Shown here: piece by piece, positions 1 through 64,000 of the stretch
Layout of the letters: each line of letters opens with the position of its first letter
Position numbering within the stretch: the first letter of the stretch is position 1
DNA from: Escherichia coli
Lineage (GTDB): Bacteria > Pseudomonadota > Gammaproteobacteria > Enterobacterales > Enterobacteriaceae
Length of the DNA stretch: 64,000 bases
Assembly (NCBI RefSeq): GCF_041886205.1
Contig: NZ_CP169029.1
Strand: one strand, 5' to 3'
Notes under the pieces: model-generated
What the model was told of the DNA's origin: nothing
The model's input: only the letters and a program-made list of their open reading frames with translations
The model's database searches: none
Position numbers and translations under genes: made by a program

Positions 1-195
1 CGCTATTTGTAGCCCATTCAGTTGAGCATTGATAAGTTCAGCCTGACGCGGCGACATGTTATGCGTCGCCCACTGGCGTGGTGTAGCGATATACAACGCC
101 AGCACGCGTGCAGACGAATTGCGGCAGGCGGCAGCCAGTGCGAGATTATCGTGCAGACGTAAATCCTGGCGAAACCAGACCAGATGGGTAGTCAT
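1..195 (-). CDS. phr: deoxyribodipyrimidine photolyase, N-terminal part (gene continues beyond window start)
   Basis: Minus-strand ATG at 195 translates MTTHLVWFRQDLRLHDNLALAAACRNSSARVLALYI, recognised photolyase N-terminus; ATGA start/stop overlap with ybgA. Confidence 0.85.
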   Translation of the reverse strand, partial: MTTHLVWFRQDLRLHDNLALAAACRNSSARVLALYIATPRQWATHNMSPRQAELINAQLNGLQIA

Positions 196-701
196 AAAAC
201 TCCTGAATGGCGCAAGTTAATCACACGCGGCCAAAGTTCGAAATAACGCTGCCCTGAAAGCCAGGCGTCAGGATAAAGCGCCATATAGTGTTTGATACGC
301 ATCAGCGGCGCAAGAAGTGGTTGCTCGCCACGGCGATAACTGTCGATAAGCGCAGCCAGCTGCTGGCGTTCTGTGGAATCAATATGCGGGCGAAAATAAC
401 CCTGAACGTGCATCAAAACGTTGGTGTGGTCACGTCGGTTGGCGGGGTGAGAAAGCAAAACAACTACGCGTTGGCGGTACTGGTTGTAATAGTCATCCAG
501 ATTTTGCCACTGGTGAATATCAGCCACGAACGGGCCAAGTTTGCGGTACTCCGGCTGAGAATGCGCCAGAAAGACGAGTTTATAGCGGCTGTGATAATCG
601 AGAAGCGCCCCGCGCGTTAAGCCATGTTCTTTCAGTCGATGTAACTCATGAAGGGCAAAGATACGGATTAGGGTGCTGTCATCAAATCGTTGTAGATTCA
701 T
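192..701 (-). CDS. ybgA: DUF1722 family protein YbgA
   Basis: 169-aa reading frame from internal Met (MNLQRFDDSTLIRIF) of the 192-aa track ORF; immediately upstream of and overlapping phr. Confidence 0.8.
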   Translation of the reverse strand: MNLQRFDDSTLIRIFALHELHRLKEHGLTRGALLDYHSRYKLVFLAHSQPEYRKLGPFVADIHQWQNLDDYYNQYRQRVVVLLSHPANRRDHTNVLMHVQGYFRPHIDSTERQQLAALIDSYRRGEQPLLAPLMRIKHYMALYPDAWLSGQRYFELWPRVINLRHSGVL

Positions 702-744
702 TACTGCTCCTGAACGGTTTACAGGAGTAAGTGTAGACGGCGAA

Positions 745-780
745 AAGAAAAAAACCGCCAGCATCTCCACTAGCGGTTTT
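745..780 (-). terminator. rho-independent terminator downstream of ybfA
   Basis: Hairpin AAAACCGC-N14-GCGGTTTT with T-run on minus strand directly after ybfA stop. Confidence 0.5.
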
Positions 781-802
781 CAATGTATTCAAAACTCAGC
801 AA

Positions 803-1009
803 TCAATAAAAATCACCAGTTGCCTTTTCGGCCTGATCCATCCACACCGGTTTATCGCTGGTTTTCGACCAGACGCGATGCAGGTAGCTGTAAAAGCGGG
901 CGCGGTCTTTCCAGAAAAGCATGAAAGGCAGCGCCAGAACGCCCGCTGCAACCGCATAAGTACGGCGTAAAAAGATAAGCCATGCAGGATATTCTCTGTA
1001 GAGTTCCAT
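803..1009 (-). CDS. ybfA: small DUF2517 protein YbfA
   Basis: 68-aa [32 protein letters not shown]..., divergent from kdpFABC. Confidence 0.8.
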
Positions 1010-1217
1010 ACTTTTCTCCCCCTTTTGTATCTACCCGGTGAATGGCACCGGAAAAATGAATTTGTTTATCTGATGAAAATAGTACCGCCTTTTGTGTAAT
1101 TTTACTACTCATCCGACCACTTATTTTTGCTTATTGATGGTTTATTTACATTCATCCTGTAATTAAGTTACACAAAAGTTAAATTAATACTAAACATTAG
1201 TTAAATCATGGCTTTTG

Positions 1218-1250
1218 CCATTTTTATACTTTTTTTACACCCCGCCCGCA
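1218..1250 (+). promoter_or_regulatory. KdpE response-regulator binding site / kdpFABC promoter region
   Basis: Sequence CATTTTTATACTTTTTTTACACCCCGCCCG about 70-100 bp upstream of kdpF start, matches the T-rich KdpE box recalled for the kdpFABC promoter. Confidence 0.55.
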
Positions 1251-1321
1251 GATTTTTGCGAAATCTTTGCAGCCAGAATTCTACCCTTCCGGTATCACTT
1301 TTAGGCCACTGGAGGTGCACT

Positions 1322-1411
1322 GTGAGTGCAGGCGTGATAACCGGCGTATTGCTGGTGTTTTTATTACTGGGTTATCTGGTTTATGCCCTGATCAATGCGG
1401 AGGCGTTCTGA
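1322..1411 (+). CDS. kdpF: K+-transporting ATPase small subunit KdpF
   Basis: 29-aa frame from GTG: [28 protein letters not shown]; stop TGA overlaps kdpA ATG (ATGA). Confidence 0.8.
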
Positions 1412-3084
1412 TGGCTGCGCAAGGGTTCTTACTGATCGCCACGTTTTTACTGGTGTTAATGGTGCTGGCGCGTCCTTTAGGCAGCGGGCTGGCGCGGCTG
1501 ATTAATGACATTCCTCTTCCCGGTACAACGGGCGTTGAGCGCGTACTTTTTCGCGCACTTGGCGTCTCTGACCGTGAGATGAACTGGAAGCAATATCTCT
1601 GTGCCATTCTCGGCCTGAACATGCTGGGGCTGGCGGTGCTGTTTTTTATGTTGCTCGGTCAGCACTATCTGCCGCTTAATCCACAGCAGTTGCCGGGGCT
1701 GTCGTGGGATCTGGCGCTGAATACCGCCGTCAGCTTTGTCACGAATACCAACTGGCAATCTTACAGCGGTGAAACCACGTTGAGCTATTTCAGCCAGATG
1801 GCTGGCTTAACGGTGCAAAACTTTCTTTCTGCCGCCAGCGGGATTGCGGTGATTTTTGCCCTCATCCGTGCGTTTACCCGCCAGAGCATGAGCACACTCG
1901 GGAATGCCTGGGTCGATCTGCTACGCATCACGTTATGGGTGCTCGTCCCTGTGGCGTTGTTGATCGCACTGTTTTTTATTCAACAAGGTGCGCTGCAAAA
2001 CTTTCAGCCTTATCAGGCTGTGAATACCGTTGAAGGAGCGCAACAGCTGTTACCCATGGGGCCTGTAGCTTCTCAGGAAGCGATCAAGATGCTCGGTACT
2101 AACGGCGGTGGCTTCTTTAATGCCAACTCGTCGCATCCGTTTGAAAACCCAACCGCACTGACCAACTTCGTGCAGATGCTGGCGATCTTCTTGATCCCAA
2201 CGGCGCTGTGCTTTGCCTTTGGTGAAGTGACGGGCGATCGCCGCCAGGGGCGCATGTTGCTGTGGGCGATGTCAGTGATTTTTGTCATCTGCGTAGGCGT
2301 GGTGATGTGGGCAGAAGTTCAGGGTAATCCTCATCTGCTGGCGCTCGGCGCAGACAGCAGCATCAATATGGAAGGTAAAGAGAGCCGTTTCGGCGTGCTG
2401 GTCAGTAGCCTGTTTGCGGTCGTGACTACGGCGGCTTCCTGTGGCGCGGTGATTGCGATGCATGATTCGTTTACCGCTCTCGGTGGCATGGTGCCGATGT
2501 GGCTGATGCAAATTGGTGAAGTGGTGTTCGGCGGTGTCGGTTCTGGTCTTTACGGCATGATGCTGTTTGTCCTGCTGGCGGTGTTTATTGCCGGGCTGAT
2601 GATTGGTCGTACACCGGAATATCTGGGTAAAAAAATCGACGTACGTGAGATGAAACTGACTGCACTGGCGATTCTGGTCACCCCGACGCTGGTGCTGATG
2701 GGCGCGGCGCTGGCAATGATGACCGACGCCGGACGTAGCGCCATGCTCAACCCTGGCCCGCATGGTTTTAGCGAAGTGCTGTACGCCGTGTCATCCGCCG
2801 CTAACAACAACGGCAGCGCCTTTGCCGGATTAAGCGCCAACTCTCCGTTCTGGAACTGTTTACTGGCGTTCTGCATGTTTGTCGGTCGCTTCGGGGTGAT
2901 TATCCCGGTGATGGCAATTGCCGGTTCGCTGGTGAGTAAAAAGAGCCAACCCGCCAGCTCCGGCACGCTGCCAACGCACGGCCCGCTGTTTGTTGGCCTG
3001 TTAATCGGCACCGTGTTGCTGGTTGGCGCACTGACCTTTATCCCTGCCCTGGCGCTTGGTCCGGTGGCGGAATATCTCTCCTGA
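1411..3084 (+). CDS. kdpA: K+-transporting ATPase subunit A
   Basis: 557-aa frame from [14 protein letters not shown] within track ORF 1267..3084; polytopic membrane protein. Confidence 0.95.
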
Positions 3085-3106
3085 TGATATTGAGTGAGCA
3101 CTGAAT

Positions 3107-5155
3107 ATGAGTCGTAAACAACTGGCGCTATTCGAACCAACACTTGTCGTTCAGGCGCTGAAAGAAGCGGTGAAAAAATTAAACCCGCAGGCGCAATGGC
3201 GCAATCCGGTGATGTTTATCGTCTGGATCGGCAGTCTGCTGACCACCTGTATTAGCATCGCGATGGCAAGCGGTGCGATGCCCGGCAATGCGCTGTTTAG
3301 CGCGGCCATTAGCGGTTGGCTGTGGATCACCGTACTGTTCGCTAATTTCGCCGAGGCGCTGGCAGAAGGCCGCAGTAAAGCGCAGGCCAACAGTCTTAAA
3401 GGGGTGAAAAAAACTGCCTTTGCCCGCAAGCTGCGTGAGCCGAAATATGGCGCTGCGGCGGACAAAGTTCCTGCCGATCAACTGCGTAAAGGTGACATCG
3501 TGCTGGTAGAAGCTGGCGATATTATCCCCTGCGATGGTGAAGTCATTGAAGGCGGCGCATCGGTCGATGAAAGCGCCATCACCGGGGAATCGGCACCGGT
3601 GATCCGTGAATCCGGCGGCGATTTTGCCTCCGTCACCGGCGGTACGCGTATTCTTTCTGACTGGCTGGTGATTGAGTGTAGCGTTAACCCCGGAGAGACA
3701 TTTCTGGATCGGATGATCGCGATGGTGGAAGGCGCGCAGCGACGTAAAACGCCGAACGAGATTGCCCTGACCATCCTGCTGATTGCCCTGACTATCGTCT
3801 TTTTACTGGCAACCGCCACGCTGTGGCCGTTTTCCGCGTGGGGCGGTAATGCAGTCAGCGTAACGGTACTGGTGGCGCTGCTGGTCTGTCTGATCCCAAC
3901 CACTATTGGCGGCCTGTTGTCAGCGATCGGCGTCGCCGGGATGAGTCGGATGCTGGGCGCAAATGTGATTGCCACCAGCGGACGTGCAGTTGAAGCGGCA
4001 GGTGACGTTGACGTTCTGCTTCTGGATAAAACCGGCACCATCACACTCGGTAACCGTCAGGCGTCGGCGTTTATCCCCACGCAGGGCGTGGATGAAAAAA
4101 CGCTGGCTGACGCCGCACAACTGGCTTCGCTGGCTGATGAAACGCCGGAAGGCCGCAGTATTGTGATCCTCGCCAAGCAACGTTTTAACCTGCGCGAGCG
4201 CGATGTGCAGTCGCTCCATGCCACCTTTGTACCGTTTACTGCGCAAAGCCGGATGAGCGGGATCAACATCGACAACCGCATGATCCGTAAAGGTTCTGTC
4301 GATGCCATTCGTCGCCATGTTGAGGCTAACGGTGGTCACTTCCCTACCGATGTTGATCAAAAAGTCGATCAGGTTGCGCGTCAGGGAGCCACGCCGCTGG
4401 TGGTGGTGGAAGGTTCTCGTGTGCTGGGCGTTATTGCGCTGAAAGATATCGTCAAAGGCGGTATTAAAGAGCGCTTCGCCCAGCTGCGCAAAATGGGCAT
4501 TAAAACGGTGATGATTACCGGCGATAACCGTCTGACTGCCGCCGCGATTGCTGCGGAAGCGGGTGTCGATGATTTTCTCGCCGAAGCGACACCGGAGGCC
4601 AAGCTGGCATTGATCCGTCAGTATCAGGCGGAAGGTCGTTTGGTAGCGATGACCGGCGACGGCACCAACGATGCTCCGGCGCTGGCGCAGGCAGATGTCG
4701 CGGTGGCGATGAACTCCGGCACCCAGGCGGCGAAAGAGGCGGGCAATATGGTCGATCTCGACTCTAACCCGACCAAGTTGATCGAGGTGGTGCACATTGG
4801 CAAACAGATGCTGATGACCCGTGGCTCGCTGACCACCTTCAGCATTGCCAACGATGTGGCGAAATACTTCGCCATTATTCCGGCGGCATTCGCGGCAACG
4901 TATCCACAGTTAAATGCGCTGAACATCATGCGCCTGCATTCGCCCGACTCCGCCATTCTCAGTGCGGTGATTTTCAACGCCTTGATTATCGTCTTTTTGA
5001 TTCCCCTGGCGTTAAAAGGCGTGAGTTATAAACCGCTTACCGCTTCTGCCATGTTGCGCCGTAACTTATGGGTTTACGGTCTGGGTGGGCTGCTGGTGCC
5101 GTTTATTGGTATCAAAGTCATTGATTTACTGCTGACCGTTTGCGGTCTGGTGTGA
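3107..5155 (+). CDS. kdpB: K+-transporting P-type ATPase subunit B
   Basis: 682-aa ORF with P-type ATPase motifs ([19 protein letters not shown]). Confidence 0.97.
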
Positions 5156-5163
5156 GGTTTACC

Positions 5164-5736
5164 ATGCGTGGATTACGTCCGGCATTATCGACATTTATCT
5201 TTCTGTTATTGATTACTGGCGGCGTTTACCCGCTGCTGACCACCGTGCTGGGGCAATGGTGGTTTCCCTGGCAGGCCAATGGTTCGTTGATTCGTGAAGG
5301 TGATACGGTGCGCGGTTCGGCATTAATCGGGCAGAATTTTACCGGCAACGGCTATTTTCATGGTCGCCCGTCGGCAACGGCAGAAATGCCCTATAATCCA
5401 CAGGCTTCTGGCGGGAGCAATCTGGCGGTCAGTAACCCTGAGCTGGATAAACTAATAGCCGCACGCGTTGCTGCATTACGGGCCGCTAACCCGGATGCCA
5501 GCACGAGCGTTCCGGTTGAACTGGTGACGGCATCGGCAAGCGGGCTGGACAACAATATCACCCCGCAAGCGGCGGTCTGGCAAATCCCACGCGTGGCGAA
5601 AGCGCGTAATCTCAGCGTTGAACAGCTCACGCAACTGATCGCAAAATACAGCCAACAACCGCTGGTGAAATATATCGGCCAGCCGGTCGTCAACATTGTT
5701 GAACTCAATCTGGCGCTGGATAAACTTGATGAATAA
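5164..5736 (+). CDS. kdpC: K+-transporting ATPase subunit C
   Basis: 190-aa frame from [20 protein letters not shown]; track ORF begins 24 nt upstream at a TTG. Confidence 0.9.
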
Positions 5737-8413
5737 CGAACCCTTACGTCCCGACCCCGATCGTCTGCTGGAACAAACTGCCGCGCCGCATCGGGGGAAG
5801 CTGAAAGTTTTCTTCGGTGCCTGTGCAGGCGTCGGGAAGACCTGGGCGATGCTGGCAGAAGCCCAGCGACTGCGGGCGCAAGGGCTGGATATTGTGGTTG
5901 GCGTGGTAGAAACCCATGGGCGGAAAGATACCGCCGCCATGCTTGAAGGGCTGGCTGTTCTGCCGCCCAAACGCCAGGCGTACCGTGGGCGGCATATCAG
6001 CGAGTTTGATCTCGATGCCGCCCTCGCCCGCCGTCCGGCGCTGATCTTAATGGACGAACTGGCGCACAGTAATGCGCCAGGTTCTCGTCATCCTAAACGC
6101 TGGCAGGATATCGAAGAACTGCTGGAAGCTGGCATTGATGTTTTCACAACCGTCAACGTTCAGCATCTGGAAAGTCTGAATGATGTGGTCAGCGGCGTCA
6201 CCGGAATTCAGGTACGGGAAACCGTGCCCGATCCTTTTTTCGATGCCGCCGACGACGTAGTGCTGGTGGACTTGCCCCCGGACGATCTGCGCCAGCGGCT
6301 GAAAGAAGGCAAAGTCTATATTGCCGGGCAGGCGGAGCGCGCCATTGAACATTTTTTCCGCAAAGGCAATCTGATCGCCCTGCGTGAACTGGCACTGCGC
6401 CGTACTGCCGATCGCGTAGATGAGCAAATGCGCGCCTGGCGGGGGCATCCTGGTGAAGAGAAAGTGTGGCACACGCGCGACGCGATCCTTTTATGCATCG
6501 GGCATAACACCGGCAGTGAGAAACTGGTCCGCGCGGCGGCGCGGTTGGCCTCGCGCCTGGGTAGCGTCTGGCACGCGGTGTATGTTGAAACCCCTGCCCT
6601 GCATCGCTTACCGGAAAAAAAACGTCGGGCAATTCTCAGCGCCTTACGTCTGGCGCAGGAGCTGGGCGCGGAGACGGCAACACTTTCTGATCCAGCGGAA
6701 GAGAAAGCGGTAGTCCGTTATGCCCGTGAACATAATCTCGGCAAGATTATTCTCGGTCGCCCAGCCTCGCGCCGCTGGTGGCGTCGGGAAACGTTTGCTG
6801 ACCGACTGGCGCGCATCGCCCCCGATCTCGATCAGGTGCTGGTCGCGCTTGATGAACCACCCGCCCGCACGATTAACAACGCGCCGGATAGCCGCTCTTT
6901 TAAAGACAAGTGGCGGGTACAGATTCAGGGATGCGTGGTTGCCGCCGCGTTATGCGCCGTTATCACCTTAATTGCCATGCAGTGGCTGATGGCGTTTGAT
7001 GCCGCCAACCTGGTGATGCTGTATCTGCTTGGCGTGGTGGTAGTGGCGCTATTTTATGGACGCTGGCCTTCGGTGGTTGCTACCGTCATTAATGTGGTGA
7101 GTTTCGATCTCTTTTTTATCGCCCCACGCGGCACGCTCGCCGTCTCTGATGTGCAATATCTGCTGACCTTCGCGGTGATGTTAACCGTCGGGCTGGTGAT
7201 CGGGAACCTTACTGCTGGCGTGCGTTATCAGGCGCGGGTAGCCCGTTACCGCGAGCAACGCACACGGCACTTATATGAAATGTCGAAAGCTCTGGCGGTG
7301 GGCCGCAGTCCGCAGGACATCGCCGCCACCAGCGAACAATTTATTGCCTCCACGTTTCATGCCCGCAGTCAGGTGTTGTTGCCCGATGACAACGGTAAAT
7401 TGCAGCCGTTAACACATCCGCAAGGAATGACGCCGTGGGACGATGCCATCGCGCAGTGGAGTTTTGATAAAGGCCTGCCTGCGGGTGCGGGCACCGACAC
7501 GTTACCCGGTGTACCGTACCAAATTTTGCCGTTAAAAAGCGGCGAGAAAACCTACGGACTGGTGGTGGTGGAACCGGGGAATCTGCGTCAGTTGATGATC
7601 CCGGAGCAGCAGCGCCTGCTGGAGACGTTTACGCTGTTAGTCGCCAATGCGCTTGAGCGGCTGACGCTGACCGCCAGCGAAGAACAGGCGCGGATGGCAA
7701 GCGAACGTGAACAGATCCGCAACGCCCTGCTGGCGGCGCTTTCGCATGATTTACGCACTCCGCTTACGGTGCTGTTTGGTCAGGCAGAAATCTTAACGCT
7801 CGATCTGGCAAGCGAAGGATCACCCCACGCCCGCCAGGCCAGCGAGATTCGTCAGCATGTGCTGAACACTACCCGACTGGTGAATAATCTACTGGATATG
7901 GCGCGAATTCAGTCCGGCGGCTTTAATTTGAAGAAAGAGTGGTTAACGCTGGAAGAAGTAGTCGGCAGCGCGCTGCAAATGCTGGAACCGGGTTTATCGT
8001 CGCCCATCAATCTTTCTCTGCCAGAACCGCTGACCTTAATCCACGTTGACGGGCCACTCTTTGAACGGGTGCTGATTAATCTGCTGGAGAACGCGGTGAA
8101 ATATGCGGGTGCGCAGGCCGAAATTGGTATCGATGCCCACGTTGAGGGCGAAAATCTACAACTGGATGTCTGGGATAACGGGCCCGGTCTTCCGCCAGGC
8201 CAGGAGCAGACGATATTTGATAAGTTTGCTCGCGGGAATAAAGAGTCGGCAGTACCGGGGGTAGGGCTTGGACTGGCAATTTGTCGGGCGATAGTGGATG
8301 TACACGGGGGCACTATTACCGCGTTCAACCGACCGGAAGGTGGTGCCTGTTTTCGTGTTACACTTCCCCAGCAAACTGCCCCTGAACTTGAAGAATTTCA
8401 TGAGGATATGTGA
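5729..8413 (+). CDS. kdpD: sensor histidine kinase KdpD
   Basis: 894-aa frame from [16 protein letters not shown]; HisKA/HATPase region ([10 protein letters not shown] ... [11 protein letters not shown]); overlaps kdpC end by 8 nt. Confidence 0.95.
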
Positions 8414-9087
8414 CAAACGTTCTGATTGTTGAAGATGAACAGGCTATTCGTCGCTTTCTGCGCACGGCGCTGGAGGGCGACGGTATGCGCGTCTTTGAGG
8501 CCGAAACGCTGCAACGCGGCTTGCTGGAAGCGGCAACCCGTAAGCCAGATTTGATTATTCTCGATCTCGGCCTGCCCGATGGTGATGGGATTGAGTTTAT
8601 CCGCGACCTGCGCCAGTGGAGCGCGGTGCCGGTGATAGTGCTTTCCGCACGCAGCGAAGAGAGCGACAAAATCGCCGCGCTGGATGCCGGAGCGGATGAT
8701 TATCTGAGTAAGCCGTTTGGCATTGGCGAATTGCAGGCCCGTCTGCGCGTCGCATTACGCCGCCATTCAGCCACTGCCGCGCCCGATCCGGTAGTGAAAT
8801 TTTCCGATGTTACCGTCGATTTAGCCGCCCGCGTGATTCACCGGGGTGAGGAAGAGGTGCATCTCACCCCGATTGAATTCCGCCTGCTGGCGGTGCTGCT
8901 CAACAATGCCGGAAAAGTGCTCACCCAGCGCCAGCTTCTTAACCAGGTGTGGGGGCCAAACGCGGTCGAACACAGTCATTATTTGCGTATTTATATGGGA
9001 CATCTGCGACAAAAACTGGAACAGGATCCCGCTCGCCCCCGCCATTTCATTACTGAAACCGGTATTGGGTATCGGTTTATGCTTTAG
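8410..9087 (+). CDS. kdpE: response regulator KdpE
   Basis: 225-aa ORF, GTG start overlapping kdpD stop; receiver plus winged-helix OmpR-type. Confidence 0.95.
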   Translation: MTNVLIVEDEQAIRRFLRTALEGDGMRVFEAETLQRGLLEAATRKPDLIILDLGLPDGDGIEFIRDLRQWSAVPVIVLSARSEESDKIAALDAGADDYLSKPFGIGELQARLRVALRRHSATAAPDPVVKFSDVTVDLAARVIHRGEEEVHLTPIEFRLLAVLLNNAGKVLTQRQLLNQVWGPNAVEHSHYLRIYMGHLRQKLEQDPARPRHFITETGIGYRFML

Positions 9088-9097
9088 GCGGTTGAAT

Positions 9098-9185
9098 TAC
9101 CGGATGCGGCGTATACGCTTTATATGGCCTACGTAATGCTCCCGTAGGCATGATAAAACGCGCTAGCGTCGCATCAGGCATTGGC
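9098..9185. repeat. REP/BIME palindromic units
   Basis: CCGGATGCGGCGT... and GCGTCGCATCAGGC motifs typical of E. coli REP. Confidence 0.7.
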
Positions 9186-9201
9186 ACTCATATCGAAATG
9201 T

Positions 9202-9696
9202 TTAATGCGTATTTATCGCTTTCAACTCTTGCTGGCATTTTTCTGACTGACAGCGTCGCAACTCAATAATCCCGACATGCATCATCGAGCCAAAAAATCC
9301 GCTTTCGCTGACATAATCATCATTAACTATCGGTCGAGTGCCGGGCTTACCCTGGCAAATCCTCATAAAAAATGAGGTGTAGCACTGCCAGCCGAGATTT
9401 AAACTGGTCTTTTCTTGTGCTGACATATCGTGAAGATAAGTATGTTCTTTTTCGTTCCCGCCTGACAACTGCCAACGTCGGGTATTATCAGGTAAGTTAT
9501 CGCCAAGGCAATTTGTCTTACACCGGGAAGGCGCAATATTTACTGCAATGCTACCCGTTAATCCTCTGTTTTTATCTTTAGGGGTCAGTAACCAGTCACC
9601 AGCCAATGATGATTGTTCAGGTTGGGCGCATGCAGTCAGCAGTAATGTGGCGGTAATTAGTGACACTCTGACGACCAGACTCCCGTTGGTCTTCAT
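9202..9696 (-). CDS. ybfP: lipoprotein YbfP
   Basis: 164-aa ORF with signal peptide and lipobox (LLLTAC). Confidence 0.75.
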   Translation of the reverse strand: MKTNGSLVVRVSLITATLLLTACAQPEQSSLAGDWLLTPKDKNRGLTGSIAVNIAPSRCKTNCLGDNLPDNTRRWQLSGGNEKEHTYLHDMSAQEKTSLNLGWQCYTSFFMRICQGKPGTRPIVNDDYVSESGFFGSMMHVGIIELRRCQSEKCQQELKAINTH

Positions 9697-9746
9697 TGGG
9701 ATTTCCTTGAGCTATTCAGTTTGTTGACACAGTGTTCGTTGTTTTT

Positions 9747-9845
9747 GCCGGATGCGGCGTGAACGCCTTATCCGGCCTACAAAATCGCGCAAATTCAATA
9801 TATTGCACCATCTTTGTAGGCCTGATAAGCGTAGCGCATCAGGCA
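9747..9845. repeat. REP/BIME palindromic units
   Basis: GCCGGATGCGGCGTGAACGCCTTATCCGGCCTAC ... GCCTGATAAGCGTAGCGCATCAGGC. Confidence 0.75.
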
Positions 9846-9852
9846 GTCATAA

Positions 9853-9886
9853 GTAAAAAAGGGCGATCTTCCGACCGCCCTTTTTC
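9853..9886 (-). terminator. rho-independent terminator after pgm
   Basis: AAAAAGGGCG-loop-CGCCCTTTTT hairpin immediately 3' of pgm stop. Confidence 0.6.
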
Positions 9887-9899
9887 TTATTTAATGTGT

Positions 9900-11540
9900 T
9901 TACGCGTTTTTCAGAACTTCGCTAACAATCTCAACCGCTTCTTTCTCGATCTGCTTGCGATGTTCTTCCCCGAGGAAGCTTTCGCAGTAGATCTTATATG
10001 CGTCTTCCGTGCCTGACGGACGCGCGGCGAACCAGCCGTTGTCAGTCATCACTTTCAGGCCGCCGATAGAAGCACCGTTGCCCGGTGCCGCCGTCAGGCG
10101 CGCGGTGATTGGGTCGCCTGCCAGGGTGCTGGCGCTCACCATTTCCGGAGACAGCTTAGACAGCGCCGCTTTTTGTGCGGAAGTCGCAGCTGCCTGCAAA
10201 CGGTTGTAGCTCGGCGCACCAAAGCGTTTTGCCAGTTCGTTGTAGTGTTCCTGCGGGTTCTTACCGGTGACCGCGGTGATTTCCGCCGCCAGCAGACACA
10301 TAATGATGCCGTCTTTATCGGTGGACCACGGCGTGCCGTCGAAACGCAGGAAGGAAGCCCCTGCGCTCTCTTCGCCGCCAAAGCCGAAGCTACCGTCGAA
10401 CAGACCATCAACAAACCATTTGAAACCTACCGGTACTTCTACCAGCTTACGGCCCAAGTCATTGACCACACGGTCGATCATCGCAGAAGAAACCAGCGTT
10501 TTACCGACGGCAACATCTTTGCCCCACTGCGGACGATGCTGGAACAGGTAATTGATCGCCACCGCCAGGTAGTGGTTCGGATTCATCAAACCTGCCGGAG
10601 TGACGATACCGTGACGGTCATAATCCGGGTCGTTAGCAAACGCCAGATCGAACTTATCACGCAGTGCCAGCAGGCCCGCCATCGCACACTCGGAGGAGCA
10701 GTCCATACGGATCGCGCCGTCTTTATCAAGGTGCATAAAGCGGAAGGTTTGATCGACCTGATCGTTAACGATAGTCAGGTTGAGGTTGTAATACTCGCCA
10801 ATACGCTTCCAGTATTCGATACCGGAACCGCCCAGCGGATCAACGCCAAGCGTCAGGCCCGCTTTCTGAATCGCCGCCATATCAACGATATCGGCCAGCC
10901 CTTCCACGAACGGCTGCACCAGATCCTGCTCTTTCACATGACCGGATGCCATCGCTTCGTCGAGAGAGATACGCTTCACGCCTTTCAGGCCATCGGCCAG
11001 CAGTGCGTTGGCCCTGTCTTCCACCACTTTGGTGACGTTGGTATCAGCCGGGCCACCATTTGGCGGGTTGTACTTGATACCACCATCTTCCGGCGGGTTA
11101 TGGGACGGTGTAATCACGATACCGTCTGCCAGCGGGCCACCTTTTTTATTGTGAACCAGGATGGCATTGGAAACGGCAGGCGTCGGGGTGAAGCCATTGT
11201 TTTCCTGCACAATGACATCAACGCCGTTCGCTGCCAGCACTTCCAGTACGGAAATGAACGCAGGCTCGGACAGGGCGTGAGTATCTTTACCCACATAGCA
11301 AGGGCCAGTGATGCCGTTTTTCGCACGTTCTTCAGCAATTGCCTGAGCGATCGCCAGAATGTGCGGCTCGTTAAAGCTGTGGCGCGCTGCACTGCCACGG
11401 TGACCGGAAGTACCGAATTTCACCGCATGCTCCGCATTCCCTGCTTCTGGTTTCAGTACATAATATTGCGCCGTCAGTTGGGCGACGTTAATCAAATCAC
11501 TCTGTTGTGCAGGTTGGCCTGCACGATTGTGGATTGCCAT
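9900..11540 (-). CDS. pgm: phosphoglucomutase
   Basis: 546-aa frame from [22 protein letters not shown]; active-site TPSHNP motif. Confidence 0.97.
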
Positions 11541-11565
11541 TGCTTTGTCCTTTGTCTGCAACGTT

Positions 11566-12111
11566 TTAGATAGTTCCGCAAACCTTCTCAATCAATTCCG
11601 CCGGGAATTGCATCGACTGCATGATGTGTTCGATCATGCTGCATTTACGGCCGGTGTTGGTGTTGGTGATCACCCAATACGGCGTGCCTGGCACATGTTT
11701 CGGCTTGGTCTGATTACCATTTTTCAGCAGCGTTTGTTCATCTGCCGCAAAGTAAACGCGCGTACGACCGTGCAACGATTCCGTTGCTTCGGCAAACGCC
11801 TGGGCGTCAAGAGAATATAGTGTAGACAACAGCAGCATAAAGCGATTGACCGCTCGCTTTTGCTCTGCGTATTCATCCGAAAGCAGAAGTTCACGCATTG
11901 CGCGAACCTTGTCTTTAATCGTTTTGACCGGCTTCGCTTCGACGATAGCAGGTGACGCAACGCGAACCTCTTTCGTCACCGGAGCAGCAGGCTGTGATGC
12001 GGCGGAAAATTTCAACATACGCCGTAAAATGTCGGATGCGCTCTCGCCGATATGCTTAGTGTGGCTGGCAATATAGCTGTAGAGTTCATCATCAACTTCA
12101 ATCGTTTTCAT
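11566..12111 (-). CDS. seqA: replication initiation negative regulator SeqA
   Basis: 181-aa frame from [33 protein letters not shown] within larger track ORF; upstream of pgm. Confidence 0.95.
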
Positions 12112-12295
12112 CTTAATCCAGTGCAGTGTCTTAGCTGAATACAAGTCGCCAGGAGTATATGAATAAATCCCGGCAGCGGATAGCGTCAAGCCTGGCTTGC
12201 AGAAAAACTCGGAATAAACCTTATTTGTTGCAGCCCTGTGGCACAATGGTCAACATAATACCCTAACCCGACAACGCGAAAAAAAGAACTTTGCC

Positions 12296-13060
12296 ATGAA
12301 ATTGAATATCCGCGCGCAAACTGCACAAAACCAGCACAATAATTCTCCCATCGTTCTTGTCCATGGTCTTTTTGGCAGCCTCGACAACCTTGGCGTACTG
12401 GCTCGCGATCTGGTAAACGATCACAATATCATCCAGGTTGATATGCGTAACCACGGTCTTTCACCGAGAGATCCGGTAATGAATTACCCGGCGATGGCGC
12501 AGGATCTTGTTAATACCCTGGATGCACAGCAGATCGACAAAGCAACATTTATCGGTCACTCCATGGGCGGTAAAGCGGTAATGGCACTTACTGCACTGGC
12601 CCCCGATCGCATCGATAAACTGGTGGCGATCGATATCGCACCGGTCGACTATCACGTACGCCGTCATGATGAGATTTTCTCGGCTATCAACGCGGTCAGT
12701 GAATCGTACGCACAAACTCGCCAGCAAGCAGCAGCAATAATGCGCCAGCATCTTAATGAAGAAGGGGTGATTCAGTTTCTGTTGAAATCTTTTGTTGACG
12801 GGGAGTGGCGCTTTAACGTGCCGGTATTGTGGGATCAGTATCCGCATATTGTGGGTTGGGAGAAAATCCCGGCATGGGATCACCCTGCCCTATTTATCCC
12901 TGGTGGTAATTCTCCGTATGTTAGCGAGCAGTACCGTGATGATTTACTGGCACAATTTCCACAGGCACGGGCGCATGTGATTGCAGGCGCGGGTCACTGG
13001 GTCCATGCTGAAAAACCGGATGCGGTATTACGCGCTATCCGTCGCTATCTCAATGATTAA
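12296..13060 (+). CDS. ybfF: alpha/beta-hydrolase esterase YbfF
   Basis: 254-aa ORF with GHSMGG nucleophile elbow. Confidence 0.9.
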   Translation: MKLNIRAQTAQNQHNNSPIVLVHGLFGSLDNLGVLARDLVNDHNIIQVDMRNHGLSPRDPVMNYPAMAQDLVNTLDAQQIDKATFIGHSMGGKAVMALTALAPDRIDKLVAIDIAPVDYHVRRHDEIFSAINAVSESYAQTRQQAAAIMRQHLNEEGVIQFLLKSFVDGEWRFNVPVLWDQYPHIVGWEKIPAWDHPALFIPGGNSPYVSEQYRDDLLAQFPQARAHVIAGAGHWVHAEKPDAVLRAIRRYLND

Positions 13061-13199
13061 CGCAACTGATTAAAAACCCAGCGTCCGCGTCGCTTTCCGC
13101 GCGTGGGCGTTGGCGTGACTCATCGCGCTGATGTATTATGGCGCGCTATCCATCCGGGCAGAGGCCTGGCTGATTGTTTCCCCCGAAGTCACCAAGATC

Positions 13200-13493
13200 A
13201 TGGCCAAAGAACAAACGGACCGTACGACATTAGATCTGTTCGCGCACGAGCGTCGACCGGGACGACCGAAAACAAATCCGCTTTCGCGCGATGAACAGCT
13301 GCGTATTAATAAACGCAACCAACTAAAACGCGACAAAGTACGTGGCCTTAAGCGTGTCGAACTGAAGCTGAACGCGGAAGCTGTCGAGGCGCTGAACGAG
13401 CTGGCGGAATCGCGTAATATGAGCCGTAGCGAACTGATCGAAGAGATGTTAATGCAGCAACTGGCGGCGCTGCGTAGTCAGGGCATCGTTTAA
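13200..13493 (+). CDS. ybfE: LexA-regulated protein YbfE (CopG-like)
   Basis: 97-aa frame from [33 protein letters not shown]. Confidence 0.8.
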
Positions 13494-13632
13494 ATTTCCA
13501 CTTTCATGTAGCACAGTGTGCAGTCCTGCTCGTTTGCTGATTCCGCAAGACTGCCTGTTCTGCTATGATTGCCTTTATCCGTGGGCAATTTTCCACCCCC
13601 ATTTCAATAAGTTTCAAGAGGTTATTTCACTC

Positions 13633-14163
13633 ATGGCTATCACTGGCATCTTTTTCGGCAGCGACACCGGTAATACCGAAAATATCGCAAAAATGATTCA
13701 AAAACAGCTTGGTAAAGACGTTGCCGATGTCCATGACATTGCAAAAAGCAGCAAAGAAGATCTGGAAGCTTATGACATTCTGCTGCTGGGCATCCCAACC
13801 TGGTATTACGGCGAAGCGCAGTGTGACTGGGATGACTTCTTCCCGACTCTCGAAGAGATTGATTTCAACGGCAAACTGGTTGCGCTGTTTGGTTGTGGTG
13901 ACCAGGAAGATTACGCCGAATATTTCTGCGACGCATTGGGCACCATCCGCGACATCATTGAACCGCGCGGTGCAACCATCGTTGGTCACTGGCCAACTGC
14001 GGGCTATCATTTCGAAGCATCAAAAGGTCTGGCAGATGACGACCACTTTGTCGGTCTGGCTATCGACGAAGACCGTCAGCCGGAACTGACCGCTGAACGT
14101 GTAGAAAAATGGGTTAAACAGATTTCTGAAGAGTTGCATCTCGACGAAATTCTTAATGCCTGA
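13633..14163 (+). CDS. fldA: flavodoxin 1
   Basis: 176-aa frame [28 protein letters not shown] (FMN-binding flavodoxin signature). Confidence 0.97.
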
Positions 14164-14365
14164 TGTGATGCGGCGTAGACTCATGTCTACGCCGTATTAA
14201 TAGATAATGCCAATCAAAATAATTGCTACAAATTTGTAACTTTTGCTGTTGTACCTGTACAATGTCCCGGAGTTCAAGTGGCCTTGCCGTTGTAAATGTA
14301 AGCTGTGCCACGTTTTTATTAACAATATTTGCCAGGGACTTGTGGTTTTCATTTAGGCGTGGCAA

Positions 14366-14388
14366 TTCTATAATGATACGCATTATCT
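14366..14388 (+). promoter_or_regulatory. Fur box-like operator at uof/fur promoter
   Basis: TATAATGATACGCATTATC resembles GATAATGATAATCATTATC Fur consensus, just upstream of and overlapping the uof start. Confidence 0.5.
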
Positions 14389-14459
14389 CAAGAGCAAATT
14401 CTGTCACTTCTTCTAATGAAGTGAACCGCTTAGTAACAGGACAGATTCCGCATGACTGA
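14373..14459 (+). CDS. uof: upstream-of-fur leader peptide Uof
   Basis: 28-aa frame MIRIISRANSVTSSNEVNRLVTGQIPHD; its stop overlaps the fur ATG (translational coupling). Confidence 0.7.
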   Translation: MIRIISRANSVTSSNEVNRLVTGQIPHD

Positions 14460-14898
14460 TAACAATACCGCCCTAAAGAAAGCTGGCCTGAAAGTAACGC
14501 TTCCTCGTTTAAAAATCCTGGAAGTTCTTCAGGAGCCGGACAACCATCACGTCAGTGCGGAAGATTTATACAAACGTCTGATCGATATGGGTGAAGAAAT
14601 TGGTCTGGCTACGGTATATCGCGTACTGAACCAGTTTGACGACGCTGGTATCGTCACCCGCCACAATTTTGAAGGCGGTAAATCCGTATTTGAACTGACA
14701 CAGCAACATCACCACGATCACCTGATTTGCCTCGACTGCGGCAAGGTTATCGAATTTAGTGATGATTCCATCGAAGCGCGTCAGCGTGAAATTGCCGCAA
14801 AACATGGCATTCGCCTGACTAACCACAGTCTCTATCTTTACGGTCACTGTGCCGAAGGCGATTGCCGCGAAGATGAGCACGCGCACGAAGGCAAATAA
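14452..14898 (+). CDS. fur: ferric uptake regulator Fur
   Basis: 148-aa ORF MTDNNTALKKAGLKVTLPRLKILEVLQEP...HHHDHLICLDCGKV. Confidence 0.97.
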   Translation: MTDNNTALKKAGLKVTLPRLKILEVLQEPDNHHVSAEDLYKRLIDMGEEIGLATVYRVLNQFDDAGIVTRHNFEGGKSVFELTQQHHHDHLICLDCGKVIEFSDDSIEARQREIAAKHGIRLTNHSLYLYGHCAEGDCREDEHAHEGK

Positions 14899-14914
14899 GT
14901 CAGCCTGAACGAGA

Positions 14915-14941
14915 AAAGCCAACCTGCGGGTTGGCTTTTTT
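14915..14941 (+). terminator. bidirectional rho-independent terminator between fur and chiQ
   Basis: AAAAGCCAACC-TGCG-GGTTGGCTTTTTT hairpin with A/T runs on both sides. Confidence 0.7.
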
Positions 14942-14981
14942 ATGCAAGGGAAATAAGAAAAGCGAGAGTTACAGCTCTCAC

Positions 14982-15308
14982 TTATTTGTTATTACTGCGT
15001 ATTTCCTGCCAGACTTTATCACAATCGGCTTTCACCGCCTGATCATTTCCGGTTTGTGTTGCGCGCAGACACTGCTGATAATCCAGTACGCGTACACTTT
15101 CCTGGTCGGCAAACTGCTGATGTTGTTTCTCTTTCTTCAGCACGTTTAACACGCTCTGGCAGGCTTCAATTTTTTCTGGCGAACCTTGCGCGGTGTTGAT
15201 ACAGGCGCTGTATGCCTCTTTCAGACGGCTGTCTTCCTGTGGTGCGGTTGATTGCGCACAAGCTACCAGCCCTGATGCCATCATGGCGATGAGAATCAGT
15301 TTTTTCAT
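14982..15308 (-). CDS. chiQ: lipoprotein ChiQ (YbfN)
   Basis: 108-aa frame from MKKLILIAMMASGLVACAQS (lipobox), cotranscribed downstream of chiP. Confidence 0.8.
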   Translation of the reverse strand: MKKLILIAMMASGLVACAQSTAPQEDSRLKEAYSACINTAQGSPEKIEACQSVLNVLKKEKQHQQFADQESVRVLDYQQCLRATQTGNDQAVKADCDKVWQEIRSNNK

Positions 15309-15357
15309 AGCAAATTCCTCAAACGTGCGGCAGGCACAAAACCTGCCGCGTCGGGCA

Positions 15358-16764
15358 TCAGAAGATGGTGAATGGTGCAATTACCATAAATTTCACGTCA
15401 CGCTCATCCTGGAAGATGTTACCGTAACCGCCGCCCCAGCTTGGGATGTCGGAGTGGTTGTCGTATTCGGTGAAGTGCAGTTTGAACATCGTGCCTTTGG
15501 CGCGACCGTCCTGAATGGTGTAGACCGCATCCAGGCTGTAGGCAGACTCTTCAATAGTCCGGTTTTTGTCGTAGTACGCATCCGGATTGCTCTGCCAGGT
15601 CGCAGGTTTAGCATCCCATGCGTAAACGTAGGAAGCGCCGATGGCGAAGCCTGGAAGATTCCAGTTTTTCAGGTCATACATCGCACCGAAGAAGACCGCT
15701 TTTTCGCCGTTGGCGTTGAAGTCAGAACGGTTATCCCACCAGATATCCAGGCGACCATTCGAGGAAGCGTAGGTTGGGGTCATACGTTGCAGGAAGTATC
15801 CCTGCTGACCGTCAGCCTTAACCCAGGTGCCTTCGAGGCGCAAATCCACTACGTCAGCCGCCCGGTAACCAAAGGTCAACGCTTGCAGCCAGGCGGTGCC
15901 GTCATAAAGATCGTTGACGCTGCGATCGTCAACTTTATCGCGGGTACCATAGAACTGGTAGCTGGTGGTTAACGGGCTACCGGCGATATCAAATTTGTAG
16001 CTGGCTTTGGCAAAATATTGATCGATATACCCTTCCGCCTGACCAAATGCTGCTTCCAGTACGAAGTTATTTTTGAAGTCGTATTTCGCACCGATGGAGT
16101 GCAGGTAATCAACTTTGGTGGTTTTATCGTTCTGATAAAACTCATCCATTTCCAGATGCCACGGCGCTTTGTATTCGTTGGTCCACATGTAGGAGAAACT
16201 CAAGGCACCAGCATCGCCGTAATCAAAATTCGCTCCGGCTTCCGCACCCTGATAAGTACCTGGCATAAAGCTCCAGTGCGGCGCTAACAGCGTTTGACCA
16301 GTTGGCTGAATGTAACCTGCCCTCGCCCAAACCGGACCGTATTTAAATTTGGCCGCAGCTTTATACAGGCTTATACCGCTTTTGTCGCCGGACCAGTCTT
16401 CGTCATAGGCTTTATTACTTTTTGAAAACGCGATTTCGTTCGGGTGGGAGCTGTCGCCGTTTTCCGCCATTTCAATCGCCGTAAACGCAGCAATATCAAG
16501 GCCGAACATATCAGCAGCATAACCGGACTGAAAATCGAGGTTGGCATTCCAGGTGGAGTGAGAAAGGTTGGTTTTGTATTTGTCGCCGTCGGTAACATCT
16601 TTACGGTCGCGTTCACGCTGCCAGTAATATATACCGCCGGTTAAGGTTGAATCGTCGATGAATCCTTCGGCGCGAGCCTCCGGCATTGCCATAAAGCCCG
16701 ACATTGCTGTAACACCGGCGATAGCCAGCGCCAGCGTACTACGTTTGCCACTAAACGTACGCAT
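15358..16764 (-). CDS. chiP: chitooligosaccharide outer-membrane porin ChiP
   Basis: 468-aa ORF with signal peptide and C-terminal aromatic residue (…PFTIF). Confidence 0.9.
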
Positions 16765-17119
16765 GGGTTAATCCTCTTTGACGTATAAATTGCTGCACCA
16801 AAGGTGAACAGCGAAAAAATAAAAATTAAAAAAGTAGCGTTGAGAAAAGTCTCGCTGACTACAGGAACAGACTATTTTTCGCGACGCGAATTATCAATCT
16901 CTTTCTGTAACCAGAATGTAAGAACATGAGCAACCGCACATATTTTGATGATTTTTGTTATAAGGCTTAAGTTTGCGGTTGAAAGGCTTGCAGAAGAATA
17001 AAAGCGTGAAATTCCAGCAAGATGAAAGCGGTTACATTTTATTTAATTATGTTTTGTTATTTTAAATTTATTTTATGGATAAATTGCGAAGCGGAATTAA
17101 TTCGCGAAGAAAAGCAGAA

Positions 17120-17145
17120 AAAACGCCGCTGAACGCGGCGTTTTG
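17120..17145 (-). terminator. rho-independent terminator downstream of glnS
   Basis: AAAACGCCGC-TGAA-CGCGGCGTTTT hairpin with T-run on minus strand. Confidence 0.55.
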
Positions 17146-17163
17146 GATTGTTTGCATATTTCT

Positions 17164-17333
17164 TGCCGGATGCGGCGTGAACGCCTTAACCGGCCTACAA
17201 AAGCACGCAAACTCAATATATTGCAGAGATCATGTAGGCCTGATAAGCGTAGTGCATCAGGCAATTTAGCGTTTGAAACTGTTTGTCTGTTCCTTGCCGG
17301 ATGCGACGTAAACGCCCCATCCGGCATAGCGAA
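17164..17333. repeat. REP/BIME cluster (three REP units)
   Basis: GCCGGATGCGGCGTGAACGCC, GCCTGATAAGCGTAGTGCATCAGGC and GCCGGATGCGACGTAAACGCC units. Confidence 0.8.
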
Positions 17334-17341
17334 ACTTAAAA

Positions 17342-19006
17342 TTACTCGCCTACTTTCGCCCAGGTATCACGCAGCCCAACGGTGCGGTTAAATACCGGTT
17401 TTTCCGCCGTAGAATGGCGGCTATCGAGGCAGAAGTAACCTTCACGCTCAAACTGGAATGCTTTACCCGCAACCGCATCTTTCAGCGACGGTTCAGCAAA
17501 GCCCTGTTTGATCACCAGCGATTCCGGGTTAATCACCGACAGGAAATCATCCGCAGCACCAGGGTTCGGCACGCTGAACAGACGGTCGTACAGACGGATT
17601 TCAACCGGCAGCGCATGTGCCGCGCTCACCCAGTGAATAACACCTTTGACTTTACGACCATCTGCCGGATCTTTGCTTAAGGTGTCGGCGTCATAAGTAC
17701 AGAAGATGGTGGTGATATTGCCTTCGGCATCTTTCTCCACGCGTTCTGCCTTAATGACGTAAGCATTACGCAGACGCACTTCTTTACCCAGCACCAGACG
17801 TTTGTACTGCTTGTTAGCTTCTTCGCGGAAATCGGCGCGATCGATCCAAATCTCACCGCTAAACGGCACCTGGCGGCTACCCATTTCCGGTTTGTTCGGA
17901 TGGTTCGGCATGGTAACCATTTCGCCTTCGCCCTGATAGTTTTCGATAACCAGTTTCACCGGATCGATAACCGCCATTGCGCGCGGGGCGTTTTCGTTGA
18001 GATCTTCACGGATGCAGGATTCCAGCGACGCCATCTCAATGGTGTTGTCCTGCTTGGTCACGCCGATGCGTTTGCAGAACTCACGAATAGAAGCAGCAGT
18101 GTAACCACGACGACGCAGACCGGAAATGGTCGGCATACGCGGGTCATCCCAGCCTTCAACGTGCTTGTCGGTCACCAGCAGGTTCAGCTTACGCTTGGAC
18201 ATCACAGTGTATTCCAGATTCAGGCGCGAGAATTCGTACTGGCGCGGGTGAACAGGAATGGTGATGTTGTCCAGCACCCAGTCGTACAGGCGACGGTTGT
18301 CCTGGAACTCAAGCGTACACAGAGAGTGCGTAATACCTTCCAGGGCATCGCTGATGCAGTGGGTGAAGTCGTACATCGGGTAGATGCACCACTTGTTGCC
18401 AGTCTGGTGGTGTTCAGCAAATTTAATGCGGTACAGCACCGGATCGCGCATCACGATAAACGGTGAAGCCATGTCGATTTTCGCACGCAGGCAGGCTTTA
18501 CCTTCTTCAAAACCACCGGCACGCATTTTTTCGAACAGCGCCAGGTTCTCTTCAACGCTGCGGTCGCGGTACGGGCTGTTTTTACCCGGTTGCGTCAGGG
18601 TGCCGCGGTATTCGCGGATCTGTTCCGGCGTCAGTTCATCAACGTACGCCAGGCCTTTATTGATCAGTTCGATCGCATAGGCGTGGAGCTGATCAAAATA
18701 ATCGGAGGAGTAACGGACGTTACCAGACCAGTGAAAACCTAACCACTCTACGTCGTTTTTGATCGACTCAACATACTCGATATCTTCTTTTACCGGGTTA
18801 GTGTCGTCGAAACGCAGGTTGCACTGGCCTTTATAGTCCTGGGCGATCCCGAAGTTCAGGCAGATAGATTTCGCATGGCCAATATGCAGATAGCCATTCG
18901 GCTCCGGCGGGAAACGGGTGTGTACTGTGGTGTGCTTACCACTGGCCAGATCTTCATCGATGATCTGACGGATAAAGTTAGTCGGGCGGGCTTCTGCCTC
19001 ACTCAT
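17342..19006 (-). CDS. glnS: glutaminyl-tRNA synthetase
   Basis: 554-aa [27 protein letters not shown]; class I HIGH (HIGH at PNGYLHIGH) and MSK (VMSKR) motifs. Confidence 0.97.
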
Positions 19007-19165
19007 CGTGGATTCCTCAAAGCGTAAACAACGTATAACGGCGTATGATCTTATAAGCGGGACAGGCTGACAACTGTTAGTTTTTTAAAATTGATAATCT
19101 AACAAGGATTATGGGGATGATTGATGAAAAAAAAGCGGCAGAGAAGATCTCCACCGCTTGTCATT

Positions 19166-19200
19166 GTTGGATGCGACGCTCAAGCGTCGCATCAGGCATA
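19166..19200. repeat. REP palindromic unit
   Basis: GGATGCGACGCTCAAGCGTCGCATCAGGC. Confidence 0.7.
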
Positions 19201-19207
19201 AAGCAGA

Positions 19208-21154
19208 TTACTTTTTGATTTCATACAGCGGTGTTTGACCCGCCACAACATGGCCCTGAGCTTTAATGATCAAGCCACTGAAATCGTCGATATTGCTGCA
19301 AACCACCGGGCTAATCATCGAGCGGGCGTTAGCGTTCAGGTAATCCAGATCCATTTCCAGAATCGGTTGCCCTGCGCTTACCTGCGCACCCTCTTCCACC
19401 AGACGTTTAAAGCCTTTACCTTCCAGCGCTACGGTGTCGATACCCATATGGACGACGATCTCCGCGCCTTTTTCGGTTTCCAGGCAGAACGCGTGGTTGG
19501 TGTTGAAGATTTTCACGATTGTCCCTGCGGCTGGTGATACGACGATTTTATCTGTCGGTTTCACCGCCACACCGTCACCCACCGCTTTGCTGGCGAATGC
19601 TTCGTCAGGAACCTGATCCAGTGCCACGACATCACCGGTAATCGGCGATACCAGCTCCGCGATAGATACCGCGTTTGGTACAGCCTGCGGTTTTGCTACA
19701 GGCGCGGCAGTTGCCGGAGTTGCTTCAGCTGACGCAGCGGCTACCGGACCACGGGCAACAACTTTCTTCATTGCATCGCCGATGGATTCTGCTTTCGCGC
19801 CAACAATCACCTGAATAGTCTGTTTGTTCAGTTTCACTACACCAGAAGCACCCAGACGTTTACACATCGCATCGTTGACGCGGGCAGAGTCAGCCACGGT
19901 CAGGCGCAGACGGGTGATACAGGCGTCAATTGCTTTCAGGTTGTCAGTGCCGCCAACCGCAGCAATATAGTTGGTCGCCAGTTGATTGAGGCCTTCTTCA
20001 GTGTTGCTGTTGGCTTCTTCAGTAACGATCTCGTCTTCTTTATCTTCACGACCCGGCGTTTTCAGGTTGAACATGCGGATAACCAAACTGAACACCACGA
20101 AGTAGATAGCGAAGAAGACAACACCCATCACCAGCAGCATCCAGACGTTCTGGCTGGCGGCCGGCAGGTTATACATCAACGCGTAGTCGATAGCACCCGC
20201 AGAGAAAGAGAAGCCAGCATGGATACCCAGCAGCGTTGCCACAAACAGGCTGATACCGGTCAGCAGTGCGTGCAGGAGGTACAACAGCGGCGCAAGGAAC
20301 ATGAACAGGAATTCCAGCGGCTCAGTCACACCGGTCAGGAACGCAGTAACAGCAACAGAAAGCAGCATCCCGCCAACCATCGGACGACGCTCTTTCGGTG
20401 CTGCGAAGTACATCGCCAGCGCCGCCCCCGGCAGACCGAACATCATGATCGGGAAGAAGCCGGACATGAACATCCCCGCGGTGCCGTCACCGGCATAGAA
20501 GCGGTTAATGTCGCCGTGGAAAACCGTACCCGCCGCGTTGGTGAATTCACCAATCTGGAACCAGGCGATGGTGTTCAGTACCTGATGCAGACCGGTTGGG
20601 ATCAGCAGACGGTTGATGAAACCAAAGATACCGGAACCCAGCGCGCCCGCAGAAACGATCCACTCGCCGCCTGCATGGATAGCGTGCTGTACCGGCGGCC
20701 AGACATAACCAAAAATGGCCGCCAGCACCAGGCAGAAGAAGCCGGTGGCGATCGGCACAAAGCGTTTGCCGCCGAAGAAGCTCAGGAAGTCCGGCAGTTT
20801 AATATCGGACCAACGGTTATAGGCTGCACCACCAACCAGACCGGTAATGATACCCGCCAGTACACCCATGTTAATTTCTGGGTTGATGGTCACCATCGCT
20901 TTGGTTAACACAAAGTAACCGACCGCACCCGCCAGCGCCGCCGCACCTGCGCTGTCTTTCGACCAGCTGGATGCCACACCGATGGCGAAGATTAATGCGA
21001 GGTTATCAAAAATCGCACCGCCCGCCTGGGCAATAAACGCAACGTTAAGTAAATCTGGCTGACCGAATCGCAGCAACAGCGCCGCCACCGGCAGCACCGC
21101 GATAGGGAGCTGTAACGCCCTACCGAGTCGCTGGAAAAAACCTAAAATATTCAT
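19208..21154 (-). CDS. nagE: PTS N-acetylglucosamine-specific EIICBA component
   Basis: 648-aa ORF MNILGFFQRLGRALQLPIAVLP; EIIC membrane domain followed by EIIB and EIIA. Confidence 0.97.
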   Translation of the reverse strand: MNILGFFQRLGRALQLPIAVLPVAALLLRFGQPDLLNVAFIAQAGGAIFDNLALIFAIGVASSWSKDSAGAAALAGAVGYFVLTKAMVTINPEINMGVLAGIITGLVGGAAYNRWSDIKLPDFLSFFGGKRFVPIATGFFCLVLAAIFGYVWPPVQHAIHAGGEWIVSAGALGSGIFGFINRLLIPTGLHQVLNTIAWFQIGEFTNAAGTVFHGDINRFYAGDGTAGMFMSGFFPIMMFGLPGAALAMYFAAPKERRPMVGGMLLSVAVTAFLTGVTEPLEFLFMFLAPLLYLLHALLTGISLFVATLLGIHAGFSFSAGAIDYALMYNLPAASQNVWMLLVMGVVFFAIYFVVFSLVIRMFNLKTPGREDKEDEIVTEEANSNTEEGLNQLATNYIAAVGGTDNLKAIDACITRLRLTVADSARVNDAMCKRLGASGVVKLNKQTIQVIVGAKAESIGDAMKKVVARGPVAAASAEATPATAAPVAKPQAVPNAVSIAELVSPITGDVVALDQVPDEAFASKAVGDGVAVKPTDKIVVSPAAGTIVKIFNTNHAFCLETEKGAEIVVHMGIDTVALEGKGFKRLVEEGAQVSAGQPILEMDLDYLNANARSMISPVVCSNIDDFSGLIIKAQGHVVAGQTPLYEIKK

Positions 21155-21277
21155 CTTATTCCCCCTACGAGAACCCTATTTGGCTCGTTTAAAGCCGTAT
21201 TTTTATTTTGCTGCAAATTGTACTGCCGATGTTCTGTAATCAGATTGTTAGATCATCTGCTACAGAGTGTGTGAAAA

Positions 21278-21300
21278 TTTAATTCGTATCGCAAATTAAA
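21278..21300. promoter_or_regulatory. candidate NagC operator in nagE-nagB divergent region
   Basis: Palindrome TTTAATTCGTATCGCAAATTAAA in the intergenic region. Confidence 0.5.
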
Positions 21301-21308
21301 CGCGTGTC

Positions 21309-21330
21309 TTTTGTGAGTTTTGTCACCAAA
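21309..21330. promoter_or_regulatory. CRP binding site between nagE and nagB
   Basis: TGTGA-N6-TCACC match to CRP consensus TGTGA-N6-TCACA. Confidence 0.6.
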
Positions 21331-21486
21331 TATCGTTATCATCACTCCCTTTTACTGGCTAAACCAGAAAACTTATTTTATCATTCAAAAAATCAGGTCG
21401 AATTGACGCCTGTCTGCGCAAATCCAGGTTACGCTTAAAGATGCCTAATCCGCCAACGGCTTACATTTTACTTATTGAGGTGAATA

Positions 21487-23495
<2,009 letters not shown>

Positions 23496-23503
23496 GAGAA
23501 AGT

Positions 23504-24724
23504 ATGACACCAGGCGGACAAGCTCAGATAGGTAATGTTGATCTCGTAAAACAGCTTAACAGCGCGGCGGTTTATCGCCTGATTGACCAGTACGGGCCAA
23601 TCTCGCGGATTCAGATTGCCGAGCAAAGCCAGCTTGCCCCCGCCAGCGTAACCAAAATTACGCGTCAGCTTATCGAACGCGGGCTGATCAAAGAAGTTGA
23701 TCAGCAGGCCTCCACCGGGGGCCGCCGCGCTATCTCCATCGTCACCGAAACCCGCAATTTCCACGCAATCGGCGTACGGCTTGGTCGTCACGACGCCACC
23801 ATCACCCTGTTTGATCTCAGCAGCAAAGTGCTGGCAGAAGAACATTACCCGCTGCCGGAACGTACCCAGCAAACGCTGGAACATGCCCTGTTGAATGCCA
23901 TTGCTCAGTTTATTGATAGCTACCAGCGCAAACTGCGCGAGCTGATCGCGATTTCGGTGATCCTGCCAGGGCTTGTTGACCCGGACAGCGGCAAAATTCA
24001 TTACATGCCGCATATTCAGGTAGAAAACTGGGGGCTGGTAGAAGCTCTGGAAGAACGTTTTAAAGTGACCTGTTTCGTTGGTCACGATATCCGTAGTCTG
24101 GCGCTGGCGGAGCACTACTTCGGTGCAAGTCAGGATTGCGAAGACTCCATTCTGGTGCGTGTCCATCGCGGAACCGGGGCCGGGATTATCTCTAACGGGC
24201 GCATTTTTATTGGCCGCAACGGTAACGTCGGTGAAATTGGCCATATTCAGGTCGAACCGCTGGGTGAACGCTGCCACTGCGGCAACTTTGGCTGCCTGGA
24301 AACTATCGCCGCCAACGCTGCCATTGAACAACGGGTGTTGAATCTGTTAAAGCAGGGCTACCAGAGCCGCGTGCCGCTGGACGACTGCACCATCAAAACT
24401 ATCTGCAAAGCCGCGAACAAAGGCGATAGTCTGGCGTCGGAAGTAATTGAGTATGTCGGTCGTCATCTGGGTAAAACCATCGCCATTGCTATCAACTTAT
24501 TTAATCCGCAAAAAATTGTTATTGCCGGTGAAATCACCGAAGCCGATAAAGTGCTGCTCCCTGCTATTGAAAGCTGCATTAATACCCAGGCGCTGAAGGC
24601 GTTTCGCACTAATCTGCCGGTGGTACGTTCTGAGCTGGATCACCGCTCGGCAATCGGCGCTTTTGCGCTGGTAAAACGCGCCATGCTCAACGGTATTTTG
24701 CTCCAGCATTTGCTGGAAAATTAA
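23504..24724 (+). CDS. nagC: ROK-family transcriptional regulator NagC
   Basis: 406-aa ORF MTPGGQAQIGNVDLVKQLNSAAVYRLIDQYGPISR. Confidence 0.97.
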   Translation: MTPGGQAQIGNVDLVKQLNSAAVYRLIDQYGPISRIQIAEQSQLAPASVTKITRQLIERGLIKEVDQQASTGGRRAISIVTETRNFHAIGVRLGRHDATITLFDLSSKVLAEEHYPLPERTQQTLEHALLNAIAQFIDSYQRKLRELIAISVILPGLVDPDSGKIHYMPHIQVENWGLVEALEERFKVTCFVGHDIRSLALAEHYFGASQDCEDSILVRVHRGTGAGIISNGRIFIGRNGNVGEIGHIQVEPLGERCHCGNFGCLETIAANAAIEQRVLNLLKQGYQSRVPLDDCTIKTICKAANKGDSLASEVIEYVGRHLGKTIAIAINLFNPQKIVIAGEITEADKVLLPAIESCINTQALKAFRTNLPVVRSELDHRSAIGAFALVKRAMLNGILLQHLLEN

Positions 24725-24771
24725 TGTGCTTTTATAGTGGCGCTTATTGTTGTCAATATTCTGGGTAGTCC

Positions 24772-25524
24772 ATGACCATTAAAAATGTAATTTGCGATAT
24801 CGACGGCGTGCTGATGCACGATAACGTCGCCGTACCGGGTGCAGCGGAATTTTTGCACGGGATTATGGATAAAGGCCTGCCGCTGGTGTTGCTGACCAAC
24901 TATCCTTCGCAGACTGGGCAAGATCTGGCGAACCGCTTTGCCACCGCAGGTGTCGATGTACCTGACAGCGTGTTTTATACCTCTGCGATGGCGACTGCCG
25001 ATTTCCTGCGTCGCCAGGAAGGCAAGAAAGCGTATGTGGTGGGCGAAGGCGCACTGATTCATGAACTGTACAAAGCCGGTTTCACTATTACCGATGTGAA
25101 CCCTGATTTTGTGATTGTTGGCGAAACGCGTTCCTACAACTGGGACATGATGCATAAAGCGGCCTATTTCGTCGCTAATGGTGCACGCTTTATCGCCACC
25201 AACCCGGATACCCACGGGCGCGGTTTTTATCCGGCCTGTGGCGCGTTGTGTGCAGGGATCGAGAAAATCTCCGGGCGCAAACCGTTCTATGTCGGTAAGC
25301 CCAGTCCGTGGATCATCCGCGCGGCATTAAACAAAATGCAGGCGCATTCGGAAGAAACGGTGATTGTCGGCGATAACCTGCGTACCGATATTCTGGCGGG
25401 CTTCCAGGCAGGTCTGGAGACGATTCTGGTGCTTTCTGGTGTTTCGTCGCTCGACGATATCGACAGTATGCCGTTCCGCCCAAGTTGGATTTACCCATCG
25501 GTCGCTGAAATCGACGTTATCTGA
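24772..25524 (+). CDS. nagD: HAD-family ribonucleotide monophosphatase NagD
   Basis: 250-aa ORF MTIKNVICDIDGVLMHDN (HAD DxDG motif). Confidence 0.95.
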   Translation: MTIKNVICDIDGVLMHDNVAVPGAAEFLHGIMDKGLPLVLLTNYPSQTGQDLANRFATAGVDVPDSVFYTSAMATADFLRRQEGKKAYVVGEGALIHELYKAGFTITDVNPDFVIVGETRSYNWDMMHKAAYFVANGARFIATNPDTHGRGFYPACGALCAGIEKISGRKPFYVGKPSPWIIRAALNKMQAHSEETVIVGDNLRTDILAGFQAGLETILVLSGVSSLDDIDSMPFRPSWIYPSVAEIDVI

Positions 25525-25530
25525 ATAGCA

Positions 25531-25562
25531 ACCACGTCTCAGGACGTGGTTTCTTATTTTTA
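25531..25562 (+). terminator. rho-independent terminator after nagD
   Basis: ACCACGTC-TCAG-GACGTGGT hairpin followed by TTCTTATTTTT. Confidence 0.7.
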
Positions 25563-25765
25563 CCCATCATTAAAATCATCCCATTCAATAAAACCCGCCA
25601 AAAATTATCGATCCATCAATAAATACGCCACCGCACCATCCCCTTTTTCACAAATCAGCAATCACCATTACGTTTTTTATTTTTCCACCGCCAAATCTCT
25701 TGCGCACGTTGCTGCTTTGCGGCATTTTTTAAACAAGCAACCGCAACAAATTAATGGAGAAGGTT

Positions 25766-27430
25766 ATGTGTTCAATTTTTGGCGTATTCGATATCAAAAC
25801 AGACGCAGTTGAGCTGCGGAAGAAAGCCCTCGAGCTGTCACGCCTGATGCGTCATCGTGGCCCGGACTGGTCCGGTATTTATGCCAGCGATAACGCCATT
25901 CTCGCCCACGAACGTCTGTCAATTGTTGACGTTAACGCGGGGGCGCAACCTCTCTACAACCAACAAAAAACTCATGTGCTGGCGGTAAACGGTGAAATCT
26001 ACAACCACCAGGCACTGCGCGCCGAATATGGCGATCGTTATCAGTTCCAGACCGGATCTGACTGCGAAGTGATCCTCGCGCTGTATCAGGAAAAAGGACC
26101 GGAATTTCTCGACGACTTGCAGGGCATGTTTGCCTTTGCCCTGTACGACAGCGAAAAAAATGCATATCTGATTGGTCGCGACCATCTGGGGATCATCCCA
26201 CTGTATATGGGCTATGACGAACACGGTCAGCTGTATGTGGCCTCAGAAATGAAAGCCCTGGTGCCAGTTTGCCGCACGATTAAAGAGTTCCCGGCGGGGA
26301 GCTATTTGTGGAGTCAGGACGGCGAAATCCGTTCTTATTATCATCGCGACTGGTTCGACTTTGATGCAGTGAAAGATAACGTGACCGACAAAAACGAGCT
26401 GCGTCAGGCACTGGAAGATTCCGTTAAAAGCCATCTGATGTCTGATGTGCCTTACGGTGTGCTGCTTTCTGGTGGTCTGGATTCCTCAATTATTTCTGCG
26501 ATCACCAAGAAATACGCCGCCCGTCGCGTGGAAGATCAGGAACGTTCTGAAGCCTGGTGGCCGCAGTTACACTCCTTTGCTGTAGGTCTGCCGGGTTCAC
26601 CGGATCTGAAAGCAGCCCAGGAAGTGGCAAACCATCTGGGCACGGTGCATCACGAAATTCACTTCACTGTACAGGAAGGTCTGGATGCCATCCGCGACGT
26701 GATTTACCACATCGAAACTTATGATGTGACCACTATTCGCGCTTCAACACCGATGTATTTAATGTCGCGTAAGATCAAGGCGATGGGCATTAAAATGGTG
26801 CTGTCCGGTGAAGGTTCTGATGAAGTGTTTGGCGGTTATCTTTACTTCCACAAAGCGCCGAACGCTAAAGAACTGCATGAAGAGACGGTGCGTAAATTGC
26901 TGGCCCTGCATATGTATGACTGCGCCCGTGCCAACAAAGCGATGTCAGCCTGGGGCGTGGAAGCACGCGTTCCGTTCCTCGATAAGAAATTCCTTGATGT
27001 GGCGATGCGTATTAACCCACAGGATAAAATGTGCGGTAACGGCAAAATGGAAAAACACATCCTGCGTGAATGTTTTGAAGCGTATCTGCCTGCAAGCGTG
27101 GCCTGGCGGCAGAAAGAGCAGTTCTCCGATGGCGTCGGTTACAGTTGGATCGACACTCTGAAAGAAGTGGCGGCGCAGCAGGTTTCTGATCAGCAACTGG
27201 AAACTGCCCGCTTCCGCTTCCCGTACAACACGCCAACCTCAAAAGAAGCGTATCTGTACCGGGAGATCTTTGAAGAACTGTTCCCGCTTCCGAGCGCCGC
27301 TGAGTGCGTGCCTGGAGGTCCTTCCGTCGCGTGTTCTTCAGCTAAAGCTATCGAATGGGATGAAGCGTTCAAAAAAATGGACGATCCATCTGGTCGTGCG
27401 GTTGGTGTTCACCAGTCGGCATATAAGTAA
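25766..27430 (+). CDS. asnB: asparagine synthetase B (glutamine-hydrolysing)
   Basis: 554-aa frame from MCSIFGVFDIKTD (N-terminal Cys nucleophile) within track ORF 25754..27430. Confidence 0.97.
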   Translation: MCSIFGVFDIKTDAVELRKKALELSRLMRHRGPDWSGIYASDNAILAHERLSIVDVNAGAQPLYNQQKTHVLAVNGEIYNHQALRAEYGDRYQFQTGSDCEVILALYQEKGPEFLDDLQGMFAFALYDSEKNAYLIGRDHLGIIPLYMGYDEHGQLYVASEMKALVPVCRTIKEFPAGSYLWSQDGEIRSYYHRDWFDFDAVKDNVTDKNELRQALEDSVKSHLMSDVPYGVLLSGGLDSSIISAITKKYAARRVEDQERSEAWWPQLHSFAVGLPGSPDLKAAQEVANHLGTVHHEIHFTVQEGLDAIRDVIYHIETYDVTTIRASTPMYLMSRKIKAMGIKMVLSGEGSDEVFGGYLYFHKAPNAKELHEETVRKLLALHMYDCARANKAMSAWGVEARVPFLDKKFLDVAMRINPQDKMCGNGKMEKHILRECFEAYLPASVAWRQKEQFSDGVGYSWIDTLKEVAAQQVSDQQLETARFRFPYNTPTSKEAYLYREIFEELFPLPSAAECVPGGPSVACSSAKAIEWDEAFKKMDDPSGRAVGVHQSAYK

Positions 27431-27437
27431 GAAATGC

Positions 27438-27468
27438 GAAACAGCCCCGGTGAAATCCGGGGCTGTTT
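27438..27468 (+). terminator. rho-independent terminator after asnB
   Basis: AAACAGCCCCGG-TGAAAT-CCGGGGCTGTTT hairpin. Confidence 0.65.
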
Positions 27469-27741
27469 CAATTATTGAGGTGCCTGTTGATTCTGATATG
27501 CAGTAAGGAAATGTTCCGGGTTTGCCACATCACTGTTTGACAACTCATCACTGTAGGCCAGTATTTCATAGATTAATTTCCCACCACTATTGTTGAATTC
27601 CGAATTTCATCCTGTACGACAAAAGAATGGCTGTAGGGTGGGGAAAAAACACAAAGTAAACAATAATTGACGAATATAGCGCCACGCTGTTCGCAACCTA
27701 ACCAAACAGTCACTTTCGAGCAATTTTCCTTGAAAAAGAGG

Positions 27742-27770
27742 TTGACGCTGCAAGGCTCTATACGCATAAT
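27742..27770 (+). promoter_or_regulatory. sigma70 promoter of the tRNA operon
   Basis: TTGACG (-35), 17-bp spacer, CATAAT (-10), then GC-rich discriminator GCGCCCC typical of stringently controlled stable-RNA promoters. Confidence 0.6.
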
Positions 27771-27808
27771 GCGCCCCGCAACGCCGATAAGGTATCGCGA
27801 AAAAAGAT

Positions 27809-27885
27809 GGCTACGTAGCTCAGTTGGTTAGAGCACATCACTCATAATGATGGGGTCACAGGTTCGAATCCCGTCGTAGCCACCA
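27809..27885 (+). tRNA. metT: tRNA-Met (elongator, anticodon CAU)
   Basis: 77-nt GGCTACGTAGCTCAGTTGGTTAGAGC...GTAGCCACCA, anticodon loop CTCATAA. Confidence 0.95.
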
Positions 27886-27893
27886 TCTTTTTT

Positions 27894-27978
27894 GCGGGAG
27901 TGGCGAAATTGGTAGACGCACCAGATTTAGGTTCTGGCGCCGCAAGGTGTGCGAGTTCAAGTCTCGCCTCCCGCACCA
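27894..27978 (+). tRNA. leuW: tRNA-Leu (anticodon UAG)
   Basis: 85-nt GCGGGAGTGGCGAAATTGGTAGACGC...CTCCCGCACCA with long variable arm; anticodon loop TTTAGGT. Confidence 0.95.
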
Positions 27979-28001
27979 TTCACCAGAAAGCGTTGTACGG
28001 A

Positions 28002-28076
28002 TGGGGTATCGCCAAGCGGTAAGGCACCGGTTTTTGATACCGGCATTCCCTGGTTCGAATCCAGGTACCCCAGCCA
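28002..28076 (+). tRNA. glnU: tRNA-Gln (anticodon UUG)
   Basis: 75-nt TGGGGTATCGCCAAGCGGTAAGGCACCGGTTTTTGATACCGG...CCCCAGCCA. Confidence 0.95.
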
Positions 28077-28110
28077 TCTTCTTCGAGTAAGCGGTTCACC
28101 GCCCGGTTAT

Positions 28111-28185
28111 TGGGGTATCGCCAAGCGGTAAGGCACCGGTTTTTGATACCGGCATTCCCTGGTTCGAATCCAGGTACCCCAGCCA
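28111..28185 (+). tRNA. glnW: tRNA-Gln (anticodon UUG)
   Basis: Identical copy of the glnU sequence. Confidence 0.95.
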
Positions 28186-28200
28186 TCGAAGAAACAATCT

Positions 28201-28277
28201 GGCTACGTAGCTCAGTTGGTTAGAGCACATCACTCATAATGATGGGGTCACAGGTTCGAATCCCGTCGTAGCCACCA
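28201..28277 (+). tRNA. metU: tRNA-Met (elongator, anticodon CAU)
   Basis: Identical copy of the metT sequence. Confidence 0.95.
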
Positions 28278-28324
28278 AATTCTGAATGTGTCGAATATGT
28301 TCGGCAAATTCAAAACCAATTTGT

Positions 28325-28399
28325 TGGGGTATCGCCAAGCGGTAAGGCACCGGATTCTGATTCCGGCATTCCGAGGTTCGAATCCTCGTACCCCAGCCA
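28325..28399 (+). tRNA. glnV: tRNA-Gln (anticodon CUG)
   Basis: 75-nt TGGGGTATCGCCAAGCGGTAAGGCACCGGATTCTGATTCCGG...; anticodon CTG is wild type (not the supE amber-suppressor allele). Confidence 0.95.
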
Positions 28400-28436
28400 A
28401 TTTATTCAAGACGCTTACCTTGTAAGTGCACCCAGT

Positions 28437-28511
28437 TGGGGTATCGCCAAGCGGTAAGGCACCGGATTCTGATTCCGGCATTCCGAGGTTCGAATCCTCG
28501 TACCCCAGCCA
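28437..28511 (+). tRNA. glnX: tRNA-Gln (anticodon CUG)
   Basis: Identical copy of the glnV sequence. Confidence 0.95.
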
Positions 28512-28517
28512 CATTAA

Positions 28518-28545
28518 AAAAGCTCGCTTCGGCGAGCTTTTTGCT
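28518..28545 (+). terminator. rho-independent terminator of the tRNA operon
   Basis: AGCTCGC-TTCG-GCGAGCT hairpin followed by TTTTTGCTTTTCT. Confidence 0.8.
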
Positions 28546-28556
28546 TTTCTGCGTTC

Positions 28557-28655
28557 ATTCAATGTCGAATGCGATGTTGACACGTCTTATCCTTCAATGT
28601 CGGATGCGACGCTGCCGCGTCTTATCCGACCTACGGTTGGCACGCATCCGGCAAT
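28557..28655. repeat. REP/BIME palindromic units
   Basis: GTCGAATGCGATG / GTCGGATGCGACGCTGCCGCGTCTTATCCGACCTAC REP-like repeats. Confidence 0.7.
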
Positions 28656-28664
28656 GTTGTAAGG

Positions 28665-29840
28665 CTACAACCCTAACGCATATTTCAGCGCCTGACGTTT
28701 CAACACGCCAGCACGCTCCGCCGCCATTAACCCGAGATTACGCATAAAACGCAGTGGTGGCAGATTATTGCTGAATCCGGCATAAAACAGATCCATACCG
28801 CTTTGCATAATGAAGTTATCCGCCATGCGCCGCATCTGGTAGCGCTTGAGGACAGGATAACTGGCCCACGCTTCGCCGTAGCTGCGGGCATTCACCAGAA
28901 CATCAATCAGGGCATCGACATCACGATAACCAAGATTCACCCCCTGCCCCGCCAGCGGATGGATGGTATGCGCGGCATCGCCCACCAGCGCAAGCCCCGG
29001 CTGCACATACTGCAACGCATGTCGGCGCGTCAGCGGAAACGCACCAGCGGCAAGCGGTGTAACGTAACCCAGACGCGACGGGAAATGCTTCGCGATTTCC
29101 GCCTGGAGTTGCGCCATATTCATATTCTGCAACTGGCGAATACGCACCGGAGAGTCATACCACACCAGCGATGCCCAGTTATCAAACAACGGCAGAAACG
29201 CACGCGGTCCGTCCGGGGTAAATTGCTGCCAGGTGCTGTCGCCGGGATCGTTCTCACACTGTACGCTAATCAACATACACGACTGCGCATACTGCCAGGC
29301 ATGAACGCCAATTCCCGCCATCTGCCGCACCTGCGAATTTGCGCCGTCAGCACCAATCACCAGCTTCGCGCGAATCACTTCACCGCCCTTCAGTTCCAGC
29401 TCCTGAAGATCATTATCTCGATGTAATGCAATCAGCGAGTCTGGCACACGTAACGTTACTTTCGGATGAGCTTCCAGCGCCTGCCACAATGCCTGTTGCA
29501 GGACGGTGTTTTCCACCATATAGCCAAGCAACGGTAGCTTAAGTTCAGCGGCGTCAAACACCACATGCGCCGTTTCCCACTCCCACGTTTCCAGTCTGCG
29601 GTAAGGATGGCAACGCATAGCCTGTACTGCATCCCAGACCCCTAACCCTTTAAGCAATGATACCGATGCGGCGCTGATCGCCGAGATCCGCACGTCCGGT
29701 TGGCTATCAGCGACAAACGGTGCAGGTTCTGCGTGCTCGATCACCGTTACCGAAAATCCGTGCTGTGCCAGCCCCAGCGCCAGCGCGCCGCCGACCATTC
29801 CTCCGCCGACAATGGCAATTTCCGTTGGTTGATTTGTCAT
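28665..29840 (-). CDS. ubiF: 3-demethoxyubiquinol 3-hydroxylase (flavin monooxygenase)
   Basis: 391-aa frame from MTNQPTEIAIVGGGMVGGALALGL (FAD-binding GxGxxG). Confidence 0.95.
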   Translation of the reverse strand: MTNQPTEIAIVGGGMVGGALALGLAQHGFSVTVIEHAEPAPFVADSQPDVRISAISAASVSLLKGLGVWDAVQAMRCHPYRRLETWEWETAHVVFDAAELKLPLLGYMVENTVLQQALWQALEAHPKVTLRVPDSLIALHRDNDLQELELKGGEVIRAKLVIGADGANSQVRQMAGIGVHAWQYAQSCMLISVQCENDPGDSTWQQFTPDGPRAFLPLFDNWASLVWYDSPVRIRQLQNMNMAQLQAEIAKHFPSRLGYVTPLAAGAFPLTRRHALQYVQPGLALVGDAAHTIHPLAGQGVNLGYRDVDALIDVLVNARSYGEAWASYPVLKRYQMRRMADNFIMQSGMDLFYAGFSNNLPPLRFMRNLGLMAAERAGVLKRQALKYALGL

Positions 29841-29985
29841 GGTCAATCATCCTGTTAGCAATATGCTTTAAGTTTACAGGATTTTTACCCCCAAGGGCTG
29901 ATAACGCTCATACTGGTCACAACGGCAGCAAAGCATTACACTATGCGCCCTGCATTCCTGGCTACTATTTCGCAAGAGCAAGTCG

Positions 29986-31410
29986 ATGACCAAAAAACTC
30001 CATATTAAAACCTGGGGCTGTCAGATGAACGAGTACGATTCATCGAAGATGGCCGATCTGCTGGATGCCACCCACGGCTATCAACTGACCGACGTGGCGG
30101 AAGAAGCGGATGTGCTGCTGCTGAACACCTGCTCAATCCGCGAGAAGGCTCAGGAAAAAGTCTTCCATCAGTTGGGTCGCTGGAAACTGTTAAAAGAGAA
30201 GAATCCAGACCTGATTATCGGCGTCGGTGGCTGCGTGGCATCGCAAGAAGGCGAGCACATTCGCCAGCGCGCCCACTATGTCGATATTATTTTTGGGCCG
30301 CAAACGCTGCACCGTCTGCCGGAGATGATCAACTCCGTGCGCGGCGACCGCAGCCCGGTTGTAGATATCAGCTTCCCGGAAATCGAGAAGTTTGACCGTC
30401 TACCGGAACCGCGCGCCGAAGGGCCGACCGCGTTTGTCTCCATCATGGAAGGCTGCAATAAATATTGCACCTACTGCGTGGTGCCTTACACCCGTGGTGA
30501 AGAGGTAAGCCGTCCGTCTGACGATATTCTGTTTGAGATTGCCCAGCTTGCGGCTCAGGGCGTGCGTGAAGTCAATCTGCTCGGTCAGAACGTGAACGCC
30601 TGGCGTGGTGAAAACTACGACGGCTCCACCGGATCGTTTGCCGATCTGCTGCGTCTGGTTGCTGCGATCGACGGGATCGATCGTATTCGCTTTACCACCA
30701 GCCATCCGATCGAATTCACCGACGATATCATCGAAGTGTATCGCGACACGCCGGAGCTGGTGAGCTTCCTGCATCTGCCGGTACAGAGCGGTTCCGATCG
30801 CATTCTGAACCTGATGGGCCGTACTCATACGGCACTGGAGTACAAAGCGATCATCCGTAAACTGCGTGCGGCGCGTCCAGATATTCAGATCAGTTCTGAT
30901 TTCATCGTTGGCTTCCCTGGCGAAACCACCGAAGACTTCGAGAAAACGATGAAGCTGATTGCCGACGTCAATTTCGACATGAGCTACAGCTTTATCTTCT
31001 CTGCACGTCCGGGTACACCAGCCGCCGATATGGTTGATGATGTTCCGGAAGAAGAGAAGAAGCAACGTCTGTATATTCTGCAAGAACGTATCAATCAGCA
31101 AGCGATGGCATGGAGCCGCCGGATGCTCGGCACCACCCAGCGTATTCTGGTAGAAGGGACTTCGCGTAAGAGCATCATGGAGCTTTCCGGGCGTACCGAA
31201 AATAACCGCGTGGTCAACTTCGAGGGCACACCGGATATGATCGGTAAATTCGTCGATGTAGAAATTACCGACGTCTACCCGAACTCTCTGCGCGGTAAAG
31301 TGGTGCGTACTGAAGATGAAATGGGTCTGCGCGTGGCAGAAACACCGGAATCGGTGATTGCCCGTACCCGCAAAGAAAACGACCTTGGCGTGGGTTATTA
31401 TCAGCCGTAA
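29986..31410 (+). CDS. miaB: tRNA-i6A37 methylthiotransferase (radical SAM)
   Basis: 474-aa [22 protein letters not shown]; radical-SAM CxxxCxxC (CNKYCTYC). Confidence 0.97.
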
Positions 31411-31561
31411 TTCTCAGGCCCGCCGTTCCGGTGGGCCTTGTTTTTCTCTCTTTATCCCCATCTTTATCGCAATGCTTGCGCCTTTTTCCTGTGGCGTGAA
31501 TAATTTCCTTATAGGCCGGTGAATGTTCAGCTTCCGGCGGCATACAGATAAGAGGAACGGT

Positions 31562-32602
31562 TTGAACATAGACACTCGCGAAATCACCCTGGAGCCAGCA
31601 GACAACGCGCGTCTGTTGAGCCTGTGCGGCCCGTTTGATGACAACATCAAGCAGCTCGAACGCCGTCTCGGCATCGAGATCAATCGCCGCGACAACCACT
31701 TTAAACTGACCGGCCGTCCGATTTGCGTCACCGCTGCGGCAGACATTCTGCGTAGCCTGTATGTCGATACAGCCCCGATGCGCGGTCAGATTCAGGATAT
31801 CGAACCGGAACAGATCCACCTTGCGATTAAAGAAGCAAGGGTACTGGAGCAAAGCGCGGAGAGCGTGCCGGAGTACGGCAAAGCGGTCAATATCAAAACC
31901 AAACGCGGCGTAATTAAGCCGCGCACGCCAAACCAGGCGCAGTACATCGCCAATATTCTCGACCATGACATTACCTTCGGCGTTGGCCCGGCGGGTACGG
32001 GTAAAACCTACCTGGCAGTCGCTGCAGCAGTTGATGCCCTGGAGCGTCAGGAAATTCGCCGTATTCTGCTGACTCGTCCGGCGGTCGAAGCCGGTGAGAA
32101 ACTGGGCTTCCTGCCTGGCGATTTAAGCCAGAAAGTAGACCCGTATCTGCGCCCACTGTACGACGCGCTGTTTGAAATGCTGGGCTTTGAGAAAGTCGAG
32201 AAACTGATTGAGCGCAACGTTATTGAAGTCGCGCCGCTGGCCTATATGCGTGGTCGTACGCTGAACGACGCGTTTATCATTCTCGATGAGAGCCAGAACA
32301 CCACCATCGAACAGATGAAGATGTTCCTGACCCGTATCGGTTTTAACTCAAAAGCGGTTATCACCGGCGACGTCACACAGATCGACCTGCCGCGTAATAC
32401 TAAATCAGGCTTACGTCACGCCATCGAAGTGCTGGCCGATGTCGAAGAGATCAGCTTTAACTTCTTCCACAGCGAAGACGTGGTTCGTCACCCGGTGGTG
32501 GCGCGTATCGTTAACGCTTATGAAGCCTGGGAAAAAGCAGAACAAAAACGAAAAGCGGCGCTGGCGGCAGAACGCAAGCGCGAAGAACAGGAACAAAAAT
32601 GA
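31562..32602 (+). CDS. ybeZ: PhoH-like ATPase YbeZ
   Basis: 346-aa frame [18 protein letters not shown] from a TTG start (alternative upstream start 31523 in ORF track); Walker A GPAGTGKT. Confidence 0.85.
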
Positions 32603-33066
32603 GTCAGGTGATCCTCGATTTACAACTGGCATGTGAAGATAATTCCGGGTTACCGGAAGAGAGCCAGTTTCAGACATGGCTGAATGCGGTGATCCCGCAG
32701 TTTCAGGAAGAGTCGGAAGTGACGATTCGCGTGGTCGATACCGCCGAAAGCCACAGTCTGAATCTGACCTATCGCGGTAAGGATAAGCCGACCAACGTGC
32801 TCTCCTTCCCGTTTGAAGTGCCGCCTGGCATGGAGATGTCGCTACTGGGCGATCTGGTTATCTGCCGTCAGGTGGTTGAGAAGGAAGCTCAGGAGCAAGG
32901 CAAACCACTGGAGGCGCACTGGGCGCATATGGTGGTGCACGGCAGTCTGCATTTGTTAGGTTACGATCACATCGAAGATGACGAAGCAGAAGAAATGGAA
33001 GCCCTCGAAACAGAGATTATGCTTGCTCTGGGCTATGAGGATCCGTACATTGCCGAGAAAGAATAA
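32599..33066 (+). CDS. ybeY: endoribonuclease YbeY (16S rRNA 3' maturation)
   Basis: 155-aa ORF with [11 protein letters not shown] metal-binding motif; ATG overlaps ybeZ stop. Confidence 0.95.
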
Positions 33067-33155
33067 TTTGCCAGCCATTTGACTGGCAGACGTCCCCGCC
33101 GTTGGTGATTAACGACGGCGTTTTGATTAACTAACATGAGAACCCATACGACGCC

Positions 33156-34034
33156 ATGAGCGACGACAATTCACACAGTAGTGACACGATAAGCAACAAG
33201 AAGGGATTTTTCTCCCTGTTACTCAGCCAACTTTTCCACGGTGAACCGAAAAACCGTGACGAACTGCTGGCGCTGATCCGTGATTCCGGGCAGAACGACC
33301 TTATCGACGAAGATACGCGCGATATGCTCGAAGGGGTGATGGACATCGCAGACCAACGCGTTCGCGACATCATGATCCCCCGCTCCCAGATGATTACCCT
33401 GAAACGCAACCAGACGCTGGACGAATGCCTTGATGTCATCATCGAGTCCGCCCACTCACGTTTCCCGGTGATTAGCGAAGACAAAGATCACATTGAAGGG
33501 ATTCTGATGGCGAAAGACTTGCTGCCGTTTATGCGCAGCGATGCTGAAGCCTTCAGCATGGACAAAGTGTTACGTCAGGCGGTTGTCGTTCCTGAAAGTA
33601 AGCGCGTAGACCGGATGCTGAAAGAGTTTCGCTCTCAGCGTTACCACATGGCGATCGTCATCGACGAATTCGGTGGGGTTTCCGGTCTGGTGACCATTGA
33701 AGACATCCTGGAACTGATTGTTGGTGAGATTGAAGACGAGTATGACGAAGAAGATGATATCGACTTCCGTCAGCTGAGTCGTCATACCTGGACCGTGCGC
33801 GCACTGGCTTCCATCGAAGATTTCAACGAAGCGTTCGGCACCCACTTTAGCGATGAAGAAGTCGACACTATCGGTGGTCTGGTGATGCAGGCATTTGGGC
33901 ATCTTCCGGCGCGTGGCGAAACCATCGACATCGACGGTTACCAGTTCAAAGTGGCGATGGCCGACAGTCGGCGTATTATTCAGGTTCATGTCAAAATCCC
34001 GGATGACTCACCCCAGCCGAAGCTGGATGAATAA
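33156..34034 (+). CDS. corC: CBS-domain Mg/Co efflux-associated protein CorC (YbeX)
   Basis: 292-aa [30 protein letters not shown]. Confidence 0.93.
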
Positions 34035-34058
34035 AACCGAAACTGGATAGATAACTAC

Positions 34059-35597
34059 ATGGCTTTTGCCTCATTAATTGAACGCCAGCGCATTCGCCTG
34101 CTGCTGGCGTTAGTATTCGGTGCCTGCGGAACGCTGGCCTTCTCTCCTTACGACGTCTGGCCTGCGGCGATTATTTCGTTGATGGGGCTTCAGGCGTTGA
34201 CCTTTAACCGCCGTCCACTCCAGTCTGCCGCTATTGGCTTTTGCTGGGGATTTGGCCTCTTTGGCAGCGGTATTAACTGGGTCTATGTCAGCATCGCGAC
34301 CTTTGGCGGAATGCCTGGCCCGGTTAACATCTTCCTGGTGGTGCTGCTGGCGGCGTATTTGTCGCTGTATACCGGACTGTTTGCTGGCGTGCTGTCGCGT
34401 CTGTGGCCGAAAACCACCTGGCTGCGCGTAGCGATTGCCGCCCCTGCCCTCTGGCAAGTGACCGAGTTTCTGCGCGGTTGGGTACTGACAGGCTTCCCAT
34501 GGTTACAGTTCGGCTATAGCCAGATTGATGGCCCGTTAAAAGGGCTGGCACCGCTAATGGGCGTGGAAGCCATTAACTTCCTACTGATGATGGTTAGCGG
34601 CCTGCTGGCACTGGCGTTGGTCAAACGCAACTGGCGTCCGCTGGCGGTAGCCGTCGTGCTGTTTGCCCTTCCCTTCCCGCTGCGTTACATCCAGTGGTTT
34701 ACCCCGCAACCGGAGAAAACCATTCAGGTTTCGATGGTTCAGGGCGATATTCCGCAATCGCTGAAATGGGACGAAGGCCAGCTTCTTAATACGCTGAAGA
34801 TTTACTACAACGCAACGGCACCGCTGATGGGCAAATCATCGTTGATTATCTGGCCAGAGTCGGCGATAACCGATCTGGAAATTAATCAGCAACCGTTCCT
34901 CAAAGCACTGGACGGTGAGTTGCGTGATAAAGGTAGCTCGCTGGTAACCGGGATTGTCGACGCGCGTCTCAATAAGCAGAACCGCTACGATACCTACAAC
35001 ACCATCATCACGCTGGGTAAAGGTGCACCGTACAGCTACGAATCAGCCGATCGCTATAACAAAAACCATCTGGTACCGTTTGGCGAGTTTGTCCCGCTGG
35101 AGTCGATTCTGCGTCCGTTAGCACCGTTCTTTGATCTGCCGATGTCGTCGTTCAGCCGTGGGCCATATATCCAGCCGCCGCTGTCGGCAAATGGTATTGA
35201 GCTTACTGCGGCTATTTGCTACGAGATCATTCTCGGCGAGCAAGTGCGCGATAACTTCCGCCCGGATACCGACTACCTGCTGACTATCTCCAACGATGCG
35301 TGGTTTGGTAAGTCTATTGGTCCATGGCAGCACTTCCAGATGGCGCGAATGCGTGCGCTGGAGCTGGCGCGCCCACTGTTGCGCAGCACCAACAACGGCA
35401 TTACGGCAGTGATTGGCCCGCAGGGTGAGATTCAGGCGATGATCCCGCAGTTCACCCGCGAGGTGTTGACCACTAATGTGACGCCAACCACCGGACTCAC
35501 ACCGTATGCACGTACCGGCAACTGGCCGCTGTGGGTGCTGACGGCGCTGTTTGGTTTTGCCGCTGTGTTGATGAGTCTGCGTCAGCGACGTAAATAA
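34059..35597 (+). CDS. lnt: apolipoprotein N-acyltransferase
   Basis: 512-aa [38 protein letters not shown]; multiple TM segments plus nitrilase-like domain. Confidence 0.95.
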
Positions 35598-35642
35598 TCC
35601 CTTCTTATCGTGCCGGAATACATCCCATATTTCGGCACGCTC

Positions 35643-35672
35643 ACCGGATGCGGCATCAGTGCATTATCCGGA
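35643..35672. repeat. REP-like palindromic unit
   Basis: CCGGATGCGGCATCAGTGCATTATCCGG. Confidence 0.55.
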
Positions 35673-35696
35673 TAACAATATTCTCCTATCCAACTT

Positions 35697-35712
35697 TGGC
35701 ACATCTATTGCT
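35697..35712 (+). promoter_or_regulatory. candidate sigma54 (-24/-12) promoter upstream of gltI
   Basis: TGGCAC-N5-TTGCT, exact match to the TGGCAC-N5-TTGCW consensus spacing, about 280 bp upstream of gltI ATG. Confidence 0.45.
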
Positions 35713-35993
35713 TTGTTATACAAGGCAAAGCTTGAACCAGCATCAGTACAACCCGGTTGCACCACAGCAATCCACCGGTAGCACCAAAAGAGTGCATTTT
35801 AAGAATTTTGCTTCGGAATGGTGCGGTGCACCTCGCAAAAACAAACAATAAAACATCAATATCTTTACATTTAGCCAAACTAAATGTTACCTAACAGGCA
35901 CAACACTGCACAATAAAGTTGCAGACAATAACAACACAAACACTCACAACGGGTATCCATGCGTTCTTAACGCAGAAGATAAAGGAGTTGGAT

Positions 35994-36902
35994 ATGCAAT
36001 TACGTAAAACTGCCACAGCAATCCTCGCCCTGGCGCTTTCCGCAGGACTGGCACAGGCAGATGACGCCGCCCCGGCAGCAGGCAGTACGCTGGACAAAAT
36101 CGCCAAAAACGGTGTGATTGTCGTCGGTCACCGTGAATCTTCAGTACCTTTCTCTTATTACGACAATCAGCAAAAAGTGGTGGGTTACTCGCAGGATTAC
36201 TCCAACGCCATTGTTGAAGCAGTGAAAAAGAAACTCAACAAACCGGACTTGCAGGTAAAACTGATTCCGATTACCTCACAAAACCGTATTCCACTGCTGC
36301 AAAACGGCACTTTCGATTTTGAATGTGGTTCTACCACCAACAACGTCGAACGCCAAAAACAGGCGGCTTTCTCTGATACTATTTTCGTGGTCGGTACGCG
36401 CCTGCTGACCAAAAAGGGCGGCGATATCAAAGATTTTGCCGACCTGAAAGGCAAAGCCGTAGTCGTCACTTCCGGCACTACTTCTGAAGTTTTGCTCAAC
36501 AAACTGAATGAAGAGCAAAAAATGAATATGCGCATCATTAGCGCCAAAGATCACGGTGACTCTTTCCGTACCCTGGAAAGCGGTCGTGCCGTTGCCTTTA
36601 TGATGGATGACGCTCTGCTGGCCGGTGAACGTGCGAAAGCGAAGAAACCAGACAACTGGGATATCGTCGGCAAGCCGCAGTCTCAGGAAGCCTACGGTTG
36701 CATGTTGCGTAAAGATGATCCGCAGTTCAAAAAGCTGATGGATGACACTATCGCTCAGGTGCAGACTTCCGGTGAAGCGGAAAAATGGTTTGATAAATGG
36801 TTCAAAAATCCAATTCCGCCGAAAAACCTGAACATGAATTTCGAACTGTCAGACGAAATGAAAGCACTGTTCAAAGAACCGAATGACAAAGCACTGAACT
36901 AA
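35994..36902 (+). CDS. gltI: glutamate/aspartate ABC transporter periplasmic binding protein
   Basis: 302-aa frame from MQLRKTATAILALALSAGLAQA (signal peptide) within track ORF 35919..36902. Confidence 0.95.
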   Translation: MQLRKTATAILALALSAGLAQADDAAPAAGSTLDKIAKNGVIVVGHRESSVPFSYYDNQQKVVGYSQDYSNAIVEAVKKKLNKPDLQVKLIPITSQNRIPLLQNGTFDFECGSTTNNVERQKQAAFSDTIFVVGTRLLTKKGGDIKDFADLKGKAVVVTSGTTSEVLLNKLNEEQKMNMRIISAKDHGDSFRTLESGRAVAFMMDDALLAGERAKAKKPDNWDIVGKPQSQEAYGCMLRKDDPQFKKLMDDTIAQVQTSGEAEKWFDKWFKNPIPPKNLNMNFELSDEMKALFKEPNDKALN

Positions 36903-37058
36903 TTACAAGAACCAGGGGCGGAAATTCTAGCCCTCTCGATTGTTACGTAGCACGGACAGACTATACGCCTGATGGTCGTTCCCCATCGGGCCTGAAAACC
37001 GCAATACGCTGGGTAACAATCTTCGAGGGTAGCAGTTAACGCTGCTACCCTCTTTTTT
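36903..37058 (+). ncRNA. sroC: SroC small RNA (processed from gltI-gltJ spacer)
   Basis: Position between gltI and gltJ with strong intrinsic terminator hairpin; boundaries approximate. Confidence 0.5.
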
Positions 37059-37060
37059 CT
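37025..37060 (+). terminator. rho-independent terminator in gltI-gltJ spacer
   Basis: GAGGGTAGCAG-TTAAC-GCTGCTACCCTC followed by TTTTTTCT. Confidence 0.85.
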
Positions 37061-37071
37061 GGAGTAGATTT

Positions 37072-37812
37072 ATGTCTATAGACTGGAACTGGGGTATTTT
37101 TTTACAACAAGCCCCGTTCGGCAACACCACCTATCTTGGTTGGATCTGGAGTGGTTTTCAGGTGACGATCGCTTTGTCGATCTGCGCCTGGATTATCGCT
37201 TTCCTCGTCGGTTCATTTTTCGGCATTTTACGTACCGTTCCAAACCGTTTTCTCTCCGGTCTGGGTACGTTGTATGTCGAACTGTTCCGCAACGTGCCGT
37301 TGATTGTGCAATTCTTTACCTGGTATCTGGTGATCCCGGAGCTGCTGCCGGAGAAAATCGGCATGTGGTTTAAGGCCGAGCTGGATCCCAACATTCAGTT
37401 TTTCCTTTCATCCATGCTCTGCCTGGGGCTGTTTACCGCCGCCCGTGTTTGCGAACAGGTACGCGCCGCTATTCAGTCGCTGCCGCGTGGGCAGAAGAAT
37501 GCCGCGCTGGCGATGGGTCTGACGCTACCGCAGGCTTACCGCTACGTGCTGTTGCCTAACGCGTATCGCGTTATCGTCCCACCAATGACTTCCGAGATGA
37601 TGAACCTGGTGAAAAACTCCGCCATCGCCTCGACTATCGGTCTGGTGGATATGGCAGCGCAGGCGGGTAAATTGCTCGACTACTCGGCCCACGCCTGGGA
37701 GTCGTTTACCGCCATTACGCTTGCGTATGTGTTGATTAACGCTTTTATCATGCTGGTGATGACGCTGGTTGAACGTAAAGTTCGCCTGCCCGGCAACATG
37801 GGGGGCAAATAA
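37072..37812 (+). CDS. gltJ: glutamate/aspartate ABC transporter permease
   Basis: 246-aa [31 protein letters not shown]. Confidence 0.95.
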
Positions 37813-38486
37813 TGTACGAGTTTGACTGGAGTTCCATTGTTCCTTCCCTGCCATATCTGCTCGACGGGCTGGTGATCACCCTGAAAATCACCGTCACGGC
37901 AGTCGTGATTGGTATTTTGTGGGGTACCATGCTGGCGGTGATGCGCTTGTCCAGCTTCGCGCCTGTTTCGTGGTTTGCCAAAGCCTACGTTAACGTATTC
38001 CGCTCGATTCCTTTAGTCATGGTTTTGCTGTGGTTTTACTTGATTGTGCCGGGATTTCTGCAAAATGTGCTGGGATTATCGCCAAAAAATGATATTCGTT
38101 TAATTTCGGCGATGGTGGCGTTTTCGATGTTTGAAGCGGCCTACTATTCAGAGATTATCCGTGCCGGTATTCAAAGTATTTCTCGTGGTCAGTCGAGCGC
38201 CGCGCTGGCGTTGGGAATGACTCACTGGCAGTCGATGAAACTGATTATTCTGCCGCAGGCGTTCCGCGCGATGGTGCCGCTGCTGCTCACTCAGGGCATC
38301 GTACTGTTCCAGGATACCTCGCTGGTGTATGTGTTATCTCTGGCCGATTTCTTCCGTACCGCCTCAACCATTGGTGAGCGTGATGGTACGCAGGTTGAGA
38401 TGATCCTGTTTGCCGGATTTGTTTATTTCGTTATTAGCCTTAGCGCGTCGTTGTTGGTCAGCTACTTGAAAAGAAGGACAGCATAA
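37812..38486 (+). CDS. gltK: glutamate/aspartate ABC transporter permease
   Basis: 224-aa ORF; ATG overlaps gltJ stop. Confidence 0.95.
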
Positions 38487-39211
38487 TGATTACCCTGAAA
38501 AATGTTTCAAAATGGTATGGTCACTTTCAGGTGCTGACCGACTGCTCAACCGAAGTGAAAAAAGGCGAAGTAGTGGTGGTTTGCGGCCCGTCTGGTTCCG
38601 GCAAATCAACGCTGATTAAAACCGTCAACGGCCTCGAACCAGTGCAGCAAGGTGAAATCACCGTCGATGGTATCGTGGTTAACGACAAGAAAACCGATCT
38701 GGCAAAGCTGCGTTCTCGCGTCGGGATGGTATTCCAACATTTCGAGCTGTTCCCTCATCTGTCGATTATCGAAAACCTGACCCTGGCGCAGGTGAAAGTG
38801 CTTAAACGCGATAAAGCACCGGCTCGTGAAAAAGCATTGAAATTGCTGGAGCGCGTGGGACTTTCCGCACATGCCAATAAATTTCCGGCGCAGCTTTCCG
38901 GCGGCCAGCAGCAGCGTGTGGCGATCGCTCGCGCATTGTGTATGGATCCTATTGCCATGCTGTTCGACGAACCGACATCGGCGCTGGATCCGGAGATGAT
39001 CAACGAAGTGCTGGACGTAATGGTCGAACTGGCGAACGAAGGAATGACCATGATGGTGGTGACCCACGAAATGGGCTTTGCCCGTAAAGTGGCGAATCGG
39101 GTGATCTTTATGGACGAGGGTAAAATTGTCGAAGACTCGCCGAAAGACGCTTTCTTCGATGATCCGAAATCGGACCGCGCAAAAGATTTCCTCGCGAAAA
39201 TCCTGCATTAA
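38486..39211 (+). CDS. gltL: glutamate/aspartate ABC transporter ATP-binding protein
   Basis: 241-aa ORF with Walker [10 protein letters not shown] and ABC signature LSGGQQQR. Confidence 0.97.
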
Positions 39212-39328
39212 TCACTCTGGCGCGCATACCCAATTGCGCGCCATCTCACGCTTTATCGTTTCGCCCCTCGTATCTGTTACATCCTGGCGTTACCCTTGTC
39301 GCAAAGAAGCACACAACAAGGAGCAACA

Positions 39329-40264
39329 ATGGCACTGCCAATTCTGTTAGATTGCGACCCAGGTCATGACGACGCTATCGCAATAGTTCTCGCCCTCGCC
39401 TCACCAGAGCTTGATGTCAAAGCAATTACGTCTTCCGCCGGAAACCAGACACCAGAAAAAACCTTACGCAATGTTCTGCGTATGCTGACCTTGCTTAATC
39501 GCACCGATATTCCGGTAGCAGGCGGTGCGGTAAAACCGTTAATGCGTGAGTTGATTATCGCGGACAATGTGCACGGCGAAAGCGGTCTGGATGGCCCGGC
39601 ATTACCGGAACCGACGTTCGCACCGCAAAACTGTACGGCGGTAGAGCTGATGGCGAAAACGCTGCGCGAAAGTGCGGAACCTGTCACGATTGTGTCTACC
39701 GGACCGCAAACTAACGTTGCCTTGCTGCTCAATAGCCATCCGGAACTGCATAGCAAAATTGCCCGTATCGTGATTATGGGCGGCGCAATGGGGCTGGGTA
39801 ATTGGACGCCTGCGGCTGAATTTAATATTTACGTTGACCCGGAAGCGGCAGAAATTGTCTTCCAGTCAGGGATCCCGGTGGTGATGGCCGGTCTGGATGT
39901 TACTCACAAAGCACAAATCCACGTTGAAGACACTGAGCGTTTCCGCGCGATTGGCAACCCTGTTTCAACCATTGTTGCCGAACTGCTGGATTTCTTCCTC
40001 GAATATCATAAAGACGAAAAATGGGGCTTTGTCGGCGCACCGCTGCATGACCCATGCACCATCGCCTGGCTGTTAAAACCGGAGTTGTTTACCACTGTTG
40101 AGCGCTGGGTTGGCGTGGAAACACAGGGGAAATATACCCAGGGAATGACGATTGTTGATTATTATTATCTGACAGACAATAAACCGAATGCCATCGTAAT
40201 GGTCGATATTGATCGTCAGGGCTTTGTTGATTTACTGGCTGATCGTCTGAAATTTTACGCTTAA
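39329..40264 (+). CDS. rihA: pyrimidine-specific ribonucleoside hydrolase
   Basis: 311-aa frame from [20 protein letters not shown] (DxDxxxDD nucleoside hydrolase motif). Confidence 0.95.
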
Positions 40265-40347
40265 CACACGTCATTGATTAAGATCACCACGCGTTACCCG
40301 GGTGGTCTTAATCTGTTTATCTCTTTTTCCTTTAAGATATAAATGCA

Positions 40348-42018
40348 ATGGATAATGCAGAACTCGCCATTGGTATCGATCTCGGTACTACCAATAGTTT
40401 AATTGCCGTCTGGAAAGACGGTGCCGCGCAATTAATTCCAAATAAGTTCGGTGAATATTTAACACCATCCATAATTAGCATGGATGAAAACAATCATATT
40501 TTAGTCGGAAAACCGGCTGTATCACGGCGTACTTCGCATCCGGATAAAACGGCAGCGTTATTTAAACGTGCAATGGGCAGTAATACCAACTGGCGGTTAG
40601 GCAGCGACACATTTAACGCGCCAGAACTGTCCTCTTTGGTATTACGCTCATTAAAAGAAGATGCCGAAGAATTTCTGCAACGTCCGATTAAAGATGTGGT
40701 GATCTCCGTTCCGGCTTATTTCAGCGATGAACAACGCAAGCATACCCGTTTAGCAGCGGAGTTAGCCGGGTTAAATGCGGTACGCTTAATTAATGAACCC
40801 ACAGCAGCTGCGATGGCACATGGCCTGCATACGCAACAAAATACCCGCTCGCTGGTTTTTGATCTCGGTGGCGGCACGTTTGACGTCACGGTGCTCGAAT
40901 ACGCCACGCCGGTGATTGAAGTTCACGCCTCCGCTGGCGACAACTTTCTTGGCGGCGAAGATTTTACTCATATGCTGGTGGATGAAGTTTTAAAACGCGC
41001 CGCAGTGGCTAAAAACATGCTCAACGAAAGTGAGCTGGCAGCCCTGTACACCAGCGTGGAAGCGGCAAAATGCGGCAATCAATTACCGCTGCAAATTAGC
41101 TGGCAGTATCAGGAAGAAACGCGGGAATGCGAATTTTACGAGAACGAACTGGAAGATTTGTGGTTGCCGCTGCTCAATCGCTTGCGAGTGCCGATTGAAC
41201 AGGCGTTGCGCGATGCGCGTCTGAAGCCGAGTCAAATCGACAGTCTGGTGCTGGTTGGCGGCGCGTCACAAATGCCGCTGGTGCAGCGAATCGCCGTGCG
41301 TCTGTTTGGCAAATTACCGTATCAAAGTTACGATCCGAGCACCATTGTCGCGCTGGGCGCAGCAATCCAGGCCGCCTGCCGCTTACGCAGTGAAGATATT
41401 GAAGAAGTGATCCTCACTGATATTTGCCCTTACTCGTTGGGTGTTGAAGTTAACCGTCAGGGCGTATCCGGCATTTTCTCGCCGATTATTGAACGAAACA
41501 CCACAGTACCGGTGTCGCGTGTAGAAACTTACTCGACCATGCACCCGGAGCAGGATTCAATTACGGTTAACGTCTATCAGGGAGAAAACCACAAAGTTAA
41601 AAATAACATTCTGGTGGAATCCTTCGATGTGCCGTTGAAGAAAACCGGGGCTTATCAGTCGATTGATATTCGCTTTAGTTATGATATCAACGGGTTGCTT
41701 GAAGTTGACGTGCTTCTGGAAGACGGCAGCGTTAAGTCCAGAGTGATTAACCACAGCCCGGTAACATTGAGCGCACAGCAGATTGAAGAGAGTCGGACGC
41801 GGTTATCCGCATTGAAAATTTATCCGCGCGATATGCTCATCAACCGTACCTTTAAGGCCAAACTGGAAGAGTTGTGGGCGCGGGCGCTGGGTGACGAGCG
41901 AGAAGAGATCGGCCGGGTGATCACCGATTTTGATGCGGCGTTGCAGTCAAACGATATGGCCCGCGTCGATGAAGTTCGTCGACGGGCGAGCGATTATTTG
42001 GCTATTGAGATCCCTTAA
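40348..42018 (+). CDS. hscC: Hsp70-family chaperone HscC
   Basis: 556-aa ORF MDNAELAIGIDLGTTNSLIAVW; Hsp70 ATPase signatures (IDLGTTNS, DLGGGTFD). Confidence 0.95.
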   Translation: MDNAELAIGIDLGTTNSLIAVWKDGAAQLIPNKFGEYLTPSIISMDENNHILVGKPAVSRRTSHPDKTAALFKRAMGSNTNWRLGSDTFNAPELSSLVLRSLKEDAEEFLQRPIKDVVISVPAYFSDEQRKHTRLAAELAGLNAVRLINEPTAAAMAHGLHTQQNTRSLVFDLGGGTFDVTVLEYATPVIEVHASAGDNFLGGEDFTHMLVDEVLKRAAVAKNMLNESELAALYTSVEAAKCGNQLPLQISWQYQEETRECEFYENELEDLWLPLLNRLRVPIEQALRDARLKPSQIDSLVLVGGASQMPLVQRIAVRLFGKLPYQSYDPSTIVALGAAIQAACRLRSEDIEEVILTDICPYSLGVEVNRQGVSGIFSPIIERNTTVPVSRVETYSTMHPEQDSITVNVYQGENHKVKNNILVESFDVPLKKTGAYQSIDIRFSYDINGLLEVDVLLEDGSVKSRVINHSPVTLSAQQIEESRTRLSALKIYPRDMLINRTFKAKLEELWARALGDEREEIGRVITDFDAALQSNDMARVDEVRRRASDYLAIEIP

Positions 42019-42024
42019 ACACGA

Positions 42025-42058
42025 CTGCCGGATGCGGCGTAAACGCTGCATCCGGCAT
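42025..42058. repeat. REP palindromic unit between convergent hscC and djlC
   Basis: GCCGGATGCGGCGTAAACGCTGCATCCGGC. Confidence 0.7.
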
Positions 42059-42077
42059 CGGCGCAAAAAACACATCG

Positions 42078-43529
42078 TCAGCTAAACAACATCGCGATTT
42101 TGCCGAGAGCATAACCTATCACCAGCACCGTTAAACTGATTTTGATAATGCCGGTAATGCTCTGTGGTTTTTCATCCTCATCATGTATTTCTTCATGGTT
42201 TTCAGGTGTTGGCTCATCGACATCTTCATCCTCCGGCTCCAGTTTCACTTTCGTCAACAGCATCCGGGTGACAATGGCCTCTAATGGATGAGCATCTCCG
42301 CCTTCCAGCCTTGTATTAAGACGGGCCAGCATCTCTTGTTTCGGAAACGCTTCAAGTACTACCTGTTCCGCTACCCGATACAAATCCAGTAACGGTGAAT
42401 CTTGCTCTGTCTCGCTACCGACTCTCGATTTCCACCACGCCCATGCTTTGCGTTTGAAGAATAACGACTCAATAAACGATTGACCTAACGGCGATAATTT
42501 TCCGCTATGTAAAATCTCCGCCCATAACAGCCGCGTCCGGGCGCTCTCACCAGGAACATATTTCAATGGTTTACCTTGCGCATCTACCATGCTCTGCGCT
42601 TCGATAACCATCACTAATAACGCGAAATAATCTGGGCAATGACGCTTACTCCACTGCAACAACAAATTATCAGCTTGTGTAGATGGGTAACTTTCCCGGT
42701 ACGCGCAGAGATCGGCAAGCAGGCTTTCCCCCTCGCCGCAGTACAACCTTTGAGCACACAAGTAATATCGGGCATCTTCGCTTTCTGGTTCTTCCATTTG
42801 CCACTGTTTGGCTACAGGAATGAGTTCCGCCATACCTGTTTGCACCGAGCTGTACCAGCGCAACAGTTTGCGATGTAACTTTGCATCATCAGGAATGAAC
42901 CACGGACCTTCCATCGCCAGAAACGCAGTGACATAGTCAGGATGGTAACGGCAGCAACGTTCCAGCGCGAAGTAATACTCAACCGTCTGGTTCTGCAACG
43001 CAACGGGAAATTCCAGAAGGCTAAGGAAATCGAAACAATCACCAGCCTGAATGGCCTCAAGAAAAGCCTCCCTTTCTTCCTCATCCATTCCTTCGCTGTC
43101 ATTAAACGAATGCCAGTTCAAACGCTCTGCCAGCAAAGAAGCACAATTTAATGAAAGATATCGCGCTTCTATAGCGATTGCACACAGCGGCCAGCGTAAT
43201 TGATAGACATCCTCCATGTTCCAGGTATTTAATTGCTGAATAAATTTCTGCCAGGCGGAGGGCTGAAAACGATCACTTTCTGAATCCAGTAATGTCCTGA
43301 ATGCACGTAGTATTTCATGTTCAGCGGCGGCATCTTTATCTTCATTATCTGCTTCCTCGACAGGATTTACCGCCAGTCGCAGCGCCTCTTCATAGGCCTG
43401 GCGTAATGCTTTAAACCCTTGCGGATCGGTTTCGGGATGACATAACGGTAAGCGAGCAAGATAAGCCTGGCGGATAATGTCTATTTGCGTCGTGCTTTCA
43501 ATTTCGAGGATTTGCCAACATGTTTTCAT
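42078..43529 (-). CDS. djlC: J-domain co-chaperone DjlC (YbeV), C-terminally tail-anchored
   Basis: 483-aa [38 protein letters not shown]; C-terminal hydrophobic segment [22 protein letters not shown]. Confidence 0.9.
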
Positions 43530-44233
43530 AGGTCGCTCACATCCTTAAGCGTTACCGGGCATTCAGGCTGGGCAGTTAATGGCTGCCAGGGAAGCGTGGC
43601 ATAGAAACGATCGCTTCCCGCTGCCAGCTCTTCGAACATCCGACTCCCGGCGCTATCGTATTTGTACAGGGTTAGCGCCTCGCGTAGCGAAGTGTTGTCT
43701 TCGCACTGAGAAGATTGCCAGTAGAGACGTCCTAACGAATAGGCAGAAAAATAGTGCATCCAGCTGTGATAGTAATGGTGAGCTCGTACATAGACGCGCG
43801 ATTGCAGCCATAAACTCTCTTCTTCCGTCAGCCACTTGTTGAGCACACCGACCCGTGACAGAAACCCCATTCGAACATAATCCCAGGCTTTGATTCCCCC
43901 TTCTCCACAGCACATAGCGGTTTGGGCAACGAATTGGGTATAAATCAACCCTCTCTCCGAGCCACCAGCAATTAATGCTTTCCACTCTTCAGGGGAAGAG
44001 CGATGCCATGTCAGATATAAGCCAGCTAAATCATTGGCATGACCATCATCAGTCATCTGATAAATAGTCTGAATTAAATCATCACGATTATTTATTCCCT
44101 AGGATGATGAGAGATCGAATTCTTTTATCCCGGTATACATTTTTGGCGAGTCATGCGCGGGTTTGCAACCCTGATTAAGTATTTCCATGGGCGCAGAAAG
44201 CGCAAAAAGAAGATATTGTTCATCCTTATTCAT
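43526..44233 (-). pseudogene. ybeU: DUF1266 protein YbeU interrupted by in-frame amber codon at codon 45
   Basis: Reading frame from ATG at 44233 ([23 protein letters not shown]...EFDLSSS) hits TAG at 44099..44101, then continues in the same frame to stop at 43526; paralog ybeR has Trp at the equivalent position. Confidence 0.65.
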
Positions 44234-44334
44234 TTGTTAATAATCCCTTAAGTGCATTAACTGACTACTTTTTTATTATTGATAAGTATAAACTTGACGC
44301 TTTCAAAATAAAAAGAAAATCGAAGTATTCACAT

Positions 44335-44889
44335 ATGAATAAAAAATTAATGTATATATTCTCAATATTTATAGTTGCAGCAATTACCTGTATTAGCCAA
44401 CCCAAGAAAACAACGTTGCGTGATAAAGCCATGGTGAATTATGCCTTAGATTATTTAAGCTCACCGGGCAGTCTTCCATTCACCACGGCGGCCACGGAGC
44501 TTTCCGCGATTCATGGTCACTCAACGTCGCAATATCGCCTTGGAGAATTTTATCTTCATGGTAGCGACGGTAAACCACTGGATTATACACAGGCGAGATA
44601 CTGGTATGAGCAATCAGCGGAACAGGAAAATCCACGCGCGCAAAGTAAACTGGGGTGGATCTACCTCAAAGGTCTGGGGGTCAAACCCGACACCCGTAAA
44701 GCAATTCTCTGGTATAAGGAAGCAGCTGAACAAGGGTATGCTCATGCTCAATATACTTTAGGTTTGATCTACAGAAATGGCTCAGGTATTAATGTTAACC
44801 ATTATGAATCTCAAAAATGGTTAAAACTGGCCGCCAAACAACATTACAAAAATGCGGAAAGATTACTTGCCGGGCTTCCCGCACATTAA
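44335..44889 (+). CDS. ybeT: Sel1-repeat protein YbeT
   Basis: 184-aa ORF with signal/TM N-terminus and Sel1-like repeats ([27 protein letters not shown]). Confidence 0.85.
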
Positions 44890-44898
44890 CGTCGACTG

Positions 44899-46322
44899 TC
44901 AACCGAACAGATGGAGTATTTTCCCTATCAAACCAGCAAAGATAAAAATATAGAAAATAATTTTAATGATGCCCAGACAGCCTGGCCCACCATCGTCAAC
45001 GGGCATTGGCTGCGGTTGCGGCTCCGGTTCAACAGTTTGCTTCTCGGTAAAATTCGCCGCCTGAATTAATAATCGACGAATAATTAATGCTTCCAGTGGA
45101 CAACGATCTTCTGCATCAAGGCGGCTCATAATCGGCATTAATGATTCTTCTGTTGGTTGGCCTGCACTAATTGTTTGGCAACTAAATATAATGGCCATAA
45201 GGGATGTTCTGTATCACGCGTGAGTGAGATCCGCGGCTTACGTCCTTTGTGCAAAACCATCTCGACCAGTGAACGCCCCAGAGCAGAGAGTTTTTCATCG
45301 CTGAGTATTTCGTATAAATGAAAACGCGTACGGGCGCTGTCGCCGGGGATATAAAGTAGCGGTTTTCCCTGATCGTTAACCAGTTCACGAGCTTCAATCA
45401 TCATCACCACTAACGGGTAATAATCGACCCGATGCTGACGGCACCATTGCAATATTAAAGCATCCGCCTGGGTGGAGGGATACTCGCGCCAGTAGTCACA
45501 AAGTTCTGCCAGCAAGCTTTCGCCTTCTCCACAATAGACGCGTTGTGCGTATTCATAATAACGCGCATCTTCATTATCAGATTCAGCTTCCCGCCACGAC
45601 CGGGCGTAATCCAGGAGTTCGGGAATTCCCAGGCGACCTGCGCTATACCAGCGGAGTAAATTTCTGTGCAGTTTTGCATCATCGGGGATAATCACTGCGC
45701 GATGTTGCGCTAAATACAATGTCAGCCATTCTGGATGCGATGACCAAATCCGAGCGAACATTTGGTAAAAATCGATGGTGTCATTTTGCACGGCAACGGG
45801 CAGATGCAGAATGGTCTGGAAGTTAAAAACATTCCCCTTCGCAATGGCATATAAAAAGGATTCCAGTTCTTCTTCGTCTATTTCCCCGGTATTTTCCTCC
45901 TGTAACCACCGCAATCTTTCTGCTAATAACACCACGCACTCGAAGGATAAATGGGCCGTGTTCATGGCTATTGAGCACAGCGACCAGCGTAATTCATCAA
46001 TCTCATCCATCGAGCAATAATTTAATTGCTGAATGAATCGCTGCCAGGCGGAGGGCAGAAAACGTTCACTATCAGAGGCAAGTAACGCACGAAAGGCGAG
46101 CAGAATTTCATGTTCTGCTACCTCATATTCTTCTGGTTGCCAAACAGATTTAGCAGGCGACTGCGCAATCCGGAGCGCTTCCTCATACGCCTGACGAAGT
46201 TGTTTAAAACCCTGCGGATCGGTTTCTGGATGAAAGGACGGTAACAGCGCCAGATAAGCGCGGCGGATAATATCGACGTCAGTCGTTTCCTCTATTTCGA
46301 GAATCTTCCAGCAATTTTTCAT
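44899..46322 (-). pseudogene. djlB: J-domain protein DjlB (YbeS) split by a frameshift at a CCAA tandem repeat
   Basis: N-terminal 394-aa ORF (46322..45138) and overlapping 99-aa ORF (45198..44899) in another frame are both collinear with paralog DjlC; total span 1424 nt is not a multiple of 3. Confidence 0.65.
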
Positions 46323-47026
46323 AGGTCGCTCATATCCTTAAGCGTTTCCGGGCATACAGAATAGTAAGCCAATGGTTGCCAGGACAAGGTGGGGTAATAC
46401 GCATCATCACTGGCAAATAATTGATAAAACATATCATTGCCGGAATCGTCGTATTCTTTACGCGCTAAGAATTCACGTAATAACTGCAGATTATCATCCT
46501 CGGGAGACTGCCAATATTGCCGACCAAAGGTATAACCGGCAAAGTATTGCCGCCAGTTACGATAATAACGTAGAGCCCGTAGATGAATGCGCGACTGGAT
46601 CCATAGACTTTCTTCTTCGCTCAACCAGTTATTAAGTACGCCCATTCGGCTTAAAAAACCCATCCGGACATAATCCCAGGCTTTAATTCCTCCCTCACCA
46701 CAGCATTCGGCGGTGCTGGCGACAAATTGCGCATAAGCCTGACCTTGCTCATTTAGTTCAGCAAGATAGTCACGCCATTCACACGGAGAATAACGAAACC
46801 AGCGGTGATAAAACCCTGCCAACCGAGCGGCATGACCGTTATCGATCATTCGGTGAATTGTGCGCAGCAGGTCATCACGGTCATCAATTCCCCATGAGGA
46901 AGAAAGGTCAAAAAAGCATGTACCTAAATACATTTTGGGTGATGAATGCGAAGGTAAACAGCATTCATTGCGTATTTCCATCGGAGTTGACAGAGCAAAC
47001 AGTAATTTTTGCGACTCCATGTCCAT
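46319..47026 (-). CDS. ybeR: DUF1266 protein YbeR
   Basis: 235-aa ORF, paralog of ybeU; stop overlaps djlB start (4-nt overlap). Confidence 0.85.
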
Positions 47027-47190
47027 GATAATTTATCCTTAAATATTCACTAAATAAATATCAACTACATTGCGAGGATCATTTATTTATACCTTTCTGA
47101 CGCGACATAATACGCATAAAATAAGTCTTACGCAAAAATGGAACACATAAAAATATAATATACTTTATCTGCAACCATAAGGAAATGATA

Positions 47191-48168
47191 ATGATTTTTA
47201 CGTCAAGTTGCTGCGATAATTTATCAATAGATGAGATTATCGAACGTGCTGAACAAGGCGATTGCGAGGCTCAATATATTGTTGGGTTTTATTATAATCG
47301 CGATAGCGCAATTGACTCTCCGGACGACGAAAAGGCCTTTTACTGGCTGAAGCTTGCCGCTGAGCAAGGCCATTGTGAAGCACAATATTCCTTGGGGCGG
47401 AAATACTCCGAGGAGAAAAGCCGTCATAAAGATAATGAGCAAGCCATCTTTTGGCTGAAAAAAGCAGCCCTACAAGGCCATACTTTCGCTTCCAACGCCC
47501 TTGGCTGGATACTGGATCGTGGAGAAGACCCCAACTATAAAGAAGCGGTTGCCTGGTATCAGATAGCCGCGGAGAGCGGAATGTCTTATGCGCAAAATAA
47601 TCTTGGATGGATGTACAGAAATGGCAACGGAGTCGCACAAGACTATACGCTGGCATTTTTCTGGTACAAACAAGCTGCATTACAAGGCCATAGTTACGCA
47701 CAAGACAATCTGGCCGATCTTTATAAAGACGGAGAAGGCGTTGCTCAAAACAAGTCACTCGCCGCATTCTGGTATTTGAAAAGCGCACAGCAGGGTAATC
47801 GGCACGCCCAGTTTCAAATTGCATGGGATTATAACGCTGGCGAAGGGGTGGACCAGGACTATAAGCAAGCGATGTACTGGTATCTGAAGGTTGCTGCTCA
47901 GGAAAGCGTCGGCGCTTACGTCAACATCGGTTATATGTATAAACACGGACAAGGCGTTGAGAAAGATTATCAGGCCGCCTTTGAATGGTTTACGAAAGCC
48001 GCTGAATGCAATGACGCCACAGCCTGGTATAACCTGGCCATTATGTATCACTACGGAGAAGGAAGACCTGTCGATCTCCGACTGGCTCTCGACCTGTATC
48101 GTAAAGTTCAGTCATCCGGAACCAGAGATGTCAGTCAAGAAATTCGTGAGATTGAGGATTTACTGTAG
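47191..48168 (+). CDS. ybeQ: Sel1-repeat protein YbeQ
   Basis: 325-aa frame (MIFTSSCCDNLSIDEI) with about eight Sel1-like repeats (AQYxLGxxY pattern). Confidence 0.85.
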   Translation: MIFTSSCCDNLSIDEIIERAEQGDCEAQYIVGFYYNRDSAIDSPDDEKAFYWLKLAAEQGHCEAQYSLGRKYSEEKSRHKDNEQAIFWLKKAALQGHTFASNALGWILDRGEDPNYKEAVAWYQIAAESGMSYAQNNLGWMYRNGNGVAQDYTLAFFWYKQAALQGHSYAQDNLADLYKDGEGVAQNKSLAAFWYLKSAQQGNRHAQFQIAWDYNAGEGVDQDYKQAMYWYLKVAAQESVGAYVNIGYMYKHGQGVEKDYQAAFEWFTKAAECNDATAWYNLAIMYHYGEGRPVDLRLALDLYRKVQSSGTRDVSQEIREIEDLL

Positions 48169-48175
48169 AGATAAA

Positions 48176-48212
48176 AACAAGGGCCGGGGAATTTCATTCG
48201 GCCCATATTCTC
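48176..48212. terminator. bidirectional terminator between convergent ybeQ and ybeL
   Basis: GGGCCGGGG-AATTTCATT-CGGCCC hairpin with T/A runs on both sides. Confidence 0.55.
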
Positions 48213-48237
48213 TTTATTGCTGTGCGAAATCAGACTA

Positions 48238-48720
48238 TTACGGCTCGAACGGGCGTCTCTGGAACTGATCATGACCACATTTCGGGCATAGCGTCAGCAC
48301 TTCCGGTGTGTAGATCGGGAGATGGAAGTGACATTTCTCGCAGACCAGATTCCCCAGCCCTACCACTTCTCCGCTGTGATAAACCCCGTGATGATTGAGA
48401 TCCTGGAAAACTTCACGCCATTCAAGCTGCGTTTTATCGGTGATGTCTGCCAGCTCCTGCCATAAGCTTTCTTTAATCACACGCATAAAGACGCTGTCAG
48501 ATTCTTCTTTCAGGCTCTCTTCATAGCTCATGGCGAACTCTTCCAGGTCACGTCTGACAGCTCGCGTCAGCTCATCGACCTCGGTTCGCGTTAACTCCCC
48601 TGTTTTTATTACGCGCTCGCGCGCCTGTTCCACCAGTGCGTCGATATCACGTTCGCCATTGCGCAGGCGTTCGCTCAGTGACGCGACCAGTTCACGGTAA
48701 TATTGAGCAACCTTGTTCAT
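48238..48720 (-). CDS. ybeL: DUF1451 zinc-ribbon protein YbeL
   Basis: 160-aa ORF MNKVAQYYRELVASLSERLRNGERDID; C-terminal CxxC...CPKCGH. Confidence 0.85.
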   Translation of the reverse strand: MNKVAQYYRELVASLSERLRNGERDIDALVEQARERVIKTGELTRTEVDELTRAVRRDLEEFAMSYEESLKEESDSVFMRVIKESLWQELADITDKTQLEWREVFQDLNHHGVYHSGEVVGLGNLVCEKCHFHLPIYTPEVLTLCPKCGHDQFQRRPFEP

Positions 48721-48954
48721 CGTTTCATCTCCCGGGTCGTTAACTGACTATAATAATAGACGTTCTTTGTTCCTTGCTTTGCTAATACGCCCACAAACTC
48801 TGTAAATTAATGTACGAATAATCCGGGCATCATTTCAACGTCGAGTGCGCGAAAGGCTGTTTTGACGCGGACGTTTGGGCTATGCTATGCGGATCTGAAA
48901 AACCACCTCAACGCTACATTTGTAGCCGTATTGAAAACAGGACCACTGGCTGCC

Positions 48955-51537
48955 ATGCAAGAGCAATACCGCCCGGAAGAGATAGAATCCAAAGTACAGC
49001 TTCATTGGGATGAGAAGCGCACATTTGAAGTAACCGAAGACGAGAGCAAAGAGAAGTATTACTGCCTGTCTATGCTTCCCTATCCTTCTGGTCGACTACA
49101 CATGGGCCACGTACGTAACTACACCATCGGTGACGTGATCGCCCGTTACCAGCGCATGCTGGGCAAAAACGTTCTGCAGCCGATCGGCTGGGACGCGTTT
49201 GGTCTGCCTGCGGAAGGCGCGGCGGTGAAAAACAACACCGCTCCGGCACCGTGGACGTACGACAACATCGCGTATATGAAAAACCAGCTCAAAATGCTGG
49301 GCTTTGGTTATGACTGGAGCCGCGAGCTGGCAACCTGTACGCCGGAATACTACCGTTGGGAACAGAAATTCTTCACCGAGCTGTATAAAAAAGGCCTGGT
49401 ATATAAGAAGACTTCTGCGGTCAACTGGTGCCCGAACGACCAGACCGTACTGGCGAACGAACAAGTTATCGACGGCTGCTGCTGGCGCTGCGATACCAAA
49501 GTTGAGCGTAAAGAGATCCCGCAGTGGTTTATCAAAATCACCGCTTACGCTGACGAGCTGCTCAACGATCTGGATAAACTGGATCACTGGCCAGACACCG
49601 TTAAAACCATGCAGCGTAACTGGATCGGTCGTTCCGAAGGCGTGGAGATCACCTTCAACGTTAACGACTATGACAACACGCTGACCGTTTACACTACCCG
49701 CCCGGACACCTTTATGGGTTGTACCTACCTGGCAGTAGCTGCGGGTCATCCGCTGGCGCAGAAAGCGGCGGAAAATAATCCTGAACTGGCGGCCTTTATT
49801 GACGAATGCCGTAACACCAAAGTTGCCGAAGCTGAAATGGCGACAATGGAGAAAAAAGGCGTCGATACTGGCTTTAAAGCTGTTCACCCATTAACGGGCG
49901 AAGAAATTCCCGTTTGGGCAGCAAACTTCGTATTGATGGAGTACGGCACGGGCGCAGTTATGGCGGTTCCGGGTCACGACCAGCGCGACTACGAGTTTGC
50001 CTCTAAATACGGCCTGAACATCAAACCGGTTATCCTGGCGGCTGACGGCTCTGAGCCAGATCTTTCTCAGCAAGCCCTGACTGAAAAAGGCGTGCTGTTC
50101 AACTCTGGCGAGTTCAACGGTCTTGACCATGAAGCGGCCTTCAACGCCATCGCCGATAAACTGACTGCGATGGGCGTTGGCGAGCGTAAAGTGAACTACC
50201 GCCTGCGCGACTGGGGTGTTTCTCGTCAGCGTTACTGGGGCGCGCCGATTCCGATGGTGACGCTGGAAGACGGTACCGTAATGCCGACCCCGGACGACCA
50301 GCTGCCGGTGATCCTGCCGGAAGATGTGGTAATGGACGGCATTACCAGCCCGATTAAAGCAGATCCTGAGTGGGCGAAAACTACCGTTAACGGTATGCCA
50401 GCGCTGCGTGAAACCGACACTTTCGACACCTTTATGGAGTCCTCCTGGTACTATGCGCGCTACACTTGCCCGGAGTACAAAGAAGGTATGCTGGATTCTA
50501 AAGCGGCTAACTACTGGCTGCCGGTGGATATCTACATTGGTGGTATCGAACACGCCATTATGCACCTGCTCTACTTCCGCTTCTTCCACAAACTGATGCG
50601 TGATGCAGGCATGGTGAACTCTGACGAACCAGCGAAACAGTTGCTGTGTCAGGGTATGGTGCTGGCAGATGCCTTCTACTATGTTGGTGAAAACGGCGAA
50701 CGTAACTGGGTTTCCCCGGTTGATGCTATCGTTGAACGTGACGAGAAAGGCCGTATCGTGAAAGCGAAAGACGCGGCAGGCCATGAACTGGTTTATACCG
50801 GCATGAGCAAAATGTCCAAGTCGAAGAACAACGGTATCGACCCGCAGGTGATGGTTGAACGTTACGGCGCGGACACCGTTCGTCTGTTTATGATGTTTGC
50901 TTCTCCGGCTGATATGACTCTCGAATGGCAGGAATCCGGCGTGGAAGGGGCTAACCGCTTCCTGAAACGTGTCTGGAAACTGGTGTACGAGCATACAGCA
51001 AAAGGTGATGTTGCGGCACTGAACGTTGATGCACTGACTGAAGATCAGAAAGCGCTGCGTCGCGATGTGCATAAAACTATCGCTAAAGTGACCGATGATA
51101 TCGGCCGTCGTCAGACCTTCAACACCGCAATTGCGGCGATTATGGAGCTGATGAACAAACTGGCGAAAGCACCGACCGATGGCGAGCAGGATCGCGCTCT
51201 GATGCAGGAAGCACTGCTGGCCGTTGTCCGTATGCTTAACCCGTTCACCCCGCACATCTGCTTCACGCTGTGGCAGGAACTGAAAGGCGAAGGCGATATC
51301 GACAACGCGCCGTGGCCGGTTGCTGACGAAAAAGCGATGGTGGAAGACTCCACGCTGGTTGTGGTGCAGGTTAACGGTAAAGTCCGTGCCAAAATCACCG
51401 TTCCGGTGGACGCAACGGAAGAACAGGTTCGCGAACGTGCTGGCCAGGAACATCTGGTAGCAAAATATCTTGATGGCGTTACTGTACGTAAAGTGATTTA
51501 CGTACCAGGTAAACTCCTCAATCTGGTCGTTGGCTAA
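48955..51537 (+). CDS. leuS: leucyl-tRNA synthetase
   Basis: 860-aa frame from [22 protein letters not shown]; HMGH and KMSKS class I motifs. Confidence 0.97.
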
Positions 51538-51551
51538 GCGCGGGAGGAAGC

Positions 51552-52133
51552 GTGCGATATCTGGCAACATTGTTGTTATCTCTGGCGGTGTTAATCACCG
51601 CCGGGTGTGGCTGGCATCTGCGTGATACCACGCAGGTTCCTTCCACTATGAAGGTCATGATTCTGGACTCAGGCGATCCGAACGGGCCATTAAGCCGTGC
51701 GGTGCGTAACCAGTTACGTCTGAATGGTGTCGAGTTGCTTGATAAAGAAACCACGCGTAAGGACGTTCCATCCCTGCGTTTGGGTGCTGTATCAATCTCG
51801 CAGGATACCGCGTCGGTTTTCCGTAATGGTCAAACTGCGGAATATCAGATGGTGATGACTGTTAGCGCGTCGGTATTGATTCCTGGACGAGATATCTACC
51901 CGATTAGCGCCAAAGTCTTCCGTTCGTTCTTCGATAACCCGCAAATGGCGTTAGCGAAAGATAACGAGCAGGAAATGATCATTAAAGAGATGTACGACCG
52001 TGCTGCCGAACAGCTGATTCGTAAGCTACCAAGCATCCGTGCTGCGGATATTCGTTCCGACGAAGAACAGACGTCGACCACAACGGATACTCCGGCAACG
52101 CCTGCACGCGTCTCCACCACGCTGGGTAACTGA
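51552..52133 (+). CDS. lptE: LPS assembly lipoprotein LptE
   Basis: 193-aa ORF from [22 protein letters not shown] lipobox. Confidence 0.93.
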
Positions 52134-53164
52134 TGATTCGGTTGTACCCGGAACAACTCCGCGCGCAGCTCAATGAAGGGCTGCGCGCGGCGTATCTTTT
52201 ACTTGGTAACGATCCTCTGTTATTGCAGGAAAGCCAGGACGCTGTTCGTCAGGTAGCTGCGGCACAAGGATTCGAAGAACACCACACTTTTTCCATTGAT
52301 CCCAACACTGACTGGAATGCGATCTTTTCGTTATGCCAGGCCATGAGTCTGTTTGCCAGTCGACAAACGCTATTGCTGTTGTTACCAGAAAACGGACCGA
52401 ATGCGGCGATCAATGAACATCTTCTCACACTCACCGGACTTCTGCATGACGACCTGCTGTTGATCGTCCGCGGTAATAAATTAAGCAAAGCGCAAGAAAA
52501 TGCCGCCTGGTTTACTGCTCTTGCGAATCGCAGCGTGCAGGTGACCTGTCAGACACCGGAGCAGGCTCAGCTTCCCCGCTGGGTTGCTGCGCGCGCAAAA
52601 CAGCTCAACTTAGAACTGGATGACGCTGCAAATCAGGTGCTCTGCTACTGTTATGAAGGTAACCTGCTGGCGCTGGCCCAGGCACTGGAGCGTTTATCGC
52701 TGCTCTGGCCAGACGGCAAACTGACATTACCGCGCGTTGAACAGGCGGTGAATGATGCCGCGCATTTCACCCCTTTTCATTGGGTTGATGCTTTGTTGAT
52801 GGGAAAAAGTAAGCGCGCGTTGCATATTCTTCAGCAACTGCGTCTGGAAGGCAGCGAGCCGGTTATTTTGTTGCGCACATTACAACGTGAACTGTTGTTA
52901 CTGGTTAACCTGAAACGCCAGTCTGCCCATACGCCACTGCGTGCGTTGTTTGATAAGCATCGGGTATGGCAGAACCGCCGGGGCATGATGGGCGAGGCGT
53001 TAAATCGCTTAAGCCAGCCGCAGTTACGTCAGGCCGTGCAACTCCTGACACGAACGGAACTCACCCTCAAACAAGATTACGGTCAGTCAGTGTGGGCAGA
53101 GCTGGAAGGGTTATCTCTTCTGTTGTGCCATAAACCCCTGGCGGACGTATTTATCGACGGTTGA
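52133..53164 (+). CDS. holA: DNA polymerase III delta subunit
   Basis: 343-aa [33 protein letters not shown]; start overlaps lptE stop. Confidence 0.95.
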
Positions 53165-53165
53165 T

Positions 53166-53807
53166 ATGAAATCTTTACAGGCTCTGTTTGGTGGCACCTT
53201 TGATCCGGTGCACTATGGTCATCTAAAACCCGTGGAAACGCTGGCGAATTTGATTGGTCTGACGCGGGTCACAATAATCCCTAATAATGTTCCTCCACAT
53301 CGTCCCCAGCCGGAAGCGAACAGCGGGCAGCGTAAACACATGCTTGAACTGGCGATTGCCGGCAAGCCATTATTTACTCTTGATGAACGCGAGCTAAAGC
53401 GCAATGCCCCCTCTTACACTGCGCAAACACTGAAAGAGTGGCGGCAGGAACAAGGACCGGACGTGCCGCTGGCGTTTATTATTGGTCAGGATTCATTGCT
53501 GACCTTTCCGACCTGGTACGAATACGAAACGATACTCGACAATGCACATTTGATCGTCTGTCGGCGTCCAGGTTACCCACTTGAAATGACGCAACCGCAA
53601 TACCAGCAATGGCTGGAAGATCATTTGACACATAACCCGGAAGATCTTCACCTTCAGCCTGCCGGTAAAATTTATCTGGCTGAAACGCCGTGGTTTAACA
53701 TCTCGGCGACCATCATCCGCGAACGTTTGCAAAACGGTGAATCGTGTGAGGATTTATTGCCGGAACCGGTATTGACTTACATTAACCAACAAGGCTTGTA
53801 TCGCTGA
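53166..53807 (+). CDS. nadD: nicotinate-nucleotide adenylyltransferase
   Basis: 213-aa [22 protein letters not shown] (nucleotidyltransferase HxGH motif). Confidence 0.95.
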
Positions 53808-53830
53808 TACCTGTCGTTACGGAGGGCATG

Positions 53831-54442
53831 ATGCGACTGTGGTTAATTCGTCATGGAGAAACACAAGCGAATGTCGATGGTCTGTACAGCGGTCATGCTC
53901 CCACCCCCCTGACCGCACGCGGTATTGAGCAAGCGCAAAATCTGCATACACTGCTACATGATGTTTCCTTTGACCTGGTTTTATGCAGTGAACTGGAACG
54001 GGCACAGCATACCGCGCGACTGGTTCTCAGTGACCGCCAGCTCCCCGTTCATATCATCCCTGAACTCAACGAAATGTTTTTTGGCGACTGGGAGATGCGA
54101 CATCATCGCGACCTCATGCAAGAAGATGCCGAAAACTATAGCGCGTGGTGCAATGACTGGCAGCATGCTATCCCCACGAACGGTGAAGGATTTCAGGCAT
54201 TTTCGCAACGTGTGGAAAGATTTATCGCAAGGCTTAGTGAATATCATCACTATCAGAATATTGTAGTCGTCAGCCATCAGGGCGTACTGAGTCTGTTAAT
54301 TGCTCGTCTAATTGGCATGCCTGCCGAGTCTATGTGGCATTTTCGCGTTGACCAGGGGTGTTGGAGCGCCATTGATATCAACCAAAAATTCGCGACGCTA
54401 CGTGTCCTCAATAGCCGTGCCATCGGGGTCGAGAATGCATGA
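53831..54442 (+). CDS. cobC: alpha-ribazole phosphatase (histidine phosphatase family)
   Basis: 203-aa frame MRLWLIRHGETQANVDGLYSG (RHG phosphoglycerate-mutase-like motif). Confidence 0.9.
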   Translation: MRLWLIRHGETQANVDGLYSGHAPTPLTARGIEQAQNLHTLLHDVSFDLVLCSELERAQHTARLVLSDRQLPVHIIPELNEMFFGDWEMRHHRDLMQEDAENYSAWCNDWQHAIPTNGEGFQAFSQRVERFIARLSEYHHYQNIVVVSHQGVLSLLIARLIGMPAESMWHFRVDQGCWSAIDINQKFATLRVLNSRAIGVENA

Positions 54443-54683
54443 CTTTTCTGTTTTTTTACGGGTAAGCCGCAACGACCATTGACAGCCCCGGGCAGGCTGA
54501 TATTCTCCGCAGCCAGACTTTTTCCGCCAGACACGACTTTGTAGAAATTGTTTTACAAAAATGGCGATGCAATCTGCGGCGCGGGGTGGGATGATAGCCC
54601 ACTTTCGAAAGCCGATTCGGCGACAATTGTCCCGAAATCGCCTCTGGTTCAGGTATACTGACAGACCATTTTTATCTATTTGA

Positions 54684-55019
<336 letters not shown>

Positions 55020-55022
55020 TGC

Positions 55023-55490
55023 GTGAAGCTGCAACTTGTCGCCGTGGGAACGAAAATGCCGGACTGGGTACAAACCGGTTTTACCGAGTACCTGCGTCGT
55101 TTTCCGAAAGATATGCCCTTCGAGCTGATTGAAATTCCGGCCGGAAAACGCGGCAAGAATGCGGACATCAAGCGCATACTCGACAAAGAGGGTGAGCAGA
55201 TGTTGGCGGCCGCAGGCAAAAACCGCATTGTCACCCTCGATATTCCAGGCAAGCCCTGGGATACGCCGCAGTTAGCCGCTGAGCTGGAACGCTGGAAGCT
55301 GGATGGTCGCGACGTCAGTCTACTGATTGGCGGGCCTGAAGGGTTGTCGCCTGCCTGTAAAGCGGCGGCGGAGCAGAGCTGGTCGCTGTCGGCGCTTACC
55401 CTCCCCCATCCGCTGGTTCGCGTGCTGGTCGCAGAGAGTCTGTACCGGGCGTGGAGCATCACCACCAACCATCCTTATCACCGTGAGTGA
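55023..55490 (+). CDS. rlmH: 23S rRNA m3-pseudouridine1915 methyltransferase
   Basis: 155-aa [30 protein letters not shown]. Confidence 0.95.
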
Positions 55491-55520
55491 TAAGGGAGCT
55501 TTGAGTAGAAAACGCAGCGG

Positions 55521-57422
55521 ATGAAACTACAGAACTCTTTTCGCGACTATACGGCAGAGTCCGCGCTGTTTGTGCGCCGGGCGCTGGTCGCCTTTTTGGG
55601 GATTTTGCTGCTGACCGGCGTGCTTATCGCCAACCTGTATAATCTGCAAATTGTTCGCTTTACCGACTACCAGACCCGCTCTAATGAAAACCGCATTAAG
55701 CTGGTGCCTATCGCGCCCAGCCGCGGCATTATCTACGACCGTAACGGTATCCCTCTGGCCCTCAACCGCACTATCTACCAGATAGAAATGATGCCGGAGA
55801 AAGTCGATAACGTGCAGCAAACGCTGGACGCTTTGCGCAGCGTGGTAGATCTGACCGATGACGATATTGCTGCATTCCGAAAAGAGCGCGCACGTTCACA
55901 CCGTTTCACCTCTATTCCGGTGAAAACTAACCTGACCGAAGTACAAGTAGCTCGCTTTGCCGTCAATCAGTACCGTTTTCCGGGTGTTGAAGTTAAAGGC
56001 TATAAACGTCGTTACTATCCTTACGGTTCGGCGTTGACCCACGTCATCGGCTATGTGTCGAAAATCAACGATAAAGACGTCGAACGCCTGAATAATGACG
56101 GCAAACTGGCCAACTATGCGGCAACGCATGATATCGGTAAGCTGGGCATTGAGCGTTACTATGAAGACGTGCTGCACGGTCAGACCGGTTATGAAGAGGT
56201 TGAAGTTAACAACCGTGGGCGTGTTATTCGCCAGTTAAAAGAAGTACCACCGCAAGCCGGACACGATATTTACCTGACGCTGGATCTCAAACTCCAGCAA
56301 TATATTGAAACGCTGCTGGCGGGTAGCCGCGCAGCTGTGGTAGTCACCGATCCGCGTACAGGTGGGGTGCTGGCGCTGGTTTCCACGCCTAGTTATGACC
56401 CAAACCTGTTTGTTGACGGTATCTCCAGCAAAGATTATTCCGCCTTGCTGAACGACCCGAATACACCGCTGGTGAACCGCGCCACACAGGGGGTTTATCC
56501 TCCCGCGTCTACAGTTAAACCCTATGTGGCGGTTTCGGCATTAAGCGCCGGGGTGATCACGCGCAATACGACGCTGTTTGACCCAGGCTGGTGGCAACTG
56601 CCAGGTTCGGAAAAACGTTATCGTGACTGGAAAAAATGGGGCCACGGGCGTCTGAATGTCACAAGATCGCTGGAAGAATCTGCGGATACCTTCTTCTATC
56701 AGGTGGCCTACGATATGGGGATCGATCGCCTCTCCGAATGGATGGGTAAATTCGGTTATGGTCATTACACCGGTATCGACCTGGCGGAAGAACGTTCCGG
56801 CAACATGCCTACCCGCGAATGGAAACAGAAACGCTTTAAAAAACCGTGGTATCAGGGTGACACCATTCCGGTTGGTATCGGCCAGGGTTACTGGACAGCG
56901 ACCCCAATCCAGATGAGTAAGGCACTGATGATCCTGATTAATGACGGTATCGTGAAGGTTCCGCATTTGCTGATGAGCACCGCCGAAGACGGCAAACAGG
57001 TGCCATGGGTACAACCGCATGAACCGCCCGTCGGCGATATTCATTCCGGTTACTGGGAGCTGGCGAAAGACGGTATGTACGGTGTTGCTAACCGCCCTAA
57101 CGGTACGGCGCATAAATACTTTGCCAGCGCACCGTACAAAATTGCGGCGAAATCTGGTACCGCTCAGGTCTTCGGTCTGAAAGCGAACGAAACCTATAAT
57201 GCGCACAAAATTGCCGAGCGTTTACGTGACCACAAACTGATGACCGCCTTTGCGCCATACAACAATCCGCAAGTGGCTGTCGCCATGATTCTGGAGAACG
57301 GCGGCGCGGGTCCGGCGGTTGGTACGCTGATGCGCCAGATCCTCGACCACATTATGCTGGGTGATAACAATACCGATCTGCCTGCGGAAAATCCTGCGGT
57401 TGCCGCAGCGGAGGACCATTAA
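55521..57422 (+). CDS. mrdA: penicillin-binding protein 2 (elongasome transpeptidase)
   Basis: 633-aa ORF; transpeptidase motifs STVK, SGN (KSGT region). Confidence 0.97.
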
Positions 57423-57424
57423 TC

Positions 57425-58537
57425 ATGACGGATAATCCGAATAAAAAAACATTCTGGGATAAAGTCCATCTCGATCCCACAATGCTGCTGATCTTACTGG
57501 CATTGCTGGTTTACAGCGCCCTGGTTATCTGGAGCGCCAGCGGTCAGGATATTGGCATGATGGAGCGTAAAATAGGCCAAATCGCGATGGGTCTGGTCAT
57601 CATGGTGGTGATGGCGCAAATTCCTCCACGCGTTTATGAAGGCTGGGCCCCCTATCTCTATATCATCTGTATTATTTTGCTGGTGGCGGTAGATGCTTTC
57701 GGTGCCATCTCTAAAGGCGCTCAACGCTGGCTGGACCTCGGTATTGTTCGTTTTCAGCCGTCGGAAATTGCCAAAATAGCCGTACCACTGATGGTTGCGC
57801 GCTTTATCAACCGCGACGTTTGCCCGCCATCGTTGAAGAACACTGGCATCGCGCTGGTGCTGATATTTATGCCCACGCTGCTGGTGGCTGCACAGCCTGA
57901 CCTGGGAACATCAATCCTCGTTGCGCTTTCCGGTCTGTTTGTACTGTTCCTCTCTGGCCTTAGCTGGCGTCTGATTGGCGTCGCAGTAGTGCTGGTGGCG
58001 GCGTTCATTCCTATTCTGTGGTTCTTCCTGATGCATGATTACCAGCGCCAGCGCGTAATGATGCTCCTGGACCCGGAATCAGACCCACTCGGCGCGGGCT
58101 ATCACATTATTCAGTCTAAAATTGCTATTGGCTCCGGCGGATTACGCGGCAAAGGCTGGCTGCATGGCACTCAGTCACAACTTGAATTTCTACCCGAACG
58201 CCATACCGACTTTATCTTCGCGGTACTGGCGGAAGAGCTGGGATTAGTGGGCATTCTGATTCTGCTCGCTCTCTACATTCTGCTGATCATGCGCGGGCTG
58301 TGGATAGCCGCCAGAGCGCAAACTACCTTTGGTCGCGTCATGGCTGGCGGCTTAATGCTGATATTATTCGTTTATGTCTTCGTAAATATTGGTATGGTAA
58401 GCGGTATTCTGCCGGTTGTAGGGGTTCCGCTCCCACTGGTCAGTTATGGAGGATCAGCGCTAATTGTGCTGATGGCTGGGTTCGGGATTGTAATGTCAAT
58501 CCACACCCACAGGAAAATGTTGTCGAAAAGCGTGTAA
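57425..58537 (+). CDS. mrdB: SEDS peptidoglycan glycosyltransferase RodA
   Basis: 370-aa polytopic membrane [36 protein letters not shown]. Confidence 0.97.
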
Positions 58538-58547
58538 GAGGTGCGCA

Positions 58548-59636
58548 ATGCGTAAGCAGTGGCTCGGGATCTGCATCGCGGCAGGAATGCTCGCGGCATG
58601 TACAAGCGATGATGGTCAGCAACAGACGGTAAGTGTACCGCAGCCTGCGGTATGTAACGGCCCCATAGTTGAAATTAGCGGGGCGGACCCGCGTTTCGAA
58701 CCACTGAACGCGACGGCAAATCAGGATTACCAGCGCGACGGTAAAAGCTACAAAATCGTGCAGGATCCGTCTCGATTTAGCCAGGCGGGACTGGCGGCAA
58801 TCTATGATGCCGAACCAGGCAGTAACCTGACGGCCTCTGGCGAAGCTTTCGATCCGACACAGCTGACGGCGGCCCATCCAACGCTTCCGATCCCCAGCTA
58901 CGCCAGAATCACTAACCTGGCTAACGGGCGAATGATCGTGGTGCGCATTAATGATCGCGGCCCTTACGGCAACGACCGCGTTATTTCGCTTTCTCGCGCG
59001 GCAGCTGACCGTCTTAACACGTCAAACAACACCAAAGTTCGTATCGATCCGATTATTGTCGCCCAGGATGGTTCGCTTTCTGGTCCTGGTATGGCCTGTA
59101 CCACAGTTGCCAAACAGACTTACGCCCTGCCTACACCTCCCGATTTAAGCGGTGGCGCGGGAACAAGTTCAGTGTCTGGCCCGCAGGGTGACATTCTTCC
59201 GGTCAGTAATTCGACGCTAAAAAGCGAAGATCCGACCGGCGCGCCGGTAACCAGCAGCGGTTTCCTCGGCGCACCAACGACCTTAGCGCCTGGTGTACTG
59301 GAAGGCAGCGAACCGACGCCTGCGCCACAGCCCGTTGTTACAGCTCCGTCGACAACGCCTGCAACCTCGCCTGCAATGGTGACACCGCAAGCCGCCTCGC
59401 AAAGCGCCAGCGGCAACTTTATGGTGCAAGTCGGGGCCGTAAGCGATCAGGCTCGTGCGCAACAGTACCAACAGCAACTGGGACAGAAGTTCGGCGTCCC
59501 CGGTCGCGTAACTCAAAATGGCGCGGTCTGGCGGATCCAGCTTGGCCCCTTCGCCAGCAAAGCCGAAGCCAGTACCTTGCAGCAACGTTTGCAAACCGAA
59601 GCCCAATTACAGTCATTTATTACCACCGCGCAGTAG
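58548..59636 (+). CDS. rlpA: septal ring lytic transglycosylase lipoprotein RlpA
   Basis: 362-aa ORF with lipobox (LAACTS), DPBB domain and C-terminal SPOR domain. Confidence 0.95.
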   Translation: MRKQWLGICIAAGMLAACTSDDGQQQTVSVPQPAVCNGPIVEISGADPRFEPLNATANQDYQRDGKSYKIVQDPSRFSQAGLAAIYDAEPGSNLTASGEAFDPTQLTAAHPTLPIPSYARITNLANGRMIVVRINDRGPYGNDRVISLSRAAADRLNTSNNTKVRIDPIIVAQDGSLSGPGMACTTVAKQTYALPTPPDLSGGAGTSSVSGPQGDILPVSNSTLKSEDPTGAPVTSSGFLGAPTTLAPGVLEGSEPTPAPQPVVTAPSTTPATSPAMVTPQAASQSASGNFMVQVGAVSDQARAQQYQQQLGQKFGVPGRVTQNGAVWRIQLGPFASKAEASTLQQRLQTEAQLQSFITTAQ

Positions 59637-59775
59637 CGTAAAGCAGGCATCTGATGTGTCAATTTCTGTAAATGACGTTAACAAAGTCACGCGGAAAGTC
59701 AGATGCCTGCCGGTAGTGCATTTGCTATAGTAGGGCACTTTTTTTAATTCCATCACGGATGTCGTAGTTCAGACC

Positions 59776-60987
59776 ATGAATACCATTTTTTCCGCTCGTA
59801 TCATGAAGCGCCTGGCGCTCACCACGGCTCTTTGCACAGCCTTTATCTCTGCTGCACATGCCGATGACCTGAATATCAAAACTATGATCCCGGGTGTACC
59901 GCAGATCGATGCGGAGTCCTACATCCTGATTGACTATAACTCCGGCAAAGTGCTCGCCGAACAGAACGCAGATGTCCGCCGCGATCCTGCCAGCCTGACC
60001 AAAATGATGACCAGTTACGTTATCGGCCAGGCAATGAAAGCCGGTAAATTTAAAGAAACTGATTTAGTCACTATCGGCAACGACGCATGGGCCACCGGTA
60101 ACCCGGTGTTTAAAGGTTCTTCGCTGATGTTCCTCAAACCGGGCATGCAGGTTCCGGTTTCTCAGCTGATCCGCGGTATTAACCTGCAATCGGGTAACGA
60201 TGCTTGCGTCGCCATGGCCGATTTTGCCGCTGGTAGCCAGGACGCTTTTGTTGGCTTGATGAACAGCTACGTTAACGCCCTGGGCCTGAAAAACACCCAC
60301 TTCCAGACGGTACATGGTCTGGATGCTGATGGTCAGTACAGCTCCGCGCGAGATATGGCGCTGATCGGCCAGGCATTGATCCGTGACGTACCGAATGAAT
60401 ACTCGATCTATAAAGAAAAAGAATTTACGTTTAACGGTATTCGCCAGCTGAACCGTAACGGCCTGTTATGGGATAACAGCCTGAATGTCGACGGCATCAA
60501 AACCGGACACACTGACAAAGCAGGTTACAACCTTGTTGCTTCTGCGACTGAAGGCCAGATGCGCTTGATCTCTGCGGTGATGGGCGGACGTACTTTTAAA
60601 GGCCGTGAAGCCGAAAGTAAAAAACTGTTAACCTGGGGCTTCCGTTTCTTCGAAACCGTTAACCCACTGAAAGTAGGTAAAGAGTTCGCCTCTGAACCGG
60701 TTTGGTTTGGTGATTCTGATCGCGCTTCGTTAGGGGTTGATAAAGACGTGTACCTGACCATTCCGCGTGGTCGCATGAAAGATCTGAAAGCCAGCTATGT
60801 GCTGAACAGCAGTGAATTGCATGCGCCGCTGCAAAAGAATCAGGTCGTCGGAACTATCAACTTCCAGCTTGATGGCAAAACGATCGAGCAACGCCCGCTG
60901 GTTGTGTTGCAAGAAATCCCGGAAGGTAACTTCTTCGGCAAAATCATTGATTACATTAAATTAATGTTCCATCACTGGTTTGGTTAA
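59776..60987 (+). CDS. dacA: D-alanyl-D-alanine carboxypeptidase PBP5
   Basis: 403-aa ORF with SxxK (SLTK), SGN and KTG motifs. Confidence 0.97.
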
Positions 60988-61040
60988 AAATTGAACACTT
61001 GAAAGTGTAATTTCCGTCCCCATATACTAAGCATCAGTAA

Positions 61041-61075
61041 AAAAAACTCCCGCCTTCTGGCGGGAGTTGCTATTT
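61041..61075 (+). terminator. rho-independent terminator after dacA
   Basis: CTCCCGCC-TTCT-GGCGGGAG hairpin then TTGCTATTT. Confidence 0.7.
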
Positions 61076-61098
61076 AATTACGTTACGCCGGAGCTGAC

Positions 61099-61362
61099 AT
61101 GAAAACCAAACTTAACGAACTGCTTGAATTCCCTACTCCTTTTACTTACAAAGTTATGGGGCAGGCGTTACCTGAGCTGGTTGATCAGGTGGTTGAAGTG
61201 GTACAGCGCCATGCGCCAGGTGACTACACCCCAACGGTAAAACCAAGCAGCAAAGGCAACTACCACTCGGTATCTATCACTATCAACGCCACTCATATCG
61301 AGCAGGTTGAAACACTGTATGAAGAACTGGGCAAAATCGATATTGTCCGCATGGTTCTGTAA
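61099..61362 (+). CDS. ybeD: UPF0250 protein YbeD
   Basis: 87-aa [35 protein letters not shown]. Confidence 0.93.
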
Positions 61363-61462
61363 CTCGCTTCTCCGTTACCCGGCCCCTGGTCGGGTAACTC
61401 CCCTCTCCTCGCTGTGATATACTTTTCCCCCACTTTTACTCATTCTCCACGGAGATGCCGTT

Positions 61463-62104
61463 TTGTATCAGGATAAAATTCTTGTCCGCCAGCTCGGTCT
61501 TCAGCCTTACGAGCCAATCTCCCAGGCTATGCATGAATTCACCGATACCCGCGATGATAGTACCCTTGATGAAATCTGGCTGGTCGAGCACTATCCGGTA
61601 TTCACCCAAGGTCAGGCAGGAAAAGCGGAGCACATTTTAATGCCGGGTGATATTCCGGTGATCCAGAGCGATCGCGGTGGGCAGGTGACTTATCACGGGC
61701 CGGGGCAACAGGTGATGTATGTGTTGCTTGATCTGAAACGCCGTAAACTCGGTGTGCGTGAACTGGTGACCTTGCTTGAGCAAACAGTGGTGAATACCCT
61801 AGCTGAACTGGGTATAGAAGCGCATCCTCGGGCTGACGCGCCTGGTGTCTATGTCGGGGAAAAGAAAATTTGCTCACTGGGTTTACGAATTCGACGCGGT
61901 TGTTCATTCCACGGTCTGGCATTAAACGTCAATATGGATCTTTCACCATTTTTACGTATTAATCCTTGTGGGTATGCCGGAATGGAAATGGCTAAAATAT
62001 CACAATGGAAACCCGAAGCGACGACTAATAATATTGCTCCACGTTTACTGGAAAATATTTTAGCGCTACTAAACAATCCTGACTTCGAATATATTACCGC
62101 TTAA
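61463..62104 (+). CDS. lipB: octanoyltransferase LipB
   Basis: 213-aa ORF from TTG start, [26 protein letters not shown]. Confidence 0.95.
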
Positions 62105-62362
62105 TTCCATACATCAATGGCCCAATTTACACTGGGTCATTACTCATAATACCTGCTAATGCTTTACATCTCCTTCGCGTTTGTATATTTTCTTTATCAC
62201 TTGCAGAAATGCGATGCTACGCCTTGCTCCGTAACTCACCCCATTGATTAACCTATTGAAATAGTTGATTATGGTGAGCAAAAGCGTTCCGTTCCAATTA
62301 GACATAAGATTATTGTAATTTTTTAAATATTATTTTTCCATGAATAAAATTGGAGTAAGTGC

Positions 62363-63316
62363 GTGGATTGTAATAATCATATCGAACCCTGTTTAAGCAG
62401 AAAGTCGTCAGAAGGTAAACCACAAATATTTACAACCTTACGAAATATTGATCTTAACCTTCTGACTATTTTTGAAGCTGTATATGTACATAAAGGGATC
62501 GTTAATGCAGCGAAAGTGCTTAATCTGACCCCCTCGGCAATCAGTCAGTCTATTCAGAAACTGCGCGTTATATTCCCTGACCCATTGTTTATTCGCAAAG
62601 GCCAGGGTGTCACTCCTACCGCATTTGCGATGCATCTACATGAGTATATCAGTCAGGGTCTTGAGTCCATTCTTGGCGCGCTGGATATCGAAGGAAGCTA
62701 TGATAAGCAACGAACGATAACTATTGCGACCACTCCCTCGGTCGGAGCCCTGGTCCTTCCTGTCATCTATCGGGCGATTAAAACTCACTATCCGCAGCTT
62801 TTACTGCGCAACCCGCCCATCAGCGACGCGGAAAACCAACTCAGTCAGTTTCAAACTGATCTCATCATCGATAACATGTTTTGCACCAATCGAACGGTGC
62901 AACATCATGTTCTGTTCACCGACAATATGGTGTTAATTTGCCGCGAGGGAAATCCACTACTCTCTTTAGAAGATGACAGAGGGACTATCGACAACGCTGC
63001 GCATGTACTCCTGTTACCGGAAGGGCAAAATTTCAGCGGTCTGCGGCAGAGAGTCCAAGAGATGTTTCCGGACCGGCAAATCAATTTCACCAGCTACAAC
63101 ATTTTGACAATCGCTGCACTGGTTGCCAACAGTGACATGTTAGCGATTATTCCCAGCCGTTTTTATAACCTGTTTAGCCGTTGTTGGCCGCTGGAAAAAC
63201 TGCCTTTTCCGTCCTTAAATGAGGAGCAAATTGAATTCTCTATCCACTACAACAAATTCAGCCTGCGTGATCCCATCCTGCACGGGGTAATAGATGTTAT
63301 CCGTAATGCATTTTGA
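62363..63316 (+). CDS. ybeF: LysR-family transcriptional regulator YbeF
   Basis: 317-aa ORF with N-terminal HTH (LNLLTIFEAVYVHKGIVNAAKVLNLTPSAISQSIQKLR). Confidence 0.85.
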   Translation: MDCNNHIEPCLSRKSSEGKPQIFTTLRNIDLNLLTIFEAVYVHKGIVNAAKVLNLTPSAISQSIQKLRVIFPDPLFIRKGQGVTPTAFAMHLHEYISQGLESILGALDIEGSYDKQRTITIATTPSVGALVLPVIYRAIKTHYPQLLLRNPPISDAENQLSQFQTDLIIDNMFCTNRTVQHHVLFTDNMVLICREGNPLLSLEDDRGTIDNAAHVLLLPEGQNFSGLRQRVQEMFPDRQINFTSYNILTIAALVANSDMLAIIPSRFYNLFSRCWPLEKLPFPSLNEEQIEFSIHYNKFSLRDPILHGVIDVIRNAF

Positions 63317-63524
63317 AAAAGTATTGTTACAGCCAGATCACAGCGCAGAACGATAAAATGGCACAATCCAACAACAATTTTACATTTTCGCGACCGCTTT
63401 GGCTGCTTTCAGGTCCGTTTCAATGATATACTGCCAGTCGTTAATTCAAAAATAGTTGATAATTACAACAATCTATTGAATTGAAACGCTTTCCTTCGTA
63501 ATTCGCAACTGGAACACGCACGCT

Positions 63525-64000
63525 ATGAGTAAACCCATTGTGATGGAACGCGGTGTTAAATACCGCGATGCCGATAAGATGGCCCTTATCCCGGTTAAAA
63601 ACGTGGCAACAGAGCGCGAAGCCCTGCTGCGCAAGCCGGAATGGATGAAAATCAAGCTTCCAGCGGACTCTACACGTATCCAGGGCATCAAAGCCGCAAT
63701 GCGCAAAAATGGCCTGCATTCTGTCTGCGAGGAAGCCTCCTGCCCTAACCTGGCGGAATGCTTCAACCACGGCACAGCAACGTTTATGATCCTCGGCGCT
63801 ATTTGTACCCGCCGTTGTCCGTTCTGTGATGTTGCCCACGGTCGCCCGGTAGCTCCTGATGCCAATGAACCAGTGAAACTGGCGCAGACCATTGCCGATA
63901 TGGCGCTGCGTTATGTGGTTATCACCTCCGTTGACCGTGATGACCTGCGCGATGGCGGTGCCCAGCACTTTGCGGATTGCATTACTGCCATTCGGGAAAA
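63525..64000 (+). CDS. lipA: lipoyl synthase, N-terminal part (gene continues beyond window end)
   Basis: [32 protein letters not shown]...; radical-SAM cysteines CEEASCPN and CTRRCPFC. Confidence 0.93.

Follow-up and report, generated by a model that had tools for sequence, protein, structure and literature searches.

The window, a 64,000-nucleotide stretch of an Escherichia coli genome, carries the gene order holA-lptE-leuS-ybeL-ybeQ-ybeR-djlB-ybeT-ybeU-djlC-hscC-rihA-gltL, which is the usual neighbourhood of these genes and shows the same synteny in annotated genomes. Within it, djlB (ybeS) occupies positions 44899..46322 of the minus strand, a span of 1424 bp that is 4 bp shorter than the 1428 bp of the intact gene. 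The span is divided between two frames. The first (45138..46322, minus strand) begins at the ATG at 46322, runs for 394 codons to a TAA at 45140..45138, and specifies 390 native DjlB residues followed by the shifted residues QKNH. The second, in another frame of the same strand (45198..44899), encodes a DjlC-like C-terminus together with its tail anchor. Both features had been reported in a preliminary description of the locus, which placed the end of the N-terminal frame after 394 codons at 45138 and the DjlC-like C-terminus in a separate frame at 44899..45198, and these coordinates proved correct. The N-terminal frame opens with a J domain (residues 4-47; 46182..46313, minus strand), identified by a weak match to the Pfam DnaJ model (PF00226, i-E = 9.6e-4) and by alignment with DjlC. 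At residues 31-33 (46224..46232, minus strand) it carries the tripeptide HPE instead of the canonical HPD, a substitution that the alignment also reveals in DjlC.

The leftover tract at the site of the frame switch consists of (CCAA)2 followed by C (45152..45160, minus strand), where the parental sequence reads GG-CCAA-CCAA-CCAA-CAG. The 8-mer CCAACCAA (45153..45160, minus strand) is unremarkable on its own: by chance 2.4 copies would be expected, and the window has two. It is thus the comparison with other genomes that makes the case for a lesion. A short distance downstream, the premature TAA produced by the frameshift (45138..45140, minus strand) shares its final A with the native-frame ATG of Met397 (45138..45136, minus strand), creating a TAATG overlap. 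From this ATG an out-of-frame remnant of 79 aa (44899..45138, minus strand) extends to the native stop, and its translation aligns with the C-terminus of DjlC. The tail-anchor segment (44902..44991, minus strand; native residues 446-475), the sole stretch of the protein with Kyte-Doolittle 19-aa window means above 1.6, is cut off from the J-domain frame. Among the neighbouring genes, djlC (42078..43529, minus strand) and hscC both encode intact products in the window, and ybeU (DUF1266; 43526..44233, minus strand) is interrupted by a TAG at codon 45 (44099..44101).

DjlB and DjlC are class C J-domain, tail-anchored membrane proteins whose J domains share 64% identity (PMC8215388). DjlC stimulates the ATPase activity of HscC, whereas the partnership between DjlB and HscC has been assumed from homology and gene position (PMC8215388). 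Similarly, membrane insertion has been demonstrated experimentally for DjlC, with the tail both required and sufficient, and is assumed for DjlB (PMC8215388, PMC6794478). Combined deletion of djlB and djlC leads to higher Cd2+ sensitivity, and in K-12 DjlB, DjlC and HscC all lie below proteomic detection (PMC8215388). When the window djlB is repaired in silico, its product aligns end to end with the window DjlC (49% identity, E = 4e-161), and the two have in common the HPE motif, a hydrophobic tail at the C-terminus and their place in one gene cluster; they differ in that DjlC is intact here. The J domain, the full-length homology and the position in the cluster are all those of a DjlB/DjlC tail-anchored co-chaperone, with the exception that the tail anchor is not in frame with the J domain, whose frame ends at 45138. 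The locus can be regarded as djlB by descent, yet it encodes no tail-anchored protein.

When 5,426 complete E. coli genomes were searched by megablast with the 1424-bp djlB span, 3,708 of them gave full-length matches, nearly all spanning 1428 bp. In alignments against other genomes the 4-bp gap of the window allele falls exactly on the CCAA repeat at 45153..45160, which is where the frame switch had been placed beforehand. An exact parent allele is present in strain LHM10-1, whose djlB shows no mismatches to the window over 1424 nt and contains one extra CCAA. The LHM10-1 site reads GCAGGCCAACCAACCAACAGAAG and encodes QANQPTEE from a (CCAA)3 tract, and the window site reads GCAGG----CCAACCAACAGAAG, with a (CCAA)2 tract and a shifted frame. 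Identity at all 1424 positions plus a single additional CCAA identifies the lesion, at the level of sequence, as a CCAA tandem repeat that has contracted from three units to two; within the repeat, any one of the three may be the unit that is gone. The LHM10-1 gene encodes an intact 475-aa protein (WP_040062403.1). The same 475-aa protein is the annotated djlB product of CP52E, XJ5.2 and ET201, genomes that match the window allele except for the 4-bp gap across site queries of 81 and 141 bp. VE-T9 likewise reads GG-CCAA-CCAA-CCAA-CAG at this site. The single 475-codon frame that one added CCAA had been proposed to restore is in reality a naturally occurring allele, found in LHM10-1, CP52E, XJ5.2 and ET201.

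Most E. coli djlB alleles contain no exact CCAA repeat. The common A38-type allele reads GCAGGCGAACCAACCAACCGAAG and also encodes QANQPTEE, here from an (AACC)3 tract, and the K-12-type allele reads GCAGGCCTGCCAACCTACAGAAG, encodes QACQPTEE and has no repeat. The preliminary description had attributed the lesion to slipped-strand loss of one 4-bp unit: the loss of the unit is borne out by the comparison with LHM10-1, and slippage, of which such a contraction is the signature, is the mechanism that we infer for it. With an otherwise identical parent that has one more unit, and with a premature stop that is repeated in independent assemblies, the locus belongs to the class of frameshift pseudogenes formed by tandem-repeat contraction.

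The site queries of 81 and 141 bp located the two-unit allele in exactly four of the 5,426 complete-genome records, namely PT62 and LP5-1 (both from pigeon, China), 6EVA (human, Singapore) and wlxctx60 (bear, Japan); LP5-1 and PT62, whose records are equally long, are probably one strain. The 141-bp query matched exactly these four records at 99% identity or above, and the 81-bp query matched eight at this threshold, comprising the four listed here and four others that were taken as clipped alignments. The djlB genes of PT62 (NZ_CP090448.1), 6EVA (NZ_CP138428.1) and wlxctx60 (NZ_AP045833.1) are 100% identical to the window over 1424 nt, including the two CCAA units, and LP5-1 (NZ_CP101866.1) matches the window completely across the 81- and 141-bp queries. 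PGAP annotation was read for three of the four records (PT62, 6EVA and wlxctx60), and in each the gene is given as 'djlB, J domain-containing protein, frameshifted'. The djlB frameshift is already flagged in public annotation, and is in this sense a known and ordinary inherited pseudogene. Five complete genomes contain the three-unit CCAA parent in the site queries, and a synthetic query with four CCAA units gave no match at or above 99% among the complete E. coli genomes. The arrangement in two frames, confined to four of 5,426 complete genomes, is not a universal state that conceals some other gene structure; an intact single frame is the normal structure of djlB.

Beyond complete genomes, the exact 394-aa product was found on 189 contigs and its exact intact 475-aa parent on 226 (NCBI, ENA and Logan). 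Six sampled contexts of the 394-aa product lie 2-7 SNPs from the window over 8-13 kb, and all sampled contexts that reach ybeU retain the ybeU stop. The window itself differs from wlxctx60 and 6EVA by 5-9 SNPs over 16 kb, and hence represents a separate isolate. At positions 47891 and 40819 it differs from every related genome examined, private SNPs that mark it as a distinct isolate of the clone. Taken together, these comparisons indicate that the two-unit allele is real, fixed and circulating in a diversified clone. They also bear on the possibility that djlB is actually intact and that the 4-bp gap was introduced in sequencing or assembly. Other assemblies may contain errors close to this site, for example a 1-bp deletion within a T-run in the tail-anchor region of the VE-T9 djlB, which is possibly an assembly error. 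Against this, the clean loss of a tetranucleotide unit is atypical of homopolymer-type errors, and the window allele is found unchanged in assemblies made independently in China (PT62), Singapore (6EVA) and Japan (wlxctx60). Given its recurrence across these assemblies and across 189 contigs, we reject sequencing error, to which we attach next to no probability.

Another possible reading is phase variation, with the CCAA tract as a contingency locus that switches reversibly between an anchored and a truncated DjlB. Slipped-strand phase variation at tetranucleotide repeats is well known from the contingency loci of Haemophilus and Neisseria. The djlB lesion resembles these in that the gain or loss of one tetranucleotide unit within a coding region shifts the reading frame, and recurrent switching could also explain the presence of the two-unit allele on two haplotypes, each with a three-unit sibling. 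However, contingency loci are characterised by a long tract with several lengths, including expansions, whereas the djlB tract reaches a maximum of three units and exists in the two- and three-unit states only, with no four-unit allele found. A three-unit tract is far shorter than the contingency repeats that are known. Furthermore, no contraction was seen among matches ranked from 100% to 97.2% on the background of the equivalent (AACC)3 tract, which occurs in more than 1,200 complete genomes; K-12-type alleles lack a repeat altogether. Finally, the two-unit state and the ybeU stop stay linked in diversified window-type isolates, in the manner of a single inherited mutation rather than a switch. 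We therefore regard phase variation as very improbable.

The frameshift alters the predicted protein substantially. Residues 1-390 are kept, the four residues QKNH are gained, and residues 391-475 are lost. The loss of the C-terminus was correctly anticipated in the preliminary description, which had set it at 86 residues; the true count is 85, with 390 native and four shifted residues kept. The missing part comprises a conserved helical stretch (391-430), a linker rich in Pro and Glu and, at the C-terminus, the single transmembrane tail anchor, and the view that this hydrophobic anchor has been placed out of frame agrees both with the hydropathy profile and with the literature (PMC8215388, PMC6794478). 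By analogy with DjlC, we infer that truncated DjlB, if made, would be unable to reach the inner membrane, and that its function would be lost. It may in addition be unstable, because the conserved helical stretch is lost along with the anchor. A soluble J-protein, as foreseen in the preliminary description, is one putative outcome; a product that is unstable or not made is equally conceivable, and PGAP treats djlB as a pseudogene. The phenotypic effect of the lesion may be nil, given that the HscC partnership of DjlB is assumed and that DjlB lies below detection in K-12.

It could be argued that function persists, either because ribosomes shift back into the native frame or because the gene is split, with reinitiation at TAATG yielding a tail-anchored fragment of 79 aa that acts together with the soluble J-domain part. 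A programmed -1 frameshift can be rejected: inspection of the 24 nt from the deletion to the stop (GCC AAC CAA CAG AAG AAT CAT TAA) revealed no slippery heptamer of the X XXY YYZ type. As to a split gene, the TAA at 45140..45138 overlaps the Met397 ATG at 45138..45136, the 79-aa ORF is uninterrupted as far as the native stop, and automated callers report it as a gene of its own in public assemblies. A TAATG overlap is a classic arrangement for translational coupling, and termination-reinitiation at this point could in principle give a small tail-anchored peptide. Nonetheless, TTA-ATG is the native Leu-Met codon pair, so that the overlap is a by-product of the shift and not an evolved signal; there is no strong Shine-Dalgarno sequence ahead of the Met397 ATG, nor any sign that the J-domain and tail fragments would associate. 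Overall, continued function by either route seems to us highly unlikely.

The djlB lesion does not stand alone. In the window, codon 45 of ybeU has changed from TGG to TAG (plus-strand T at 44100, C in relatives). This stop is common to 6EVA and wlxctx60, where PGAP records an 'internal stop', and is absent in PT62 and in all strains with three CCAA units. The window-type clone consequently carries two lesions in one cluster, in djlB and in ybeU, and PT62 differs from it in having an intact ybeU and a divergent ybeT-djlC tract. Other lineages show independent disruptions of the cluster. In CUVET23-RF4, which has the (AACC)3 background, GA is duplicated 12 bp downstream of the repeat, VE-T9 has the 1-bp djlB deletion described above, ET201 has a frameshift in hscC, rihA is interrupted by IS1 in XJ5.2, and megablast matches to some genomes indicate IS5-family/ISKpn26 insertions within djlB. 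More broadly, djlB has no match in 1,033 of the 5,426 complete genomes and a partial match only in a further 685, many of which have just the last ~128 bp, so that intact-length djlB is missing from about a third of complete genomes. The ybeQ-hscC cluster, which is poorly understood, is clearly dispensable in E. coli and decays often. The proteins of the cluster were also considered as members of a known defence system or curated family, and this was rejected: PADLOC returned negligible Sel1/PtuA noise and NCBIfam returned nothing.

The history of the contraction is less straightforward than its nature. SNP matrices were compiled over 13 kb and 64 kb, and donors were sought for the ybeT-djlC tract of PT62. 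Over 64 kb, the identity of wlxctx60 (two units) and of LHM10-1 (three units) to the window is at least 99.94%. PT62 (two units) and ET201 (three units) are 1-1.8% diverged from the window to the left of ~38.9 kb (gltK/gltL), and follow the window haplotype from there on. PT62 has additional mosaic structure: its ybeT-ybeU-djlC region (~44.8-42.3 kb) is divergent from ~375 bp away from the deletion, and divergence resumes beyond 52.3 kb; the search for a close donor of its ybeT-djlC tract gave a best match of 98.8%. In PT62 and ET201 an IS621 (IS110-like) element is inserted between the tRNA-Met/Leu/Gln cluster and ubiF (window ~28632; 27544..28524 in their loci), an insertion that is absent from the window, wlxctx60 and LHM10-1. 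Each of the two haplotypes that bear the two-unit allele, the window type and the PT62 type, has a near-identical three-unit sibling, and a single clean vertical history is for this reason not established.

One way to account for this pattern is that the contraction arose twice, in the window-type clone and again in the PT62 lineage, as a result of a local mutational hotspot or of selection against DjlB and perhaps against the whole ybe/hscC module. In support of two events, PT62 groups with the three-unit ET201, the two having in common the diverged left flank, the IS621 insertion, the ~38.9 kb breakpoint and a SNP at 46938. Additionally, the assembly GCA_002324835.1 (NTEP01000013.1) and 12 similar places combine the PT62-type divergent tract with three CCAA units and a djlB that, apart from the 4-bp gap, has no mismatches. 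The window-type clone for its part has close three-unit siblings (LHM10-1, 99.94% over 64 kb), and the cluster has been struck by further lesions (the ybeU amber stop, the ET201 hscC frameshift, the CUVET23-RF4 GA duplication and the IS insertions). Several observations nonetheless weaken the argument. PT62 is a clear recombination mosaic, and a window-type conversion patch of less than 1.5 kb, lying between the markers at 46326 and 44784, would otherwise go unnoticed, as djlB shows no other difference among these genomes. The more than 1,200 (AACC)3 genomes without a contraction speak against an intrinsically hot site, and within the shared block it is a single SNP (46938) that opposes the indel. 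The rarity of suitable donors counts in turn against conversion. Two contractions and one contraction moved by a short conversion patch would both fit these data, and we rate the two histories about even; a recurrence driven by a hotspot or by selection is a serious possibility that we hold slightly below that mark. A more ambitious version, in which independent contraction in both haplotypes, the ybeU stop and the other cluster lesions amount to a convergent loss, possibly under selection, of the DjlB arm of the HscC module, with TAATG perhaps leaving a split gene that makes a soluble J-protein and a 79-aa tail-anchored peptide, appears unlikely.

We are able to propose, with high confidence, that djlB in this genome is a frameshift pseudogene that arose through the loss of one unit of a three-unit CCAA repeat and has thereby lost its tail anchor. 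In this scheme, the repeat within codons 388-392 (GCC AAC CAA CCA ACA, A-N-Q-P-T) has lost one unit, most likely by slipped-strand mispairing during replication, and the reading frame has shifted such that translation halts four codons on, at the TAA. The lesion is fixed and is passed on vertically within an established E. coli clone. We found nothing at odds with this genetic account. Any product would be 394 aa long, retaining the J domain together with most of the part specific to DjlB. By analogy with the DjlC tail, it would not be inserted into the inner membrane, and so would not recruit HscC there. The membrane HscC system would probably be reduced rather than abolished, because DjlC and HscC are both intact in the window.

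The finding carries little weight beyond annotation: it describes a clone without membrane-anchored DjlB, in which YbeU is interrupted as well. The natural allele could be used as a ready tail-less DjlB in studies of HscC targeting or of cadmium sensitivity, and the paired two-unit and three-unit sibling strains would provide near-isogenic comparators.
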